From positions 7,549 to 71,548 of the forward strand of contig JAHEXW010000005.1 in NCBI GenBank assembly GCA_023251915.1: DNA of 64,000 nucleotides. The letters are read 5' to 3'. The notes beneath the pieces are model-generated. The model was not told the origin of the DNA and ran no database searches. It saw nothing but the letters and a program-made list of their open reading frames with translations. Positions 1 to 64,000 of this stretch are shown here, piece after piece. Position numbers and translations under genes: made by a program. The first letter of the stretch is position 1. Every line of letters starts with the position of its first letter. Source of the stretch: Actinomycetes bacterium (GTDB taxonomy: Bacteria > Actinomycetota > JAHEXW01).

Positions 1-343
1 CGCCGGCCAGATATTGTGCGACCTGAAGCAGGAGCGTCGATTTGCCGATACCCGGCTCGCCGCCGATTAAGACGAGCGAGCCCGGAACGATGCCGCCGCC
101 CAGAACGCGATCAAGCTCGGCGTAGCCGGCGGAAAAACGGGGCGTCTCGGTTAAATCTACGTCGGCTAACGGCTGGGGATAGGAAGCGCCTGCCGGACGC
201 GTACGTGCCGGTTGCTTTTTTGCGTCTGCAACGGCCTCTTCAATCAGTGAATTCCAGGCCGCGCACTCGGGGCAGCGACCCATCCAGCGGGGTGAGACAT
301 AGCCGCAATCGGTGCAGCGAAACGTTGTCTTAGAGGCCGGCAT
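1..343 (-). CDS. radA: DNA repair protein RadA/Sms, 5' part (runs off window start)
   Basis: Not in the ORF track. Manual translation from ATG at 343 gives MPASKTTFRCTDCGYVSPRWMGRCPECAAWN (C4 zinc finger) ... ELDRVLGGGIVPGSLVLIGGEPGIGKSTLLLQ (Walker A). Directly downstream of clpC, as usual. Confidence 0.95.
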   Translation of the reverse strand, partial: MPASKTTFRCTDCGYVSPRWMGRCPECAAWNSLIEEAVADAKKQPARTRPAGASYPQPLADVDLTETPRFSAGYAELDRVLGGGIVPGSLVLIGGEPGIGKSTLLLQVAQYLAG

Positions 344-352
344 AGGCGTAAG

Positions 353-2842
353 TTAGTCCTTCTTCTTTGAAGCAACCAGTTTCTCTGGTTTGCCCTCTTT
401 ATTTTTAAGGAAGACGATTTCGTTATCTATGGCGTCGACAGTGATCGTCTCGCCGGCTTTCGGCTTCGCCTTTAATATACTTTCGCTTAGCGGGTCTTCG
501 ACCAGCCGTTGCAACGCCCGGCGCAACGGCCTGGCGCCCAGCGCCGTGTCGTAGCCCTCTTTGGCAAGCAGAGCCTTGGCGGCCGCGGTCAACTTGATCT
601 TAAGACCCAGTGAACCCAAACGAGCTTGCAGGCCGGCGACCATAATATCGACAATTGCCCGGATATTTGCGGGCGACAGCTCGTGGAAGACAATTATGTC
701 GTCGACTCTGTTTAAGAATTCCGGCCGGAAAGCGCGCTTTAACTCGGCGGTAACATTCTCTTTCATCTTGTCATAGGAGATCTGGCTGTCGTCTTCGGCG
801 CCAAAGCCCATCCCGTGTGCCCGCTTCAGATCCATGGAACCGAGATTGCTTGTCAACACGATTATCGCGTTCCGAAAATCTACGGCGTGACCTTGGTTGT
901 CCGTCAGACGCCCGTCTTCTAGTATCTGCAGCAATATGTTGAACACGTCGGGATGCGCCTTTTCTATCTCGTCCAGCAGGACAACAGAGTAGGGACGGCG
1001 CCGCACCGCTTCCGATAGCTGACCGCCCTCCTCATAACCGACATAACCCGGCGGCGAGCCGACCAGGCGAGAGACGGAATGCTTCTCCATATACTCACTC
1101 ATGTCCAGCTGTATCAGCGCGTCCTCGTCGCCGAACAGGAATTCGGCGAGCGTTCGGGCCAGCTCTGTCTTGCCCACTCCCGAAGGCCCCAGGAAAATAA
1201 AGGAGCCGGTTGGACGGCGCGGATCCTTTAATCCGGCACGGCTGCGGCGAATCGCGCGGGACACCGCTTTGACCGCTTCCTCTTGACCCACGATGCGCAT
1301 ATGGAGAGCGTCTTCCATGCGCATCAGCTTCTCGCTCTCTTCCTCGGTCAGCTCCTGCACCGGAATCCCGGTCCATTGACTAACGACGGCCGCGATGTCC
1401 TTTTCGGTCACCGAGACGCGGCGACCGCCCGCTTCCGGTTGTTTCCACTCCTTCTCCATCTGAACCTTTTCGAACAGCATCTTCCGTTCGCGGTCGCGGA
1501 GATTGGCCGCCTTTTCGTATTCCTGCGCCTCGATCGCGGCTTCTTTCTCCTGGCGCAGTCGCTTCAAGCGGTCCTCCATCTCCCGGAAATTAGGGGGAGC
1601 CGTCATGCTTATGATCTTGAGCCGGCTGGCTGCTTCGTCTATTAGGTCGATCGCCTTGTCCGGCAGAAATCGCTCGGATATATAGCGTTCGGCCAGATAG
1701 CCGGCCGCGGTCAGCGCCTCGTCCGTTATGGTTACACCGTGATGCGCTTCGTAGCGGTCGCGCAACCCCTTGAGTATCTCGACAGTGTCCTCGACCGTTG
1801 GCTCACCGACGAGAACCGGCTGGAATCGTCTTTCCAGGGCGGCGTCTTTCTCCAAATATTTGCGATACTCGTCCAATGTCGTCGCCCCAATAGTCTGGAG
1901 CTCGCCTCGCGCCAGCGCCGGTTTCAGAATGCTAGCCGCGTCAATTGCGCCTTCCGCCGCACCGGCGCCAACCAGGTTATGCACCTCGTCGATGAAGATG
2001 ACGACATCTCCCCGGCTGCGGATTTCTGCCAGGAGCTTCTTTAGCCTCTCCTCAAAATCGCCGCGATAGCGGCTGCCGGCCACTAAAGCGCCAAGGTCAA
2101 GCGTGTATAGTTTCTTGCCTTTCAAGCTCTCCGGTACGCGTCCCTGGATTATGGCCTGTGCGAAGCCCTCAACGACGGCGGTCTTTCCGACTCCAGGCTC
2201 CCCGATCAGAACCGGATTATTTTTGGTCCGGCGGGAAAGGATCTGCATTACCCGGTCGATTTCGTTCTTCCGGCCGATCACAGGGTCCAGTTTGCCGTCC
2301 TGAGCCATTTGGGTCAGATCCCGGCCGAACTGGTCGAGCAGTGCGCTCTTGCCAGCCGTTGCGCCTTCCTTTGAGGTTGGCGAGGGAGAGACGCCTGTCG
2401 CCGTGTAGGCTCCAGACAGTTGTTGGATTACTTCGTTGCGGACTTTTTCCAGGTCAGCGCCAAGGTTAATTAAGACACGAGCCGCCACGCCCTCGCCCTC
2501 GCGGATCAGCCCGAGCAATATGTGCTCCGTTCCGATGTAGTTGTGACCCAGCTGCAACGCTTCGCGTAAGGACAATTCGAGGACCTTCTTGGCCCGAGGC
2601 GTAAAAGGTATATGGCCGATGGATGTTGCTTCGCCGCGTCCGATTATCTTCTCGACCTGCAGGCGGACATCATCGAGACTGATGTCCAGGTTTTCCAGAG
2701 CCTTAGCGGCGACGCCTTCGCCCTCAAGAATCAAACCAAGCAACAGATGCTCGGTTCCGATGTAGTTTTGATTGAGCATTCTGGCTTCCTCGCGAGCCAG
2801 AACGACGACGCGGCGGGCGCGTTCGGTAAAACGTTCAAACAT
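353..2842 (-). CDS. clpC: ATP-dependent Clp protease ATP-binding subunit ClpC
   Basis: [14 protein letters not shown]-terminal Clp repeats; two AAA+ modules ([16 protein letters not shown]); UVR coiled coil; MGF loop for ClpP binding. Confidence 0.97.
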
Positions 2843-2940
2843 GGCTTGGAATCGCCTCCTATAAGGGCTTTATTACTCCTAATATAACATAGGGGAGCTT
2901 GGCCGCAGTAGGGTCAACATGAGGTAAAGCGGCGAGGGGG

Positions 2941-3207
2941 TTAGCGCAACGCGTCCAGAAGGCGCTCAACCCGGCCGGCGTCAACCAGCGAGTAATGGCT
3001 CCAAGTACCGCGGACGGAGCGTCTTACCAAACCCGCGTCAACCAAGATCTTCACGTGATAGGACGCTTTCGGCTGGGATAGGTTCAAACCCGCCTGGATA
3101 TGGCAGGCACAGATGTCATTCTGCCGTTTTATCATTTCGACAATCTCTAGTCTCGTGGGGTCGCTCAGCGCGTGCGCGACAGCCGCCATCTTCTTAGTCT
3201 CGTCCAT
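2941..3207 (-). CDS. ArsR/SmtB family metalloregulator
   Basis: ALSDPTRLEIV...DICACHI...LSQPKASYHVKILVDAGLV. The CxC in helix 3 resembles the As(III)-sensing ELCVCDL box. Confidence 0.9.
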   Translation of the reverse strand: MDETKKMAAVAHALSDPTRLEIVEMIKRQNDICACHIQAGLNLSQPKASYHVKILVDAGLVRRSVRGTWSHYSLVDAGRVERLLDALR

Positions 3208-3219
3208 CTCGGGCCCTTA

Positions 3220-3235
3220 ATCAACTTTTCTTGAT
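3220..3235. promoter_or_regulatory. Putative ArsR-family operator
   Basis: ATCAA-cttttc-TTGAT inverted repeat in the AT-rich divergent intergenic region between the ArsR gene and the thioredoxin/permease pair. Confidence 0.55.
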
Positions 3236-3304
3236 ATTATGTCTCTCATCATATATCATTAGAAGATATTGAGCAATACTTAACCGCGAGGCAAGGAGAT
3301 TCAC

Positions 3305-3544
3305 ATGGACGTTAAGATTTTGGGCTCAGGTTGCGCTAATTGCCACGCCCTGGAAGCCGCCGCCAAAGAGGCGGTTGCCGAGCTGGGACTAGACGCGACG
3401 GTTGAAATGGTAACTGACTACACCCGGATTCTCGGATATGGCGTCATGTCGACTCCCGGCCTGGTAATCGATGATAAGGTGATCGTCTCGGGACGCGTGC
3501 CATCCAAAGAAGAGGTAAAACGCTTTTTGGCCGGCGCCGTCTAG
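3305..3544 (+). CDS. Small redox-active disulfide protein (MTH895/thioredoxin-like)
   Basis: KILGSGCANC and YGVMSTPGLVID motifs; AAGGAG RBS; typical partner of ArsP-type permeases. Confidence 0.9.
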   Translation: MDVKILGSGCANCHALEAAAKEAVAELGLDATVEMVTDYTRILGYGVMSTPGLVIDDKVIVSGRVPSKEEVKRFLAGAV

Positions 3545-3553
3545 GTTTCGCTG

Positions 3554-4537
3554 ATGCTTACCGCTTTCTCGCAGATGATCGGCCAGTTCGCGCCCTTTGA
3601 GTATTTGGCTGATCTCATCTCTTACCGCATCTTCGGCTTCGATCCGGCCACGACATTCGGTGAAGCATTCCATTTCTTCGTCGGTGATATAAGCAAGATA
3701 TTTGTGCTGTTGACGATTATCGTTTTTGTCATCGCCGTCATTCGCAGCTACTTCCCGCCTGAAAAAGTTAAGAATTATCTGGCGCGTCGGGGCATCACTG
3801 GAAACATCCTCGCTGCCTCGCTCGGCATCGTTACTCCGTTCTGCTCGTGTTCGGCAGTGCCGATGTTCATCGGCTTCGTGGAATCCGGCGTTCCGTTAGG
3901 TGTAACGTTCTCGTTCCTCATCTCAGCCCCGACTGTCAACGAGGTCGCACTAATCTTGCTCTGGGGATTGTTTGGCTGGAAGATCGCGCTTCTCTACATT
4001 GCCACCGGACTGGTTGTCGCGACTGTCGGCGGGGTCATCATCGGCCGCTTGAATCTGGAGCGGTTTGTCGAGGATTATGTCTGGAAGATTAAGTTCAACG
4101 ACGGACAGATTGCCTCTCCGCCGTTCCGCGAGCGAGCCGCCGCGGCCTGGGTTTATACTAAAGACCTCCTGAAAGGCATTTGGCCATATGTGGTCTTTGG
4201 CATCGGCGTGGCCGCCGGGGTCCACGGTTGGGTCCCGGTCGGCTTCGTCGCCCGGATAGCCGGGCCGAACAACCCGTTCGCGGTCGTCTTCGCGGTTCTA
4301 CTGGGCATTCCCCTCTACAGCAACGCAGCCGGTACGATACCTATCGTGCAGGTCCTGTTAGAGAAGGGACTGCCCCTGGGTACGGCTTTGGCCTTCATGA
4401 TGAGCGTTACGGCAATTTCCCTGCCCGAGCTGGTTATTCTGCGTAAGGTCCTAAAACCGCGCCTGCTGCTGGTTTTTGTCGCCGTCGTTAGCGCCGCAAT
4501 TATCTTCCTCGGTTATCTCTTTAACATAATCCTCTAG
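3554..4537 (+). CDS. ArsP/DUF318-family permease (probable organoarsenical or metal efflux)
   Basis: Multi-TM protein with TPFCSCSAVP, SAPTVNE and GIPLYSNAAG motifs; ArsR/thioredoxin context. Confidence 0.85.
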   Translation: MLTAFSQMIGQFAPFEYLADLISYRIFGFDPATTFGEAFHFFVGDISKIFVLLTIIVFVIAVIRSYFPPEKVKNYLARRGITGNILAASLGIVTPFCSCSAVPMFIGFVESGVPLGVTFSFLISAPTVNEVALILLWGLFGWKIALLYIATGLVVATVGGVIIGRLNLERFVEDYVWKIKFNDGQIASPPFRERAAAAWVYTKDLLKGIWPYVVFGIGVAAGVHGWVPVGFVARIAGPNNPFAVVFAVLLGIPLYSNAAGTIPIVQVLLEKGLPLGTALAFMMSVTAISLPELVILRKVLKPRLLLVFVAVVSAAIIFLGYLFNIIL

Positions 4538-4541
4538 GCAG

Positions 4542-5591
4542 CTACAGTCCGCGGCTCAAAAACAGAACGACGATTCCGGCAATATATAGAATCAGGACCA
4601 ACAGCGAGTCCGGACCAACTCTGAAGAATGTCCGGCGCGGTCTAACAATCAGTCCGATAATATAGATGCCTGTCAGCAAGACCCCTAGCGCAGCGAACCA
4701 CATGTCGTTTTGGTTTGCCGTCAGCAAGACCGACTTGCCCGCGATAAGATCGGCGACCAAAAACAGGGCAGGCATGAAAGCGTTGCCGCCGAAAATGTCG
4801 CTGAAAGCCAACCTGTAGTCGCCTTTCCTAACGGACGCGATACCCGTACTAAGCTCGGGCAATGCAGTTGCCGCCGCCATGAACGTCGCGGCGAACAACC
4901 CGGTTGCCAGGCCGAAACTCTCGGCCAAGCGCGTGCCGGCTTCTTCCAGAACCACGCCGCCAAGCAGGGTGGCGACGGCCGCGGCGACAAAAATCCCTAC
5001 GATCACGCCGAGCGATTTTGTTTGAAACGGTGGATGATTGATGACCCGGCGCCTGGCGCTATGATCGCGACCGGGCGTTGCGTCAATGGCTTCCGCCTTC
5101 CAGGGCAATCCCGTTCGCGCCCTCTGCACCATCCATAAGCCCAAAACCCAAAGTAAAAGAATTAGCAAAGAGGCGGCGCTTAGGGCCGTTCCGGGGATAA
5201 CCGCCGGTGTCCGCATTGCCATGATTGCGGCGACGGCGACAAGCACAACGGTGTTCGCCTCCAGGACAAGCGTCAAAGAGGCGGCGGCGAATGACAAGGC
5301 TCGCTTCTCCCCCATGGCCGCGTCCAGAAATACCAGGACAACCGTTTGGATAGCGATCCCGCCGATCAGGTTGCCGAGCACGACGGAGAAATGATGGCTA
5401 TACGCGGCACTGACGGTGATAGCTATCTCTGGCAGGCTGGTCGCAATGCCCAGCAGGATCAGACCGCCAAAGGCGCTGCCGAGGTTGAAATGAGTATCGA
5501 TTGCGTCGGTCGACCGCACGAGCCAGATGCCTGCGATCCAAATAACCCCAGCAGCTGCTAGGAAAGCGCCAAGCAAATACACATTATTCAT
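4542..5591 (-). CDS. Sodium/calcium exchanger (CaCA) family antiporter
   Basis: Two alpha-repeats (ATSLPE...GN and ATALPE...GGN); about 10 hydrophobic segments. Confidence 0.85.
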   Translation of the reverse strand: MNNVYLLGAFLAAAGVIWIAGIWLVRSTDAIDTHFNLGSAFGGLILLGIATSLPEIAITVSAAYSHHFSVVLGNLIGGIAIQTVVLVFLDAAMGEKRALSFAAASLTLVLEANTVVLVAVAAIMAMRTPAVIPGTALSAASLLILLLWVLGLWMVQRARTGLPWKAEAIDATPGRDHSARRRVINHPPFQTKSLGVIVGIFVAAAVATLLGGVVLEEAGTRLAESFGLATGLFAATFMAAATALPELSTGIASVRKGDYRLAFSDIFGGNAFMPALFLVADLIAGKSVLLTANQNDMWFAALGVLLTGIYIIGLIVRPRRTFFRVGPDSLLVLILYIAGIVVLFLSRGL

Positions 5592-5614
5592 AAGTTCACT
5601 TTAGCAATAAATGA

Positions 5615-7132
5615 CTAGTCGGACACTCCGTTGGCCCCGCGGCCGGCGCCGTGAATCGGACTGCCGTTCTTGCCTTGCTCGTGGCAGACCTGACACGCCC
5701 ATATCCAGTAGTTGTCTCCCTGGAATTTCATAGTTATCTCAGCGTCCGCGGCGTTGCGGGTTACATGCTCCGCGTGAGTACTGTTGTGACAGGCCTCGCA
5801 GAATATCCGGCCATTCATGCCCTCGCCCGCGGTGTTGTTAAGTACAGAGTTCCGGTAAAGGGTGTTGGCATTTTCGGCATAAAGCGAGCCGTGACAGTCA
5901 CTGCACTTAGGCTCGTCCAGCCAGGGCCGCCGGCCTTTCTGAAGCGCTGTTGTCATCTTCACTAAATCACCGTGGCAATCGACGCAGCTCTTGCCGGCGC
6001 GCGCCATGATGCCCCGCAAGCATTGCGTATTCGGCCCGGGATGGCAGTTATAGCAATCCGGTTTCAAAGGCGACTTCTGCATCTTGTCTTTGTGCGAGTT
6101 ATGCATCGCCAAAGATAGGCTCTCGACGCCCGGCTTTCCGGCCATCTTTAGGGCGTTGTCCGAATGACACTCGGCGCAGGCGTGCGGCGTGCCGGCTTGC
6201 TGGTCGGCGACTAATGTTCCTCCGTTGAGTTTGTCGTGTTTTGCCAGGATATCCAATTGCGGATTGGCCGTGCCGTGGCAGATTGAACAACCCAGTTCAG
6301 TCGATACAGGCGCCACGACGTTGGCGGTCTGCAGAGTGTTTCCTTTGGCATCTTTGACGGTTATGACCGCCGTCCCAAAGGGATCCCATGTACCGTCGTC
6401 GTCATATGGGCTGACCGGGATGGCGGCCGCCGCATAGGTAATCCCGTCGCCCGTTGGCTTCATAACGCCGAACGGGCCGTTTCCCGCCAATCCAACGTTG
6501 GGCGTTCCGTTCCACCCGAACTTGGCGGCATATTGCCAGAAATTCGTCTGTGACGAGGGATTCTTCTTTTTGGGAAACTCATAGGTGACGGTAATGTTCT
6601 TTGTCGCGCCGTCCTCGGAACTACGCGCGAAGACCTGCGCGTAAAGGTTGTTGGCGGGGGGCAGTATTGCGAAATATGAATAGTCATCCTGGTCGCAATG
6701 CATCCCGAGATCGTTCCAGGCGAGAATTGTGTATTGCATGCCGGCCGCCGGAATACTTTGGGTGCCGTACGCCTTGGTTAGGTGCCAGTCGGCCTTTGTG
6801 ATCATAGCAGTCGCGATTGTTGCACGTTGCGTGGTCGCAGCGTAGTTGGCCGCGCTAACCGATAGGGTCATTTTGCCGATAGGCGCAACTAGGCGGTAAA
6901 CGCCGTTCGCGTTGGTTGTCGCAGTTTGACCGCCGGCGCTAATCGTGGCGTTTGCAATGCCCGCGCCGGTCTCGATATCTCTCACGGACCCGTTAACAAC
7001 GCCCTTGCCTGTGACTGGCGGTGGATTGTTCGTTGTTGTGTTGGTGAGAGACAGACCGTTCCTGCAGCCAGCTCCGGCTACGGTCAGCAAGCCCGCCAGC
7101 ATAACATAGACCAGAAATAATGACTTTTTCAT
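5615..7132 (-). CDS. Multiheme cytochrome c lipoprotein with N-terminal beta-sandwich (carboxypeptidase-regulatory-like) domain
   Basis: Lipobox GAGC; NDLGMHC motif; seven CxxCH motifs (CSICH, CAECH, CYNCH, CVDCH, CSDCH, CEACH, CQVCH). Confidence 0.88.
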   Translation of the reverse strand: MKKSLFLVYVMLAGLLTVAGAGCRNGLSLTNTTTNNPPPVTGKGVVNGSVRDIETGAGIANATISAGGQTATTNANGVYRLVAPIGKMTLSVSAANYAATTQRATIATAMITKADWHLTKAYGTQSIPAAGMQYTILAWNDLGMHCDQDDYSYFAILPPANNLYAQVFARSSEDGATKNITVTYEFPKKKNPSSQTNFWQYAAKFGWNGTPNVGLAGNGPFGVMKPTGDGITYAAAAIPVSPYDDDGTWDPFGTAVITVKDAKGNTLQTANVVAPVSTELGCSICHGTANPQLDILAKHDKLNGGTLVADQQAGTPHACAECHSDNALKMAGKPGVESLSLAMHNSHKDKMQKSPLKPDCYNCHPGPNTQCLRGIMARAGKSCVDCHGDLVKMTTALQKGRRPWLDEPKCSDCHGSLYAENANTLYRNSVLNNTAGEGMNGRIFCEACHNSTHAEHVTRNAADAEITMKFQGDNYWIWACQVCHEQGKNGSPIHGAGRGANGVSD

Positions 7133-7215
7133 ACGCTGCTCCCTTTTCCTTGCGTGGTTTAAAACATAGGGTCACAGCGTGGGGGTGAATCGTGAGGACA
7201 AGTCTGTTGTTCAGT

Positions 7216-8703
7216 TTACTCTTCCGAGGGTTTCGTTTTCAACTGTGGGAACAAGATGACGTCGCGGATGGACGCGCTGTCAGTAACGATCATAACCAAA
7301 CGGTCGACCCCGATACCGATACCGCCCGTCGGCGGCAGGCCGTGCTCGAGGGCCATGACGTAGTCCTCGTCCAGCTCGTGCGCCTCCTCGTCACCGGCGG
7401 CTTTGTTGGCCTGCTGGGCCTCAAAACGGGCGTGCTGGTCTTGCGGGTCGGTCAACTCGGAAAAGGCATTGGCAACCTCCCTGCCGGCGATAATCAGCTC
7501 GAACCGCTCGGTCAGCTCCGGATTACCGGGTTTCTTACGAGCCAAGGGCGACGTTTCTAAAGGATAGTCAAAGACGAAGGTCGGTTGAACAATCAAATGC
7601 TCGACGTGCTTCTCGTAGATTTCGGTAATGACTGCGCCTTTGCCGGAATTCGGCTTCAGGTCCACCCGCATCTCGGCGGCCAACGCTTTCAGGTCGTCCA
7701 GGCTCATGTCAAACGACAGATCCTGCCCGGTATATTCCTTGACCGCGTCAATCATCGACAGCCGGCGCCACGGCCGCGTAAAGTCGAGTTCCGTTTCCTG
7801 ATACGTGATTTTGGTTGAGCCAGCCAGCTCCTCGATGACCCCGTTGATGAGCGTCTCAACCAATTCCATCATGTCTTGATAGTCGGCGTATGCCTGATAG
7901 GCTTCCAGCATCATGAACTCGGGATTGTGCTTAACCGAGATGCCCTCATTACGAAAACTCTTGTTGATCTCGTATACCCTCTCTAGGCCGCCGACGATCA
8001 ACCTCTTCAGATAGAGCTCGGGCGCTATACGCAGATATAGATCGGTATCGAGTGCGTTGTGATGCGTTATGAACGGTTTGGCCGCCGCCCCGCCCGGGAT
8101 CGGGTGCAACATCGGCGTCTCGACTTCCAGGAAACCTTGCTCGTCAAGTATGCGGCGCAGTATGGCTATCGTCCGTGTCTTTTTGATAAACGTCTCTTTG
8201 ACGTCGGGGTTCATAATCAGGTCAAGGTAGCGTTGGCGGTAGCGCGTTTCAACATCCTTCAAACCATGCCATTTCTCCGGCATCGGCCGCAGGGATTTTG
8301 TCAGCAATTCGTAAGACGCGACTGCCACGGACAGCTGGCCGCGCTTGGTCTTGAAAACCTCACCCGTGACACCGACAATGTCGCCAATGTCATAACTCAG
8401 GAAGGTGTCATAAGCTTCTTCTCCCAAAGCGTCTGCTGTCAGATAGAGCTGGACACGACCGGTCTTGTCCTGGAGTTCCGCGAAGCTGGCTTTTCCGTGG
8501 CGTCGCAACGCCATCAACCGGCCGGCGATGCTGACCACGTCCGCGGTGTGTACTTCCGGTTCGATAGCGCCATAAGAAGCATCGATCTCAGCGACCAACC
8601 GGTCGCGGTCGAACTTTGATTTATAGGGATCGACGCCAGAGGCGCGAATATCGCTTAACTTCTGCAGCCGGTGAACGCGAAGGTCGTTCGGCTCATCTGT
8701 CAT
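7216..8703 (-). CDS. lysS: Lysine--tRNA ligase (class II)
   Basis: RYRQRYLDL, GGAAAKPF, LRIAPELYLKRL, FRNEG and GIGVDRL motifs. Confidence 0.98.
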   Translation of the reverse strand: MTDEPNDLRVHRLQKLSDIRASGVDPYKSKFDRDRLVAEIDASYGAIEPEVHTADVVSIAGRLMALRRHGKASFAELQDKTGRVQLYLTADALGEEAYDTFLSYDIGDIVGVTGEVFKTKRGQLSVAVASYELLTKSLRPMPEKWHGLKDVETRYRQRYLDLIMNPDVKETFIKKTRTIAILRRILDEQGFLEVETPMLHPIPGGAAAKPFITHHNALDTDLYLRIAPELYLKRLIVGGLERVYEINKSFRNEGISVKHNPEFMMLEAYQAYADYQDMMELVETLINGVIEELAGSTKITYQETELDFTRPWRRLSMIDAVKEYTGQDLSFDMSLDDLKALAAEMRVDLKPNSGKGAVITEIYEKHVEHLIVQPTFVFDYPLETSPLARKKPGNPELTERFELIIAGREVANAFSELTDPQDQHARFEAQQANKAAGDEEAHELDEDYVMALEHGLPPTGGIGIGVDRLVMIVTDSASIRDVILFPQLKTKPSEE

Positions 8704-9173
8704 TTTTTAATGTCCACGATCTTGTATTTGAGCGCGCCGTGCGGCAACTCTATCTCGACCAAATCGCCGATCTCTTTGCCGACGATCGCCCTGCCGACCG
8801 GCGATTCATGAGAGATCTGCATCAAGTCGGGATCAGCCTCGAATGAACCAACGATTTTGAACTCCTGGTTCTTCTTGGTCTCCATATCCCGCAGAATTGC
8901 TGTCAGCCCGACGCGAACATGTTTTAAGCCGCCCTTGTGCTCATCGACGATTTCAGCGTTGGCCAAAATATACTGGATTTCCGAGATTCTTCCTTCCGTG
9001 AAGGCCTGCTCGTTCTTTGCGTCTTCATATTCGGAGTTTTCGGAAATGTCGCCGAAGTCTTTGGCTTCCTTTAAACGCTGGGCGACCGCCTTACGACGTA
9101 CGCCGATCAATTCTTTTAACTCGTTATCGAGCATTTCCTTGCCGTGGGTGGTTAATATTATTTCTTTGCTCAC
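8700..9173 (-). CDS. greA: Transcription elongation factor GreA
   Basis: FGDISENSEYEDAK and ISHESPVGRA motifs; overlaps the lysS start. Confidence 0.97.
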   Translation of the reverse strand: MSKEIILTTHGKEMLDNELKELIGVRRKAVAQRLKEAKDFGDISENSEYEDAKNEQAFTEGRISEIQYILANAEIVDEHKGGLKHVRVGLTAILRDMETKKNQEFKIVGSFEADPDLMQISHESPVGRAIVGKEIGDLVEIELPHGALKYKIVDIKK

Positions 9174-9200
9174 AGTTAATTATCCTCTCAGGTCATTAGC

Positions 9201-9243
9201 AACAATAAAGCACTGCCGTGCATGTTAACATGTGCGGCAGCGC
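9201..9243 (-). terminator. Intrinsic terminator-like hairpin upstream of greA
   Basis: Minus strand reads GCGCTGCCGCACATG-TTAA-CATGCACGGCAGTGC followed by TTTATTGTT. Confidence 0.65.
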
Positions 9244-9286
9244 CCCGGGTTTTTAAGTGAGCCTAATTATAACCGATTTAATAGAA

Positions 9287-10444
9287 TTAGGAAACTGTTT
9301 CCATTTCCCGCGCATTGGCGGCGGCAGTGCGGATTGCGCGTATCCTATCTTCCGTTAATGCTTTTTCGAAACTGCGGAAACCGGCCAGCTTGAAGCCGTG
9401 CCGCTCGGCCATCTCGGCAATCTCATTTACCTGCTCAACGGTTATGTTCTTGCCGATTGTGTAATCTTCATAGCGGCCCTCGAGGGCCAGGATCATCGTC
9501 TCAGCCATGCATGCCAGACTTTGACCAGGCGGCAAGCCGAAATCGAAGTTGAAATTAACTTGACCGGGAACCTGAACGACACCGCCGTCGATAACCAAAA
9601 CGTCATCCCGGTTCTCAGCCACGGCTTCCGCCACATCTCGCGGCCGCGCGACGTCACAGACAACGGCGCCCGCTTTAATGTCAAACGGGTTGATGATCTC
9701 GTCCACAGCGCTGGTCGCAGAGATGATTACATCAGCCCGGCGAACGGCCTCGGAAATATTTGTTGTTATTTCAACATTGCCGCCGCGTATCGCGTCTCTG
9801 ACAACCTCTAGGCGACCTTCGTTGCGGCCTACCAGGATTGTCGTTCCGGCTTCCGCCGCCATTATGTGGGCGGCGATCTTGCCGATGCTGCCGGTCGCTC
9901 CGACTATGGCGACGACTGCCGTCGCCAGATCGATGTCCATGACGGCCGCGGCTTTGCGGGCTCCCTCGATCGCGGTCGCGACAGTATAGGTGTTGCCGGT
10001 GGTAACGGCAACGCGGCCGCCATCGGCGATGTCCTTGCCGCCCCCGCCGACAAGGGCGGTAAACGCACCCAGACCGACAATGCGGGCTCCTAGTTCCTCG
10101 GCGACCTCGCAACCTTTGATGATTTTCTTAACCACGAACTTCTCTTTTAGGTCAAGAATTTGGGACGGCAGCAGCGGGACGGCGATAAACCAGCCGACCG
10201 CCTCCTGGCCCGTCTTGGATTTGATACCTGTTATTTCGGAAAGAGCCCATGGTTTCTTGTGCTTAACAGCCCAGGCGACAAGTTTGTCAGGCAATTTTTC
10301 CGCGAACTTGTACTTACGCGTAATGCCGCCCATATCCAAAGGGTGAATGATAAACGCGAAACGAGCGACGTCAGGATTGTGATTTGCCTGCGGCTTCGGG
10401 GTTTTGGCTGGCTTGGGCGTCTTGGGAGTTTTAGGCTTCGGCAA
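9287..10444 (-). CDS. Acyl-ACP reductase-like NAD(P)-binding oxidoreductase (COG5322-type, often auto-annotated as shikimate dehydrogenase)
   Basis: FAFIIHP, LGAFTAL, TTGNTYT, Rossmann VGATGSIG, DVARP and LACMAETMIL motifs parallel cyanobacterial acyl-ACP reductase. The start is moved to TTG 10444 because the ORF-track start lies deep inside the upstream gene. Confidence 0.7.
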   Translation of the reverse strand: MPKPKTPKTPKPAKTPKPQANHNPDVARFAFIIHPLDMGGITRKYKFAEKLPDKLVAWAVKHKKPWALSEITGIKSKTGQEAVGWFIAVPLLPSQILDLKEKFVVKKIIKGCEVAEELGARIVGLGAFTALVGGGGKDIADGGRVAVTTGNTYTVATAIEGARKAAAVMDIDLATAVVAIVGATGSIGKIAAHIMAAEAGTTILVGRNEGRLEVVRDAIRGGNVEITTNISEAVRRADVIISATSAVDEIINPFDIKAGAVVCDVARPRDVAEAVAENRDDVLVIDGGVVQVPGQVNFNFDFGLPPGQSLACMAETMILALEGRYEDYTIGKNITVEQVNEIAEMAERHGFKLAGFRSFEKALTEDRIRAIRTAAANAREMETVS

Positions 10445-11351
10445 AACGTTCCACCCTGGGCTCGAAGCCGAGCTCCTTGAGGACTCGCAGATAGTCATCC
10501 GGAGTAATGGAATCGGCGTCTTTATCGAGTAGAGCGACGCAAGTCGCCTCCATGACATTCGTGCCAAAGGACCGCCCGTCAAACTCCGGAGTCGTCGTCA
10601 CCAGCAACATGACGCCGCGTGACTTCATGTCCTCGACATCCGAGGCGGTAACCGTATTGGTAATTATCACCTTGCCGGTCATGTCAGCCGGCATGTACTT
10701 CTTGATAAACAGGTAATCGCCCGCGATAATGTCGGCTTCCCGGAAGTACTTACCGTATTTGTCAACCGATTTCTTGTCCTGCTCCGACCCCGTCGGATAG
10801 AGGATTTTGAACGGCAGCTTGGTAGCAATGGGTAACAGGATGCGAGCAATCATGGAGAATTTCTTCATGCTGCGGATGGCCACCGGGATACCGAGCCCGA
10901 AAATCAGATCGCCGAAAACCATCTGACATCCTGCCCCGTTCAGGGCATCCGCCATGCCGAACCGGTCGACGGCCGAAACCATCAAGACTTTCTTATCAAC
11001 AAAATCGATTTCTTTTTCGTCCCTAAGAAACTCAATGGTCTTGCGCTCCAACGTGTTCTTGAGTCCCGAGCCGTCCACCATGTCGCTGATTTTCGCGGCC
11101 TTCTTAAACTTCTTGGCCTCGCGTATCTTGTACCGCTTTCCGCCGGGGGCGAACAGGTAGAGATCTATGCCGCCCAAACCGAACGCGTCGATATTGCCGT
11201 CCAAATCCTTAATCATTTGCTTAGCTTTCTTCACGTCGCCGTCTGTGCCAACCCGTCTGATCTTAAAACTCTGACCCAGCAGCTCCACGTCAACCTCGTG
11301 GTCCCGCGTGGACGACCCGATACTGACGCTGACAACTTCTTTCTGTGCCAC
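10431..11351 (-). CDS. Uncharacterised conserved protein (so-called quinate 5-dehydrogenase family), paralog 2
   Basis: VVSVSIGSS-RDH, GTDGD, FGLGGID, DGSGLKNTLE, SAVDRFGM and GRSFGTNVMEA motifs. Confidence 0.75.
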   Translation of the reverse strand: MAQKEVVSVSIGSSTRDHEVDVELLGQSFKIRRVGTDGDVKKAKQMIKDLDGNIDAFGLGGIDLYLFAPGGKRYKIREAKKFKKAAKISDMVDGSGLKNTLERKTIEFLRDEKEIDFVDKKVLMVSAVDRFGMADALNGAGCQMVFGDLIFGLGIPVAIRSMKKFSMIARILLPIATKLPFKILYPTGSEQDKKSVDKYGKYFREADIIAGDYLFIKKYMPADMTGKVIITNTVTASDVEDMKSRGVMLLVTTTPEFDGRSFGTNVMEATCVALLDKDADSITPDDYLRVLKELGFEPRVERFAEA

Positions 11352-11374
11352 TCTTACTCACACCCTCTTCTGGT

Positions 11375-12301
11375 TTAGTTAGCCTTCTGGCCGGCCAATC
11401 GCTCCAGCCTAGGCTTAAATCCGAGCCTCTGTAATATATCGTAGTAATCGCGCGGCGTGACCTGGTCAGCCGGCTTATCCAGTAAGGCAACGCAGGTCGC
11501 CTCCATAACGTTTGTTCCAAACGAGCGGCCGTTGAATTCGGGTGTCGTGGTCACCAAAAGGGACACACCGCGTTGTTTCATGTCAGTCACGTCGGACGCG
11601 GTGACCGTATTAGTTATTACTACTTTCCCGCGCATCCCCATGGGCATATATTTCTTTATGTACAGATAATCGCCCGCGATGATATCGGCCTCGCGAAAGT
11701 ACTTGTCGTATTTCCCCGCGCTGATTTTTTCCTGCTTTTCGCCCGTTGGATAAAGGACCTGAAATGGCAGCTTGGTCGCGACTGGCAAGAACACTCTTGC
11801 CAACGCCCTGAACTGGCGCATACTGCGAACCGCGAGCGGCACTCCCAGACCGAATATCAGGTCACCGAACACCATTTCGCAACCGGCATCTGCCAAAGCT
11901 TCCGCCATTCCGAAGCGATCAACAGCCGATATCATCAGGCATTTCTTCCCGGCAAAATCGAACCCCTCGACGTCACTCAGGTAGGTGATCGTCGATCTTT
12001 CGAGCGTGTTCTTGAGGCCGGTGCCGTCCAGCATGGGTGATTTTGTTAATCTCTTGAATTGGTTGGCGGAACGGATGTTGCTGCGGCGGCCTCCCGGCCC
12101 GACCAGACAAAAACAAATGCCGCCCAGACCGAACGCCGCAACCTGGTCATCCAAATCCCGAAACATCTGCTTGGCTCGCTCGACATCGCCGTCCGTCCCG
12201 ACCCGGCGGATCTTGAAGCTCTGGCCTAACAGCTCAACGTCAACCTCGTGGTCCCGGCTCGACGAGCCAATGCTTACGCTGACCACTTCTTTTTGCGTCA
12301 C
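11375..12301 (-). CDS. Uncharacterised conserved protein (so-called quinate 5-dehydrogenase family), paralog 1
   Basis: Colinear paralog of 10431-11351. GTG start at 12301 chosen by alignment (VTQKEVVSVSIGSS vs MAQKEVVSVSIGSS) and an upstream GAGGTG RBS. Confidence 0.75.
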   Translation of the reverse strand: MTQKEVVSVSIGSSSRDHEVDVELLGQSFKIRRVGTDGDVERAKQMFRDLDDQVAAFGLGGICFCLVGPGGRRSNIRSANQFKRLTKSPMLDGTGLKNTLERSTITYLSDVEGFDFAGKKCLMISAVDRFGMAEALADAGCEMVFGDLIFGLGVPLAVRSMRQFRALARVFLPVATKLPFQVLYPTGEKQEKISAGKYDKYFREADIIAGDYLYIKKYMPMGMRGKVVITNTVTASDVTDMKQRGVSLLVTTTPEFNGRSFGTNVMEATCVALLDKPADQVTPRDYYDILQRLGFKPRLERLAGQKAN

Positions 12302-12812
12302 CCTTCTTCTCACCTCGTCTAACAGAACGATACGCCCGCCTGGTCCGCTTGCCCGCGAATTCTGCCAGCACTTCCTCAAGAACTTCTTCTTTGGCCGGCG
12401 CGATGCCGATTATCTTTTTGTCCAAGACCGTCTCCAGCAACCGGTGCTCGGTCGCCGGCCCGAGAAATATTATAAAGTCGATGTCCTTCAGAATCGTCAG
12501 AACGCCCAGCGCGTCCTCGATACGGGTCATGCCATCCGCATTGATAAAGACGTGCTCAAAACCTAGATCGCGCGCGACACCGTCAACCCGCTCGGAATCA
12601 ACCACACCTGATCCGATGAAGGCGATCTCTTTTGACTTGCGGACCTCCCCGATGCCCTCCAAGTGAGAGATAAAGGACCGCTCGATGCCGAGCATCTTGG
12701 CGACTTCGGCCTGCGTCGATCCCGTCGAACGCAGGTCGAAGATTCTATCAACCAGGGCGTTGGCGCGCTCCAGGCTTATGACTTTGTCTCCGATGGCGAA
12801 TTCTTTTTTCAC
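12240..12812 (-). CDS. XRE-type helix-turn-helix transcriptional regulator
   Basis: LRSTGSTQAEVAKMLGIERSFISHLE HTH; first gene of the four-gene operon. Confidence 0.75.
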   Translation of the reverse strand: MKKEFAIGDKVISLERANALVDRIFDLRSTGSTQAEVAKMLGIERSFISHLEGIGEVRKSKEIAFIGSGVVDSERVDGVARDLGFEHVFINADGMTRIEDALGVLTILKDIDFIIFLGPATEHRLLETVLDKKIIGIAPAKEEVLEEVLAEFAGKRTRRAYRSVRRGEKKGDAKRSGQRKHWLVEPGPRG

Positions 12813-12843
12813 GCGGGTTATACCTCAAGACTCAAGACGGATT

Positions 12844-12894
12844 TTGTGCACACATTTGTGAACAAGTATAGCGCCGAAAGCTAAGAGGGGTCAA
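12844..12894 (-). promoter_or_regulatory. Sigma70-type promoter with downstream palindromic operator
   Basis: Minus strand TTGACC (12894-12889), 18 nt, TATACT (12870-12865). Imperfect palindrome TTGTGCACA-CATT-TGTGAACAA at 12844-12865. Confidence 0.6.
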
Positions 12895-12896
12895 AC

Positions 12897-12935
12897 GGGA
12901 GGTTGCTTCGCTCACTAACGTTCGCTCGCAATGAC
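12897..12935. repeat. REP-like repeat (GGAGGTTGCTTCG...CGCAATGAC family), copy 1
   Basis: gggaggttgcttcgctcactaacgttcgctcgcaatgac; the first 38 bp are identical to 14551-14588. Confidence 0.85.
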
Positions 12936-12964
12936 GTGGAGCGTTTGTGATAGGTTTCCGTCCA

Positions 12965-13013
12965 GGGAGGTTGCTTCGTCGCTACGCTCCTCGCAATGAC
13001 GGAACGACGCGAC
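12965..13013. repeat. REP-like repeat, copy 2 (with GGAACGACGCGAC tail)
   Basis: gggaggttgcttcgtcgctacgctcctcgcaatgac-ggaacgacgcgac. Confidence 0.8.
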
Positions 13014-13276
13014 TAGTTGTTTCTCGTCCAAATCAGTCTGAGGCCTTCGCGCCGTGGCGTGGGGGAGGATAGACAATTCCACTGAAAGTTGTGGAATCAA
13101 GGTGGGGGTGCGTGTCCTAAGACGAAGAGGTTCAGCGGCGGAGTCGGGTGCTGCGAGCCGTGAGAGTCAAGAACCAAGAATGTTGAATAGTAAGACCTGA
13201 CCTCTTGGCCTGCGGCGTTTTGCAGGGAACTTGAGGCTTGCGCGCCCGAGTTTGAGGTGGCACATGTACGATTTGC

Positions 13277-14383
13277 TTAATCTAAACGCTTGGTCTTGAT
13301 CGCCTTGTATTTGTCGATCCAGGTGATGCTGTTATTGGCGGCGCAGTAGTCAAATGGATTTTTGCCTTGCAGGCTGCCGGATCGTAGCAACGCTTCCCTG
13401 CTCGCAACCCCTTCATTAACAGCAGATAACCTGTAGACTAACGACTGGGTTTCTCGCTCGTCGAGGTTAAAGATCAAGGACTTCTTTGACTGGTCGAGGA
13501 ATAACTTGTCAATGCTCACGATGTTTCCTGCATTAACGTGCGTCTCGTCGATTGCGACCGGCGGGCGGTCAAGGCTCCATAAGCCCCTTCTTGTTTTCCT
13601 TGATATGTCAAGAACGCTTACGTTTATAAAGCTAAGACCGTCCCTTTCGTAAACGTAATAGAGGTTATTGCCGTCCATCACTCCGGTTAAGAAAGATCCG
13701 CCAGATGACTCGACAAGGTTTGACGAAATGTTTGTTTTGGTGTCCAACGCAAACAGGCTACCTCCTGCGGCGGAGCTTCCGCGCACCGTGTAGATAAGAT
13801 ACCGTCCATCGTTTGACCATGTTAGCCCGTCCCCCTTGACAAGCTCGCTGCCTACCGAAGAACCCACACCTGCCGTGTTAATGACGGATGTTCCCTCGCT
13901 TGTGGTTGAGTACCAAATTGTCTTCTCGTCCTTCCAGCCGTACGCGAGGGAACGCTCGGGAATCCTAGACACGACCTTCCGCGTCTTAATGTCCATGACC
14001 TCCAGATACCCCGTATCCCATTCACCGAACGAAATCAGCTGCCCCCCGCGTGAAAAAAGCATATACTTGCCGCTCGGAGACACAACGATGTCATTTATGA
14101 GTTTTGCGCCTCTTTCTAGCAGTATCTTATCGCTCATGTCGGGTTTCTGAGAGTACAGGCGGCAATCGTATGACTTCTTAGTGTTTATGTAGAGTTCAAC
14201 CGTATAGATGTTTTTACCGCTCGGGGCCCAGCCTACGTTAAGATACTTTTCAAAGTGCGTGGCGTTTAACGATTTTTTCTGGGCCGCGGTTTCTTTTTCT
14301 TTAAAGGCACACCCCGCGATCAGCAACAAACTTAGCATAAGGACGGTGAGGAACAGTATCTTTGCTAGTCTTGCCAATCTCAT
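13277..14383 (-). CDS. Lipoprotein with TolB/PD40-like beta-propeller
   Basis: Lipobox IAGC; repeated WAPSGK / VSPSGK / WSNDGR blade motifs; visibly more AT-rich than its neighbours. Confidence 0.7.
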   Translation of the reverse strand: MRLARLAKILFLTVLMLSLLLIAGCAFKEKETAAQKKSLNATHFEKYLNVGWAPSGKNIYTVELYINTKKSYDCRLYSQKPDMSDKILLERGAKLINDIVVSPSGKYMLFSRGGQLISFGEWDTGYLEVMDIKTRKVVSRIPERSLAYGWKDEKTIWYSTTSEGTSVINTAGVGSSVGSELVKGDGLTWSNDGRYLIYTVRGSSAAGGSLFALDTKTNISSNLVESSGGSFLTGVMDGNNLYYVYERDGLSFINVSVLDISRKTRRGLWSLDRPPVAIDETHVNAGNIVSIDKLFLDQSKKSLIFNLDERETQSLVYRLSAVNEGVASREALLRSGSLQGKNPFDYCAANNSITWIDKYKAIKTKRLD

Positions 14384-14550
14384 AGCGTGGCTCCTTTCCG
14401 AGGATTTTATGACTCCCCGACCGTTTCCGAAAGCCGCAGACGACCCAGACTACCAACAATGCGGAGAAATCTTTTGCAGCCTCAGTCTATTCAACCAAAA
14501 AGTTATTGTCCACAAAGGATATACCGGATTGGTTTTGGGGCTGGGGTACG

Positions 14551-14588
14551 GGGAGGTTGCTTCGCTCACTAACGTTCGCTCGCAATGA
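14551..14588. repeat. REP-like repeat, copy 3
   Basis: 38-bp exact direct repeat of 12897-12934. Confidence 0.85.
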
Positions 14589-14607
14589 TGTAACGCGTTC
14601 TATGCGG

Positions 14608-15387
14608 CTACGCGGCGTTGTTGCGGTTCCAGACGAGCAGGAGGCCTTTCAGCGTTAACAGAGGGTCATGGATGAACTTCGTCCGGCAAGCGTCGAGGAT
14701 CGTTTCGGCCAAACCCCCGGTGGCGATGAGCTTTATGCCGGCCCCCGGTCCGCCGAGTTCGGCGGATATCCGATCGGTCAACGCGTCGACTTGTCCGGCG
14801 TAACCGAACACTATGCCGGACAATAGGCCGTCGGTGGTGTTTGTCCCGATGGCGCGCGCCGGCGTGACTATCTCAATCTCGCTGAGCCTGGCTGTTCGGC
14901 CGAACAAAGCGTCCAGCGAAATCTCCACGCCCGGGGCGATAGCGCCACCCATGTATTCCCCGGCGGCGGAAACGGCATCGAATGTAGTCGCGGTGCCAAA
15001 GTCCACAATCAGCGCCGGTCCGCCGTACTCTGCCATCGAAGCTGCGGCGTTAACGATACGATCGGCGCCGACCTCGGCGGGATTGTCTATCTTTACGGTG
15101 ACGCCGCAATCAGTCGAGGGTCCGACAATCAGCGGGTCCAGCTTTATAGTGTTGGCACACATTGTCGCGAGGGCTTGGGTGACTTCGGGCACAACGGAAC
15201 ATATGACCACACCATTAATCTCGCTCAGCCGGGATTCGTTTATTGTCAACAGTTCAGACAGGGCTAAAGCCCATTCGTCGCTCGTCTTGCGCGGATGCGT
15301 CGAGATGCGCCAGTGACGTTTCAGCATTTCCCCGGCAAAGACACCAATAACGGTTTGAGTGTTGCCTACATCAATGGCTAGCAGCAT
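14608..15387 (-). CDS. coaX: Type III pantothenate kinase
   Basis: MLLAIDVGNT, VGADR, VDFGTATT, GGAIAPG and ATGG motifs. Confidence 0.96.
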   Translation of the reverse strand: MLLAIDVGNTQTVIGVFAGEMLKRHWRISTHPRKTSDEWALALSELLTINESRLSEINGVVICSVVPEVTQALATMCANTIKLDPLIVGPSTDCGVTVKIDNPAEVGADRIVNAAASMAEYGGPALIVDFGTATTFDAVSAAGEYMGGAIAPGVEISLDALFGRTARLSEIEIVTPARAIGTNTTDGLLSGIVFGYAGQVDALTDRISAELGGPGAGIKLIATGGLAETILDACRTKFIHDPLLTLKGLLLVWNRNNAA

Positions 15388-15404
15388 CTTGTTCTACGCG
15401 TTCT

Positions 15405-16025
15405 TCAGGCTTTGGGAAGGACTGATCTGGCCATCAAGGCCGCAGCGGCCGCCTTGACGATGTCGCCGGCAATAAACGGAGCCGCGCCCAAAGCGAAAAC
15501 ACCGGCGAAAGAAACAGCCGCGCCTTTGATCACGCTCAGATAGATTGCCAACCATAGCAATCCCAACCCATATATCACAAGGAGATCGACCGTGAGCATC
15601 AGGGCGAACATGGGGCCGAACCGGCGAGCTGTCGGATACCGATCGCTGACGTACCCGATAATCATCGCCGCAACTATAAAGCCGGCCAGATAGCCGCCGG
15701 TAGGTCCGGTCAGAACTGCCGGGCCGCCGATACCGCCGTTGAACCACGGTATACCGGCCGCGCCCAGGCCGGCGTACATTATCATGCTGACGCCGCCAAA
15801 ATTGCGGCCCAGGAGTATGCCGGCCGCGAGAACCGCAAATGTCTGGCCCGTGATAGGCACCGGGCTGAAAGGCAGGGGAATCCGTATTTGCGCCGCTAGA
15901 CCGGTCATGGCGGCAAATGCGAGCGCTAGCCCGAGTTTTCCGGCCCACGACAGGGCGTCGCGTCTGGTAAAGACAGCGGTTCTGACCGCCGCGAAACGGG
16001 TGGCGTAGGCGTTAATATAGTCCAT
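15405..16025 (-). CDS. bioY: Biotin transporter BioY
   Basis: PFSPVPITGQT, GPTGGYLAGF and PFIAGDIVK motifs; adjacent to birA. Confidence 0.93.
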   Translation of the reverse strand: MDYINAYATRFAAVRTAVFTRRDALSWAGKLGLALAFAAMTGLAAQIRIPLPFSPVPITGQTFAVLAAGILLGRNFGGVSMIMYAGLGAAGIPWFNGGIGGPAVLTGPTGGYLAGFIVAAMIIGYVSDRYPTARRFGPMFALMLTVDLLVIYGLGLLWLAIYLSVIKGAAVSFAGVFALGAAPFIAGDIVKAAAAALMARSVLPKA

Positions 16026-16087
16026 ATATCCTCCTTGAAAACGTGTCTAGCGTGTTCGCCAATAGTAACAACAACCCTCGTTAACTG

Positions 16088-16837
16088 TCAATCAAACTGT
16101 AAGGTCAAGTCGCCGGCGTGGACGGTGTGTGCGGCACCGGCGGCGTCAACGATCGTCAGGCTTCCATCGCTGTTGATGTCGCGCGCCAAACCCGACACCG
16201 TGTTGCCGGCCGAATCGATAGTAACCCGCCTGCCGAGGGTTACCGATAGATCGCGCCAGCGGTTCAGAACCCCCGCGCGGCAGTTGGGCCAACCATAATA
16301 ATCTTCCTTAAAGGCCGCCAAGATCATCTCTAAAAGTTCGCTCAAATCTGTCTGCCGACCGGTCTCACCCAATACTGTAGCTGGAGGCAGACGCAGATCA
16401 TCTGGCATAACCGCCGGATCGATGTTCGCATTGACGCCCACCCCGACTAGAATATACTTGATCCCGTCACGGCCAGTTTTCATCTCCATCAAGATGCCGG
16501 CCAGCTTCCGACCGTCAACCAATATGTCGTTCGGCCATTTAATCCCGGCCTCCAGTTCGGTAACGGAACGCAACGCCTCCGTCACGGCAACTGCCGCCAG
16601 GAGGTTCAAGCCTGGCGCTTCCGCGGGCGAGATATTTGGGCGCAGGAGCAAGGAAAACCAAAGCCCTCCCGCGGGCGAAACCCAGGCCCGGTCAAGGCGG
16701 CCCCGCCCGTCCGTCTGGACGGTGGCCGTCACGACAGTGCCTTCCGGGGCTCTCTGTTGAGCGAGCTGCCTGGCCCTGTCTTGCGTAGAGCCTAGACTCT
16801 CGTAACGATCAATCTCCGGCCAATAGTTTGGCTTCAC
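16088..16837 (-). CDS. birA: Biotin--protein ligase (group I, no HTH domain)
   Basis: STQD, QTDGRGR, KWPND and KLAGIL motifs. Confidence 0.95.
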   Translation of the reverse strand: MKPNYWPEIDRYESLGSTQDRARQLAQQRAPEGTVVTATVQTDGRGRLDRAWVSPAGGLWFSLLLRPNISPAEAPGLNLLAAVAVTEALRSVTELEAGIKWPNDILVDGRKLAGILMEMKTGRDGIKYILVGVGVNANIDPAVMPDDLRLPPATVLGETGRQTDLSELLEMILAAFKEDYYGWPNCRAGVLNRWRDLSVTLGRRVTIDSAGNTVSGLARDINSDGSLTIVDAAGAAHTVHAGDLTLQFD

Positions 16838-17453
16838 GTTTCATGTCCCTTCGCCGCCTGACGTAGACAACACCGACGATACCGGCAACAAGAAGCGCTA
16901 GTGCGGCGAGTCCCATGTTCCGCAGAATCTTCTCAACCAGCTTCCAGTTTCCGCCTAAGAAGTATCCCAGTAGTGAGATAACAATCGACCATAGCGCGGC
17001 GCCGGCGACGTTGTAGGCGAAGAACTCTCTGTAGGGCATCTTCACCGAGCCGGCTGTTATCGCGCCCAGCGCGCGCAGGAACGCAGTGAACCGGGCGATA
17101 AATATTGTTTTACCCCCGTGCTGTTTGAAGTATTTCTCAACCGCCTGTAAGCGTTGCCTTTTTACAAAGAAGTATTTGCCATACTTGAGTAAGAAGCGCC
17201 GCCCGCCCCGCCGGCCGATATAGTAACCGATATTGTCGCCAATCACCGCGCCGGTGAAGGCAAGCACGACAATCCAATAGATGTTCAAGCTGTGTTGGGC
17301 CGCGTAGAAAGCCGCGATGATCAGAATAGTCTCGCCCGGAATTATTACGCCCAGCATCGCCGAATTTTCCAACATCACGCCCATAAAGACGAGCAGATAA
17401 CCGTAGTGCATGAAATACGGTTTTAGGATTTCGACGACTTTAGTAATGTCCAT
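16809..17453 (-). CDS. DedA family membrane protein
   Basis: PGET, GDNIGYYIGR and IARF...R...AG motifs. Confidence 0.92.
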   Translation of the reverse strand: MDITKVVEILKPYFMHYGYLLVFMGVMLENSAMLGVIIPGETILIIAAFYAAQHSLNIYWIVVLAFTGAVIGDNIGYYIGRRGGRRFLLKYGKYFFVKRQRLQAVEKYFKQHGGKTIFIARFTAFLRALGAITAGSVKMPYREFFAYNVAGAALWSIVISLLGYFLGGNWKLVEKILRNMGLAALALLVAGIVGVVYVRRRRDMKREAKLLAGD

Positions 17454-17456
17454 TGG

Positions 17457-18296
17457 CTAGCTGACGATAAGGCTGAAATCGAACGCCGGCGCCGATTGAG
17501 TGATGGAACCAACCGAGATGAAATCAGGCCCGGCGGCGGCCTTAGCGGCCAGGTTCTCGAGGGTAACTCCGCCAGACACCTCGACTTCCGCCTGTCCGTC
17601 AATTAACGCTACGGCTGCGGCTATTGTCCGCTCGTCCATGTTGTCAAGCATGATGATATCGGCGCCGACCAGCAGCGCCTCCTCAACCTGCTCAAGGGTC
17701 TCTGTTTCAACCTCAATAGGAAGCGGTTCCTCCAGATTTTCGCGCACTAGCTCAACAGCGCGAGTGATACTGCCGGCCACGGCGATGTGATTGTCTTTAA
17801 CCAGCACCGCATCGTACAAGCCAAACCTGTGATTCGTGCCTCCGCCGACCAAGACCGCGTATTTCTCTAGAGGGCGCAGGCCGGGTGTTGTCTTGCGTGT
17901 ATCTTTTATGGCGGCGCCATGTTGTGCCGCCATTTGGACGTACTCTCTTGTCAGAGTCGCTATGCCCGACAGGTGAGCAATGAAATTCAAAGCGACCCGT
18001 TCGCACGATAAGATGCTGAGGAGATTGCCGCTTAACCGCACAATAATCTGATCAGGTTCGACCTCGTCGCCATCGTCAACCCGGCTGTCGAAGACCGTAT
18101 CGGGGTCCAGAGCATGGAAAACCGCTTCCCCGACAAACAAGCCCGCGACTACCCCGGATTGCTTGGCGACGATTACCGCCTCTCCCAGCAGGTTCTCAGG
18201 CATGATCGTCTGGCTCGTGATGTCCCCGGCCAGTCCAAGGTCTTCCGTCAGCGCTTCCGCCACGATTCGTTTTAGATAATCTTCAGCTTGACCCAC
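17457..18296 (-). CDS. nadC: Nicotinate-nucleotide pyrophosphorylase (carboxylating)
   Basis: EDLG..GDITS, DTRKTTPGLR, HRFGLYD, KDNHI, MLDN and SGG motifs. GTG start at 18296 chosen from the RBS. Confidence 0.95.
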   Translation of the reverse strand: MGQAEDYLKRIVAEALTEDLGLAGDITSQTIMPENLLGEAVIVAKQSGVVAGLFVGEAVFHALDPDTVFDSRVDDGDEVEPDQIIVRLSGNLLSILSCERVALNFIAHLSGIATLTREYVQMAAQHGAAIKDTRKTTPGLRPLEKYAVLVGGGTNHRFGLYDAVLVKDNHIAVAGSITRAVELVRENLEEPLPIEVETETLEQVEEALLVGADIIMLDNMDERTIAAAVALIDGQAEVEVSGGVTLENLAAKAAAGPDFISVGSITQSAPAFDFSLIVS

Positions 18297-19894
18297 TCGT
18301 CTCCGCCCTCCTCGATTACGATATGCCGGCGCCATTTCTCGTCGTTTTCTTCCGGGAAGTCCTCCCGCCAATGCGACCCACGGCTTTCTTCGCGTGTCTT
18401 GGCCGCCATCGCGATAATATAACCTACGGTCAACATGTTCGACAACTCATAATCGTCCGCCCACGGACCACCTGGAAATGTATAGCCGGCTTTCGAGCGA
18501 ATGAAAGCAAGAAGCGCGGTCAAACTGGCCGCCGAGCGCATCACTCCGGCCAACTCTTGCATTCGGTCCTTGAGATCGGCCATTACGGCCCGGCCCTCCG
18601 TGTGTGTACCGCCGTCGTCTGAGGTGATTGACTTCAGCGGCGGCACGCTGCGGCCGGTGTGCTTTTCTATGTAGGCGCGCGCATTCGTCGCTGCCCGGCG
18701 GCTGAAGACCAGACCCTCCAAGAGAGAGTTGCTGGCTAATCGATTGGCGCCATGCACCCCGGTGCAGGCGACTTCACCGCACGCGTATAATCCGTCAATG
18801 CCGGTCCGGCCCTCTAGATCGACCTTAACGCCGCCGCTCATGTAATGGGCCGCCGGTGTGACTGGTATCAGATCCCGCGCCGGATCGATGCCGTTGGATA
18901 GCAACTCGTCGTTGATTGCGGGGAATCGTTCCGCGAAATATGCTCCGCCTAGGTGGCGGCAATCTAAATAGACGTGATCCGCACCGGTCGCGCGCATTAC
19001 CTCGAATTCTCCGCGGACGACAACGTCGCGCGGCGCCAGTTCGGCCATTGGATGCCGATCAACCATGAATCTGACGCCATTCTTGTCCACCAGATATGCG
19101 CCTTCGCCGCGCACCGCTTCGCTGATCAAAAACCGCGGCGACACCGGAGTATGCAGCGCTGTCGGGTGGAACTGAACGAATTCAATATCTGTCAACATTG
19201 CGCCCGCCCGGTAGGCCATGGCCAGTCCGTCGCCTGTCGAAATGGGCGGATTTGTCGTGACGGAATAGAGCTGGCCCATTCCGCCCGCGGCCAAAACGAC
19301 AACGGGGGCTAGAAACGCAGTCAACCTCCCGTTCAATACGGCCAAGACGCCGACGCTGCGTTTATCGTCGGTAATCACGTCAATCACGAAGACTCGCTCA
19401 AATATGGAGACACCGGACATACCACGGACTGTCGCGGCCAGGGTTGATTCGACTTCGCCGCCGGTCGTATCCTTGCTGTGAACGACGCGGGCACAAGAGT
19501 GTCCAGCTTCGCGCGTCAGACTCAGGCTGCCGCTCGGGCGGCAATCAAAAGCGGCCCCGATTTCTCGCAGCGTCGCAATTTCCGCCGGTCCCTCGGTGAC
19601 CAGGACGCGGACCGCCTCTTCGTCGCACAGGCCGCGGCCGGTTAAGATAGTGTCCTCAAAATGGCTTTCAGGACTGTCGCCCTCGCCCACAGCAGCCGCT
19701 ATACCGCCCTGGGCATAGCGCGTCGCGGTAAGGGACAGTTCCGATTTGGTCAAAACGGCAACTTTGGCTGTTTTTCCTAAATGATAGGCTGTGGAAATGC
19801 CGGCTACGCCGCTGCCGATAACGATGGCGTCAAAATCAAGTGAGGGCAGGTCGGTGAGGTCAAAATCGGTCAGATAACGGGGCGGTTTAATCAT
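18272..19894 (-). CDS. nadB: L-aspartate oxidase
   Basis: GSGVAG, YAQGGIA, QFHPT, SEAVRGEG, HYMSGG and HGANRLASNSL motifs. Confidence 0.96.
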   Translation of the reverse strand: MIKPPRYLTDFDLTDLPSLDFDAIVIGSGVAGISTAYHLGKTAKVAVLTKSELSLTATRYAQGGIAAAVGEGDSPESHFEDTILTGRGLCDEEAVRVLVTEGPAEIATLREIGAAFDCRPSGSLSLTREAGHSCARVVHSKDTTGGEVESTLAATVRGMSGVSIFERVFVIDVITDDKRSVGVLAVLNGRLTAFLAPVVVLAAGGMGQLYSVTTNPPISTGDGLAMAYRAGAMLTDIEFVQFHPTALHTPVSPRFLISEAVRGEGAYLVDKNGVRFMVDRHPMAELAPRDVVVRGEFEVMRATGADHVYLDCRHLGGAYFAERFPAINDELLSNGIDPARDLIPVTPAAHYMSGGVKVDLEGRTGIDGLYACGEVACTGVHGANRLASNSLLEGLVFSRRAATNARAYIEKHTGRSVPPLKSITSDDGGTHTEGRAVMADLKDRMQELAGVMRSAASLTALLAFIRSKAGYTFPGGPWADDYELSNMLTVGYIIAMAAKTREESRGSHWREDFPEENDEKWRRHIVIEEGGDEWVKLKII

Positions 19895-19914
19895 GAACCG
19901 AGTATATCACAGCC

Positions 19915-20011
19915 TGTTTGGTTCATAGTTCGTGGTTCATAGTTCGTGGTTTTTGGTTCAAGATCTGGGCTTTGTTGTTTCTATGAACTAACGACTAATA
20001 ACTATGAACTG
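19915..20011. repeat. Inverted pair of heptamer tandem arrays (TAGTTCR/TGGTTCA ... TGAACTA)
   Basis: ggttcatagttcgtggttcatagttcgtggtttttggttca ... ctatgaactaacgactaataactatgaact, between panD and nadB. Confidence 0.75.
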
Positions 20012-20014
20012 GTT

Positions 20015-20398
20015 TTAGCAGTCGTCTTCGGGTGGTATCTTGTGCTCGACGTGCGTAATTGTGTTCGCTTCGTCGACAAAGACGACGGTTGGACGGGTTG
20101 TGGCAGCCTCCGCCGCCTCCAGCTGCGCGTAGGCAATGACGATCACAGTATCGCCCACGTGAATGAGGTGCGCGGCCGCGCCGTTTAAGCAAACGATACC
20201 CGATCCTCGTTTACCAGCAATCGCGTAGGTCTCGAGCCGAGCGCCGTTGGTCACGTCAACCACGGCAACCTTTTCGTAAGGCAGGATGCCCGCCGCATCC
20301 AAAAGATCGCGATCCAACGTGATGCTGCCTTGATAGTGCATGTCGGCTTCAGTCACCGTCAGCCGGTGTATTTTTGCCTTAAGCATGGTAAGAAACAC
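20015..20398 (-). CDS. panD: Aspartate 1-decarboxylase
   Basis: [14 protein letters not shown] (G-S cleavage site), TYAI and NGAAA motifs. Confidence 0.97.
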
Positions 20399-21255
20399 TA
20401 GGTCTCCTCGATCTCGACAATAATGTTGTCAATCAATCTGGACGTCCCAAAGCGAGCCGCGACGGCCAGCAAGATTTCTCCGGTAAGTATAGACGGCGCT
20501 TCTTGCCCGGCGGCGTTTCGCGCTTCTACATATTCCAGCTTGGCCAGCGGCTCCGCCGTAATATGGTGCTCGACCATCGTAATTATCTTATCACGCGAGC
20601 GTTGACCCGATTCGATGGCGTCCCGGGCCACCCGCAAGGCCTGGTACAAGACAGGTGCGGCGGATCGTTCCGGCGGGCTGAGATAGGCGTTGCGGCTGCT
20701 TAAAGCCAGACCGTCCGGTTCACGCACAATCGGGCAGCCGACAATTTCTGGAACTAACGCCAGATCGCTCGCCATGCGTCGAATGACCGCCAGCTGCTGA
20801 GCGTCTTTCTGCCCGAAATATGCCCGAGCGGGCCGGACAAGGTTGAGCAGAATATCTACGACCGTTGTGACGCCGCGAAAATGGCCCGGTCGGGACGCGG
20901 CGCACATCCCTGACGTCTCGACCCCGACTACATCGATAAAGGTAGAGAATCCCGGCGGATATAATTCCGCCGTCAACGGCGCGAAGATGGCGTCAACGCC
21001 CGCCTCGGCCGCCAGCTCGGTGTCTCGCTCCAGGTCGCGCGGATAGGCCTCGAAATCTTCGCCCGGCGCGAACTGAGTCGGATTTACAAAAATACTCATG
21101 ACGACGATGTCGTTGTCGGCGCGCGCCGTCGCTACCAAGCTCAGATGACCCGCGTGTAAAGACCCCATTGTCGGCACCAACCCGATGGATTTACCGGCGC
21201 GGTGATACGGCGCCAAATACCTGTTTAGGTCTAAAACTGTTTCCAAAACTTTCAT
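20398..21255 (-). CDS. panC: Pantoate--beta-alanine ligase
   Basis: [34 protein letters not shown] and RLIDN motifs. Confidence 0.97.
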
Positions 21256-21803
21256 CGTGTCGTTCCGTCATTGCGGGAAGCCTGTCCTTTAGGCGACGAA
21301 GCAACCTCTCCCGACGCAACCTCCTTTGAAAACAGCCTTACCGAGTCAATGTCCACACCTTTAATGGCCCAGCGAACGGGTTCACCGGTAGGGAATATCG
21401 CGTCCGCGGCCACCTCCAACAGCGGCACGAGCGCGAAAGCCCGCTGCCGCAGCCGTGGGTGCGGCACTTGCAGATCAGGCAGTCTGACCTCGACAATGTC
21501 GTAGAGAAGAATGTCGACGTCTATGACGCGCGGACCCTTGTCGGTTGTTTTGACCCGCCCCATCTCAAGCTCGATTCTCTGCGCCGCGGCCAATAGGTCC
21601 TCCGGCCGCAGGTCGGTCTCAGCGGCGGCGGCGGCGTTTACGAAATCAGGTTGGTCGAGAAAATCGACCGGCGCGGATTCATAAAGGGATGAGACTTGGG
21701 TGATCTTGAGGCCTGCGGACTCGTCTAACAGCCGAATCGCCTTCGCGATGTTAGCGGCCCGGTCTCCCAGATTGGAGCCCAAGCCAAAAATGACGCGTAA
21801 CAT
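21252..21803 (-). CDS. folK: 2-amino-4-hydroxy-6-hydroxymethyldihydropteridine pyrophosphokinase with REP-derived C-terminal tail
   Basis: GLGSNLG, GPRVIDVDIL, PHPR and RAF.LVPL motifs. Confidence 0.95.
   Translation of the reverse strand: MLRVIFGLGSNLGDRAANIAKAIRLLDESAGLKITQVSSLYESAPVDFLDQPDFVNAAAAAETDLRPEDLLAAAQRIELEMGRVKTTDKGPRVIDVDILLYDIVEVRLPDLQVPHPRLRQRAFALVPLLEVAADAIFPTGEPVRWAIKGVDIDSVRLFSKEVASGEVASSPKGQASRNDGTTR
21255..21308. repeat. REP-like repeat inside the folK 3' end
   Basis: tcgtgtcgttcc-gtcattgcg...cgacgaagcaacctc, reverse orientation relative to copies 1-3; read in folK as [18 protein letters not shown]. Confidence 0.75.
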
Positions 21804-21805
21804 GT

Positions 21806-23014
21806 TTAAGCCGTCCGGCCCGCGATCGCGTCCGCAACCTTTACGACCCGTCCCATTTCCTTGACGTCGTGGACACGAACGATGGCCGCTCCGTTCAACA
21901 CCGCCGCGGAAACTGCGGCGGCGGTACCCTCCAATCGCTGATCCACCTCGGTACCCAATATCTTGCCGATGAATGCCTTGCGGCTGGGACCCAGGAGAAC
22001 CGGATAGCCGAGCGCCGTCAATTCACGCAGGCGGCGGATGATTTCCAGGTTATGCTCGGCTGTTTTGCCGAAGCCGATACCCGGATCGATAATGATTTTG
22101 TCGGCGGTAATGCCGGCTGCCAGTGCGACGTCCGCTTGAGTACGCAGATAGTCGGATATCTCTCCCATAACGGACACATATTCAGGGTTCTTCTGCATAT
22201 TGCGCGGCGTGCCTTTGATGTGCATCAGCACTACCGGAACACCGCGTTCAGCGACCAAATCCGCCATGGCTGGGTCGAATGAAAAACCGCTGACATCGTT
22301 GACCAAAGCTGCTCCGGCGTCCAAGGCTGCCCGCGCAATGTCCGCTTTGTACGTGTCGACTGAAATCGGTATGGTCAGCCTGCCCGCCAACGCCTCAATA
22401 ACGGGCAAAACCCTTTGTTTCTCTTCCTCGGCGGTTATCGCCGCGGCACCCGGACGGGTTGATTCGCCACCGATGTCGATAATGTCCGCGCCGTCGGCGG
22501 CAAGTCGCAGTGCCCGCTCAATGGCCGTAGTGGAATCGGCAAAGCGGCCGCCGTCGGAGAACGAGTCGGGTGTAACATTTAAGATCCCCATGACGCATGT
22601 CCGACGGGACAGGGGCAGAGAGAAACCGTTCCAGACGATATCGGCCGGGGGACGTCCGAACGCCTCAAGAGCGCTGTCCAGCTCCTTGCCGACCTGCTTT
22701 AGTCCATACGGTTGCAGTCTAAGGTTCTCGACCAACGTCTTCAGCTGCCGAATTGTGCCCAGCAGAAGAACATCGGTTTCTTTTGACTGAGCCTCCTGGG
22801 CGTCCCACGGAATGGCCGCGTCTCCGCCTCGGGCCAGCATCTCTTGTTTGAGTATGTTGGCGGCCCGCCAATCGACACCGCTCAGCCGGACAACACGCAT
22901 GACCGCCTTGGGAGTCATTATGGCCGCGCCCGCCTTGTCAGACCGGATGGCCGCAATGGCCGCGGCCGCTTCAGATTGATCGGAGATAACTAGAACGCGC
23001 GGATTGAACGTCAT
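21806..23014 (-). CDS. folP: Dihydropteroate synthase with an N-terminal extension of about 130 aa
   Basis: MGILNVTPDSFSDGG, GGESTRPG, DPGIGFGK, SRK and RVHDV motifs; extension contains ANILKQEMLARGGDAA. Confidence 0.95.
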   Translation of the reverse strand: MTFNPRVLVISDQSEAAAAIAAIRSDKAGAAIMTPKAVMRVVRLSGVDWRAANILKQEMLARGGDAAIPWDAQEAQSKETDVLLLGTIRQLKTLVENLRLQPYGLKQVGKELDSALEAFGRPPADIVWNGFSLPLSRRTCVMGILNVTPDSFSDGGRFADSTTAIERALRLAADGADIIDIGGESTRPGAAAITAEEEKQRVLPVIEALAGRLTIPISVDTYKADIARAALDAGAALVNDVSGFSFDPAMADLVAERGVPVVLMHIKGTPRNMQKNPEYVSVMGEISDYLRTQADVALAAGITADKIIIDPGIGFGKTAEHNLEIIRRLRELTALGYPVLLGPSRKAFIGKILGTEVDQRLEGTAAAVSAAVLNGAAIVRVHDVKEMGRVVKVADAIAGRTA

Positions 23015-23015
23015 T

Positions 23016-23591
23016 CTACAGCTGCCTGGAAGATTTGTTGATAAGAGCCAGCACTTCCTGACGGCTGTTAAGTTTGGTTTTGAAGATGCCTCGGACCGCC
23101 GAAGTAACCGTCACTGAGCCCGGTTTGTTGATGCCGCGCATGCTCATGCAAAGATGCTCGGCTTCGATGACCACCATGACGCCGCGGGGGTTCAGGCATG
23201 TCATCAGCGTATCTGCCACTTGAGTGGTCAGTCTCTCCTGGACCTGCAGACGCCGGCTGACAACGTCAACCACACGCGCCAGCTTACTGATACCGGTGAT
23301 CCGGCCGTCGGTCCCGGGTATGTAGGCGACATGCGCTTTGCCGACAAACGGCATGATGTGATGCTCACAGACGGAGTAGAACGGGATATCTTTGACCAAG
23401 ACCATTTCTTCGTGGTTTTCGCCGAACGTCACTTTGAGAACGTCTTGCGGATCTTGACCGATGCCGCGGAAAATCTCCTCATACATAGCGGCTACGCGTT
23501 TCGGTGTGTCGCGTAGACCCTCGCGGCTCAAATCTTCTCCGACACCCTCCAAAAGCAGGCGAACGCCTTGCTCGATCTTAGCCTTATCCAT
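23016..23591 (-). CDS. folE: GTP cyclohydrolase I
   Basis: TPKRV, CEHH, GISKLAR, QVQERLT and HLCMSMRG motifs. Confidence 0.97.
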
Positions 23592-23593
23592 GT

Positions 23594-25486
23594 CTAGTCC
23601 TTCGGTTTTGGCTTCTTGACCGGCGCCGGTTTGTATGACGGGGCCGACTTAAAGGGAGCGGCCGGCTCGTTCTCGCCGGCGTTACGCTTGCTGCTGTTGT
23701 GACCGAGCAGTTTGTCTAGCTCCTTGCCCTCGACCGTTTCGGACTCGATCAGCTTCTTGGCTATCTTGTCGAGTTTGGGCCGATTCTTGGTCATGATCTT
23801 CTTGGCTTCGTTGTAGGCGTCCTCGATTATGCGCCGTACTTCGGCGTCGATTTCTGACGCAACACGATCAGAGTAGTCCGGGGTGGCGGCGAAGTCGCGA
23901 CCCAGAAAAACCTGGTCCTCTTTGTGACCCAGCGTCATAGGACCTAGCCGATCGCTCATCCCAAATTCGCATACCATCTGACGGGCGATTTTCGTTGCCC
24001 GCTCTAAATCATTTTGCGCTCCGGTCGTAACCTCGTTGAAAACCATCTCTTCCGCGACGCGGCCCGCCAAAAGTTGCGCCAGCTTGTTGTGCAGCTCGGT
24101 CTTGGCGACCAGGTATTTATCCTCTGTCGGCAAAGTGATCGTATAACCTAATGCTTGTCCGCGCGGAATAATGGAAATCTTATGGACTGGATCGGTGAAC
24201 GGCAGTTCGTCGGCTACCAAAGCGTGACCGGTTTCGTGATACGCAATGATCTCCTTCTCGCGATCGCTGATTAGCCTGGTCCGGCGCTCCGGTCCGGCGA
24301 TGACGCGCTCTATGGCTTCCTGCAGTTCCGGCATGTCGATCTCTTTCTTGCCGTGCCGGGCTGCGAGCAGCGCCCCTTCGTTTAGAAGATTAGCGAGATC
24401 AGCGCCCGTAAAACCGGGAGTCGACCGCGCCAGCACGCTGATTTCAATGTTCTTCGCCAACGGTTTATCTTTGGCGTGCACCTTAAGTATTGCCTCACGG
24501 CCGCGAAGATCAGGGCGGTCGGTAACGATCTGCCGGTCGAATCGTCCCGGCCGGAGCAAGGCAGGATCTAAGATGTCCGGGCGATTCGTAGCGGCAATCA
24601 TAATTATGCCCAAACGCGGGTCGAAGCCGTCCATTTCGACCAGCAATTGATTCAAAGTCTGTTCACGTTCGTCGTGGCCGCCGCCCAGACCGGCCCCGCG
24701 CTGGCGTCCGACGGCGTCGATCTCGTCGACGAATATTATGGCCGGAGCGCTGGCTTTGGCCTGGTCGAACAGGTCGCGCACCCGGCTGGCGCCCACGCCG
24801 ACAAACATCTCGACGAAGTCGGAACCGCTGATGTGAAAGAACGGTACGTTTGCCTCGCCGGCGACCGCTTTCGCGAGCAGGGTTTTGCCCGTGCCGGGCG
24901 GGCCATAGAGCAAAATGCCCTTCGGTATCTTGGCGCCCAGCGACTGAAATTTCTTAGGGTTGGCGAGGAACTCCTTGATTTCTTCCAGCTCTTCGACCGC
25001 TTCGTCCAAGCCGGCGACATCGGCAAATGTCGTCTGCGGCATATCTTTGTTAGTCTGCTTCGCCCGGCTCTTGCCGAACGACATGACCTTGTTGCCCCCC
25101 TGGACGTTCCTGATCATTAAGAAATACAGGATGACCATGAAGACGATGAAGATTATGACGATGGGCAGCAGCGAAAGCATATAAGTCACAAGCTCACTGG
25201 GTCTTTGGACTTCTGTCTTGACGCCGTACTTGATCAACAGATCAGCGACCGCATAGTTCTCAGGGTAGCTGACAGTGAACGTCTTTTTGTTCTTTAGCGT
25301 CCCGTCGACTTCGCGAACGCTGTCCAGCACGGTCGCGCTCACAACTTGCTTGGTTTGGACCGCCTTGATGAACTGATTCATGTTATAGGCAAGCGGTTTT
25401 TCAGTTTGGGGGCCGAAGGCCTGGAAAAGTATCACTACGGCTACGAGCACCGCGAACCAGATCAGCAGATTGGAATACTTACGCAT
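23594..25486 (-). CDS. ftsH: ATP-dependent zinc metalloprotease FtsH
   Basis: Two N-terminal TM segments, [25 protein letters not shown] and HETGH. Start set at MRKYSN (ATG 25486, GGAGG RBS). Confidence 0.97.
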
Positions 25487-25487
25487 A

Positions 25488-26069
25488 TTACCTCCGAGCT
25501 GCGGCTGTCCGTGACGCCGCGCCATTTTTTCCATTGTTATCGCGCACGACCCGCAGTCTCGCAATGTAAGGCAGATTGCGGAATTGCTGCGCGTAATCTA
25601 AACCATAGCCGACAACGAATTCGTTGGGAATGGCAAAACCGACGTACTTCGCATCCAGGTGAACCTTATCTGTTTCCGGCTTCCTGATTAGCGAACATAT
25701 TTCCAAGCTCGCCGGATGACGAGCTCGCAGACTCTTGTGAAGGTAGTTCAATGTCAGTCCTGAGTCAATTATGTCTTCGACTATAATAACTTCTTTACCA
25801 GTGATATCGGTGTCCAAATCCTTTAATATCCGCACGACACCGCATGATTTTGTACCCGACCCGTAGCTCGAGACTGCCATGAAATCAAACGACACGGGGA
25901 CTGTAAGTTGGCGGCACAGGTCGGAGAGAAAGATAAAGGCGCCCTTTAGAATGCCTACAAGAACAACGGGTCGGCCGGCGTAGTCGCTGTTAATCTCGGC
26001 GGCCAGTTCGGCGACCCTCGCCTTAAGATCGTCTTCCGTTATCAGAATGTCAGAGATTTCCCCGCTCAA
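25488..26069 (-). CDS. hpt: Hypoxanthine phosphoribosyltransferase
   Basis: ILKGAF, VSSYG, IVEDIIDSGLT and FVVGYGLD motifs. Confidence 0.97.
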   Translation of the reverse strand: MSGEISDILITEDDLKARVAELAAEINSDYAGRPVVLVGILKGAFIFLSDLCRQLTVPVSFDFMAVSSYGSGTKSCGVVRILKDLDTDITGKEVIIVEDIIDSGLTLNYLHKSLRARHPASLEICSLIRKPETDKVHLDAKYVGFAIPNEFVVGYGLDYAQQFRNLPYIARLRVVRDNNGKNGAASRTAAARR

Positions 26070-27484
26070 CGGCTTCCTCTCACCAAACTCAGAACCAGGA
26101 TTTTCTTTGTCTTATCGGTAACCTTGAAGTTTTCGTCGATGCAATGACCCGCCACCCAGGCGATGCGGCCATCGATCAAAACAACTGGCTCCCTGTCACG
26201 CAGATCGCGAGTCGTCTTGTCATCTATGAACAAATCGCTGATCAATTTGTGCCCACGCATTCCCAGCGGTTGGATCCGGTCTCCTGGCAATTTCCGCCTG
26301 GCGACTATTGAGCCGGCCGTCAGACTCGCATCCAGCCAAGCGACGTCAGCGCCGGCTGTCTTGTCTAGCTCTTCTGCCGGCACAACCCGCGCATCGATTG
26401 CAAACAGGCCTCCCGACAGCACAGTTAGACCCGGCACAGACAAAATGGTTTCCGAGCCAACCGGCGCGTCGAGCACCGGTTCCGGCGCAGAAACCTTAAT
26501 CACTATAGTATCATACTCCCGCGCCGCCGATAACCCGCCGGGCAGGTCAAGCGCCGCGCCGCTGTTGCCGTTCACGACCTTTGTCAGGATATCATCAACG
26601 TGAGCGAAGCCTAGAGGTTGCGGCTCCCCGGCCGTCCGCAAGGCGGCTAAACGGATCAGCCGCCGCCGGATTGCTAGAGGTTGGGCGAGCAAGGCCGAGC
26701 GGTCTAGAGAAACGACGCCTTCGCCTGGAACAGCCGCGGACGCAAAACTGTCCTCCGCTAGGCCCTGCAGAAGAGTGGCGTCCTCGTTGATCGACTCCAT
26801 CTCCCGGCGCAGCTCGGCGCGAATATTGGGGTTATATTCTGCCTCCAAGAGCGGCAAAAGGCGAAGGCGGACCTTGTTGCGCGTCATATCCGGGATCGCG
26901 TTTGTCTCGTCATGCCGCGGCTCAAGGTTATGCTCCCGGCAGTAAGCCTCGACATCGCCCCTCGTGAGATTGATCAAGGGACGGATTATCAGACCCGCGA
27001 TCGGCTGAATCGACCGCAAACCGTCCAGGCCCGCGCCGCGTAACAAGCGCATCAAGAATGTTTCGACGCAGTCATCCGCTGTGTGGCCGAGAGCGATCTT
27101 CGTCGCGCCTGTATCCTCCGCCACCTGCAGCATAAGCGAGCGGCGGACTCTGCGAGCGCCGTCTTCCGGGCTAACGCCATTGGCCTTGATAAAGGCGGGA
27201 ACGTCAGCGGATAGAACTGTCGCGGGAACCCCCATGGCCCGCGCCGTCTGCGCAACAAACTCGGCATCGGCCGCCCCCGAGTCACCCCTCATTAGGTGGT
27301 TGAGATGAAAGACGTGGAGGGAAATGGGATAGTCAGAGGCGATCCCGGCCAGAATATATAAGAGGGCCAGCGAATCAGGACCGCCGGACACCGCAACCAT
27401 GACCTTATCTCCGGCAGACAGCATATTGTTGGACGCGATAGTGTCTCGGACCAGGTTACTAGGGTTATCTCTAGTATTCATCAT
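26066..27484 (-). CDS. tilS: tRNA(Ile)-lysidine synthetase
   Basis: AVSGGPDS PP-loop, HTADD, RPL and RNKVR motifs; C-terminal TilS domain; tilS-hpt-ftsH synteny. Confidence 0.96.
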   Translation of the reverse strand: MMNTRDNPSNLVRDTIASNNMLSAGDKVMVAVSGGPDSLALLYILAGIASDYPISLHVFHLNHLMRGDSGAADAEFVAQTARAMGVPATVLSADVPAFIKANGVSPEDGARRVRRSLMLQVAEDTGATKIALGHTADDCVETFLMRLLRGAGLDGLRSIQPIAGLIIRPLINLTRGDVEAYCREHNLEPRHDETNAIPDMTRNKVRLRLLPLLEAEYNPNIRAELRREMESINEDATLLQGLAEDSFASAAVPGEGVVSLDRSALLAQPLAIRRRLIRLAALRTAGEPQPLGFAHVDDILTKVVNGNSGAALDLPGGLSAAREYDTIVIKVSAPEPVLDAPVGSETILSVPGLTVLSGGLFAIDARVVPAEELDKTAGADVAWLDASLTAGSIVARRKLPGDRIQPLGMRGHKLISDLFIDDKTTRDLRDREPVVLIDGRIAWVAGHCIDENFKVTDKTKKILVLSLVRGSR

Positions 27485-27586
27485 ACTGATGATTATATCG
27501 TTGACACCCTATTGACCGTAGAGGATATTGAGGTTCATAGGATATTCATAATTGCCGAATGGTAATGTTAACGAAAGGAGTGTACC

Positions 27587-30500
27587 ATGCGCCGAAGCAC
27601 TATCCCCGTTTTGATCACCTTGGCTTTCTACGCACTCGCAATCATGCTGGTGAGCACCGGACGCGGTTTGGCCGCGCAAAACAACCGCGGTATGCAAGCG
27701 GCCCCCGATTCAGGCATGGCTGCCAAACAGAACGGCATGGGCGGCACCGGCACAGGTGTAGCCTATTCCTCGAACAAGACCGCCGGAGCCGGGGCGGCAG
27801 ACCTGATGATGAAACGAACAACACCGGCCGAGCGGCAGGCTGCGGCGGATCGCGCGACAGCGATGCGGCTGCTGTTTCCGCCGAAGCTAAACGCCTCCGG
27901 CGTAATCGCCCAGATTCCATCGGTCGGAACGACTGACTATTTCGGCAACGTCCCGAACTATGCCAATAGTCCTCTGCCTACTGTTCTGACGACTGCGGCC
28001 ACTACGATGGGTGTTGCGTCGATGTGGTCTTTGGGTCCCGCGAACTTCGACGCGACGCGCGCCAAGGCGACTTCAGGCGACTTTAACGGCGATGGCCTCC
28101 AAGACATCGCTTTCATTTACGACTATGGCAACGCCACCAGCCGCATCTGGATACTCGAGTCGAACGGCGCGACCTTCACGCCGATTATGGCCTGGTCGAG
28201 CGGACCAGGTAATTTCGACGCCACGCGAGCTCAGATAACAAGCGGTGATTTTGACAATAACGGACGCACAGACTTAGCGGTCTTATACAACTACGGCGGC
28301 TCGACAAGCCGGCTCTGGGTCTTCAAGTTCGTCGGCACGGCAACGACCATGACACCAACCCTCGGTTGGTACAGCGGCGTCGGTAACTTCGACGCGAGCC
28401 GGGTAACAATGACCAGCGGAACATTTGATATCGATAATCTGGCGGACGTGGCCATGTTGTACGACTACGGTAGTTCGACCTGCCGCCTGTGGACTTTCAA
28501 TTCTAATGGCACGATATTCACGCCTCATATGGCCTGGTATAGCGGACTCGGCAATTTCAATGCCGCAATGGTCAAGATAACGAGCGGTGACTATGACGGC
28601 GGCGGGACCTCCGACGTCGCGATGTTGTACAACTATGGGGCCGCGACAAGCCGCCTTTGGACTTTCTTGTCTAGCGGCTTTACATTTACTCCTCACATGG
28701 CTTGGTCCAGCGGACCGGGTAATTTTGACGCCACACGAGCCAAGATCACCAGTGGCGACTACAACGCCGACAATATATCCGACGTTGCGGCGCTCTACGA
28801 CTACGGGAGCGCGACCAGCCGTATATGGACTTTCTTGTCCAGCGGAACAGCCTTTACGCCCCACATTGCGTGGTTCAGCGGAGCGGGCATGTTTAACGCA
28901 TCCCAAGCAACGTTGATAAACGGAAATATCAGCCTGTTCGGTTCGGCTATAATCCCTATTCTCTATGACTACGGCAACGCTACCAGCAACGTCTGGAACT
29001 TCGGTGCCAACAACTCGATCACGACGGTGACCGCCGGTACGGGCATTAGGAAGTTCGTCGACAAACTGCCCGGCTTAACGCAAGCCGGCGCGAACAATGT
29101 CCTGCAAACCAACGGAGTAGGCCAATATCTGCCGGTGGCGGTGCCTGATCAGGGTACGGCACTGGGCGGCGACTACTACGAAATAGCGGTCGTTCAATAT
29201 ATGGAAAAGCTCCACAGCGACCTGCCGGCCACGCGTCTGCGGGGTTACGTACAGTTGGTGACGCCGGTGAACACCAGCCTGCCGGGCCACCTCCATACAC
29301 CGCTGTTCTATCCGGACGGCGTTACACCCATCATGTACACGCCCGTTCCCGCCGGACCGTCCGTGCAAGCGGTCGCGCTCGACCCACCCAGCTATCTGGG
29401 GCCGACCGTCGTCGCCAACCGCAATGTGCCGGTTCGGGTTAAGTTCTATAACCTTCTGCCCACCGGTGCCGGCGGCGACCTGTTCATTCCGGTCGATGAA
29501 TCCGTCATGGGCGCCGGCATGGCACCAGGCGGCACCGAGACCTACAAGCAGAACAGGGCCGTCATCCACCTGCACGGGGGCGCCACTCCGTGGATAAGCG
29601 ACGGAACGCCGAACCAGTGGATCACACCGGCGGGCGAAACGACGACTTATCCGCAGGGCGTGAGCGTTTACAACGTGCCTGATATGCCGGACCCGGGTCC
29701 CGGTAACGATCGGGATGGTGTAGAAACGATGTTCTACACGAATGACCAAAGCGCACGCCTGATGTTCTACCACGATCACTCATACGGAACGACGCGCTTG
29801 AATGTGTACGCCGGCGAAGCGGCCGGCTACATCCTGCGCGACGCGGAAGAAGCGGCTTTGGTCGGCGGCGGCACAATCGGCGCGACGCCGATCGCCGCAG
29901 GCACTGTCCCGGCCGATGAGATTCCTCTGATCATCCAGGACAAGAGCTTCGTGCCCGACAATACAACGCCGTTCACCAACACGGTCGGCACGTTCGCGTC
30001 ACAGCTGGCCGCGCAAGACCCGACCTGGAATGTTACCGGATGGGGCGCGAAGGGAAGCCTCTGGTTCCCGCATGTTTACATGCCCAACCAGAATCCAGCC
30101 GACCTCACAGGAGGCGCCAACGCCATGGGACGCTGGGACTACGGTCCCTGGTTCTTCCCGCCGCTAACGACAGCGGCCGGCTTGATCAACGGTCCGGTTC
30201 CCAACCCGCTGTTCGGCACAACGCCGCTGGAGGCTTCTGTTAATCCCGGCACGCCGAATCCGTCATTGACGCCGGAGTCCTTCATGGATACACCGCTGGT
30301 CAATGGAACAGCGTATCCTTACGTCCAGGTCGGCAGGAAAGCCTATCGTTTCCGCATCCTGAACGCGTCCAACGATAGGATGCTTAATCTCCAACTGTAT
30401 TACGCCAAGTCAAACACGCCGGACAGCGTCGATGGCGCTGGAAATCCGACTTTGCAGACTAACTCGGGCGAAGTTCCGATGGTACCGGCGGTACCGCATC

Positions 30501-32473
30501 CTGGTAACCCCAGCTGGCCGGCGACTTGGCCGACCGACGGCCGTGACGGCGGAGTGCCTAGCCCGACCGCCGTCGGTCCGAGCATGATTCAGATCGGCAC
30601 GGAAGGCGGACTCCTGCCCGCGCCGGTCGTTCTGCCGAACACGCCGGTCGGTTACGAATTCAACAGGCGGAACATCGTCGTCCTGAACGTGACCAACAAG
30701 ACTCTGTTCCTGGGCCCGGCTGAACGTGCCGACGTCATAGTCGACTTCTCGAACGTGCCCGACGGGTCGAAGCTGATACTGTACAACGACTCCCCGGCTC
30801 CCGTGCCGGCGAGCGACCCGAGATACGACTATTACACAGGTAATCCTGATCTGACCTCGACCGGAGGCGCGCCTTCGACCCTCCCGGGTTATGGTCCGAA
30901 TACCAGGACATTAATGCAGATCCAGGTGACATCGGCTCTGGGAACCGGTCCGGCGTTCAGTCTGCCGGCCTTGCAAGCGGCCTTGCCGTTGGCTTTTGCG
31001 GCGTCGCAACCGCCGGTAGTAGTGCCCGAGCCAACGTATCCGGCTCCTAATAACGGCGCCAGCAGCACGTACTCGAAGATCCAAGATACCCAACTGACCT
31101 TCAGCCCGGTCGGCGCCTTGTCGCTCGGCACTGGAGCTGTCGGCAGCGTCGTGTTGTCCGCGGCGGGATCAGGTTATGCGACTGCGCCTCTTGTGACCTT
31201 CACGGGCACAGGCACGGGTGCCGGAGCTTTGGCCACGCTGTCTGTCACCAACATAGCGGTGACCAACGGCGGGTCTGGCTACACAACGGCTCCGACGGTC
31301 AATTTGACCGGCGGCGGGGGCGCCGGAGCGACCGCGACCGCCACTGTATCCGGCGGAGTTGTCACTGGTGTGACGATCACTAATAACGGCCTACGCTACA
31401 CCTCCATGCCGACCGTGTCGTTTACCGGCGGCGGGGGCACACTCGCGGCCGCTACGGCAACCGGCGGAGTTAGTGAGGTTCTCGTGACAAGCGGCGGCAC
31501 CGGGTTTACGACCGCGCCCAGCGTCGTCTTTACCGGAGCGAATACTACGCCTGCTGCGGCAACCTCGAATTTCGACATCACCATGAACATGCGTCCCAAG
31601 GCTATACAAGAGCTCTTTGAGCTCAACTATGGACGGATGAACGCGACGTTGGGTGTTGAGTTACCATTCACCAACTTCAACATCCAGACAACCATCCCGC
31701 TGGGTTATATCGACCCGCTGACTGAGGAAATCAACATGTCAGCGTCGCCCGGACCGGTCGTTCTGGGTGACGGAACCCAGATATGGAAGATCACCCATAA
31801 CGGGGTGGACACGCATGCGATTCACTTCCATCTGTATAATGTCCAGTTGATCAACCGGGTCGGTTGGGACGGCGCTATCGTGCCGCCTGACGCTAACGAG
31901 TTGGGCTGGAAAGAGACGGTGCGCATGCATCCGCTGCAAGACGCTATAGTGGCCTTGCGGCCGGTCACACCGACACTGCCCTGGACCATACCCAACAGCG
32001 TCCGCTTGATGGATCCGACCAAAGCGGCCGGCGAGGCTATGACGGTGACCAACCCGGTAGACGGCAATCCGCTGGCCGTCACCAACGACCTTACCGATTT
32101 CGGTTGGGAATATGTCTGGCACTGTCACCTGTTGGGTCATGAGGAGAATGACATGATGCGGCCGGTCGCATACCGGACGGAGCCGCAGCCGAACACATTG
32201 ACGGCGGCTGCCGCTCTGCCAGGTGTGACGCTAAACTGGCTCAATCCGGCCGCCGGCTTGCCGCCGATACCAGCTGTCACACTGTATACGGTACAGAGAG
32301 CGACGGACGCGGCGTTCACTGTCGGGCTGACGACATTCACCACGCCGGCGCCGGCGATCACGTACACCGACGCGACAGCGGCCGCTCTGACCACCTATTA
32401 CTACCGCGTCAAAGCGAGCGGCGGCGGCAGCGACTCATCGTGGTCAAATACCACGATGATTACAACGCCTTAG
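27587..32473 (+). CDS. Large secreted multicopper oxidase (OmpB/MofA-like) with inserted FG-GAP-like and Gly/Thr-rich repeats and a C-terminal FN3-like domain
   Basis: All four Cu motifs: IHLHG, FYHDH, HAIHFH and WHCHLLGHEENDMM. Signal peptide; six ~56-aa SGD.....D....YDYG repeats; four GGSGYT.AP.V repeats; C-terminal TYYYRVKA. Confidence 0.88.
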   Translation: MRRSTIPVLITLAFYALAIMLVSTGRGLAAQNNRGMQAAPDSGMAAKQNGMGGTGTGVAYSSNKTAGAGAADLMMKRTTPAERQAAADRATAMRLLFPPKLNASGVIAQIPSVGTTDYFGNVPNYANSPLPTVLTTAATTMGVASMWSLGPANFDATRAKATSGDFNGDGLQDIAFIYDYGNATSRIWILESNGATFTPIMAWSSGPGNFDATRAQITSGDFDNNGRTDLAVLYNYGGSTSRLWVFKFVGTATTMTPTLGWYSGVGNFDASRVTMTSGTFDIDNLADVAMLYDYGSSTCRLWTFNSNGTIFTPHMAWYSGLGNFNAAMVKITSGDYDGGGTSDVAMLYNYGAATSRLWTFLSSGFTFTPHMAWSSGPGNFDATRAKITSGDYNADNISDVAALYDYGSATSRIWTFLSSGTAFTPHIAWFSGAGMFNASQATLINGNISLFGSAIIPILYDYGNATSNVWNFGANNSITTVTAGTGIRKFVDKLPGLTQAGANNVLQTNGVGQYLPVAVPDQGTALGGDYYEIAVVQYMEKLHSDLPATRLRGYVQLVTPVNTSLPGHLHTPLFYPDGVTPIMYTPVPAGPSVQAVALDPPSYLGPTVVANRNVPVRVKFYNLLPTGAGGDLFIPVDESVMGAGMAPGGTETYKQNRAVIHLHGGATPWISDGTPNQWITPAGETTTYPQGVSVYNVPDMPDPGPGNDRDGVETMFYTNDQSARLMFYHDHSYGTTRLNVYAGEAAGYILRDAEEAALVGGGTIGATPIAAGTVPADEIPLIIQDKSFVPDNTTPFTNTVGTFASQLAAQDPTWNVTGWGAKGSLWFPHVYMPNQNPADLTGGANAMGRWDYGPWFFPPLTTAAGLINGPVPNPLFGTTPLEASVNPGTPNPSLTPESFMDTPLVNGTAYPYVQVGRKAYRFRILNASNDRMLNLQLYYAKSNTPDSVDGAGNPTLQTNSGEVPMVPAVPHPGNPSWPATWPTDGRDGGVPSPTAVGPSMIQIGTEGGLLPAPVVLPNTPVGYEFNRRNIVVLNVTNKTLFLGPAERADVIVDFSNVPDGSKLILYNDSPAPVPASDPRYDYYTGNPDLTSTGGAPSTLPGYGPNTRTLMQIQVTSALGTGPAFSLPALQAALPLAFAASQPPVVVPEPTYPAPNNGASSTYSKIQDTQLTFSPVGALSLGTGAVGSVVLSAAGSGYATAPLVTFTGTGTGAGALATLSVTNIAVTNGGSGYTTAPTVNLTGGGGAGATATATVSGGVVTGVTITNNGLRYTSMPTVSFTGGGGTLAAATATGGVSEVLVTSGGTGFTTAPSVVFTGANTTPAAATSNFDITMNMRPKAIQELFELNYGRMNATLGVELPFTNFNIQTTIPLGYIDPLTEEINMSASPGPVVLGDGTQIWKITHNGVDTHAIHFHLYNVQLINRVGWDGAIVPPDANELGWKETVRMHPLQDAIVALRPVTPTLPWTIPNSVRLMDPTKAAGEAMTVTNPVDGNPLAVTNDLTDFGWEYVWHCHLLGHEENDMMRPVAYRTEPQPNTLTAAAALPGVTLNWLNPAAGLPPIPAVTLYTVQRATDAAFTVGLTTFTTPAPAITYTDATAAALTTYYYRVKASGGGSDSSWSNTTMITTP

Positions 32474-32494
32474 GTAGCTGCGTAAGATGCAATC

Positions 32495-32531
32495 AACCCC
32501 GGGAGGCTCCTGGCCTCCCGGGGTTTTCTTT
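32495..32531 (+). terminator. Intrinsic terminator
   Basis: AACCCCGGGAGGC-tcctg-GCCTCCCGGGGTT followed by TTCTTT, just after the multicopper oxidase. Confidence 0.9.
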
Positions 32532-32554
32532 ACTCAGAAGAGAAAGAGCGCGCC

Positions 32555-32740
32555 ATGCGAAGACTTGCTATTCCAATAATCATCACAGTCTGTTTCTACA
32601 TCATTGCAGCATTATTGCTGACGACAGGCTATGGTCCTTTCAAACAAGAGAACGATGAAATAAAGGCGCGGGCGAACTCGGCCGTTAACGCTCTGCAGCA
32701 AATGAGTTCGGAGCCGGTGGGCGATAAAGACTCCCGTTAG
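32555..32740 (+). CDS. Small protein whose N-terminus resembles the signal peptide of the upstream oxidase
   Basis: MRRLAIPIIITVCFYIIAALLLTTGYG vs MRRSTIPVLITLAFYALAIMLVSTGRG. Confidence 0.55.
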   Translation: MRRLAIPIIITVCFYIIAALLLTTGYGPFKQENDEIKARANSAVNALQQMSSEPVGDKDSR

Positions 32741-32811
32741 GCAACGCTCCGGTAACTGAGAAACGCCCGTCCCTCTCCTAATTCCCCCACAAATATTCTT
32801 TACACAGTCGC

Positions 32812-32842
32812 TTGACTCTAACGTTACGTAAGGGTTTAGAAT
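32812..32842 (+). promoter_or_regulatory. MerR-type promoter with 19-bp spacer and dyad operator
   Basis: TTGACT-19 nt-TAGAAT containing the imperfect dyad ACTCTAACGT-T-ACGTAAGGGT, directly upstream of the TipA/Mta-like gene. Confidence 0.85.
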
Positions 32843-32863
32843 CTTTATCAGGAGGTTCTAAAC

Positions 32864-33613
32864 ATGAGATTGACGGTCAAGCAAGTCAAGGAAGCTAGCG
32901 GCCAAAGCGTCAGAACGCTGCACCACTACGACGCGATCGGCCTGTTGCGGCCCGACGAAATTAGTGCGGCCGGATATCGTCTGTATTCAGCTGACGATCT
33001 GGAACGGCTCCAGCAGATAATGTTCTTCAAGGAGCTTGGTTTTAGCCTGGCCGACATCAAGGACATCCTGGACAGCCCGGGCTTCGACCGGCGGGGCGCC
33101 TTTCTAGAACACCTGGAGCTTCTGCGGCAAAAACAACACCGGCTGAACGGCCTGATTAAGTTAGTGGAACACAATTTAGAAGCATTGGACAAAGGAGAGA
33201 AAATGACTGAGGACAAGATGTTCGACGCGTTTGACGAAGCGACGATGGAGGAATACAAACAGGAAGCCAAGGAACGGTGGGGAAACACAGACGCTTACAA
33301 GGAAAGCATGCGAAAGACGGCGACCTATAGTAAAGAAGATTGGACGCGCATCGCCGCGGCCGAGACAGACCGGCGGGAACGCATCGCCGCCTTGATGGAC
33401 AAGGATCCGGGCGACCCGGCCGTGCAAGCGATTATGGAAGAATTCTTCAAATCCATCTGCGAGCACTACTATTCCTGCACGCCGGAGATATTCAAGAACC
33501 TGGGCGAGATGTACGTCGCGGATCCGCGCTTCGCGAAGAATTACGAAACCATCAAGCCTGGAATGGCGGACTTCATGCGCCAAGCGATGGCGATCTACGC
33601 CGACAAGAAGTAA
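32864..33613 (+). CDS. MerR family regulator with TipAS antibiotic-recognition domain (TipA/Mta-like)
   Basis: SVRTLHHYDAIGLL, GYRLY and LQQIMFFKELGFSL N-terminal motifs; C-terminal EAKERWG...LGEMYVADPRF. Confidence 0.93.
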   Translation: MRLTVKQVKEASGQSVRTLHHYDAIGLLRPDEISAAGYRLYSADDLERLQQIMFFKELGFSLADIKDILDSPGFDRRGAFLEHLELLRQKQHRLNGLIKLVEHNLEALDKGEKMTEDKMFDAFDEATMEEYKQEAKERWGNTDAYKESMRKTATYSKEDWTRIAAAETDRRERIAALMDKDPGDPAVQAIMEEFFKSICEHYYSCTPEIFKNLGEMYVADPRFAKNYETIKPGMADFMRQAMAIYADKK

Positions 33614-33648
33614 TGCCAAACATCTGATTTTGCGACCTGCTCAATGAA

Positions 33649-33689
33649 AGGGTCAGGCCCGGCGCGGGTATGCGACAGGGCCTGACCCT
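33649..33689. repeat. 12-bp perfect inverted repeat (terminator or REP-like hairpin)
   Basis: AGGGTCAGGCCC ... GGGCCTGACCCT downstream of the MerR gene. Confidence 0.6.
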
Positions 33690-33771
33690 ATTAACGTAAG
33701 CGGCGACGAGCAAATATCCTCTGGGCTCGAATGTCGCGGCTTAAGCCGCAAGGTCGAGCTCTCCGGCAAAC

Positions 33772-33811
33772 AAAAAACCTAGATAAGCCATATGGTTTAT
33801 CTAGGTTTTTT
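33772..33811 (-). terminator. Terminator hairpin after the duplicated tRNA-Gln 3' end
   Basis: AAAAAACCTAGATAAGCCA-TA-TGGTTTATCTAGGTTTTTT; A/T tracts on both sides. Confidence 0.8.
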
Positions 33812-34031
33812 GGCTGGGGCGGGAGGGCGTCGAACCGTCGGGCAGCCACCCAACAGTCTGCCCTCCTCAGAGGTGCAACCAAAGGTTTCCCCTCTGATAT
33901 CTCCCCTTCCTTGGTCCCGTCTCAAGGTGAAGCCTCTCCCCCTTGAGAATCCCCCTCAGGTTCGACCCCTCGGGAACAAAGTAAAACGCCTGGACAGTCC
34001 ATTGTTAGGTGTTATGAACTCTCTAGGCGTT
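33811..34031 (-). repeat. 221-bp tRNA-linked structured unit ending in a duplicated tRNA-Gln 3' end
   Basis: 33811-33828 is identical to the last 18 nt of tRNA-Gln and is followed by g-tcgaacc. The core at ~33837-33975 is homologous to 36170-36312. Confidence 0.85.
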
Positions 34032-34107
34032 TGGCTGGGGCGGGAGGGCTCGAACCTCCAATCTCCAGATCCAGAATCTGGCGCCTTACCGATTTGGCCA
34101 CGCCCCA
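34032..34107 (-). tRNA. tRNA-Gln (CTG)
   Basis: TGGGGCG acceptor stem; anticodon arm CCAGA-TTCTGGA-TCTGG; GGTTCGAG T-loop; encoded CCA; directly downstream of gltX. Confidence 0.96.
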
Positions 34108-34123
34108 ATAATTAAGACAAAAA

Positions 34124-35590
34124 CTATTTTAGCAGGTCTATCGCTCTCGTGACGCGAGCCACGACGCGGTCGCGGCCCAAGACCTCGACCATGTGGAACA
34201 AGCTGGGTCCCTGCATCCGCCCGCTGACGCTGACCCGCAGCGGATGAAACGCTTGCGCCGCCTTAATCCCTCGTTCCTCGGCCTGGCCGCGCAGCAGTCC
34301 TTCGATGGACCCGGCGTCAAAAGGCTCAACGGCCGCGAGTTTATCTTTTAAGACGGCCAAGTACTCTGGCACGTGTTCTTGGGTCATGATCTTCTGCCAG
34401 GCCGCCTCGTCGTAGGCATAATCATCGGTGAAGAAGAACCGGGTCGCGTCCACGATGTCCGGCAGAAGCTTCAGGCGTTCCTGCTCCAGAGCCACCACGG
34501 CTTCGGCATAAGCCATCTCGGCAGCCGACATGTCGTCAGCAATCAGACTCGCTTCAATCAGATAAGGCTTCACCAGTTCGAACAGCTCCGCCGGCGGGGT
34601 TTTGCGAATATACTCGCCGTTCATCCAGAGCAACTTCTCCGTGTCGAAGATGTTGGGGCTGCGCCCGACCCGTTCTAACGAAAATTCCGCAATCAACTCT
34701 TCATGGCTAAATATCTCCTGGGTCGAGCCGGGGCTCCAACCAAGCAAAGCGATATAATTGGCCACCGCATCCGGCAGATAACCCTGTTCCTTGTATTCCA
34801 TGACCGAGGTGGCGCCATGCCGTTTGCTTAGGCGCGCCCCATCGGGTCCCAGCGTCATCGACATATGAGCAAATTTAGGCAGGGGCGCGAAGCCAAGCGC
34901 CTCGTACAGCAATATCTGTCGCGGAGTATTGGAAATATGGTCATCACCGCGGATGATATGGGTGATCTCCATGAGATAGTCGTCGACGACGGCAGCGAAG
35001 TTATAGGTTGGCATCCCGTCTGTCTTCATGATGACAAAGTCGTCCAGCAGGCCCGCCTGAAACTTGACCTCTCCTTTTACGATATCGTCAATCACAATCT
35101 CGCCCGTCTCCGGCATAGCAAACCGCACAACGCAAGATTCTGAACCGGCTCGTTGTTCCGCTGCCTTCGCCGGTAGCTCGCGACATGATTTATCGTATTT
35201 AGGCGGTTGCCCGGCTTTCTGCGCCGCCTCGCGTTTGGCAGACAGCTCGGCCGGCGTGCAAAAACAGCGGTAAGCTTTCCCGCTTGTTAGCAGTTGGGCG
35301 ACATACTTGGAGTAGATATCCAGACGTTCGGTTTGAAAATACGGACCGTGGGCCCCGCCGATCTCGGGACCTTCGTCCCAATCAAGTTTTAGCCAGCGCA
35401 TCCCGTCGATGATGTGACGCACGGCCTCGCTGGTGGAACGCTCGCGGTCTGTATCCTCAACCCGCAAGACCAATGAACCGCCTGCGTGGCGGGCAAATAG
35501 GTAATTAAAAAGAGCCGTCCTGGCCCCGCCTATATGCAGGTGGCCGGTCGGGCTCGGCGCGAAACGCACGCGCGGCGCGGTGTTAGTCAT
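34124..35590 (-). CDS. gltX: Glutamate--tRNA ligase
   Basis: RFAPSPTG, HIGG, RVEDTD, YNFAAVVDD, IRGDDH and LSKR motifs. Start set at MTNTAP (ATG 35590). Confidence 0.97.
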   Translation of the reverse strand: MTNTAPRVRFAPSPTGHLHIGGARTALFNYLFARHAGGSLVLRVEDTDRERSTSEAVRHIIDGMRWLKLDWDEGPEIGGAHGPYFQTERLDIYSKYVAQLLTSGKAYRCFCTPAELSAKREAAQKAGQPPKYDKSCRELPAKAAEQRAGSESCVVRFAMPETGEIVIDDIVKGEVKFQAGLLDDFVIMKTDGMPTYNFAAVVDDYLMEITHIIRGDDHISNTPRQILLYEALGFAPLPKFAHMSMTLGPDGARLSKRHGATSVMEYKEQGYLPDAVANYIALLGWSPGSTQEIFSHEELIAEFSLERVGRSPNIFDTEKLLWMNGEYIRKTPPAELFELVKPYLIEASLIADDMSAAEMAYAEAVVALEQERLKLLPDIVDATRFFFTDDYAYDEAAWQKIMTQEHVPEYLAVLKDKLAAVEPFDAGSIEGLLRGQAEERGIKAAQAFHPLRVSVSGRMQGPSLFHMVEVLGRDRVVARVTRAIDLLK

Positions 35591-35639
35591 TTGACACCCC
35601 TTTCCTTCACGGATTATAACACAGGTAGGAGGTTTTCTA

Positions 35640-36005
35640 ATGATGAGACACCGGTTCACACTATTGCTGGCCGGAACCGCGCTGATAGCCGCGGTGGCCG
35701 GCGGCGGCTGCGGGAATGGATCCAACCAAACGAAGACGACAAATTCAAAACCCGCGGTACGGCAAAACTACGCGGTGGCGATCAAGAATTTCGCTTTCCA
35801 CCCAGCAAACCTGACGGTCGGAGCGAAGTCCAGGGTGACCTGGACAAACAACGACCAAGGGCCGCACACGATAGTAACAACGGTTTTTAACAGCGGCATG
35901 TTGGGCCAAAGCGAGACCTATAGCTACACTTTCATTAAGCCAGGCACATACCGGTACCACTGCGCAATCCACCCCTACATGGAGGGCGTGATTGTTGTCA
36001 AGTGA
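35640..36005 (+). CDS. Cupredoxin (amicyanin/plastocyanin-like) lipoprotein
   Basis: Lipobox GGGC; type-1 Cu ligands PH and YHCAIHPYM. Confidence 0.9.
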   Translation: MMRHRFTLLLAGTALIAAVAGGGCGNGSNQTKTTNSKPAVRQNYAVAIKNFAFHPANLTVGAKSRVTWTNNDQGPHTIVTTVFNSGMLGQSETYSYTFIKPGTYRYHCAIHPYMEGVIVVK

Positions 36006-36037
36006 CGGAAAACCACGTAGAATAGACTTTTGTTCGT

Positions 36038-36114
36038 GGCGCATTCGTCTAGAGGCCTAGGACACCTGGTTCTCAGCCAGGAGATCAGGGGTTCGAATCC
36101 CCTATGCGCTACCA
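36038..36114 (+). tRNA. tRNA-Glu (CTC)
   Basis: GGCGCAT/ATGCGCT acceptor stem; CCTGG-TTCTCAG-CCAGG anticodon arm; GGTTCGAATCC; encoded CCA. Confidence 0.96.
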
Positions 36115-36391
36115 ATGACCCCGAGTGACATCAAATGTTTGGCCGATGTCAGTCGGGGTTATTTATTTAGGGCACAGGGGATTCGAACCGAGGGGGGCTT
36201 TCCAGCGGGGGGAGAGGCTTCCCCCGCTGTCTTCGTTAAGGAAGGGGGAACTCAAGGGGGAAACCTTTGGTTGCCCCTGTGAAACGGCCGGACAGTTGGG
36301 TGGCCGGCCGTTGTTCGATTCCCCTATGCGCTACCAATGACCCCGAGTGACATCAAATGTTTGGCCGATGTCAGTCGGGGTTATTTATTTA
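36091..36391 (+). repeat. 222-bp-period tRNA-linked structured unit with a 79-bp direct repeat (tRNA-Glu 3' end plus terminator)
   Basis: 36091-36169 and 36313-36391 match at 78 of 79 positions and enclose a 143-bp three-hairpin core. Confidence 0.9.
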
Positions 36392-36407
36392 AGGTCAACA
36401 CAATGCC

Positions 36408-38420
36408 CTAGAACAACCTCATAATCCGCAGAGCGATGCCGCCCAGCAATAACGCCAGGACAACCGTTGTGGTAATAATCAAGGCGGCCCGCTTCCAACC
36501 GAGTTCCCGGCCGAGGACGGTGACGGCAGCCAAACAAGGAATGTAGATCACTGTGACAAGTCCATAAACGAACAGCTGGGTCTTGTCCATAAAGGTCAGC
36601 AAGTTATGGGCCGAATTACCATACTTGGCAACGGCAAAGGTCACCAAGAACTGCAGGGCCAGCTCTTTTCGAAGGACGGCGAAAATCAAGGCGACACCCG
36701 CAATCATCGGCAAGCCCAGCCAACCTTCCACCAATGGCTTCAGAGGCGCCGATAGGGGCCATATCCAACCCGTTTCATACAGGCCGCCAAGCACCAGGCT
36801 GCCCCCGATTACTACAGGCAAGGCGACATAGAAGAACTCCCTAAAGCGCCACCACGTCTTTTGCGCCATCGCCCTTAGCGACGGGCGCCGCAAACCGAAC
36901 ATCTCCATAACCAGCCCGGACGGCTCCCCCGGCAGAACCTTATTAATCCCCAACCCCAGCAGCAGAATCAGCAACCCGCTGATTGCGAAGATGGCAAGGG
37001 CGTACCAGATGCCGGCGTAGCGCCCGACGCCGCCGATGACGACAGTGATCCGCGCGCTGCAAGGAACGAGGACGATCAGCAGGGAGGCGATCGTCTTCTC
37101 CCTCCTGGTCGTTAAGACGCGTGTACCGATTAAAGCCGGCACATTGCAGCCCATTCCCGCAATCATCGGAATGACCGCCCGGCCATGCAATCCGAGTTTG
37201 TGTAGCATGGTGTCGGTTAGAAAAGCGATAGAGTTTAAGTAGCCCGAATCTTCCAGGACGGCGAGCATGAAATAGAAGACCAAAACGTAAGGCACACCGA
37301 TTGTTAAAGCTGCCTCTATACCGGCATCAAAACCCCACAGAAGGGTTCGGGCCAGCTCTCCCTGGCCAAGAAAACCATGTACGATAAACTTGATTGCCGG
37401 TGACGCTGTCACGGCCCACCCTTGCGACATTACCAAGCTTAGATAGTTGCCGACTACAAACAAGAATGTAAACAACAGCGCCAGAACCGCCAACATAATT
37501 GGAATGCCGGTCAACGGCTTAATTGTTAGGCCCCATAGCCGCTGGCTAAGCGGTTCGTCCGGACGGGCCATGGCGGTCGCCGTCTCGGCGATGACCCCAG
37601 CCAAACCGAACCTCTCTCGGCTGATTCGCGTCCCGGCTGATTCGCCGTGCTGCGCGGCTATCTTGGCGGCCAGGCGATCGGCTTCCGCGCCTACCTCTGC
37701 CCCGCCAGCGGCATCGGCGACTTTGCCCTTAATGTCCTTATCGTCCTCCAACAACATAAGCGCCAGAGCGCGGGCCGGCAAACCGTACGGCACCGCGTCC
37801 ATCTTGATAGCGACCGTGCTTGTCAGGGCCTCGATATCACTCTCGACGTCACGGCCGTAACTGATGCGGATAGGCTTAATTTTCCGCTCCCCTGTCGCCA
37901 CGCCGACGGCAGCGGTAAACGCCTCTGAGACGCCGCGGCCCTCGGTTGCCACAGTCGGGATAACTGGAACACCTAAGAGAGAAGCCAAGCGATCAGCATC
38001 GACCGTCATGCCCCGCCGGCCCGCCTCGTCAACCAGGTTAAGCATCACGACGAGCGGGATTTTGAAATCAATCAGCTGGAGCAACATGAAAAGATTTCTC
38101 TCGAGGTTCGTCGCGTCCAGCACGTAAATAACCGCGCCGGGCGGTTCTTCAAACAGAAAGCGGCGGGTAGCCATCTGGTCTTCTGCTGCTGCGCCGAACG
38201 AATAAGCGCCGGGCAAATCGATAACCCCGACCTTGTGTCCCTGGAAACTGGTGGTGCCTAGACAAAAATCTACAGTAACCCCGGGATAGTTGGCGCAAAT
38301 AACCCCAACGCCCGTCAGTTGGTTAAAGATTGCCGACTTGCCGACATTGGGATTCCCGGCCAATGCGACAGTGAAGTCGACAGGCTCACTGAACCGCCGG
38401 CTGATCACGCCATCAATCAT
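36408..38420 (-). CDS. feoB: Ferrous iron transport protein B
   Basis: GNPNVGKS, NYPGVT, DLPG and NLVDE GTPase motifs; LEDSGY, GCNVP and PCSAR membrane motifs. Confidence 0.96.
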   Translation of the reverse strand: MIDGVISRRFSEPVDFTVALAGNPNVGKSAIFNQLTGVGVICANYPGVTVDFCLGTTSFQGHKVGVIDLPGAYSFGAAAEDQMATRRFLFEEPPGAVIYVLDATNLERNLFMLLQLIDFKIPLVVMLNLVDEAGRRGMTVDADRLASLLGVPVIPTVATEGRGVSEAFTAAVGVATGERKIKPIRISYGRDVESDIEALTSTVAIKMDAVPYGLPARALALMLLEDDKDIKGKVADAAGGAEVGAEADRLAAKIAAQHGESAGTRISRERFGLAGVIAETATAMARPDEPLSQRLWGLTIKPLTGIPIMLAVLALLFTFLFVVGNYLSLVMSQGWAVTASPAIKFIVHGFLGQGELARTLLWGFDAGIEAALTIGVPYVLVFYFMLAVLEDSGYLNSIAFLTDTMLHKLGLHGRAVIPMIAGMGCNVPALIGTRVLTTRREKTIASLLIVLVPCSARITVVIGGVGRYAGIWYALAIFAISGLLILLLGLGINKVLPGEPSGLVMEMFGLRRPSLRAMAQKTWWRFREFFYVALPVVIGGSLVLGGLYETGWIWPLSAPLKPLVEGWLGLPMIAGVALIFAVLRKELALQFLVTFAVAKYGNSAHNLLTFMDKTQLFVYGLVTVIYIPCLAAVTVLGRELGWKRAALIITTTVVLALLLGGIALRIMRLF

Positions 38421-38435
38421 TCAACTCAACCCACT

Positions 38436-39104
38436 TTAAGACGCGGACGGCTTGACGAAAATGTGTTGTGCAACCTGACGGCCTAGGGCGTATTTGGCCC
38501 CGCGCGCTTTGACGATTATCGGCCCGCCAAACGGGGCAACTTCTTCAATCTCAACCATGACATCGGGCATCAAACCCAAGTTGGCCAGGTATTGCAGGAA
38601 TTCGGGTTCCTCGTTGGTGATACGGGTTATGCGGCCTTTAGAACGAGCGCTCATCCCGACCAGCGGCTCAGCTGTATCGGCTGCCACGGTACCGTCCGCC
38701 TCCGGAATCGGGTTACCGTGCGGACATGTAGCCGGGTTCCCTAGCGCCTCGGAAAGCTTCCGCTCCACCTTATCGCTGATCACATGCTCGAATTTGCAAG
38801 CTTCGTCGTGCAATTCATCCCACGGCACATCCAGCATGTCGGCGAGGAATCGTTCGCTCAAACGGTGGCGTCGGACCAAAGCGGCCGCAGCCGTCCGGCC
38901 GCGTTCGGTAAGATAGACGCCTTTGTATGGGGTGTGTGTGACTAGCTTCTGCGCCGTCAGCCGCTTGACCATTTCCGTCACTGAGGCCGGTTTTAACTTT
39001 AGGTGTTCGGCAAGCGCCTTTGTCTGAACGGCGCGATTCTCCTCTTCCAGGTGGAAAAGCGCTTCCAGATATTCTTCGACGCCCGCTGTTATCTTGGTCT
39101 CCAT
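38436..39104 (-). CDS. DtxR/MntR family metal-dependent repressor with C-terminal FeoA domain
   Basis: EEYLEAL, ASVTEMVKRL, RRHRLSERFL, EACKFEH and CPHGNPIP motifs; FeoA/SH3 tail. Confidence 0.95.
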   Translation of the reverse strand: METKITAGVEEYLEALFHLEEENRAVQTKALAEHLKLKPASVTEMVKRLTAQKLVTHTPYKGVYLTERGRTAAAALVRRHRLSERFLADMLDVPWDELHDEACKFEHVISDKVERKLSEALGNPATCPHGNPIPEADGTVAADTAEPLVGMSARSKGRITRITNEEPEFLQYLANLGLMPDVMVEIEEVAPFGGPIIVKARGAKYALGRQVAQHIFVKPSAS

Positions 39105-39139
39105 AGGTATACCTCACTATTGTTATTAGGTATACCTAA
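39104..39139. promoter_or_regulatory. Tandem DtxR/MntR-type operator boxes
   Basis: Perfect 14-bp palindrome TTAGGTATACCTAA (39126-39139) and a second core TAGGTATACCT (39104-39114) over the RBS/start codon. Confidence 0.85.
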
Positions 39140-39164
39140 CTATACCATAATTGCTTCCCTGTTG

Positions 39165-40556
39165 TTATGTTTGGAGGTATGCCGCTGCGGCTGAGACCAT
39201 GACCCCATACTCGAGCACGTAGATAGGTATCATATATCTGATGTTCACTATCGGGTCGGCGAACAGCGCGAAGAATAGAGCGAAGACGCCGATGAATGTC
39301 AAGATGACGGCCGCAGCGCTGCCGCCGGGCAAGGCGCCCGGAATCCGGCGCAGAGCAGCAAATATTGCGATGATAATCAATAAACCTAGCAAAACCGCCG
39401 AATAGTTGCGATACAGCTTCGTCAACGCGGGGTGCCCCGCCGACATTCTTGACTCCACGTAATCGGTCGATTGATTCCGGATCGCGAAGTTCAGCGCCTC
39501 AGTCGCGGGCGCCAGCAAATTGCCCGTGAAGTCACCAACCGTGGACCAAACAATCTCCGGATAATAATGGCTCCAGGTCACCTCAGTGATCCTGTTCATG
39601 GCTGCGGCACCGCCATGTTTGTGTCCCAAAATCTTGTCCAGCACTACCCTGTTATAATACGTCGGCCATCTATCGCTAGTTATCGCGTCTTCACGTGTGA
39701 TGATTTTCTTAATATCCGCCGGCAGATACTTATAGGCCTTGGCCAGCCTCGGCCAAGTGACTCGGGCGTACAGGGAGACTGCCAGGCTAGGCTGCGTTCG
39801 CTGCGCCGCCGCGCCCCGCCCGTAGTTGTTGATTATCGTTGCCCCGGCGAAACCTACAGCTATCGCAACAATCAAGATAATTACTTTCGGGTGGAGGACG
39901 ATTCTATGCTTGAGAGCCGCGGCGACCGCGAAGTAGAGCGCCACCGCTCCCGCAACCGCCAGACCGATTAGCAGCCGTTCCGGCCGTGTAATGGCCATCA
40001 GAGTATACGCGCCCATCACCGCGGCTCCGTACCCGTATCTAGCGCTGCCCTTGGCAAACAGGCCGACCAGGCTGGCGACAAAAATAATCGTGAACGACAG
40101 AGCGAACGAATCAGACAGAACGGATAGGTTATAATGCGCCACCAAGGGCGTCGTGAAGACAAACAACGCCAGACCGATGTTTATAGCGACGCTCTGTCGC
40201 TTGGCAGTCTGATCGGTGCCTCTTCTCGAGACGGGGCGCAACATTGTGAACAAATATAACAAGGATAGGTAGCTCACGATCAGCTGACACAAATAGACAA
40301 TCGTCTGGTACGGTATCGGCAAGCGCGTTGACAACCACAGCGGTCCCCGCAAAAACAACGGATACAATATGGTCCTGAAGTTGTCCAACGCTAGGGTCTG
40401 CGCGAGGCGTAAATATTCCGGGGTATCACCGTATTGCGGAATGTGACCCAGATTTCTAAGAATCCAAAAACCGCCCAAAAGCACCTGGGCGGCGCCTAAG
40501 GCGATTATCAGATAAAGTAGCGCTCGCTTGGTGCGCGGCTTTAGAAACTGCTTCAA
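39165..40556 (-). CDS. Polytopic membrane protein, probable GT-C type glycosyltransferase
   Basis: About 10 TM segments; GDT.EY and R..LYP in the first extracytoplasmic loop; LSDS, RPE and terminal RY motifs. Confidence 0.55.
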   Translation of the reverse strand: MKQFLKPRTKRALLYLIIALGAAQVLLGGFWILRNLGHIPQYGDTPEYLRLAQTLALDNFRTILYPLFLRGPLWLSTRLPIPYQTIVYLCQLIVSYLSLLYLFTMLRPVSRRGTDQTAKRQSVAINIGLALFVFTTPLVAHYNLSVLSDSFALSFTIIFVASLVGLFAKGSARYGYGAAVMGAYTLMAITRPERLLIGLAVAGAVALYFAVAAALKHRIVLHPKVIILIVAIAVGFAGATIINNYGRGAAAQRTQPSLAVSLYARVTWPRLAKAYKYLPADIKKIITREDAITSDRWPTYYNRVVLDKILGHKHGGAAAMNRITEVTWSHYYPEIVWSTVGDFTGNLLAPATEALNFAIRNQSTDYVESRMSAGHPALTKLYRNYSAVLLGLLIIIAIFAALRRIPGALPGGSAAAVILTFIGVFALFFALFADPIVNIRYMIPIYVLEYGVMVSAAAAYLQT

Positions 40557-40588
40557 GCTCTTTCTCCCCTATTCGCTTGAATTATAAC

Positions 40589-40633
40589 AAAAGAAGGTCC
40601 CCCCGGATGTTCGTCCGAAAGGAACCTTCTTTT
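40589..40633 (-). terminator. Terminator-like hairpin downstream of tRNA-fMet
   Basis: AAAAGAAGG...CCTTCTTTT arms with an internal CGGA/TCCG stem. Confidence 0.6.
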
Positions 40634-40641
40634 ATACGCAT

Positions 40642-40718
<77 letters not shown>

Positions 40719-40780
40719 AGGTGAATTTAAAGTATACACCAGTCAGCCAGCTCGCGCCATATGTGACGAGAAGCGGTTAT

Positions 40781-41311
40781 CTAGATACCGAGTGAAACGA
40801 GCGCCGTCTTTTCGCTGCCGATTTTGGCGCTGCGAAGTTCGACCTGTAACCCCTTTGCTCCAGCCGGCACCTCGAACACGGCTCTGGTTGTGGCCTTCTC
40901 ACCAGGTTGCAAGTTGCCAAACCAGACATTTTTCAGCCGGGTCGTTTCCTTCTTGCAGCAGGACGCCGAAGCCTCCAGGTTCATTTCGTAGAGCTGCTGA
41001 TCGGCGTCGTAAAGCTTGGCCATCTCACCGTCAAACGCAGTTTCCGTTGTTCCAACGTTTTCCACATCCATCTCAACAACGACGTATTTGCCGTCCTTGA
41101 GTTCGAACGTGTTCCCGGCGGCGCCAACAGCCTTAGAGGTCTCAGCACCAGTAACCGTGAACTTCAGGTTATCTACGTTCACTGCCTCGCCGACCTTAAC
41201 GACGGATCCGGTCGCTTTAGTCCCTGGGGAGCTGCAGCCGGCAACAATCAACATCAACATGCCCAAGCAAAGCGCGACTGCAAGGGATTTTCTTGCGGAC
41301 GAATTTCTCAC
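40781..41311 (-). CDS. DUF4352-like Ig-fold lipoprotein
   Basis: Lipobox VAGC; VKVGE, YVVVEMDVEN, LQPG and FEVP pattern. Confidence 0.75.
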   Translation of the reverse strand: MRNSSARKSLAVALCLGMLMLIVAGCSSPGTKATGSVVKVGEAVNVDNLKFTVTGAETSKAVGAAGNTFELKDGKYVVVEMDVENVGTTETAFDGEMAKLYDADQQLYEMNLEASASCCKKETTRLKNVWFGNLQPGEKATTRAVFEVPAGAKGLQVELRSAKIGSEKTALVSLGI

Positions 41312-41372
41312 TTGGTATCACCTCCTTGTGGATTTAATGCAATTTACCGCATATTTCGAGATAAGAGACATC

Positions 41373-41431
41373 ACGTGAAATTATTCACACTCTGTAACTA
41401 TTATTCTATTCATTTCGGGGATGATTGTCAA
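41373..41431 (-). promoter_or_regulatory. Consensus sigma70 promoter with a Rex-like operator
   Basis: Minus strand TTGACA (41431-41426), 17 nt, TAGAAT (41408-41403). GTGAA-ATTA-TTCAC palindrome at 41375-41388. Confidence 0.6.
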
Positions 41432-41469
41432 GAAACCGTGAGCTCGGAACGCATTAACAAGCTTCCCAT

Positions 41470-42234
41470 CTATGGCTCGATGAGATTGAAAAACGCTGTC
41501 CTGGCTTGCTTCTCGCGCCACGGGGTATGACCGCACCGATCGAGACGGACAAACCGCCCGGCGGGCAAGGGCGCCACGGCAGCGGCGATTGCGCCAGCCG
41601 GGTGCGGATCGTAATCGCCGTGAATCGCCAAAACGGGAGGCTTCAGCCTGCTAAACGCGGTCAGCAGCTTTCCCGAGCGACGCAACGCGACAGCTTCCGG
41701 CCAGACCCCGGCAAACGTTTTGTAACTGTAGTCCACAGCCGATTCGGGGTCATCAACAGGGTCAAATGTGTCGGCTCGATTGATTATCTGGCCAAGGCGG
41801 CGAAACAGATTGTCTTTGTCACCGTCCGGTGCGGCCAAAAAGGCCGTTATATCCGCAACGCTATCGCGGTCTATCGCGGATAGACGCAACAGACGGGTCT
41901 CGTTGATTCCGGCTGCGTCTTTCTGATCCGGCGGTGGGCACCCGACCAGCACAAGTTGACCAAACTTCTGGGCACTCTGGGTCGCGTAGATGACCGCAAG
42001 CCAAGCTCCCCAGGAGTGGCCGATCAGGGTAACCGAACCGTCGCATTTGGCAAGCGTTCTGTCCAGTTCGGCTAACTGGTCGGCGATCGATAGACCGGCA
42101 AACAGCGGTTCTAAAACACCGCGTGATTTCCCCAGCTCGACCGCCACGGGCGCCATCTCGCCCGCCGCTCCCGGCCCGCCGTGTACGACAACAACATTGT
42201 ATGGAGGTTCACCGTAGGATCTGATTTTTTCCAT
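41470..42234 (-). CDS. Alpha/beta fold hydrolase
   Basis: HGGPG, GHSWG nucleophile elbow, HGDYD and CGHTPW motifs. Confidence 0.9.
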   Translation of the reverse strand: MEKIRSYGEPPYNVVVVHGGPGAAGEMAPVAVELGKSRGVLEPLFAGLSIADQLAELDRTLAKCDGSVTLIGHSWGAWLAVIYATQSAQKFGQLVLVGCPPPDQKDAAGINETRLLRLSAIDRDSVADITAFLAAPDGDKDNLFRRLGQIINRADTFDPVDDPESAVDYSYKTFAGVWPEAVALRRSGKLLTAFSRLKPPVLAIHGDYDPHPAGAIAAAVAPLPAGRFVRLDRCGHTPWREKQARTAFFNLIEP

Positions 42235-42343
42235 GGGTTCAGACTAGGGATTAAGGCTTGGCGGGTCAAGCGGACGTCGCTGGAACGACCCCCACGACCC
42301 AGAGGTTGCATTGATATCGAGCTTGCGGACCAAGAGCGGTATT

Positions 42344-42388
42344 GGGAGGTTGCTTCGTCGGCCAAAAACCGGCCTCCTCGCAATGACG
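42344..42388. repeat. REP-like repeat, intergenic
   Basis: gggaggttgcttcgtcggccaaaaaccggcctcctcgcaatgacg. Confidence 0.85.
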
Positions 42389-42420
42389 CAATGCGTTATA
42401 TGTCGTACAGAATCGCTCTA

Positions 42421-42456
42421 CGTCATTGCGAGCGAATGGAATGAGCGAAGCAACCT
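42421..42456. repeat. REP-like repeat, inverted partner of 42344-42388 (REP doublet)
   Basis: cgtcattgcgagcgaatggaatgagcgaagcaacct. Confidence 0.85.
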
Positions 42457-42531
42457 ACGAGACTGGCGCAGGCCGGGAGTTCTCATCCTTCAATTCCACT
42501 AAAAAAGGACCCACGAAGGGTCCATCTTTAG

Positions 42532-42606
42532 TGGAGCCGGCGGGGAGATTCGAACTCCCGGCCTGCGCATTACGAGTGCGCTGCTCTACCACTGAGCTAC
42601 ACCGGC
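42532..42606 (-). tRNA. tRNA-Thr (CGT)
   Basis: GCCGGTG acceptor stem; GCGCA-CTCGTAA-TGCGC anticodon arm; GTTCGAATC; encoded CCA. Hairpin GGACCC-acgaa-GGGTCC with T-tract downstream. Confidence 0.96.
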
Positions 42607-42617
42607 ACGATTTCCAA

Positions 42618-43697
42618 TTATATCTTAGAAGAGGTTTCGCCGCTGTTTGCCGGTTTGGCCGTCTCCGATTTTTTGGGGTCGCGGCGCGGGCCGCGATTAC
42701 GGCGGCGAGGCGGACGATTGCCCGGCGCGCCATTCTTATCCCCGGCCGCCGGCTTGCCGCCAGGCTTGCCGGATTCGCCAGCATCCTTGGGTCGTGTCGC
42801 TCCGTCATTGCCGGCCTTGCCGGCAGGCAGGCGAGGAGGCCGGTTTTTGGCCGACGAAGCGACCTCACCCGCCGGCGTTTTCTTTATCGCGCTGCGATCC
42901 ACCGGACTGATATCGCTCAACAAAACCTGGATCTGCTTGTTTGTCTCTTCTAGCCCGACCAAGACGGCATCTTTGGGAGCGCAAAACCCGATGACCCGGC
43001 CGATACCCTCGGGCGTATTGACGTCGCGACCCATGTGAGGCGCGCGTTTGCGAAAATCGACATAGGCATCATTCTCATACTTCAGACAGCACATCAGACG
43101 GCTGCAGACACCGCTGATCTTTATCGGATTCAACGGCAGATTCTGTTCCTTGGCCATCTTGATAGAAACGGGTTCGAAATCGGCCAAGAAAGTCCGGCAG
43201 CACAAATCGCGTCCGCACGGCCCCAGTCCGCCGATAGATTTTGCCTCATCCCGTACACCGATCTGTCTCATCTCGATGCGCGTCTTGAACTCGGCTGCCA
43301 AATCCTTGACGAGCTCGCGGAAGTCCACGCGACCTTCTGCGGTAAAATAAAATACTATTTTGCTGCCGTCAAATAAGCACTCCGTCTCGACAAGTTTCAT
43401 CGGCAGCGCGTGTTTGCGAATCTTATCGTGCCCGACTTTTGATGCCTGGCGCTCTCTGTTCTTATTAGCCTCGTCCTTGGCGATATCGTCAGGCGTCGCT
43501 AAACGGGTGACTTTCTTCAATGGCATAATGACCTCGTCGGCCGCCAGCTCTCTGGCCGTAGCGATCACCTCGCCGATCTCGGTTCCTCGGTTTGTCTCGA
43601 CAACAATCTTATCTTCCGCTTCCGGGCGCAGACTACCCGGGTCAAAATAGTAGACCTTGCCTGCTTTCTTTAATACAACCCCAATGACAGTGGGCAT
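42618..43697 (-). CDS. PSP1-domain protein (YaaT/RicT-like) with a low-complexity, REP-containing C-terminal tail
   Basis: GRVDFRELV, GPCGRDLCC and SGVCSRLMCCLKYE motifs; tmk-holB-yaaT synteny. Confidence 0.93.
   Translation of the reverse strand: MPTVIGVVLKKAGKVYYFDPGSLRPEAEDKIVVETNRGTEIGEVIATARELAADEVIMPLKKVTRLATPDDIAKDEANKNRERQASKVGHDKIRKHALPMKLVETECLFDGSKIVFYFTAEGRVDFRELVKDLAAEFKTRIEMRQIGVRDEAKSIGGLGPCGRDLCCRTFLADFEPVSIKMAKEQNLPLNPIKISGVCSRLMCCLKYENDAYVDFRKRAPHMGRDVNTPEGIGRVIGFCAPKDAVLVGLEETNKQIQVLLSDISPVDRSAIKKTPAGEVASSAKNRPPRLPAGKAGNDGATRPKDAGESGKPGGKPAAGDKNGAPGNRPPRRRNRGPRRDPKKSETAKPANSGETSSKI
42791..42866. repeat. REP-like repeat inside the PSP1 CDS carrying a nested 21-bp palindromic insert
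   Basis: Reverse complement of 42346-42388 (one mismatch), interrupted by cggccttgccggcaggcaggc at 42812-42832. Confidence 0.85.
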
Positions 43698-44722
43698 TAT
43701 CCCTCCAGGCGAGCCACCGTTGGCGGCATGCAGTTAATGGCCAGTAAGGCCTCTTCCAACACCAAATCCTTATTGGCGTTAGTACGCAACGCATCTCCGG
43801 CGCGCGCCAAAATATCCAGCGCGGCGGCCGCGTTAGCCGAACTTATCCGTTCCGCGGCAAGCGTCAGCTGTGACGCTCTATCTTTGTTTATCAATAGCGA
43901 CTCGTTTCCTGTTTCTCTCAGTACGATCAGGTCGCGGTACCAGGAACCGAGGATCGCCAGGGCTTCGGCCTCAATTGAAGAGCCGTCGCCTTTGTCTTTC
44001 TCTTTAGCCAGCGGCAGCAAGGCATCCTTGGCCGCGAATACATCGATTATGCTTCCCTCGCTTATCTCCGCCGCGCGGTCCAAGATGATAGCTCGAATGT
44101 CGCCGGCCGCTCCCCCGATTACCAGCCGTTTCGCCTTACCGACAGAACCGCCTGATAGCGCCGTCGCAATCTCGGCGGCGTCGTCCTCCGCTCCGGCTGC
44201 AAGCAAAACCGACTGAATAACACGAGGCGGCACCGCCCGAAATACGACTTCTTGACAGCGAGACCGAATGGTCGGGAGCAGACTATCAGCGCCCGCTGCC
44301 GTCAGAATAAACGCGGCATAGGCGGGCGGCTCTTCCAGGTTCTTCAGAAGCGCGTTGGCTGCCTCTACTGTCATCAGGTGCGCGTCCTCGATGATGTACA
44401 CCTTGCGCTTTCCTTCGAACGGTTTCAAGCCGATCGATTGTCCGATTTCACGAATTTGTTCGATCTTAAGGCTATTACCCGCCGGCTTGATGCTTTCGAC
44501 ATCCGGATGAGCGCCATTCTTAATCTTCATACAGACAGCGCAGCTCCCACAACCGCCTTGCGCGCAGTTCAACGCAGCCGCAACACTCACGGCCGTGGTG
44601 CGTTTGCCAACTCCGTCCGGCCCGGTAAACAAATAGGCGTGGCTGGCAGTGCCGTGCTCTAAAATGTTTTCTAGGAAGGAAATAGCTTTTTCCTGGCCGA
44701 CTATATCGTTGAAGATGTGCAC
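43697..44722 (-). CDS. holB: DNA polymerase III subunit delta'
   Basis: HAYLFTGPDGVGK, C..GCGSC..C zinc site, HPD, ANALLKNLEEPP and TIRSRC motifs. Confidence 0.95.
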   Translation of the reverse strand: MHIFNDIVGQEKAISFLENILEHGTASHAYLFTGPDGVGKRTTAVSVAAALNCAQGGCGSCAVCMKIKNGAHPDVESIKPAGNSLKIEQIREIGQSIGLKPFEGKRKVYIIEDAHLMTVEAANALLKNLEEPPAYAAFILTAAGADSLLPTIRSRCQEVVFRAVPPRVIQSVLLAAGAEDDAAEIATALSGGSVGKAKRLVIGGAAGDIRAIILDRAAEISEGSIIDVFAAKDALLPLAKEKDKGDGSSIEAEALAILGSWYRDLIVLRETGNESLLINKDRASQLTLAAERISSANAAAALDILARAGDALRTNANKDLVLEEALLAINCMPPTVARLEG

Positions 44723-44724
44723 GC

Positions 44725-45372
44725 TTAAATTATAGCATCAAGAAAGCTGTTCACGGCGGCAATAACCTGCATGTGGATTGCCTTTGCGGGTTGGGTCGCG
44801 TCAAGCACACGGAAACGCTCGGGGTAGAACTCGGCTAGCTCCCGGAAGCCTTCCCGGACGCGCCTGTGGAAATCGATGTCGGCAAGCTCGATCCGGTCCA
44901 AGTCGTCGGGGCTGAGACGCCCCAGGGCCTGCTCGACCGGCAAATCCAAAAGCAGCGTCAGGTCCGGCATCAGGCCGCCGCTGGCCCAGTCGGATATCCG
45001 TCTAGCCTCTGCCACCGGCAGACCGCGGCCGTACGCCTGATAGGCGATAGTGGAATCAACATACCGGTCGCAAATAATAATCTTGCCGTCCCCTAAAGAC
45101 GGCCGGAGAACTTCGGCAACGTGCTGGGCGCGGCTAGCAGCAAACAACAGCAGTTCACTCCGCGGATCCATGCCGGCAAATTCAGTCGAGAGCAATGTCT
45201 CGCGCAAGACGCGGCCGATTGCGGTCGCTCCCGGTTCGCGCGTGTGAACAACCCCGTAGCCTGTCTCAATTAGATGCTCATATAGCATTTTGGCCTGCGT
45301 GCTCTTGCCGCAGCCCTCGATGCCTTCAAATGTTATGAAGCCGCCGTCGGACTCGATGTCCATTTGGGCCAC
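44725..45372 (-). CDS. tmk: Thymidylate kinase
   Basis: FITFEGIEGCGKSTQ, TREPG and CDRYVDSTIAYQ motifs. Confidence 0.96.
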   Translation of the reverse strand: MAQMDIESDGGFITFEGIEGCGKSTQAKMLYEHLIETGYGVVHTREPGATAIGRVLRETLLSTEFAGMDPRSELLLFAASRAQHVAEVLRPSLGDGKIIICDRYVDSTIAYQAYGRGLPVAEARRISDWASGGLMPDLTLLLDLPVEQALGRLSPDDLDRIELADIDFHRRVREGFRELAEFYPERFRVLDATQPAKAIHMQVIAAVNSFLDAII

Positions 45373-45923
45373 TCCTCTTCATATATGTCGCCGCCGTAAA
45401 TATCGTCGGCGACGATTGCCGGAAAATCGTCCAGAACCAACCGGTAGATAGCTTCCGGACCTAACTCCGGATAGGCCGCCACCGTTGCTTCGCCAATATG
45501 GCGCGCCAGGAGCGCGCCCACGCCGCCGACCGCAGCCAGGTAGACGGCGCCGCTGGCTTGCATCACGTTCCGCGTTTGGGCCGAGCGCCTCCCTTTACCC
45601 ATGAAAGCTTTGACCCCATGGCTGAGCATGTCAGGCACATACACGTCCATCCGTCGGCTCGTCGTTGGACCGGCCGCCCCTATGACGTGCCCGGGACGCG
45701 CCGGAGTCGGACCCATATAGAAGATAAGCTGGCCTTCGAGGGTGATTGGCGGCGTGCCAGCGCGTAGGTCGGCGCTGAGACGCTTGGCGGATGCGTCTCG
45801 CGTCGTATAGACGGTTCCGCTGATCCTGACTGCATCACCTGCCCGCAATTCCGCGATTGTCTCAGGGCTTAACGGCGTCGTTATGGATTTGGCGGTCTGT
45901 GGTCTGTTGTCTGTTGTCATCAT
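45333..45923 (-). CDS. Class I fumarate hydratase, beta subunit (Fe-S hydro-lyase)
   Basis: GTVYTTRD, GPTTSRRM, GKG and LGPEA motifs. Start reset to MMTTDN. Confidence 0.88.
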   Translation of the reverse strand: MMTTDNRPQTAKSITTPLSPETIAELRAGDAVRISGTVYTTRDASAKRLSADLRAGTPPITLEGQLIFYMGPTPARPGHVIGAAGPTTSRRMDVYVPDMLSHGVKAFMGKGRRSAQTRNVMQASGAVYLAAVGGVGALLARHIGEATVAAYPELGPEAIYRLVLDDFPAIVADDIYGGDIYEEEWPKWTSSPTAAS

Positions 45924-46774
45924 AGAGTCTCGCTGGCTCTTCTCAGGCAATAGCAGCTGATATCGACCGCGACCGGCAACGTCGCGATATGCGAAGGCCT
46001 TTCCAGAATGCGTACGCCTAGGCATGTGATACGGCCGCCCCACCCAGCGGGACCGACGCCAGTACCGTTGATTGCTGACTCCAGTTCTTCTTCCAGCGCG
46101 TCCAGTTTCTTGTTGGAGTTGGCGACATTCAGTGGCCGGAGCAATGCTTTTTTGGCCAGAAGACCGGCCGCGTCCAGGGTCCCTCCGATGCCAACGCCGA
46201 TAATCAGGGGTGGGCATGGATTTGGACCGGCGGCTCGCACGGCCTCCATGACAAACTGCTTAATGCCGGCCACACCGGCCGCCGGCTGCAGAACCGTCGC
46301 CGCGCCGACGCTTTCGCTGCCGCCTCCCTTTATGAAAACAGTTATTTTCAACCTGTCCCCGGAAACGATTTCCGTGTGGAGCACAGCCGGGGTATTGTCG
46401 CCGGTATTGACGCGGTGTCCTGTCGGATCGGCAGCGACTGAGTTCCTTAGGTATCCAGCTGAGTAGCCCGCCTTGACGCCTTGATTGATCGCATCATTTA
46501 GGTTTTGGCCGGTAAGAATAACCGCCTGTCCGATTTCAACGAACACGACTGCGAGACCCGTGTCCTGGCATAAGGGGGTCGATTCGTCGGCCGCGATGCC
46601 GTTGTTGTCCAGCATCATCTGCAAGACTTCCCGCCCGCGCGATGATTCCTCGCGCTTCAGTGCTATTTCAAGAGCTTCGACCACATCGTCGGGTAGGGCA
46701 AAATTGGCCTCTTGGACCAGCTTGCTAACCGCTTGGGAAACTAAAGAAGTATCAAGCTCACGCGTCTTGGCCAT
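45920..46774 (-). CDS. Class I fumarate hydratase, alpha subunit (Fe-S hydro-lyase)
   Basis: PLCQDTG, NTGDNTPA, KGGGSE, PCPP...GIGG and HIA.LPVA..ISC motifs. Start reset to MAKTRE. Confidence 0.9.
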   Translation of the reverse strand: MAKTRELDTSLVSQAVSKLVQEANFALPDDVVEALEIALKREESSRGREVLQMMLDNNGIAADESTPLCQDTGLAVVFVEIGQAVILTGQNLNDAINQGVKAGYSAGYLRNSVAADPTGHRVNTGDNTPAVLHTEIVSGDRLKITVFIKGGGSESVGAATVLQPAAGVAGIKQFVMEAVRAAGPNPCPPLIIGVGIGGTLDAAGLLAKKALLRPLNVANSNKKLDALEEELESAINGTGVGPAGWGGRITCLGVRILERPSHIATLPVAVDISCYCLRRASETL

Positions 46775-47690
46775 GCAGCGCCTCCACGGCGGTGCGCACG
46801 TCGTCGGCTGCCTCTTGTAGGCCGGCAAGCTCGTCCGCTGTTAACGCGATCTCCTTAACGCCTTCCATTCCGTTCCGGCCAAAGACCGCCGGAACGCCTA
46901 TGACCGCCCCATTAATACCATACTCGCCGGTCAGATAGATCGCCGCGGGCAGAACCTCTTTGGTATCCTGCAAGATAGCTTCGACCATCTTGGCGACCGC
47001 GGTGCCCGGTCCATAGTACGCGCTGCCGGTCTTTAGGTGAGATATGATTTCCGCCCCGCCTCGGCGCGTTCTGTCGGCCAGCTCGACCAGTTCTTCGCGG
47101 CTCAGCTTGTCGTTCAGCGGTTCGCCGGCGACCTTGGCCAGCTCAACCAGGGGAATCATTTTGTCACCATGCGCGCCAATCACCATGGCCTCAATGGCCG
47201 CGGGCTCAGCACCCGTTTTTTGCGAGATGAAGTAGACAAAACGGCCGGTGTCCAAGACGCCGCCCATACCGAATATCTTGCTCCTATCTTTGCCGCTGAC
47301 TCCGTAAGCCAGCATTGTCATATCGTCCAAGGGGTTGGTGACGATAATAATGATAGCGTCAGGCGCGTAGGCGTTGATCTGGGCAACCACCGAACGAATA
47401 ACCTCTGCGTTCTTTTTCAAAAGGTCCGTTCGGCTCATTCCCGGGCCGCGCGCGAATCCCGCCGTAACAACAACGATAGCGCTGCCGGAGACGGCGGAGA
47501 AGTCATCCGTTCCGGTTACGGTGACGCGACTGCCCTGGATGGCCATGGCCTGCATTTTGTCGATTGACTTGCCCTTGGCGATACCGCCGGCTATGTCTAT
47601 CAGCACCACGTCAGCCAGCTCCCGCTGCGCAATTATGTGCGCGGCGGTCGCTCCAACGTGGCCGGCGCCGATTATTGCTACTTTGTCCAT
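46758..47690 (-). CDS. mdh: Malate dehydrogenase (LDH-like)
   Basis: GAGHVG, ARGPGMSR, TNPLD, LDTGR and GAHG motifs; adjacent to the fumarase genes. Confidence 0.92.
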   Translation of the reverse strand: MDKVAIIGAGHVGATAAHIIAQRELADVVLIDIAGGIAKGKSIDKMQAMAIQGSRVTVTGTDDFSAVSGSAIVVVTAGFARGPGMSRTDLLKKNAEVIRSVVAQINAYAPDAIIIIVTNPLDDMTMLAYGVSGKDRSKIFGMGGVLDTGRFVYFISQKTGAEPAAIEAMVIGAHGDKMIPLVELAKVAGEPLNDKLSREELVELADRTRRGGAEIISHLKTGSAYYGPGTAVAKMVEAILQDTKEVLPAAIYLTGEYGINGAVIGVPAVFGRNGMEGVKEIALTADELAGLQEAADDVRTAVEALHGQDA

Positions 47691-47706
47691 AAAACCCCTT
47701 ATTGAT

Positions 47707-47817
47707 AGACCTGAGGGACTTGAACGACCCGGACGACTACTTGCCTTTGACGTCCTTTGGTTTTGCCTTCTTGGCAGTCTTTCCAGTCTTTCGGGTCCCT
47801 CCGGTCTTACGAGTCGA
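47707..47817. repeat. Inverted 9-bp-period arrays straddling the topA stop codon
   Basis: gacctgagg-gacttgaac-gacccggac-gac facing gtctttcca-gtctttcgg-gtccctccg-gtcttacga-gtc. Confidence 0.55.
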
Positions 47818-49917
47818 GTTTTTGGTTTCTTCTGCCGCAGCCGCAGCTTTCTTCGCCTCGTAGCGAGCTTTGCTTTCGGCGTTGCTGGGGCATTCCCAGA
47901 AGTTGGGGCAGAATATTCTCGGTCCCTTGCCTTTCTGCGGCACCTTCATCTTCGGCGCGCCGCAATCCGGGCACGTCTCTCCGGCCGCCATGGCAATGCC
48001 GAATGGAGGCAGCGGATAAGCGGTCGTGCAATCGGGATAACCGCTGCAGCCGATGAATTTGCTGCCCGATTTCTTGGCTCGCCTGATCATTAGGTCCTTA
48101 CCGCATTTAGGGCAAGGCCCGACAACATTGTCGGCCCGGATGCCGTCCCAAATTCGTTCCCTTATCTCATCGGCATTGGCGGCGATGCTATCTACCGTAT
48201 CGCCCAGAACGCCGCGCGAGTCTTCCACAACGGCCGCTCGCTTCATCTTGCCTTCGGCGATCAAGTCCATTTCATGTTCCAGCTCGGCCGTCATGACCGG
48301 CGTCGATATCGTGGCGGCAAAATCTTTGAGAGACCTGGCCACAGCCAGGCCAAGCTTGGTCGGGATAATCGGGTCACCGTAGACATACTGTCGGTCATAC
48401 AGATTCTGAATAATCGAGTGGCGTGTAGCCTTGGTGCCTAAGCCAAGCTTTTCCATCTCTTGAATCAGGCCACCTTGGCCGTAGCGCTGGGGCGGCTGAG
48501 TTTCCTTAGACAGCAGCTGCTTATCGATCAATGGGAGGGTCTCTCCCTCCAGCAACTGCGGCAGGACCGCTTCTTTGCGGCGAGAATAAGGATAGACGTC
48601 AATCCATCCCGCGAAAACGGTACGCTCGCCTCGGGCGACGAAAGGTTGATCGCCGGCGTTGATGATGGCCTTGATGTTCTCAAACTTTGCCGTCGGCGAC
48701 AAGGTCGCGAAGAACCGGCGGACAACGAGCTCGTATATCTTCCAAGAGCGGTCGTCCAGAGCTGACCGAGCTGCGGCACCTGTTGGATAAATCGGCGGAT
48801 GGTCGGTGGCAAACTTCTTGCCCCGTGTCGGCGTCAAAGGACCGGACGCCAGTAGTCTGCCGGCCGGCTCAGCGAAAACGTCGCCGGTGAAAAGCTGGAC
48901 AATCTCGCGCAAATCCAAGGTGGGCGGATATACTGTGTTGTCGGTGCGAGGGTAACTTATGTAGCCGGCCATGTACAGACGTTCCGCCACATCCATCGCC
49001 CATTTAGCAGTAAACCCGATCGAAGAGGCGGCCGCCAGGAAAGATGTTGTATTAAACGGCGCCGGCGGCGCTATCTTACGCTCACGTTGAGCGACGGAAG
49101 CGACGACTCCCTCTTCGGGGACTGAGCTGAAGGCAGTTTCCGCAATGGCTTTGTCGTCAAACCGGTCCGCCTTGTGTTGCGCGTCAAACCGTGCCCCGTC
49201 CTTCTCGAAAGTGGCGGTTATCTGCCAGTATGGCACCGGCGTGAAGGCCATCCGCTCGAGCTCGCGATCCGCGATCAGAACCAAGGTCGGGCTCTGCACC
49301 CGGCCGACGCTCAAGAAGTTCTTGCCCAAGCGCGTTGATGCCAGTGAAATGCCTCGGGTTAGTGTCGCCCCCCAGATCAGATCGATATCCTGGCGGGCTT
49401 CACCGGCCGACGCGATGTCGTAATAGGGGTCCTCTAGGTTCGCGAACGAATCCGCGACTTCTTTGTCCGTCAACGAGGAGAATCGGGCCCTCTTGACCTT
49501 GACGTTCGGGATTTTCTCTTTGATGACGTTGAGAGCGTCGACTCCGATCAGCTCCCCCTCGCGATCAAAGTCGGTGGCGATAATGACGTTGTCGACGTCT
49601 TTGATTTGTTTCTGCAGGGCGGCCATAACGTATTTGACAGTTGGGACCTTGACCAGGGAGGCTTTAACTAAGTCTTTGAGGTCGGTTTTTTCCCAGTTCT
49701 CATAGCCTTCCGGGAAATCCACTTTGAGGATATGTCCGCGCAGGCCGATAACGCGCACCTCTCCGTCTTTGTCCTTATATGTATAGACGGGAACGGTGCC
49801 GGTCGCTTTCTTGGCGCCTTTCTTGGCTGCCGGAGAATTACTTTTGGCCTTGCCGCCAGACAATATGTCGGCTATGCGGGACGCAACGTTATCTTTTTCG
49901 GTGACGATCAGTTTCAA
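47737..49917 (-). CDS. topA: Type IA DNA topoisomerase with C-terminal zinc ribbons
   Basis: TEK, ATDFDREGE TOPRIM motif, GRVQSPTL, YISYPRTD catalytic Tyr and LGTKATR; C4 zinc ribbons. Confidence 0.93.
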   Translation of the reverse strand: MKLIVTEKDNVASRIADILSGGKAKSNSPAAKKGAKKATGTVPVYTYKDKDGEVRVIGLRGHILKVDFPEGYENWEKTDLKDLVKASLVKVPTVKYVMAALQKQIKDVDNVIIATDFDREGELIGVDALNVIKEKIPNVKVKRARFSSLTDKEVADSFANLEDPYYDIASAGEARQDIDLIWGATLTRGISLASTRLGKNFLSVGRVQSPTLVLIADRELERMAFTPVPYWQITATFEKDGARFDAQHKADRFDDKAIAETAFSSVPEEGVVASVAQRERKIAPPAPFNTTSFLAAASSIGFTAKWAMDVAERLYMAGYISYPRTDNTVYPPTLDLREIVQLFTGDVFAEPAGRLLASGPLTPTRGKKFATDHPPIYPTGAAARSALDDRSWKIYELVVRRFFATLSPTAKFENIKAIINAGDQPFVARGERTVFAGWIDVYPYSRRKEAVLPQLLEGETLPLIDKQLLSKETQPPQRYGQGGLIQEMEKLGLGTKATRHSIIQNLYDRQYVYGDPIIPTKLGLAVARSLKDFAATISTPVMTAELEHEMDLIAEGKMKRAAVVEDSRGVLGDTVDSIAANADEIRERIWDGIRADNVVGPCPKCGKDLMIRRAKKSGSKFIGCSGYPDCTTAYPLPPFGIAMAAGETCPDCGAPKMKVPQKGKGPRIFCPNFWECPSNAESKARYEAKKAAAAAEETKNSTRKTGGTRKTGKTAKKAKPKDVKGK

Positions 49918-50015
49918 AGGTTTAGGCTCCTTATCGGTTTTTCTTGCGCAAGCTCTCGTGTGCCGCGCTTAAGGGGTCGCGACGAGAAATACTATAGCAC
50001 ACGGCGGCCTCAGCG

Positions 50016-50675
50016 CTACCCGGTAAGCTCCCGCACCTGCTTGACTACCCACTCGTCCCAAGCCTCCAGGCCTTCGCCGGAAGTGCAGGAGACAATGAAC
50101 ATCTCAACGTCCGGATTCATCTCTCTAATCGTTTTCTGGAAACCTTCCATATCGAAGTTCGTCGAGCCGATCAGATCGATCTTGTTGATTACCAGCGCGT
50201 CGGCTTCGCTGAACATAAGAGGATACTTGTGCGGTTTGTCGTCGCCCTCCGTCACGGAAAGCAACATTACTTTCTTATGTTCACCCAGTTTGAACTCCGC
50301 CGGGCATACCAGATTGCCAACGTTTTCGATAATTAATAACCGAATGGACGCGAGGTCAACTTTATCCAAACCGTTGCGAATCATGTTCGCGTCCAGGTGG
50401 CAGGCCCCACCTGTGTTTATCTGTACGGCCGGTACACCAAAAGCCGCAACCCGATCGGCGTCCACCGACGAGGCGATGTCGCCGTCGATCACCGCCAGCG
50501 GGATGCCGGCGCGTTTCATAGCCTCCAACGTCTTGATCACCAGGGTTGTCTTGCCAGCCCCGGGCGAACTCATGAAATTCAAGACGGCGACGTTGTTTTC
50601 CTTGAATTTCGCGGCGTTGGCGGCAGCGATATTATCGTTGGTCTCGAGTATGTCTTTTAGAACTTTGACTTCCAC
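50016..50675 (-). CDS. hypB: Hydrogenase nickel-insertion GTPase HypB
   Basis: SSPGAGKT, GGACHLDA, ENVGNLVCPA, EGDDKPHKYP and NKIDL motifs. Confidence 0.96.
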   Translation of the reverse strand: MEVKVLKDILETNDNIAAANAAKFKENNVAVLNFMSSPGAGKTTLVIKTLEAMKRAGIPLAVIDGDIASSVDADRVAAFGVPAVQINTGGACHLDANMIRNGLDKVDLASIRLLIIENVGNLVCPAEFKLGEHKKVMLLSVTEGDDKPHKYPLMFSEADALVINKIDLIGSTNFDMEGFQKTIREMNPDVEMFIVSCTSGEGLEAWDEWVVKQVRELTG

Positions 50676-50693
50676 TTTTGACCTCCGGTCAGA

Positions 50694-50783
50694 TTACAAA
50701 GAGTACGAGGAGCACCAAGATGACTTGGCCGAAATCAATGGTTTTGTCGTCATTGTGCTCTTTGTGTTCCTTGTGCTCTTTCG
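50694..50783. repeat. Inverted 9-bp-period arrays between hypA and hypB
   Basis: acaaagagt-acgaggagc-accaagatg ... cattgtgct-ctttgtgtt-ccttgtgct-cttt. Confidence 0.6.
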
Positions 50784-51125
50784 CTAGTCTATGTCTATAC
50801 TGTCGACGGCCAGTTCCCGGCCGGTAATGAGCTCGCCTAGAATATCCCCGCACGCGGGACATTTCATTATCATGTCCTCCGCGGCAAATTCGTGGCCGCA
50901 GGCCTGACAACGCGCCTTCGCCTCGATGAAATTGATGTTCAGCTTGGCGCCCTCGGCAATCGTATCCTTGGTCATGATCTCGAAATAGAATGCGACGCAA
51001 TCAGGGACGACCTGGGAGAGTGATCCGACGGTGAGGTTAACCTCGTTTATTTTGCTCGCGCCGCTTTTCTCGGCTGAATCCAGAGCGATGTCCAAGATGC
51101 CCTGGGTGATTGTCATTTCGTGCAT
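50784..51125 (-). CDS. hypA: Hydrogenase nickel metallochaperone HypA
   Basis: MHE start; CQAC and CPAC zinc sites; GREL motif. Confidence 0.96.
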   Translation of the reverse strand: MHEMTITQGILDIALDSAEKSGASKINEVNLTVGSLSQVVPDCVAFYFEIMTKDTIAEGAKLNINFIEAKARCQACGHEFAAEDMIMKCPACGDILGELITGRELAVDSIDID

Positions 51126-51134
51126 TGCGCCTCT

Positions 51135-51638
51135 TTACTCTGACTCTTCAATCTCTTTCATTACCAGTTCGATCACTCGCGGAATCTGGGCGGCTATCGT
51201 TGGAGTCAACTCCAGGCCCCACTCGATCTCGGCCGGCTGGATGCCTATTATTATCGCTTCCGCCGGCATTCGCCCGGACAGCTCGGCCATCGTTAAGACG
51301 TCAAACAACGTGACTTGATGCATTGACACCTTTGTCAGAACCTTTGTTTTGATGTCTTGTGCGGTGAACCTGAACAGAGTCCCGGCCGGCTCCCCGGCGT
51401 TGACAACGTCCAGCATGATTACTTTGTCGCGGCCTCCTATATAGTATAGAAGGTCTAGGCCAAGCGTGGCGCCGTCAACGATATCAACGTAAGAAGGAAT
51501 ACCAAGTTCTTCGCGGCGAGCTTCCAGCTCCTCGACAACTTTGACGCCGAAGCCCTCGTCTTTCAGGATAGAATTGCCGACCCCGAGCACCAGAATCCGG
51601 TGCTCGGGGTCGACGTGTTGCTCCGTATTACTTGACAT
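51135..51638 (-). CDS. Hydrogenase maturation protease (HyaD/HybD family)
   Basis: LGVGNSILKDEGFG, VDGAT, D, SMHQ and GIQP motifs. Confidence 0.95.
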   Translation of the reverse strand: MSSNTEQHVDPEHRILVLGVGNSILKDEGFGVKVVEELEARREELGIPSYVDIVDGATLGLDLLYYIGGRDKVIMLDVVNAGEPAGTLFRFTAQDIKTKVLTKVSMHQVTLFDVLTMAELSGRMPAEAIIIGIQPAEIEWGLELTPTIAAQIPRVIELVMKEIEESE

Positions 51639-52247
51639 CTACTCTTTTGATTCCTTAGGCACCATGCTCAATACCATGTACTTGAACTGGCCAAAGTCTT
51701 CAAAGAGAGACAGATAGACATGTACCGCGGTCAGCAGGATGAACACCCACATAATCGAGAAGTGCCATACCCGGACCATCTCCAATCCGCCGACAAGCGA
51801 AGTCAGCCACGTGAAGTAGCCGGCAAACGGCGTATAGAGCGCGAAACCTGTCATCGCCTGAAGGATGATCAGCGGAATAAACAGTACATAGGTCAACCGC
51901 TGGGGCGGATTGTAAATGCCCTGAACCTCTTTCGGCAGCTCTTTCTTCAGAAACAGGTAGTACCCGAGCGTACCGAACAGATTCCTCCAGACGATCATGC
52001 CCAAACCGAAGTTCTTGTAGTCCCGGTTCTTGGACAGGAACGCCAATGAAACCCTGATGATGAGGTTAAAGACCACGACGTACATTGCTACGAAGTGGAC
52101 GAACCGCATCGTCGACATTGACCCCTTAAAGAAGGGATAGTGGATGAAGAACCCGGTAAACGCCAGCGCGATCATGCTGACTACGTGGATATAGTGATAT
52201 ATCCTCGCTTCGACCGGATGCTCGATATGCATTTCAGCCATCTTCAT
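51639..52247 (-). CDS. [NiFe]-hydrogenase b-type cytochrome subunit
   Basis: Four TM segments with His ligands (RIYHYIH, RFVH, VWH...VHVY); YNPPQ motif. Confidence 0.93.
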   Translation of the reverse strand: MKMAEMHIEHPVEARIYHYIHVVSMIALAFTGFFIHYPFFKGSMSTMRFVHFVAMYVVVFNLIIRVSLAFLSKNRDYKNFGLGMIVWRNLFGTLGYYLFLKKELPKEVQGIYNPPQRLTYVLFIPLIILQAMTGFALYTPFAGYFTWLTSLVGGLEMVRVWHFSIMWVFILLTAVHVYLSLFEDFGQFKYMVLSMVPKESKE

Positions 52248-52254
52248 CCCTCCT

Positions 52255-53808
52255 TTAGGTGACTTTGAATTTCAGGATCTCATTTGTTGTCGGCTCGATG
52301 ATATGCACCGAGCAGGCTAAGCACGGATCAAAGGAGCGGACTACCCGGACCACGTTGGTCGGGTTCGTCGGATCCGGCACCGGAGCGCCGACAATCGCCT
52401 CTTCGACCGGTCCCCGAACGCCCTTATCGTAGCGCGGGCCAAAGTTCCAGCCGGACGCGTTGACGATCTGGTAGTTCGTGACCTTGCCCTTGTCTATCGA
52501 TACCCAGTGGCCGTTGGCGCTGCGCGGAGCATCGGTGATACCCATGCCTTCACGTGCGTCCATCGGCAGCGCTTTGTCGTCGCAGACTTCGCCGTTGATG
52601 TTCTTGGCCAGTTGATCCAGCCAAACGCGAATCTGTCCGATAAGCATCTTGGTCTCGTAGGCGCGGGCCGCGTGACGCGCGACCGCACTTGGCCAGACGC
52701 CGATCTTGCCGGCCAGCTCCATGAAGCCCGGATCCTGCTGCATCAACATACGTGCCAGCGGACCGCCTTCATGCGGCTTGCCGTCGTAACGCGGCGACTT
52801 AATGAACGAATACGCGCCGCCGGCTTTCTTCGGATCAGGATCCGTTTTACCGACTGCCGGTTTCAAGCCGGACGCGCTCTTGTAGTAGCTGTACTTTACA
52901 TCCTCGGTGATCTTCGACGGATCCATGTCCTTAATGTTCTTCAGATCCAGATTCTCGATCGTGCCCGAGCGGAAGAAGCGGTTCTTGATGTCGCCGCTCT
53001 TCTTCTCGTCAAACGCGCCGTAACCAAGGAAGTTGCTGACACCGAGACCGACCTTCAGGTCGTGAATCGGCTTCAACGGGCCGGTGCCCAGCGCCACAAC
53101 GTCCGCCACGTACGTGTTCTCCAGCCAGTCGGCCAGCTGCTCGAAACGCCAGGTGAACTCGGCGATCCTCTCAACGGTCGGCCTGATGCCGACGCCGCCG
53201 ACGACGACGTTCTGATAGAACGGCGCGCGGCCGCCCCACAGAGCGAGCATCTCGTGGCCCAGTTTCCGCATTTCCAGCGCTTGCAGGTAATGCGAAACGG
53301 CTGTGGTAACGACTTCGGGATCCTTGATGACAAACGCGTCGGGCTCATACCGCGGTGTCAAAGGATAGGTGTCGTTGGCCTTTACCAGGCTAACGATCTT
53401 GTCCTTGACCTTAAGAAGCGCCGGGTCGTTACCCGCGTAGCTGGCCACCGCCATGATGTCGATGTAATCCAACGCCGCGAGGTGATAGAAGTGCAGCGGG
53501 TGATCCGCCAGCCAGTCCGAAGCGAAAATCAAGTTCCGGATGATCCGGCCGTTGTCCGGCACGGTAACGCCGAACGCGTCATCAACGGCAAATACGGAAG
53601 ACATGCCGTGGATGGTGTTGCAGACACCGCAAACACGCTGCGTGATGCGGATCGCATCGCGCGGGTCTTTACCTTGAATCAACTGCTCGAAGCCGCGATA
53701 CATTGTGCCGCTGCTCCAAGCGTCTTTGACTACTCCGTTCTCCACCTCGACTTCGATTTTGAGGTGGCCCTCGATCCGTGTAACCGGATCAATTACTACT
53801 TTTGCCAT
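52255..53808 (-). CDS. Group 1 [NiFe]-hydrogenase large subunit
   Basis: DPVTRIEGH; L1 QRVCGVC; L2 RSFDPCLACSVH followed by a cleavable tail. Confidence 0.96.
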   Translation of the reverse strand: MAKVVIDPVTRIEGHLKIEVEVENGVVKDAWSSGTMYRGFEQLIQGKDPRDAIRITQRVCGVCNTIHGMSSVFAVDDAFGVTVPDNGRIIRNLIFASDWLADHPLHFYHLAALDYIDIMAVASYAGNDPALLKVKDKIVSLVKANDTYPLTPRYEPDAFVIKDPEVVTTAVSHYLQALEMRKLGHEMLALWGGRAPFYQNVVVGGVGIRPTVERIAEFTWRFEQLADWLENTYVADVVALGTGPLKPIHDLKVGLGVSNFLGYGAFDEKKSGDIKNRFFRSGTIENLDLKNIKDMDPSKITEDVKYSYYKSASGLKPAVGKTDPDPKKAGGAYSFIKSPRYDGKPHEGGPLARMLMQQDPGFMELAGKIGVWPSAVARHAARAYETKMLIGQIRVWLDQLAKNINGEVCDDKALPMDAREGMGITDAPRSANGHWVSIDKGKVTNYQIVNASGWNFGPRYDKGVRGPVEEAIVGAPVPDPTNPTNVVRVVRSFDPCLACSVHIIEPTTNEILKFKVT

Positions 53809-54947
53809 TACTTGTCACCTCCCTTTCCGCCAACCCTGCCGGTGGCGAAGTTTCCAACGAGGTGAGCACCCAGGCCGATGGCCACAGCGACACCAAGGAC
53901 CTTGGCGATGTTGTCGGCCGTAGTCTGGATTCCGAACAGATTAACCTCAGGTACTTTCTCGTACAACGGCGCCAGACCGGCATAGAACTCCGGCTGAGTA
54001 CAACCGATGCAAATACCGTGCGCGCCGATAGGCCAGCTCGTCCGGCTGTTCCAACGGCGGATCGGGCAGTCCGAATAGGTGATCGGACCCTTGCAGCCCT
54101 TTTTGACCAGGCAATAATTCTGCGTGGCCGTGCCGCCTTCCGCCGGCGCGATAGCCGCGGGGTCTCCCCATGTTTCCAGGTACAGACCAGCTTCGAACGC
54201 GGCGCGCCGCTCGCAGTTGTCGTGAATCGTCTGACCGTAGAACATCTTCGGACGACCGTAGTTGTCGACGTCCGGTGCTTTCTTGTTCATCAGATAATAA
54301 ACGACCGTACCGATCAGCCAGTCGGGATTCGGCGGGCAACCGGGTACGTTGACGACCGGCGTCGTGCCTTTGTAAGCGCCGCCCTTGGCCGTACCGTCAA
54401 ACAACAGACCTTTGGCGCCCGTAACGGCTTGGTTCGCCCGCGGGATGCCGCCAAAGGCCGCACACGTGCCCATTGCGATTACGACAGCCGCACTATCCGC
54501 CGCCTCCGTAACCCATTTGTCGCACGTCATAGGCTTGCCGTTCTCCTCACCGAACGCGGCGAACAGACCATCTTCCTTGTCCGGCACGGCGCCTTCCCAG
54601 ATGAGAACGTACTTACCTTTTTCGTTCTTGATGGTGTCCTTGATGACCTGAATAGCCTGGTCACCCGAGGCCGCCATAATGTTCGGCTGGTACCGGAACG
54701 ACAGGATGTCCAGCACGATCTCGGCGATTGACGGATGGTTCGAGTTCAACGCCGAAACGCTGCATCCGGTACAGTTCTGGCCCTGGAGCCACAATACCGG
54801 GGGTTTAGCGGCAGCGCCTTCGATGGCCTGCGCGATCTGTGGAACATAACTTTGCGATAATCCTAGGATGGTTGCGGTTGCTCCGCACACCTTCAGAAAA
54901 TCGCGGCGACTAAGTCCTTTAAAGGATTCGCCCAACTTTCGTGACAC
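53808..54947 (-). CDS. [NiFe]-hydrogenase small subunit with Tat signal and C-terminal anchor
   Basis: SRRDFLK; CTGC, GTCA and PGCPP; distal HDNC..C..GC; medial C...WP...CIGC, consistent with a 3Fe-4S cluster; C-terminal TM helix. Exact start codon uncertain. Confidence 0.95.
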   Translation of the reverse strand: MSRKLGESFKGLSRRDFLKVCGATATILGLSQSYVPQIAQAIEGAAAKPPVLWLQGQNCTGCSVSALNSNHPSIAEIVLDILSFRYQPNIMAASGDQAIQVIKDTIKNEKGKYVLIWEGAVPDKEDGLFAAFGEENGKPMTCDKWVTEAADSAAVVIAMGTCAAFGGIPRANQAVTGAKGLLFDGTAKGGAYKGTTPVVNVPGCPPNPDWLIGTVVYYLMNKKAPDVDNYGRPKMFYGQTIHDNCERRAAFEAGLYLETWGDPAAIAPAEGGTATQNYCLVKKGCKGPITYSDCPIRRWNSRTSWPIGAHGICIGCTQPEFYAGLAPLYEKVPEVNLFGIQTTADNIAKVLGVAVAIGLGAHLVGNFATGRVGGKGGDK

Positions 54948-55014
54948 CTCCTTAAGCTATAACGCTAGAAAGAGAAACTGGATAAGAGAACCTTCACCCC
55001 CTTTGCGAGCAGAA

Positions 55015-55030
55015 TGTAACAGTAGTTACA
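55015..55030. promoter_or_regulatory. Palindromic site upstream of the hydrogenase operon
   Basis: TGTAAC-AGTA-GTTACA. Confidence 0.55.
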
Positions 55031-55087
55031 CTTAAAAGAATACACTGCACATGATTACCAATAATCTAGATTTAATGGGCTTGGATG

Positions 55088-55810
55088 TCAAGCCGTTTCT
55101 TCGCGCGGCTTGGGCGCAACTAGGCCGGCCAAAATGCAGCTCAATATGTAGAATGCCAGCATCGGAAGGGCCATCACCGCCATTGTAACAGGACTCCAGT
55201 CGGGCGTGATGATTGCCGAGATCAATAATATCAAGAGGATCGCGTAGCGCCAGCTGGACCTCAGTTTGGCGGGCGATAAGATGCCTAGACGCACCATGAG
55301 CAGGATGAATAAGGGCGTTTCAAAAGAGATGCCGAACCCGAGAAGAAACCAACCGGCGTAGGTCACGTAGGCGCTGATGCTGACACTGGCTTTCATTAGG
55401 GCGCCCGCTTGTGCCAACAGCCAAGTCGTGCTCACAGGCATGATATAGCGGTAGCCGAAAACGACGCCGCCGGCAAACAGGATGATCATGGAAACGATAG
55501 TCGGGAAGATGATCTTCTTCTCTTTGGCTTTCATGCCGGGAGCCGCGAAGGCAAGAATCTCATACAGGATGACCGGTAATGCCAGCGACGCACCGGCAAA
55601 GAAGGCTACCTTAACCTTAACCATGAACGGTTCAAGCGGCGTCAGGTAGACAAACTGCATGTGGCCGGCCGGCACCATCATTATTCTCAGCAAAGGGATA
55701 GCGAAGTAGAGGCAGATACCAAAGGTAACAGCGAGGACGGACGCTGATATTATGATGCGTTTCCGAAGCTCAGCGAGGTGGGCCAGAAACGCCATACGGC
55801 GGTCGACCAT
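55088..55810 (-). CDS. tatC: Twin-arginine translocase subunit TatC
   Basis: HLAELRKR, FAAPG, FETP and ITPD motifs; six TM segments. Confidence 0.95.
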   Translation of the reverse strand: MVDRRMAFLAHLAELRKRIIISASVLAVTFGICLYFAIPLLRIMMVPAGHMQFVYLTPLEPFMVKVKVAFFAGASLALPVILYEILAFAAPGMKAKEKKIIFPTIVSMIILFAGGVVFGYRYIMPVSTTWLLAQAGALMKASVSISAYVTYAGWFLLGFGISFETPLFILLMVRLGILSPAKLRSSWRYAILLILLISAIITPDWSPVTMAVMALPMLAFYILSCILAGLVAPKPREETA

Positions 55811-55814
55811 GTTC

Positions 55815-56024
55815 TTAGGCGTCGTCTTTAGACTTTTCTTTAGTCGTTTCGTCCGCCTTGTCGGCCTCTTTCTTGGCGTCGGTTTCCTCTTCGCTGGAGG
55901 CCTTTCTCAAAGCCTTCACGCCCTGCCCGATAGACTTCGCGAGCTGCGGCAGCTTAGAGGGACCGAATATGATCAACACGATGACCAAGATGATTACTAG
56001 TTCGGGAATACCCAGACCAAACAC
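55815..56024 (-). CDS. tatA: Twin-arginine translocase subunit TatA
   Basis: FGLGIPEL...IFGPSKLPQL. GTG start at 56024 follows a GGAGG RBS. Confidence 0.95.
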   Translation of the reverse strand: MFGLGIPELVIILVIVLIIFGPSKLPQLAKSIGQGVKALRKASSEEETDAKKEADKADETTKEKSKDDA

Positions 56025-56143
56025 TATACCCACCTCCCGGGACACCTTGCGTCCCTGACATTTAGCAATCGCTCGAATACAAAATACTCTAATGCACGGC
56101 GTAAAAGATTGTCAAATATGTTACATACTTTTCGCGGCCCTCT

Positions 56144-56716
56144 TTACTTCGCGGCCGCCAGCTCCTGCCGTACATTGTCGGCCTGCGCGCCTGTCGGCTG
56201 AAGAGTCAAGAACCGCTCCCAGGCGAATTTCATGTTCGGAACATCGTTCTTGCTCTTGTAGATGACGCCGAGGTTGAACCAGGCCATCGCGTGATCAGGT
56301 TTGGCGCCGGTCACCTTCTTGAAAATCTCCAGCGCTTTGTCGTTTTGATTCAAGGCGTTGTAGGCGACCCCCATATCGGTCATGACGTCGTAGTTTGTCG
56401 GATCCAAGGCCAGAACCTTCTGGTAAGCGGCGATGGCGTTCTGATATTTGCCCGTATCGAAATAGGCATTGCCTAACCCGATCCAGCTGGCCTTGTCTTT
56501 GGGCGACTTGTCCAGCTTCGCCTTCAGCTGAATTATCTGCGCCTGCGCTTGTGTGTCCGCCGACGACCCTGTACTGCCCTTGAATATCGAACTAAAGAAA
56601 CCCCCCAGATCTCCCGAGCGCAACGCCGGCATCAGGGTAAGGATGAAAGACAGCGCTACCACGACCGCGCCGATCTTGATCCACAAACCGGCTTTCTTTT
56701 TGTCTAACATGATCAT
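56144..56716 (-). CDS. Membrane-anchored TPR protein
   Basis: N-terminal TM helix; three TPR units (WIGLGNAYF, MTDMGVAY, WFNLGVIY). Confidence 0.85.
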   Translation of the reverse strand: MIMLDKKKAGLWIKIGAVVVALSFILTLMPALRSGDLGGFFSSIFKGSTGSSADTQAQAQIIQLKAKLDKSPKDKASWIGLGNAYFDTGKYQNAIAAYQKVLALDPTNYDVMTDMGVAYNALNQNDKALEIFKKVTGAKPDHAMAWFNLGVIYKSKNDVPNMKFAWERFLTLQPTGAQADNVRQELAAAK

Positions 56717-56730
56717 CTATGAAACCTCCT

Positions 56731-56833
56731 GGTTTGTGATTAGTTATTGGTTCTTGGTTCATCGTCAACATCAGTACAAGCGATAAACTACAAACCAAGG
56801 ACTAATAACTATGAACTACGAACTATGAACTAA
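56731..56833. repeat. Inverted pair of heptamer tandem arrays (same family as 19915-20011)
   Basis: tagttat-tggttct-tggttca ... actaata-actatga-actacga-actatga; 18 bp (gactaataactatgaact) identical to 19993-20010. Confidence 0.75.
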
Positions 56834-57813
56834 TTATACCTGTCGACGACAAATTCGCCGATGGCGGTCAGTTCACTCTTTAATGCTTTGCGGCTAACGT
56901 GTTCAATTGACTCTAGCGCGCGCGACACATATTCACGCGCGTCAGACTTGGCTCTTTCAACTCCCCCGCAGGCGACGATAATGCCCAAGGCGCGCCGCAC
57001 CGCTTCCTCCGGCGCTTCCGGATCCTCAAGAATCGTTTTCAGTTCACCTGACGCGTCAGCCGCCAGGGCGTATATCGCGGGCAAAGTGACAGTCCCGTCC
57101 CGAACATCGGCCCCTACCGGTTTCCCTAGCTTGGCCTCGTCGGCGACGATATCCAAGACGTCGTCAAAAACCTGAAAAGCCAGCCCGAGGCACTCCCCGA
57201 ATTGCTTGAGCGCCCGGGTATCCGTCTCTGTAGCGCCGCCGGCCACACCCCCCAGCTCGCAGCACGCCGCAAACAAAGAGGCCGTCTTATAGCAGACACG
57301 CCTCGTGTAGTCCTCGATTGACAAAGCGGTGTCGCGCAAAGCCTGCTGCTGCATCGTCTCGCCGGCGCTGAGAAGTTCGGCGGCGACAGTCATGCCTGTC
57401 ATGACGCGGGGCGCGGCTCTCCCGCACAACGCCGCGAAACTGGCGGCCAACAACATATTGCCGGTCGCCAGGGCAATCGGTTCACTCCACCGGCCGTTTA
57501 CCGTCTCGCGACCGCGGCGTTCGGCCGCCCCGTCCAGGATGTCGTCATGGACGAGAGTAGCTGTATGCAACAACTCGGCGCAGACAGCCACCGGTTCGAG
57601 AGCATCATAATCATAGTCGCCGGCTTGACCCGAGATTAAGACCAGAGCCGGCCGCAAGCGCTTGCCCCCGGACTCGACGACATGCCGGGCCGGTTGCCCC
57701 AAATCACCCGGATAGGCGGCCATCATTGTCCCGAGGCTTGCTTCGACCGTCTTCAGGTCCCGGACTATCCTGGCCGGTACGGGGTACGTTTTCATCTCAG
57801 TCTCCGGCGCCAA
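56830..57813 (-). CDS. Polyprenyl diphosphate synthase catalytic subunit (HepT-like)
   Basis: GGKRLRP, LVHDDILD...RRG, KTA and FQVFDDVLD...LGKP motifs. Confidence 0.93.
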   Translation of the reverse strand: MAPETEMKTYPVPARIVRDLKTVEASLGTMMAAYPGDLGQPARHVVESGGKRLRPALVLISGQAGDYDYDALEPVAVCAELLHTATLVHDDILDGAAERRGRETVNGRWSEPIALATGNMLLAASFAALCGRAAPRVMTGMTVAAELLSAGETMQQQALRDTALSIEDYTRRVCYKTASLFAACCELGGVAGGATETDTRALKQFGECLGLAFQVFDDVLDIVADEAKLGKPVGADVRDGTVTLPAIYALAADASGELKTILEDPEAPEEAVRRALGIIVACGGVERAKSDAREYVSRALESIEHVSRKALKSELTAIGEFVVDRYN

Positions 57814-59533
57814 ACATCAACTTAATAATATGCGGAATGCGAAACTTGGTCAGCTGGCGCACGGACCATTCCAACTCCTGCTTGTCGGCGACCGTCGATA
57901 TGCTGGAGCGGTCGACTTCCTGCTTAAGCTCTTTGAGTTTCTGTTGCACAACCGCCTCGTCAGGCAGAACCATTATCTCGTCGACCCGCCGCATGATGTC
58001 CCGGGCTTGAACGATACGCTCCTCGGTGTCCCGCGCGGTCTTCTCGTCTACCGCCCCAACCTCTAGTTTCAACCTATTCAGTTCAAAGGCCGAATCGTAG
58101 GTCGCGTCGACGATCTGGTCGCGGTTCATCCATTTCGTTTCATAATTCATGATGTATTTCCAGCTGGGCTGGAGCAAAGCTTGACGATGCTCCTCTAGGG
58201 TTTTGGCCAGCAAGATATAGCCGTGTTTCTCCGGCTCGACAAACGCGCGGCTGCCCGGGTCCAGAAACGGCGCCAGCGGCGAGATAAACGGCAAGAGGCG
58301 CTTATCGTTGCCCAGTTGGGTATACAGCTTGCGGCAATAGTCGACAGTCGACATGGTCTTTTCATACGTCTGGCCGGGCATACCTACCATAAAATAGAGA
58401 TCGAACCGTTCACACTTGTCGTGTTTTAGAGCCGCCGCCAGACAGGCCTCAAAATCCTCGTCCGAGTAGCCCTTCCCCACGAGCCTCCGCACTTCCTCGT
58501 CGTGGCTCTCGACCGACATCTCGTAGCTATAGTCGTCCAAATATTTGTCGACCATGTCAAAAACCTCAACCGGTGGCAAAACGTAGAACTCCAGAATAAT
58601 CTTGTTCTTGATTTTCATTTCGGAGATCCCGCGCAGAATCGTCTCGCCGTGCTCCCAGTCGTTCATAAGCAAGTCGCCTAGAACGAAAATAGGGCCGCGC
58701 GACAAATGGCTGATTGTCCGGACGTCTTTCAAAAATGCCTCCGGGCTGCGGAAAGCCATATTCCTACGGTTATAGGTATTCTCAAACGTGTAACGCGAGC
58801 CGCCGCAAAACACGCAATTCATAGTACAGCCGCGACCGACGAAAGCGGCCATGATGTTATATCTGGTCCAATCCATGAACGGGATGACCCCGGTAAAATC
58901 GCGATACTTGAAGACGGATCGCACCATTTCGTTGTAACCGATGCTGTACTGGTCGATGTCCGCGGGGACATTAGTAAACGGATTGACGACCGCGCGACCA
59001 TCCTTCTTCCATACCAGGTTAGGAACGGCAGCTAGGTCGCCGCCTGTCTTAACAGCCTCCACCAGCTGCCGCATCGGTTCTTCGGTGGTGTCGCCGCGCA
59101 TAACAAAATCGATTTCCGGCAGTTCGATCAGCTCGTCATAGAAATACGACGAAGAGAAGCCGCCGAAAACAACCGGTGTGTCAGGATGATATTTCTTCAC
59201 GATCTTGGCCAGCTCAACAGAACCGTGGCAGTGGGGCATCCAGTGTAGATCGATACCGAAAATGGCGGGACTCTTCAGCCCGGCAATATATTTCTCCGCG
59301 TCGAAATCGCGACTTTTAAGCATCTGGAGAGCGATATTGATAATGCGAACGTGCAAGCCATGTTTGCGCAAATAATGTGAGATGCTCGAAAAGCCGACCG
59401 GGTACATCTCGAAAATCGGTGTCGACGGGACGAGATCACTGACCGGTCCATAAACGATGGACTTCTCCCTAAAATCATAGACGCTAGGCGCGTGGAGAAA
59501 TATCAAGTCAGGATGGGTTAGGGAAAAGAACAC
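57797..59533 (-). CDS. B12-binding-domain radical SAM protein (TIGR04190-like)
   Basis: N-terminal HAPSVYDFR...GPVSDLVPSTPIFEMYPVGF and GIDLHW...H cobalamin-binding-type domain; GRGCTMNCVFC (CxxxCxxC); PFLDPGS. Confidence 0.88.
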   Translation of the reverse strand: MFFSLTHPDLIFLHAPSVYDFREKSIVYGPVSDLVPSTPIFEMYPVGFSSISHYLRKHGLHVRIINIALQMLKSRDFDAEKYIAGLKSPAIFGIDLHWMPHCHGSVELAKIVKKYHPDTPVVFGGFSSSYFYDELIELPEIDFVMRGDTTEEPMRQLVEAVKTGGDLAAVPNLVWKKDGRAVVNPFTNVPADIDQYSIGYNEMVRSVFKYRDFTGVIPFMDWTRYNIMAAFVGRGCTMNCVFCGGSRYTFENTYNRRNMAFRSPEAFLKDVRTISHLSRGPIFVLGDLLMNDWEHGETILRGISEMKIKNKIILEFYVLPPVEVFDMVDKYLDDYSYEMSVESHDEEVRRLVGKGYSDEDFEACLAAALKHDKCERFDLYFMVGMPGQTYEKTMSTVDYCRKLYTQLGNDKRLLPFISPLAPFLDPGSRAFVEPEKHGYILLAKTLEEHRQALLQPSWKYIMNYETKWMNRDQIVDATYDSAFELNRLKLEVGAVDEKTARDTEERIVQARDIMRRVDEIMVLPDEAVVQQKLKELKQEVDRSSISTVADKQELEWSVRQLTKFRIPHIIKLMFGAGD

Positions 59534-60056
59534 TATTGACCTCCTCGATCAATGTCGCAGATGATATTTCCTCATAGTCGCCCTGCCCGGCCAACAGGCT
59601 TCCCAGGTGGGAGGCAGCCAGAGCGAGCGCGTCCCGAGGGGCGGCGTCGCCTGACGGGGCTTGGCAGTAGTTTTCGCTGGCTTCAGCCAATGCGTCGCAC
59701 AGGATACGAACCAGACGATCGTCCCCTAATGCGACCACCAACGCTAAGGCTTTCGCGTAGTATCGGTCGGCGGTTATCAAAGCCAAGTTGGCTGCGGGTT
59801 GACCGTAGGCGGGCGGCTCCGCCGGACAAAAGTGTTTTGTCAGACCGAGCTCAAGCAACTCCAGGGCAGTCGCCGTAGCGAGCAACGAGACGGCGGCAAC
59901 ATTCCCGCCGTCGGCGGCGCGATAAAGCAGGATCGCTCGTTTGCAGCGGCCGGTCTCGAAACGCCGCAAGTCAGCCTCTGCCGAGTCAGACAGCGAGACG
60001 ATGTGCGCGGCGACCGCCGCCCGAACCGGTTCAACGTCGCAGTTAAAATAAGTCAA
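59508..60056 (-). CDS. Degenerate prenyltransferase-fold protein, probable HepS-like non-catalytic subunit
   Basis: ATALELLELG..KH and NLALITADRYYAKAL resemble prenyltransferase helices but lack DDxxD; overlaps the radical SAM gene. Confidence 0.55.
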   Translation of the reverse strand: MTYFNCDVEPVRAAVAAHIVSLSDSAEADLRRFETGRCKRAILLYRAADGGNVAAVSLLATATALELLELGLTKHFCPAEPPAYGQPAANLALITADRYYAKALALVVALGDDRLVRILCDALAEASENYCQAPSGDAAPRDALALAASHLGSLLAGQGDYEEISSATLIEEVNSVLFPNPS

Positions 60057-60107
60057 AGTCTAGAACACTCCAGTGGTTAGGTATATCAGACCATTATAGG
60101 ACATCAG

Positions 60108-61172
60108 TTAGGGTTTCGGCAGGAGTTCCAGCGAAACCGGCGCGCTGGTCCCGTGCTTGATCGGCGGCGGCTCGGTGTGGTCAAAGACCGCCAAACCAAA
60201 CATATAGTATTCGGGCGTGCGGCTGGGTTTGAACGGTATGTCGTCCCGGTGACCGGTATCAAGTTTCCGCGACACCTCCAGATACCACCAGCCGTCTTTC
60301 CAAACGCCATGACCGAGAACGTCCGCGGCGCTGCCGGTAGGCGTCCCCGTAAAATAAATGAACGGCTCTTTGTCCCCGGCCTTAAACACCTTGAACGACG
60401 TAATGTCCTCGACTTGCTCGCTGGTCGGATACGGCGTGTCCGCGACAGTCAGATTGTCGATCAATTTCTTTGTCGGCCGCGTCGGCGCGATGCGTTCAAC
60501 AGCGGTTTTGTAGCCGTTCTTAAGAAACCCCGGGTCACCCTGGTCGCGTTTGCGAGCCGCTTTCATGAGGGTGGGGTCGACGCTGTCATCGAGATAACGG
60601 TCCTCGATGAAGCCGTAGACGTTTGTCACACCCGCCAGCCAGAACCAGAGATCGGTTTTTTCCTTGCGGCTGTTTGTCGCCATGTACCAGAGATTCTTAT
60701 CCGGGTTCTCGGTGTGACAGACAGAGCCGCAGCCCCGCAAAGAGAAATAGGCGACGGAGGCGTCTTTATTCCAAAGGATGGACAACTTGTCCTGTTCCAA
60801 ACCATTCTTCCAGGTCTTGCCGTCATATTCCCAAACCTTCGAGATGTCGTTGGCGGTTGAGTCGCGCCACTTTAGCAAAAAATGGATATCTTGCGCGCCA
60901 TACACGCTTTTCATATAGACATCCGGGCCTCCCGTAGTCGTAATTTTGGTAAACTTGCCGGTCGTCCAGGCCTTTTCCGTTATTTGGCCATCGGCTTTGA
61001 TCTTCTCTTGGGTGTATTTCGCCGGCACGACGAGTTTTGTTTGCAGAGCGGGAGCCCTGGTACAGCCGGTTAAGGTAATGAATAACGCCGCCAGCAAAAG
61101 CGGAACAAGCGGATTGGGGCTGATTATGCGGCTGGATAAAGATCTGGGCGCCAGTCGTGATGATAGTCTCAT
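60108..61172 (-). CDS. Ethylbenzene-dehydrogenase-gamma-like heme-binding (DOMON-type) lipoprotein
   Basis: Lipobox LTGC; ADG....AW, W.D, QDKLSILW, GCGSVCH, DLWFW, WKDGWWYLEVSRKL.TG and AVFD.....H pattern. Confidence 0.75.
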   Translation of the reverse strand: MRLSSRLAPRSLSSRIISPNPLVPLLLAALFITLTGCTRAPALQTKLVVPAKYTQEKIKADGQITEKAWTTGKFTKITTTGGPDVYMKSVYGAQDIHFLLKWRDSTANDISKVWEYDGKTWKNGLEQDKLSILWNKDASVAYFSLRGCGSVCHTENPDKNLWYMATNSRKEKTDLWFWLAGVTNVYGFIEDRYLDDSVDPTLMKAARKRDQGDPGFLKNGYKTAVERIAPTRPTKKLIDNLTVADTPYPTSEQVEDITSFKVFKAGDKEPFIYFTGTPTGSAADVLGHGVWKDGWWYLEVSRKLDTGHRDDIPFKPSRTPEYYMFGLAVFDHTEPPPIKHGTSAPVSLELLPKP

Positions 61173-61282
61173 GAATTTAATTCTATCAGGTCAAATGCTT
61201 ATCGCCAAGCTCGCCCGACCAAGCTCAGGCGCCCCGGCGTATAATGGTGCCAAGCCGCCCAAGAGATGGAAGGGGTTAGCGT

Positions 61283-61936
61283 ATGCCAAACAAGACCAAG
61301 ACCGATATCATCGACAGATTTGAGCGTGTGGCCAGGATATACGGCGTGGTGACGCCGTTTATGTTTCGCACTTGGAATCGCATGGCCACAATGGCTCGTC
61401 TGCAGGCCGGTGATCGCGTCCTGGATGTGGCGGGCGGCACGGGCAACCTGGCGGCGCGCCTGGCCCGGCGTGACGTTGCTGTAACCCTGGTCGACCTGTC
61501 CCCGGCAATGTTGGAACGAGCCGCCCGGCGTTTGCGCGGCACGGGCGTCTCTATTCTGCCGGCTGACGCGACAAACCTGCCCTATCCCGACAACTCCTTC
61601 GATGTCAGCTTTATCTCGCTCGCGTTGCATGAGGTGCCCCTGCCGGAAGCGGAGGCCTTCTTGGGGGAAATGGCGCGCGTGACGCGCCGTACGATTGTAG
61701 CGGCTGACTTCGCGGTGCCTCGAACAAGACCGGGCACCTGGGCACTCAAGCAGACGATCGGGCGCGCCGAAGAACCAAGCTTCTTTGCTTTTCTGGAAGT
61801 CGGCCTAGCCGGATTGGCGCGCCGCGCCGGATTGGAGGTTACCGAAACCGCGCGTCCGTGGCTGGCCGGAACCGAGGTCGTGCGGGTTCAAATGGCTGAG
61901 CGCGGCCGTATGGCGACGGCTGCGGCGGAACAATAG
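61283..61936 (+). CDS. Class I SAM-dependent methyltransferase (UbiE/MenG-like)
   Basis: FERVARIY, VLDVAGGTG, DLSPAML, DATNLPYPDNSFD and EMARV motifs. Confidence 0.85.
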   Translation: MPNKTKTDIIDRFERVARIYGVVTPFMFRTWNRMATMARLQAGDRVLDVAGGTGNLAARLARRDVAVTLVDLSPAMLERAARRLRGTGVSILPADATNLPYPDNSFDVSFISLALHEVPLPEAEAFLGEMARVTRRTIVAADFAVPRTRPGTWALKQTIGRAEEPSFFAFLEVGLAGLARRAGLEVTETARPWLAGTEVVRVQMAERGRMATAAAEQ

Positions 61937-62859
61937 CCGCAGAAGTTACAATCATCATGGCGGCAGTCGCGCTCGCCGAACCCCTCCAAAAAGCCGTCCA
62001 GACGAGCGGCCTCCAGCGTAACGGCCTGCCTTACTTCTTCAAAACAAACGTCATCCGGCAAGCTTAGGATGTCCAACAGGTCGGCTGGCGAGGCTTCGGT
62101 GTCGTACGCACTCGCGGCTGCCGCGATCCGGGCCGTCTCCCCGGTCGGCGCGTAAACGACAAAATCAGCGTAGCCCCGTTCGGCGTAAAACGCCAGGTCC
62201 TCGGGCCTTATCCAGCGCGCCTTCAGGAGACTGGCGGGTTCCCGCTGCATTTTTTGAATGCATAATTCCGCGACCAGCAGAGGTTTTCCGCCCTGGTCGT
62301 CCCGGGTGTGGGAGCGCTCGTTGGCATGGGTTATTGCCAACGCGCAATCAAAGGTACAAGCTCGATTGACAACTAGACGGCAGGCACCCGGAGCAGCGCC
62401 GGTCAACGTTTTTAGCTGTTTGAAATCACGATTCATGTCACGCAGCCAGACATATTTCGCCCCCAGCTGGATAAACTCGCGCACCCGCTGGACGCTGTCG
62501 AACGCGACAGTATCGGAGATGACGACCGCCAGCGACGGATATTTGTCCTTAATCAGTTCCAGTAAGAAGAACGAAGAAACAATGACCTCGTCCACCTCCA
62601 GCGCTTCCAGCCGGTCTAACAATCGCCGCAGTCCCCGATTGCCTTCCCGGGTGAGCTCGCGATTGTCGAGACAAAGCTCGTCTAGAGCGTAGCCGAACGC
62701 GAGACCGTCGGCTTTGGCGGCTCGGATATGCTCGGCCGCTGATTCCGTCAGCGTGCCCCCGGCCGGCCGGCCGAATATTCCCCGGCATGAAGTACCGGCC
62801 AGATGCGGTAAGAGCTCATCGTCCCAATTGGTTTCGACAAATAAACGTTTGATGGACAC
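61888..62859 (-). CDS. U32-family Fe-S protein, paralog 2
   Basis: TNWD, LCL, NRACTFDC, ELC and ARWIRPEDL motifs; C-terminal CRHDDCNFCGYC. Confidence 0.8.
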   Translation of the reverse strand: MSIKRLFVETNWDDELLPHLAGTSCRGIFGRPAGGTLTESAAEHIRAAKADGLAFGYALDELCLDNRELTREGNRGLRRLLDRLEALEVDEVIVSSFFLLELIKDKYPSLAVVISDTVAFDSVQRVREFIQLGAKYVWLRDMNRDFKQLKTLTGAAPGACRLVVNRACTFDCALAITHANERSHTRDDQGGKPLLVAELCIQKMQREPASLLKARWIRPEDLAFYAERGYADFVVYAPTGETARIAAAASAYDTEASPADLLDILSLPDDVCFEEVRQAVTLEAARLDGFLEGFGERDCRHDDCNFCGYCSAAAVAIRPRSAI

Positions 62860-62861
62860 CT

Positions 62862-64000
62862 CTAGAATATCTTCCCGTCCGTCAAGTTATGACGGATCTC
62901 GTCGTAAGCCTTCAGTTGTTCACGGACTACCGTGTCGTCAACCGTCATCACCCGGTCGGCGACGTCGCGGCAATAGCCGCATAGGTCACAATCCATCGCC
63001 GCGCAATCGATCTTTCGGAAATGCTCCAAGAAACCGTCGAGCGCTCGATTGTCGATGCTGATGGGGTCGACCGATTCCGACACCTTGGACGTTACACGAC
63101 TGAGTAGTTTCAACGGATTGGCCTGCCGCCAGTTTTTTACGAAGTATTTTAGCCGGTGCGGCGTCCCTAATTTGAGCGGAAAATCCCGCGGCGGAAACAC
63201 CACGAGGTCTAGAAAGTCTCCCTCCCACCGGCGCGCGGCATAGGCTTTGGTGATTTCAATCAGACGGTCGGTCGGCATGTTGCGGTCCACCAGCTTAAAA
63301 TGATCCAAGCCGATGTCCTCGTAGATCTTCAGGTCCTCCGGGCGGATCCACCGCGACCGGATCAATTCGACCGGATCAGCGAATTTCGTATTGGCGCAGG
63401 CGAATACGGCCGTATCGACAACGTAACCATTGTTCCGGTGGCCCGTCTGGGAGCTGTGGCTCATCGTGTTGCCGTGAGCATACTCAAAGGGACAGTTGAA
63501 AATGCAGGAGTTGTTGACGACCATCTGAATGTCGCAAGCCAGACCCTGCCGCAGTGACTCAAGGAGCCTGAAGTCCCGGTTGGCATCCTGGATAGTGATT
63601 ATGTCCGCCCCCAACGCCTCGAATTGTTTGGCTTTTTCCAACGAGCGGACCTGTTGGAAAGCGGACGTGGCGACGCGCAGGCGCGGGTATAGCTCTTTGG
63701 CCAGGCGAAGCAGCCAGACCGACGAAACTGTTATGATTTCGACACCCTGGTCGTTTATCCAATCCAGAAGTTCAATAACCGATTGGCGATACTCCGGATT
63801 CTTCTCTTCACCCCCCAGGCAGGTCGCGTTGATGACATAGTTGAAGGCGATGCCGGCCGCCCGCGCTTGCTTGATGTGGGAAACGGCGCCGGCCCCAGAC
63901 ACATGCGGCAGCCAATATGGGTAACGCGCCCCGCCGACAACGTCGCGCGCCAGCTTCCCGTAAACATCCGTGACCGGTAGACCCGCGACGCCCGTGATCA
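62862..64000 (-). CDS. U32-family Fe-S protein, paralog 1 (N-terminus beyond window end)
   Basis: Frame stays open to the window edge (..DVYGKLARDVVGGAR..); FNYVINATC, NNSCIFNC, FAC, SRWIRPEDL and FKLVDR motifs; C-terminal CAAMDCDLCGYC. Confidence 0.85.
   Translation of the reverse strand, partial: ITGVAGLPVTDVYGKLARDVVGGARYPYWLPHVSGAGAVSHIKQARAAGIAFNYVINATCLGGEEKNPEYRQSVIELLDWINDQGVEIITVSSVWLLRLAKELYPRLRVATSAFQQVRSLEKAKQFEALGADIITIQDANRDFRLLESLRQGLACDIQMVVNNSCIFNCPFEYAHGNTMSHSSQTGHRNNGYVVDTAVFACANTKFADPVELIRSRWIRPEDLKIYEDIGLDHFKLVDRNMPTDRLIEITKAYAARRWEGDFLDLVVFPPRDFPLKLGTPHRLKYFVKNWRQANPLKLLSRVTSKVSESVDPISIDNRALDGFLEHFRKIDCAAMDCDLCGYCRDVADRVMTVDDTVVREQLKAYDEIRHNLTDGKIF

Follow-up and report, generated by a model that had tools for sequence, protein, structure and literature searches.

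The window, i.e., the whole stretch of 64,000 nucleotides of contig JAHEXW010000005.1 (assembly GCA_023251915.1) that was analysed, contains two tRNA genes, each of which is followed on its 3′ side by a unit made up of X′ (an inverted copy of part of the host tRNA), a core of about 120 nt with three hairpins (H1, H2 and H3), and X (in which the 3′ end of the tRNA is repeated directly). The parts of the two units are as follows:

36038–36114, plus strand: tRNA-Glu(CTC), host gene, intact, CCA encoded (ARAGORN; Rfam tRNA model, 59.1 bits)
36115–36169, plus strand: hairpin after the CCA with a T-rich run, terminator-like (terminator-like site at 36143–36156)
36168–36189, plus strand: X′ of the Glu unit, in which the host's T loop and the 3′ strands of its T stem and acceptor stem recur inverted (22 nt with 91% complementarity to 36090–36111)
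36190–36312, plus strand: core of the Glu unit (covariance model, 121.4 bits; alignment; pair counts), with the purine tract GAGGGGG, H1 at 36203–36229, the linker AAGGAAGGGG at 36238–36247, H2 at 36252–36282 and H3 at 36284–36311
36313–36336, plus strand: X of the Glu unit, direct copy of the host from T loop to CCA with one loop base changed (alignment to the tRNA)
36337–36391, plus strand: second copy of the post-CCA hairpin and T-run, within an 82-nt direct repeat of 98% identity (terminator-like site at 36365–36378)
34032–34107, minus strand: tRNA-Gln(CTG), host gene, intact (ARAGORN; Rfam tRNA model, 67 bits)
33972–34031, minus strand: spacer with a hairpin starting after the CCA (MFE hairpin of 16 pairs, −22.4 kcal/mol)
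33958–33971, minus strand: X′ of the Gln unit, inverted copy of the host T arm (8 nt exact complement of tRNA positions 51–58, abutting the core)
33837–33957, minus strand: core of the Gln unit with H1, linker, H2 and H3 (covariance model, 122.4 bits)
33811–33836, minus strand: X of the Gln unit, direct copy of the host from T loop to CCA with one extra C in the loop (alignment to the tRNA)
33771–33812, minus strand: distal terminator-like palindrome after X (21-nt arms, 95% complementary)

The original prediction had described both a direct copy of the tRNA 3′ end and an inverted T-arm copy behind each gene, and both were recovered by measurement. The 3′ end recurs 221 nt (Gln) and 222 nt (Glu) downstream; the direct repeat includes the terminator in the Glu unit, and is exact over 20 nt within 26 nt in the Gln unit. 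In the Glu unit, 14 nt of X′ are the exact complement of tRNA positions 53–66 and end 0 nt before the core. The post-CCA hairpin here forms the middle of a long, interrupted palindrome with the T arm and X′ on its outside: the MFE hairpin (17 pairs, −27.7 kcal/mol) is centred at 24.5 and the tRNA:X′ symmetry at 25.5, the corresponding values of the Gln unit being 24.0 and 24.5. The two units are also homologous as supposed, that is to say, their cores align, a 67-nt stretch is 78% alike, and the three hairpins and the common linker are present in both. The claim that the loops are conserved stands in part; it fails for H2, where the invariant "loop" is mostly a 4-bp stem extension (AACC/GGTT) with a 3-nt loop. 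As for the supposed lack of a convincing ORF, short ORFs of up to 71 aa do overlap the Glu unit, but no reading frame is common to the copies, since they differ by gaps of 1, 2 and 3 nt.

The hairpins had been said to be kept by compensatory change, which was confirmed on 37 aligned matches of the family. In this alignment, which was fitted to the covariance model used for it, 90.7% of the pair cells are paired, against 54.6% and 55.2% with the partners slid by one column; 29 of the 30 pairs change on both sides, with 195 compensatory cells, and none of 500 shuffles reaches the observed values. G-T and T-G cells together number 31 against 8 for A-C and C-A cells, and therefore the fold is read on the tRNA-sense strand. 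The core ends are uniform across at least 19 tRNA hosts (start GAGGGGG, end GAC), and sequence conservation throughout the order extends to the linkers and the H3 loop. Copies at the same site in different genomes retain their hairpins through 2–7 two-sided changes, which fits selection in place, i.e., function, equally with replacement by conversion. A pairing between GAGGGG and the T-stem 3′ strand of X, proposed by RNAalifold, was rejected: it is incompatible with the X′:X stem, and the MFE folds disagree between copies.

Both the existence of a family and its link to tRNA genes, as predicted, were found in the genome as a whole (1.42 Mb, 39 tRNA genes). The covariance model has exactly 8 full matches, of 110–127 bits, all of which lie at most 80 nt 3′ of a tRNA gene and on its strand, and with 8 of 8 within this distance chance is excluded. 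The hairpin that had been described as preceding the unit is found in five copies, where the spacer between tRNA and unit is 58–66 nt long, but it is not universal: the His spacer measures 54 nt, and two others only 9 and 14 nt. Five of the eight units thus stand behind a terminator-like hairpin with no promoter-like site between, and three lie inside one tRNA operon, two of these without a preceding hairpin. The copies of this genome are old, with a pairwise identity of 63–86%, so that nothing points to recent movement here. In a tree of the cores, most of the inner branches (9 of 13) are left open. Moreover, an inverted copy of at least 11 nt of the tRNA's own 3′ part is present within 400 nt downstream of 12 of the 39 tRNAs, as compared with 0 of 39 upstream, and the sites concerned include ones where non-homologous modules occupy the same flank layout; the tRNA-Arg(CCG) site holds X′ alone.

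The correspondence of the flanks with each host tRNA, another point of the original prediction, was examined in 26 units, of which 25 have a tRNA on the same strand less than 200 nt upstream. An exact complement of 6–20 nt to the host T-arm/variable-loop region was found in the spacer of 24 of 25 units, ending 0–2 nt before the core in 21 of 25, and X is an exact direct copy of 13–28 nt, likewise in 24 of 25. X reaches the tRNA 3′ end in most units, and the direct repeat, exact over 17–28 nt, lengthens to 82 nt or beyond 100 nt when it takes in the terminator. X′ is the exact complement of the real tRNA, not of X; X retains the exact 3′ end of the host while the neighbouring spacers diverge, and what lies left of the T loop in X is similar to the host without being identical. 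Of the 18 units in which X can be aligned to its tRNA, 12 have a single extra C or T 6–8 nt beyond the end of the core. In 17 units, the centre of tRNA:X′ symmetry and that of the post-CCA hairpin differ by 1.56 nt on average (r = 0.77), against 2.91 ± 0.40 nt for shuffled pairings, of which 0.045% do equally well. At tRNA-Arg(ACG), where G000 and G002 have either A or G before CCA, X follows the tRNA of its own genome. The register of X′ with the terminator hairpin, together with the change of X along with its host, points to templating or conversion from the neighbouring tRNA gene; therefore, although the ends are matched to the host, the element need not have brought them.

The family occurs in all 5 genomes of the order, with 2–19 copies per genome, and was not found in 56 other genomes of the phylum; in a second phylum, matches are present in 21 of 41 and 7 of 41 genomes sampled around two MAGs. 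The set of tRNAs carrying a unit differs even within one genus. Empty sites, which had been proposed as something to look for in relatives, do exist: a tRNA that bears a unit in one genome may have none, or only a truncated one, in a close relative, as would fit a miniature, non-autonomous element that targets tRNAs. The tRNA-Gln site is empty in a record with a 90%-identical gltX-like protein, and tRNA-Gly(TCC) is filled here and empty in a genome of the same genus. At tRNA-Glu, G002 has only X′ and about 10 nt of core, and G001 only an H3/X remnant; at tRNA-Arg(TCT), only X′ and GAGGGG are left here, with a full unit in G001. In addition, a tandem array lies downstream of tRNA-Arg in G062, mirror-image copies are located on the 5′ side of tRNA-Ser and tRNA-Met, and some copies in G004 and G062 are away from tRNAs.

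A degenerate pattern of "linker + H2" matched at least 119 contigs across many phyla, with a tRNA less than 260 nt upstream in only 2 of 84 matches. When the covariance model was applied to these loci, full-length matches at E < 1e-4 came only from a MAG of the same genus (L146) and from L194 and L130; other loci gave weaker full-span matches (E ≥ 2e-4), and most of the remaining hits cover model positions 44–90 only. Such partial or weak matches were not accepted as family members and were treated as look-alike G-rich hairpins. No ORF was consistently common to the regions upstream of the distant pattern matches.

With regard to known families, only the four tRNAs of the window pass the gathering scores of Rfam 15, and between 33700 and 36500, with E up to 10, the best non-tRNA match reaches 19.1 bits against gathering scores of 65.7–80, so that the suggested comparison with described RNA families yielded no match at threshold. 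The Glu unit has no BLAST match among phage and plasmid records. A literature search in the full texts of articles found no description of the family, nor did the passages of a 2024 MITE survey (PMC11602168) that come up under the words tRNA, Omnitrophota and Actinomycetota. The repeat family is apparently undescribed.

In our opinion, the two units are best explained, with a probability of roughly 45%, as copies of a non-autonomous, mobile, non-coding module that colonises the ends of tRNA genes. The core folds on the tRNA-sense strand into three hairpins joined by purine-rich linkers, and the tRNA survives each insertion undamaged, its 3′ part standing once in the gene and once more, as X, behind the core. 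The flanks would be written from the host gene instead of being carried by the element. X would be a long target duplication kept alike by conversion with the adjacent gene, and X′ an outward continuation of the post-CCA hairpin palindrome, made or kept exact by intrastrand templating (fold-back or quasi-palindrome). Together, X′ and X can close the core into a four-way junction; in the closing stem, a pyrimidine is bulged out some 7 nt away from the core, and a putative enzyme may recognise this bulged stem on folded ssDNA, the presumed active form, or on a read-through transcript. Such movement, and the order of events outlined for it, would have to accommodate several observations that stand against it: no enzyme was identified, no chemistry has been worked out for the extra pyrimidine or for the constancy of the core ends, and the retention of hairpins at the same site fits function equally. 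Moreover, neither an excision product nor an empty allele was seen among the contigs of one sample containing the region, which break at repeats.

The search for an enzyme gave the following results. RT (PF00078) was detected in 0 of the 5 genomes of the order (91–99% complete), with a control positive in 3 of 14 known genomes, and the idea of a co-occurring RT was accordingly dropped; TnpB (PF07282) was also detected in 0 of 5, with a control positive in 8 of 14. The IS110 family is present in 2 of the 5 genomes. The tyrosine recombinases of G000 are just two in number, Xer-like and about 300 aa long, and other genomes of the order have extra integrases of 360–417 aa; none of the units examined has an integrase beside it. 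An HUH nuclease elsewhere in the genome, as had been suggested, does exist, since Y1 HUH transposases occur in all 5 genomes, but no core (model E < 0.1) was found in 10 loci around Y1 genes, and in the second phylum Y1 is found both in genomes that carry the element (16 of 21) and in those that lack it (15 of 20), so that no link between Y1 and the element was seen. The last unit of the G062 array contains the start of a 260-aa ORF, which looked like an HTH plus LAGLIDADG-type nuclease. It has no Pfam hit at E up to 1, no relative in G000–G004 and no Foldseek match in the PDB at E ≤ 0.001 (model pLDDT 80.6), and it is present in 11 of the 21 genomes that carry the element and in 7 of the 20 that do not; as a mobilising enzyme it was rejected on the evidence to hand.

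Several known systems share part of this layout. MITEs and other non-autonomous repeats, such as Correia/NEMIS, are small, non-coding and multi-copy, have inverted-repeat ends and a duplicated target, and vary in presence between relatives. The module is likewise short, non-coding and multi-copy (8 here, 2–19 in relatives), but it has no element-borne TIRs, X′ and X being host-tRNA sequence that differs by site; no parent IS or element was found, its direct repeat is neither short nor of fixed length (17 to more than 100 nt), and its interior is a conserved three-hairpin fold. The attL/attR duplications of tRNA-integrating elements and CIMEs leave the tRNA intact, place downstream a displaced or duplicated 3′ end that begins at the T loop or close to it, and accrete in tandem. 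The module is bordered by similar direct repeats; unlike them, its core sits at no fewer than 19 tRNA species, in inserts of less than 250 nt with no adjacent integrase, and an inverted T-arm copy is added. Like the module, the tyrT-rtT repeats of E. coli follow a tRNA gene and include its 3′ end, but they are confined to one locus of one lineage; to our knowledge, these repeats contain neither an inverted T-arm copy nor a conserved multi-hairpin core, both of which the module has, and it matches no Rfam family at threshold.

REP/REPIN-RAYT, IS200/IS605 ends and PATEs are hairpin-based and strand-specific, are thought to act as folded ssDNA, and use bulged bases as recognition marks, and REP elements are neither tied to tRNAs nor accompanied by target duplication. 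The module is also hairpin-based and strand-specific, in an order whose genomes all have Y1 genes, but it lies beside no Y1 gene, and the presence of Y1 does not track it in 41 genomes. The lack of TnpB in the five genomes sets it apart from an IS200/IS605 guide RNA (omega RNA/reRNA) or PATE, as the lack of RT does from retroelements (SINE-like, retron, group II). In quasi-palindrome template switching, imperfect palindromes are made perfect by intrastrand templating, and integron attC and CTX phage attP are folded single-strand recombination sites, hairpins with extrahelical bases. These are mechanisms and not families, unlike the module, and we know of none that writes tRNA-derived arms around conserved cargo. 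A more far-reaching proposal, which we regard as rather doubtful, is that of a new class of target-templated (self-programming) element serving tRNA genes in several small-genome lineages, in which inverted and direct copies of the tRNA 3′ half would be written around structured cargo, with the terminator hairpin as fold-back template and the bulged closing stem as recognition site; or else X′ may act in cis as an anti-T-arm, by which read-through precursors of the tRNA would be shifted from one fold to another.

Less probable than a mobile module, but still a serious alternative, is a family of functional RNA genes lying within the transcription units of tRNAs, with the unit produced through co-transcription or read-through. 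X′ would then pair with the host T arm or with X, and the CCA tail would let tRNA-processing enzymes release or stabilise an RNA that acts on tRNA maturation or as a mimic or decoy of tRNA ends. The structure conserved on the tRNA-sense strand with its G-U pairs, the conserved linkers and H3 loop, the shared orientation with the tRNA and the copies inside one operon are all as expected of it, as are the hairpins kept at the same site by compensatory change, the exact host 3′ end in X amid diverging spacers, and the exact match of X′ to the real tRNA rather than to X. However, copy number and tRNA set vary even within a genus, truncated remnants, tandem arrays and copies away from tRNAs exist, the distribution across phyla is patchy, five of the eight units follow a terminator-like hairpin without a promoter-like site between, and the same flank layout surrounds non-homologous modules. 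None of the sequencing runs listed as containing the region is an RNA run, and in the RNA run from the same sample, only T-arm-sized pieces were matched.

It is somewhat less probable again that there is no dedicated element, and that the layout is what replication and repair happen to leave behind at tRNA genes: X′ would come from fold-back synthesis at the terminator hairpin, template switches at the T loop, which is conserved and partly palindromic, would copy filler from another tRNA locus, and return through the tRNA 3′ part would give X, so that the core spreads only through the flanking T-loop homology. The register of X′, sites with X′ alone such as tRNA-Arg(CCG), the layout common to non-homologous modules, the joint change of X and host tRNA, and the lack of any transposase, RT or integrase linkable to the family agree with it. 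Against it are the identical core ends at all these tRNA hosts, since uniform junctions argue against repeated multi-step switches with 2–3 nt of homology, and also the extra pyrimidine at a fixed distance from the core, the covariation of the hairpins, and the same core in a second phylum.

That the units are decayed attL/attR remnants of integrase-driven integrative elements (cis-mobilisable leftovers), with the core as the remainder of the element beside the att site, is improbable. A direct repeat of the tRNA 3′ end that begins within the T loop or close to it is the hallmark of tRNA-integrating elements, the host-like but not identical part of X is as expected of an element-borne arm, and extra integrases do exist in other genomes of the order. 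Integrase families, however, keep one site, whereas one core family occupies many tRNA species here within a few genomes, its flanks fitting each of them; none of the units examined has a neighbouring integrase, G000 has only its two Xer-like recombinases, the whole insert measures 176–233 nt, and the core shows structural covariation.

The possibility of an assembly artefact, i.e., collapsed or chimeric repeats from MAG assembly, can practically be set aside: the contigs of the sequencing run containing the region do break at repeats, with none spanning the whole stretch, but depth is similar (about 10) over all its parts, the copies are not identical, and the layout with locus-specific flanks recurs in the 5 genomes of the order and in other phyla.

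If the module is mobile, its ends would be rewritten to match each new tRNA host, a property that we do not know of in bacterial miniature elements, and it would bear on how tRNA genes turn into hot spots of genomic change among uncultured, streamlined bacteria. Handles for biochemistry are offered by the register of X′ with the terminator hairpin, by the bulged pyrimidine, whose distance from the core is fixed, and by the constant ends of the core. If an RNA is made instead, it would represent a new class of tRNA-linked structured RNA in at least two phyla. Duplicated tRNA ends also break assemblies, and can mislead the annotation of tRNAs and islands. A contig from another study shows an arrangement like that of G001.

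The unit proposed from sequence behind two tRNA genes consists of X′ (an inverted copy of the host T-arm region), a core of about 120 nt with hairpins H1, H2 and H3, and X (a direct copy of the host 3′ end). Both host genes were called by ARAGORN and Rfam:

34032-34107, minus strand: tRNA-Gln(CTG)
36038-36114, plus strand: tRNA-Glu(CTC)

The two units lie on the same strand as the host tRNA, are placed behind the gene and terminate in the host 3′-end copy, which stands, as originally predicted, 221 nt (Gln) and 222 nt (Glu) past the real end. The direct repeat is 82 nt long for Glu, with 98% identity and the terminator included, and 20 exact bases for Gln. The inverted T-arm copy expected ahead of each core is likewise present (in the Glu unit, 36168-36189 and 36090-36111 are complementary at 91% of positions), and the two cores, claimed to be homologous, can be aligned with each other. 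In the window, tRNA is the sole Rfam family reaching its gathering threshold, and between 33700 and 36500 the best non-tRNA match at E up to 10 has 19 bits versus gathering scores of 66-80. A 483-aa ORF on the minus strand between the two host tRNAs, within 34140-36005, served as the marker for finding relatives; among named records the best match, at 90% identity, is labelled as an uncultured Actinobacteria MAG, and the second best reaches 54%. A small ORF (35641-36005, plus strand) also lies between tRNA-Gln and tRNA-Glu.

Further copies were searched for in the window's own genome (G000; 1.42 Mb, 39 contigs) with BLAST and with a covariance model trained on the copies. It contains exactly eight full-length core copies, scoring 110-127 bits, and in every case the copy sits immediately behind the 3′ end of a tRNA gene and shares its strand. 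Eight of the 39 tRNA genes serve as hosts, namely Glu(CTC), Gln(CTG), Ala(CGC), Gly(CCC), Arg(ACG), Gly(TCC), His(GTG) and Leu(TAG), and one tRNA operon holds three copies between its genes.

The core is composed, in order, of a purine tract GAGGGGG, H1, a linker with AAGGAAGGGG, H2, a short GGAG-like joiner, H3 and a terminal GAC. All three predicted hairpins are upheld, but the "loop" assigned to H2 is mostly a 4-bp extension of its stem. Pairing was counted in an alignment of 37 matches from seven genomes, which was fitted to the model and so favours structure: standard pairs fill 90.7% of the pair cells, and sliding the partners by one column lowers this to 54.6% and 55.2%. In the same model-fitted alignment, two-sided change occurs at 29 of 30 pairs with 195 compensatory cells, which bears out the idea that the stems vary yet still pair, and none of 500 shuffles matches the observed pairing values. 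Moreover, G-T and T-G cells number 31 versus 8 for A-C and C-A, and from this excess the core fold is read on the tRNA-sense strand.

The flanks are matched to the host. Of the 26 units examined, 25 lie less than 200 nt downstream of a tRNA gene on their own strand. X′ is an exact 6-20 nt complement of the host tRNA, located in the spacer, in 24/25 units; its target is the variable loop, the 5′ strand of the T stem and the T loop, at times extended into the 3′ strand of the T stem and the acceptor strand, and it ends 0-2 nt ahead of the core in 21/25. After the core, X is an exact direct copy of 13-28 nt of the host, again in 24/25 and mostly through the tRNA 3′ end. Where G000 and G002 (another genome of the order) differ in tRNA-Arg(ACG), X tracks the tRNA of its own genome. 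X could be aligned to the tRNA in 18 units, and in 12 of these it has one additional C or T, 6-8 nt past the core end, which sits in the T-stem 5′ strand or in the T loop according to where X starts. Therefore, X′ complements the real tRNA perfectly, whereas its pairing with X includes a bulge.

In 17 units, a hairpin starts immediately after CCA, and the symmetry centre of tRNA and X′ falls close to the centre of this hairpin. The mean offset is 1.56 nt (r = 0.77), with 2.5 nt or less in 15/17, while shuffled pairings give 2.91 ± 0.40 and only 0.045% of them are as good; some of these 17 register sites are orthologous and thus non-independent. With coinciding centres, the T arm and X′ belong to a single long interrupted palindrome, of which they are the outermost arms and the terminator loop is the middle. 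X′ and X are best explained as being written from the adjacent tRNA gene. In this view, X would have arisen as a long duplication of the target, kept alike by conversion, and X′ would be the terminator palindrome extended outward by templating within the strand, a recognised type of replication error. A purely repair-driven origin of the units is kept as a rival explanation; specific recognition of a folded strand is favoured by core ends that are uniform, a bulge at a fixed place and hairpins that covary.

Core matches were found by the model search in all five genomes of the order (8, 2, 6, 4 and 19) and in none of 56 genomes from elsewhere in the phylum. A second phylum is represented by two MAGs, with 2 and 18 matches, and 21/41 and 7/41 of the genomes sampled around them, in two overlapping samples, carry the family. 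The set of host tRNAs varies among relatives, and the empty sites asked about in the original prediction do occur: tRNA-Gln is unoccupied in a record with a 90% identical gltX-like protein, and tRNA-Gly(TCC) is unoccupied in a same-genus genome, though filled in G000. Remnants are seen at other sites. Behind tRNA-Glu, G002 retains X′ and about 10 nt of the core, and G001 retains H3/X alone beside a different insert; behind tRNA-Arg(TCT), G001 has a full unit and G000 has X′ + GAGGGG alone. In G062, a further genome with core matches, three or more units are arrayed in tandem behind tRNA-Arg(TCG). Copies on the 5′ side of tRNA-Ser (G004) and tRNA-Met (G062) have a mirrored order, namely a tRNA 5′-end copy, its inverted copy, the core and then the real tRNA. 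Confinement to tRNA 3′ flanks thus applies to all eight G000 copies, but some G004 and G062 copies are away from a tRNA or 5′ of one. In G004, three near-identical units, two of them oppositely oriented, lie within 500 nt (C126:21770-22279) with no tRNA called nearby, and one subfamily has a fixed hairpin AAGAGC...GCTCTT as its left flank, replacing the tRNA-derived X′.

The variable copy number, changing hosts, remnants and arrays, tRNA-distant copies and patchy two-phylum spread are features of a selfish, mobile, non-autonomous module, unlike those of a housekeeping RNA. A functional RNA is kept as a rival to this reading, and same-site copies across genomes show 2-7 two-sided, pair-keeping differences. 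The modules resemble MITEs, the att duplications of tRNA-integrating elements and their integrase-less remnants, tyrT-rtT repeats and REP/REPIN elements, yet a defining test sets them apart from each. Full-text literature searches turned up no published description of such modules. Copies in G000 and its two nearest relatives are 59-86% alike in pairwise comparison, and their tree is mostly unresolved. The tRNA-His unit of G000 (within the locus C18:2671-3871) clusters with the G001 unit behind the neighbouring tRNA-Arg(TCT) (bootstrap 96, SH-aLRT 94); it resembles the Arg type in its H3/X region and has a degenerate His-type X, which hints that relocation or conversion may have taken place between adjacent tRNA sites.

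In the search for an enzyme, neither a co-occurring reverse transcriptase nor TnpB was found in the five genomes of the order, IS110-type genes are present in two of the five, and the only two tyrosine recombinases of G000 are Xer-like. Y1 HUH transposase genes are present in all five, with no core near them, and in the other phylum they are equally common in element-bearing (16/21) and element-free (15/20) genomes. The last unit of the G062 array contains the start of a 260-aa ORF (L130:4753-5535, minus strand). The ORF is a member of a large unnamed protein family, about 220-300 aa long, with 520 relatives at E ≤ 0.001. GLMLYWAEGxK is an invariant motif of the family, the N-terminus is HTH-like, and neither Pfam nor a fold comparison with the PDB gave a match. 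Its genes nearly always sit inside tRNA operons: a tRNA is present in 78 of 80 loci of this family and starts less than 500 nt past the ORF in 65 of the 80. The gene either immediately precedes tRNA-Lys(CTT) or tRNA-Arg(TCT) or closely follows tRNA-Arg(CCT). The family occurs in Omnitrophota, Planctomycetia, many Patescibacteria and some Actinomycetota MAGs, was not found in the window's order, and does not track the element (11/21 genomes with it, 7/20 without).

The X′/X layout is more general than the three-hairpin core. For 12/39 tRNAs in G000, the 400 nt downstream contain an inverted repeat of 11 nt or more of the gene's own 3′ part, and for 9/39 a direct copy of 12 nt or more; the upstream controls gave 0/39 for both. 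The extra sites hold non-homologous modules or, in some cases, X′ alone:

G000 C4:12304-12480; C22, downstream of 1291 and of 1640; C37:315-620; locus L001, about 280-345: second module family, behind Val(CAC), Val(TAC), Leu(CAA), Lys(TTT) and the Ala unit
Window 42250-42606: Thr(CGT) site of a third module kind, also behind Ile(GAT) and Arg(CCT) in G000
Window 42532-42606, minus strand: tRNA-Thr(CGT)

In the second family, an inverted T-arm copy comes first, then a small hairpin, a copy of the T loop and a long hairpin, and last 11-14 nt copied from the acceptor 3′ strand with CCA; its Leu(CAA) unit is tandemly repeated, and the core-less hairpin behind the Ala unit is the start of such a module. 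At the Thr(CGT) site, a hairpin stands behind the gene and a 16-nt exact inverted T-arm copy lies 50 nt downstream (about 42467-42482), beyond which there is a different repeat with GTCATTGCGAG motifs; similar blocks are found behind Ile(GAT) and Arg(CCT). In addition, a separate repeat bounded by TTCTTCGC... and ...GCGAAGAA, with the inner motif GGCAGGCCA, begins right after CCA or X at several tRNAs of the order: after X at loci L009, L018 and L022, at about 100-260 in L001, and, for about 330 nt from the base after CCA, at G001 tRNA-Glu (L237), where it replaces the 5′ two-thirds of the unit.
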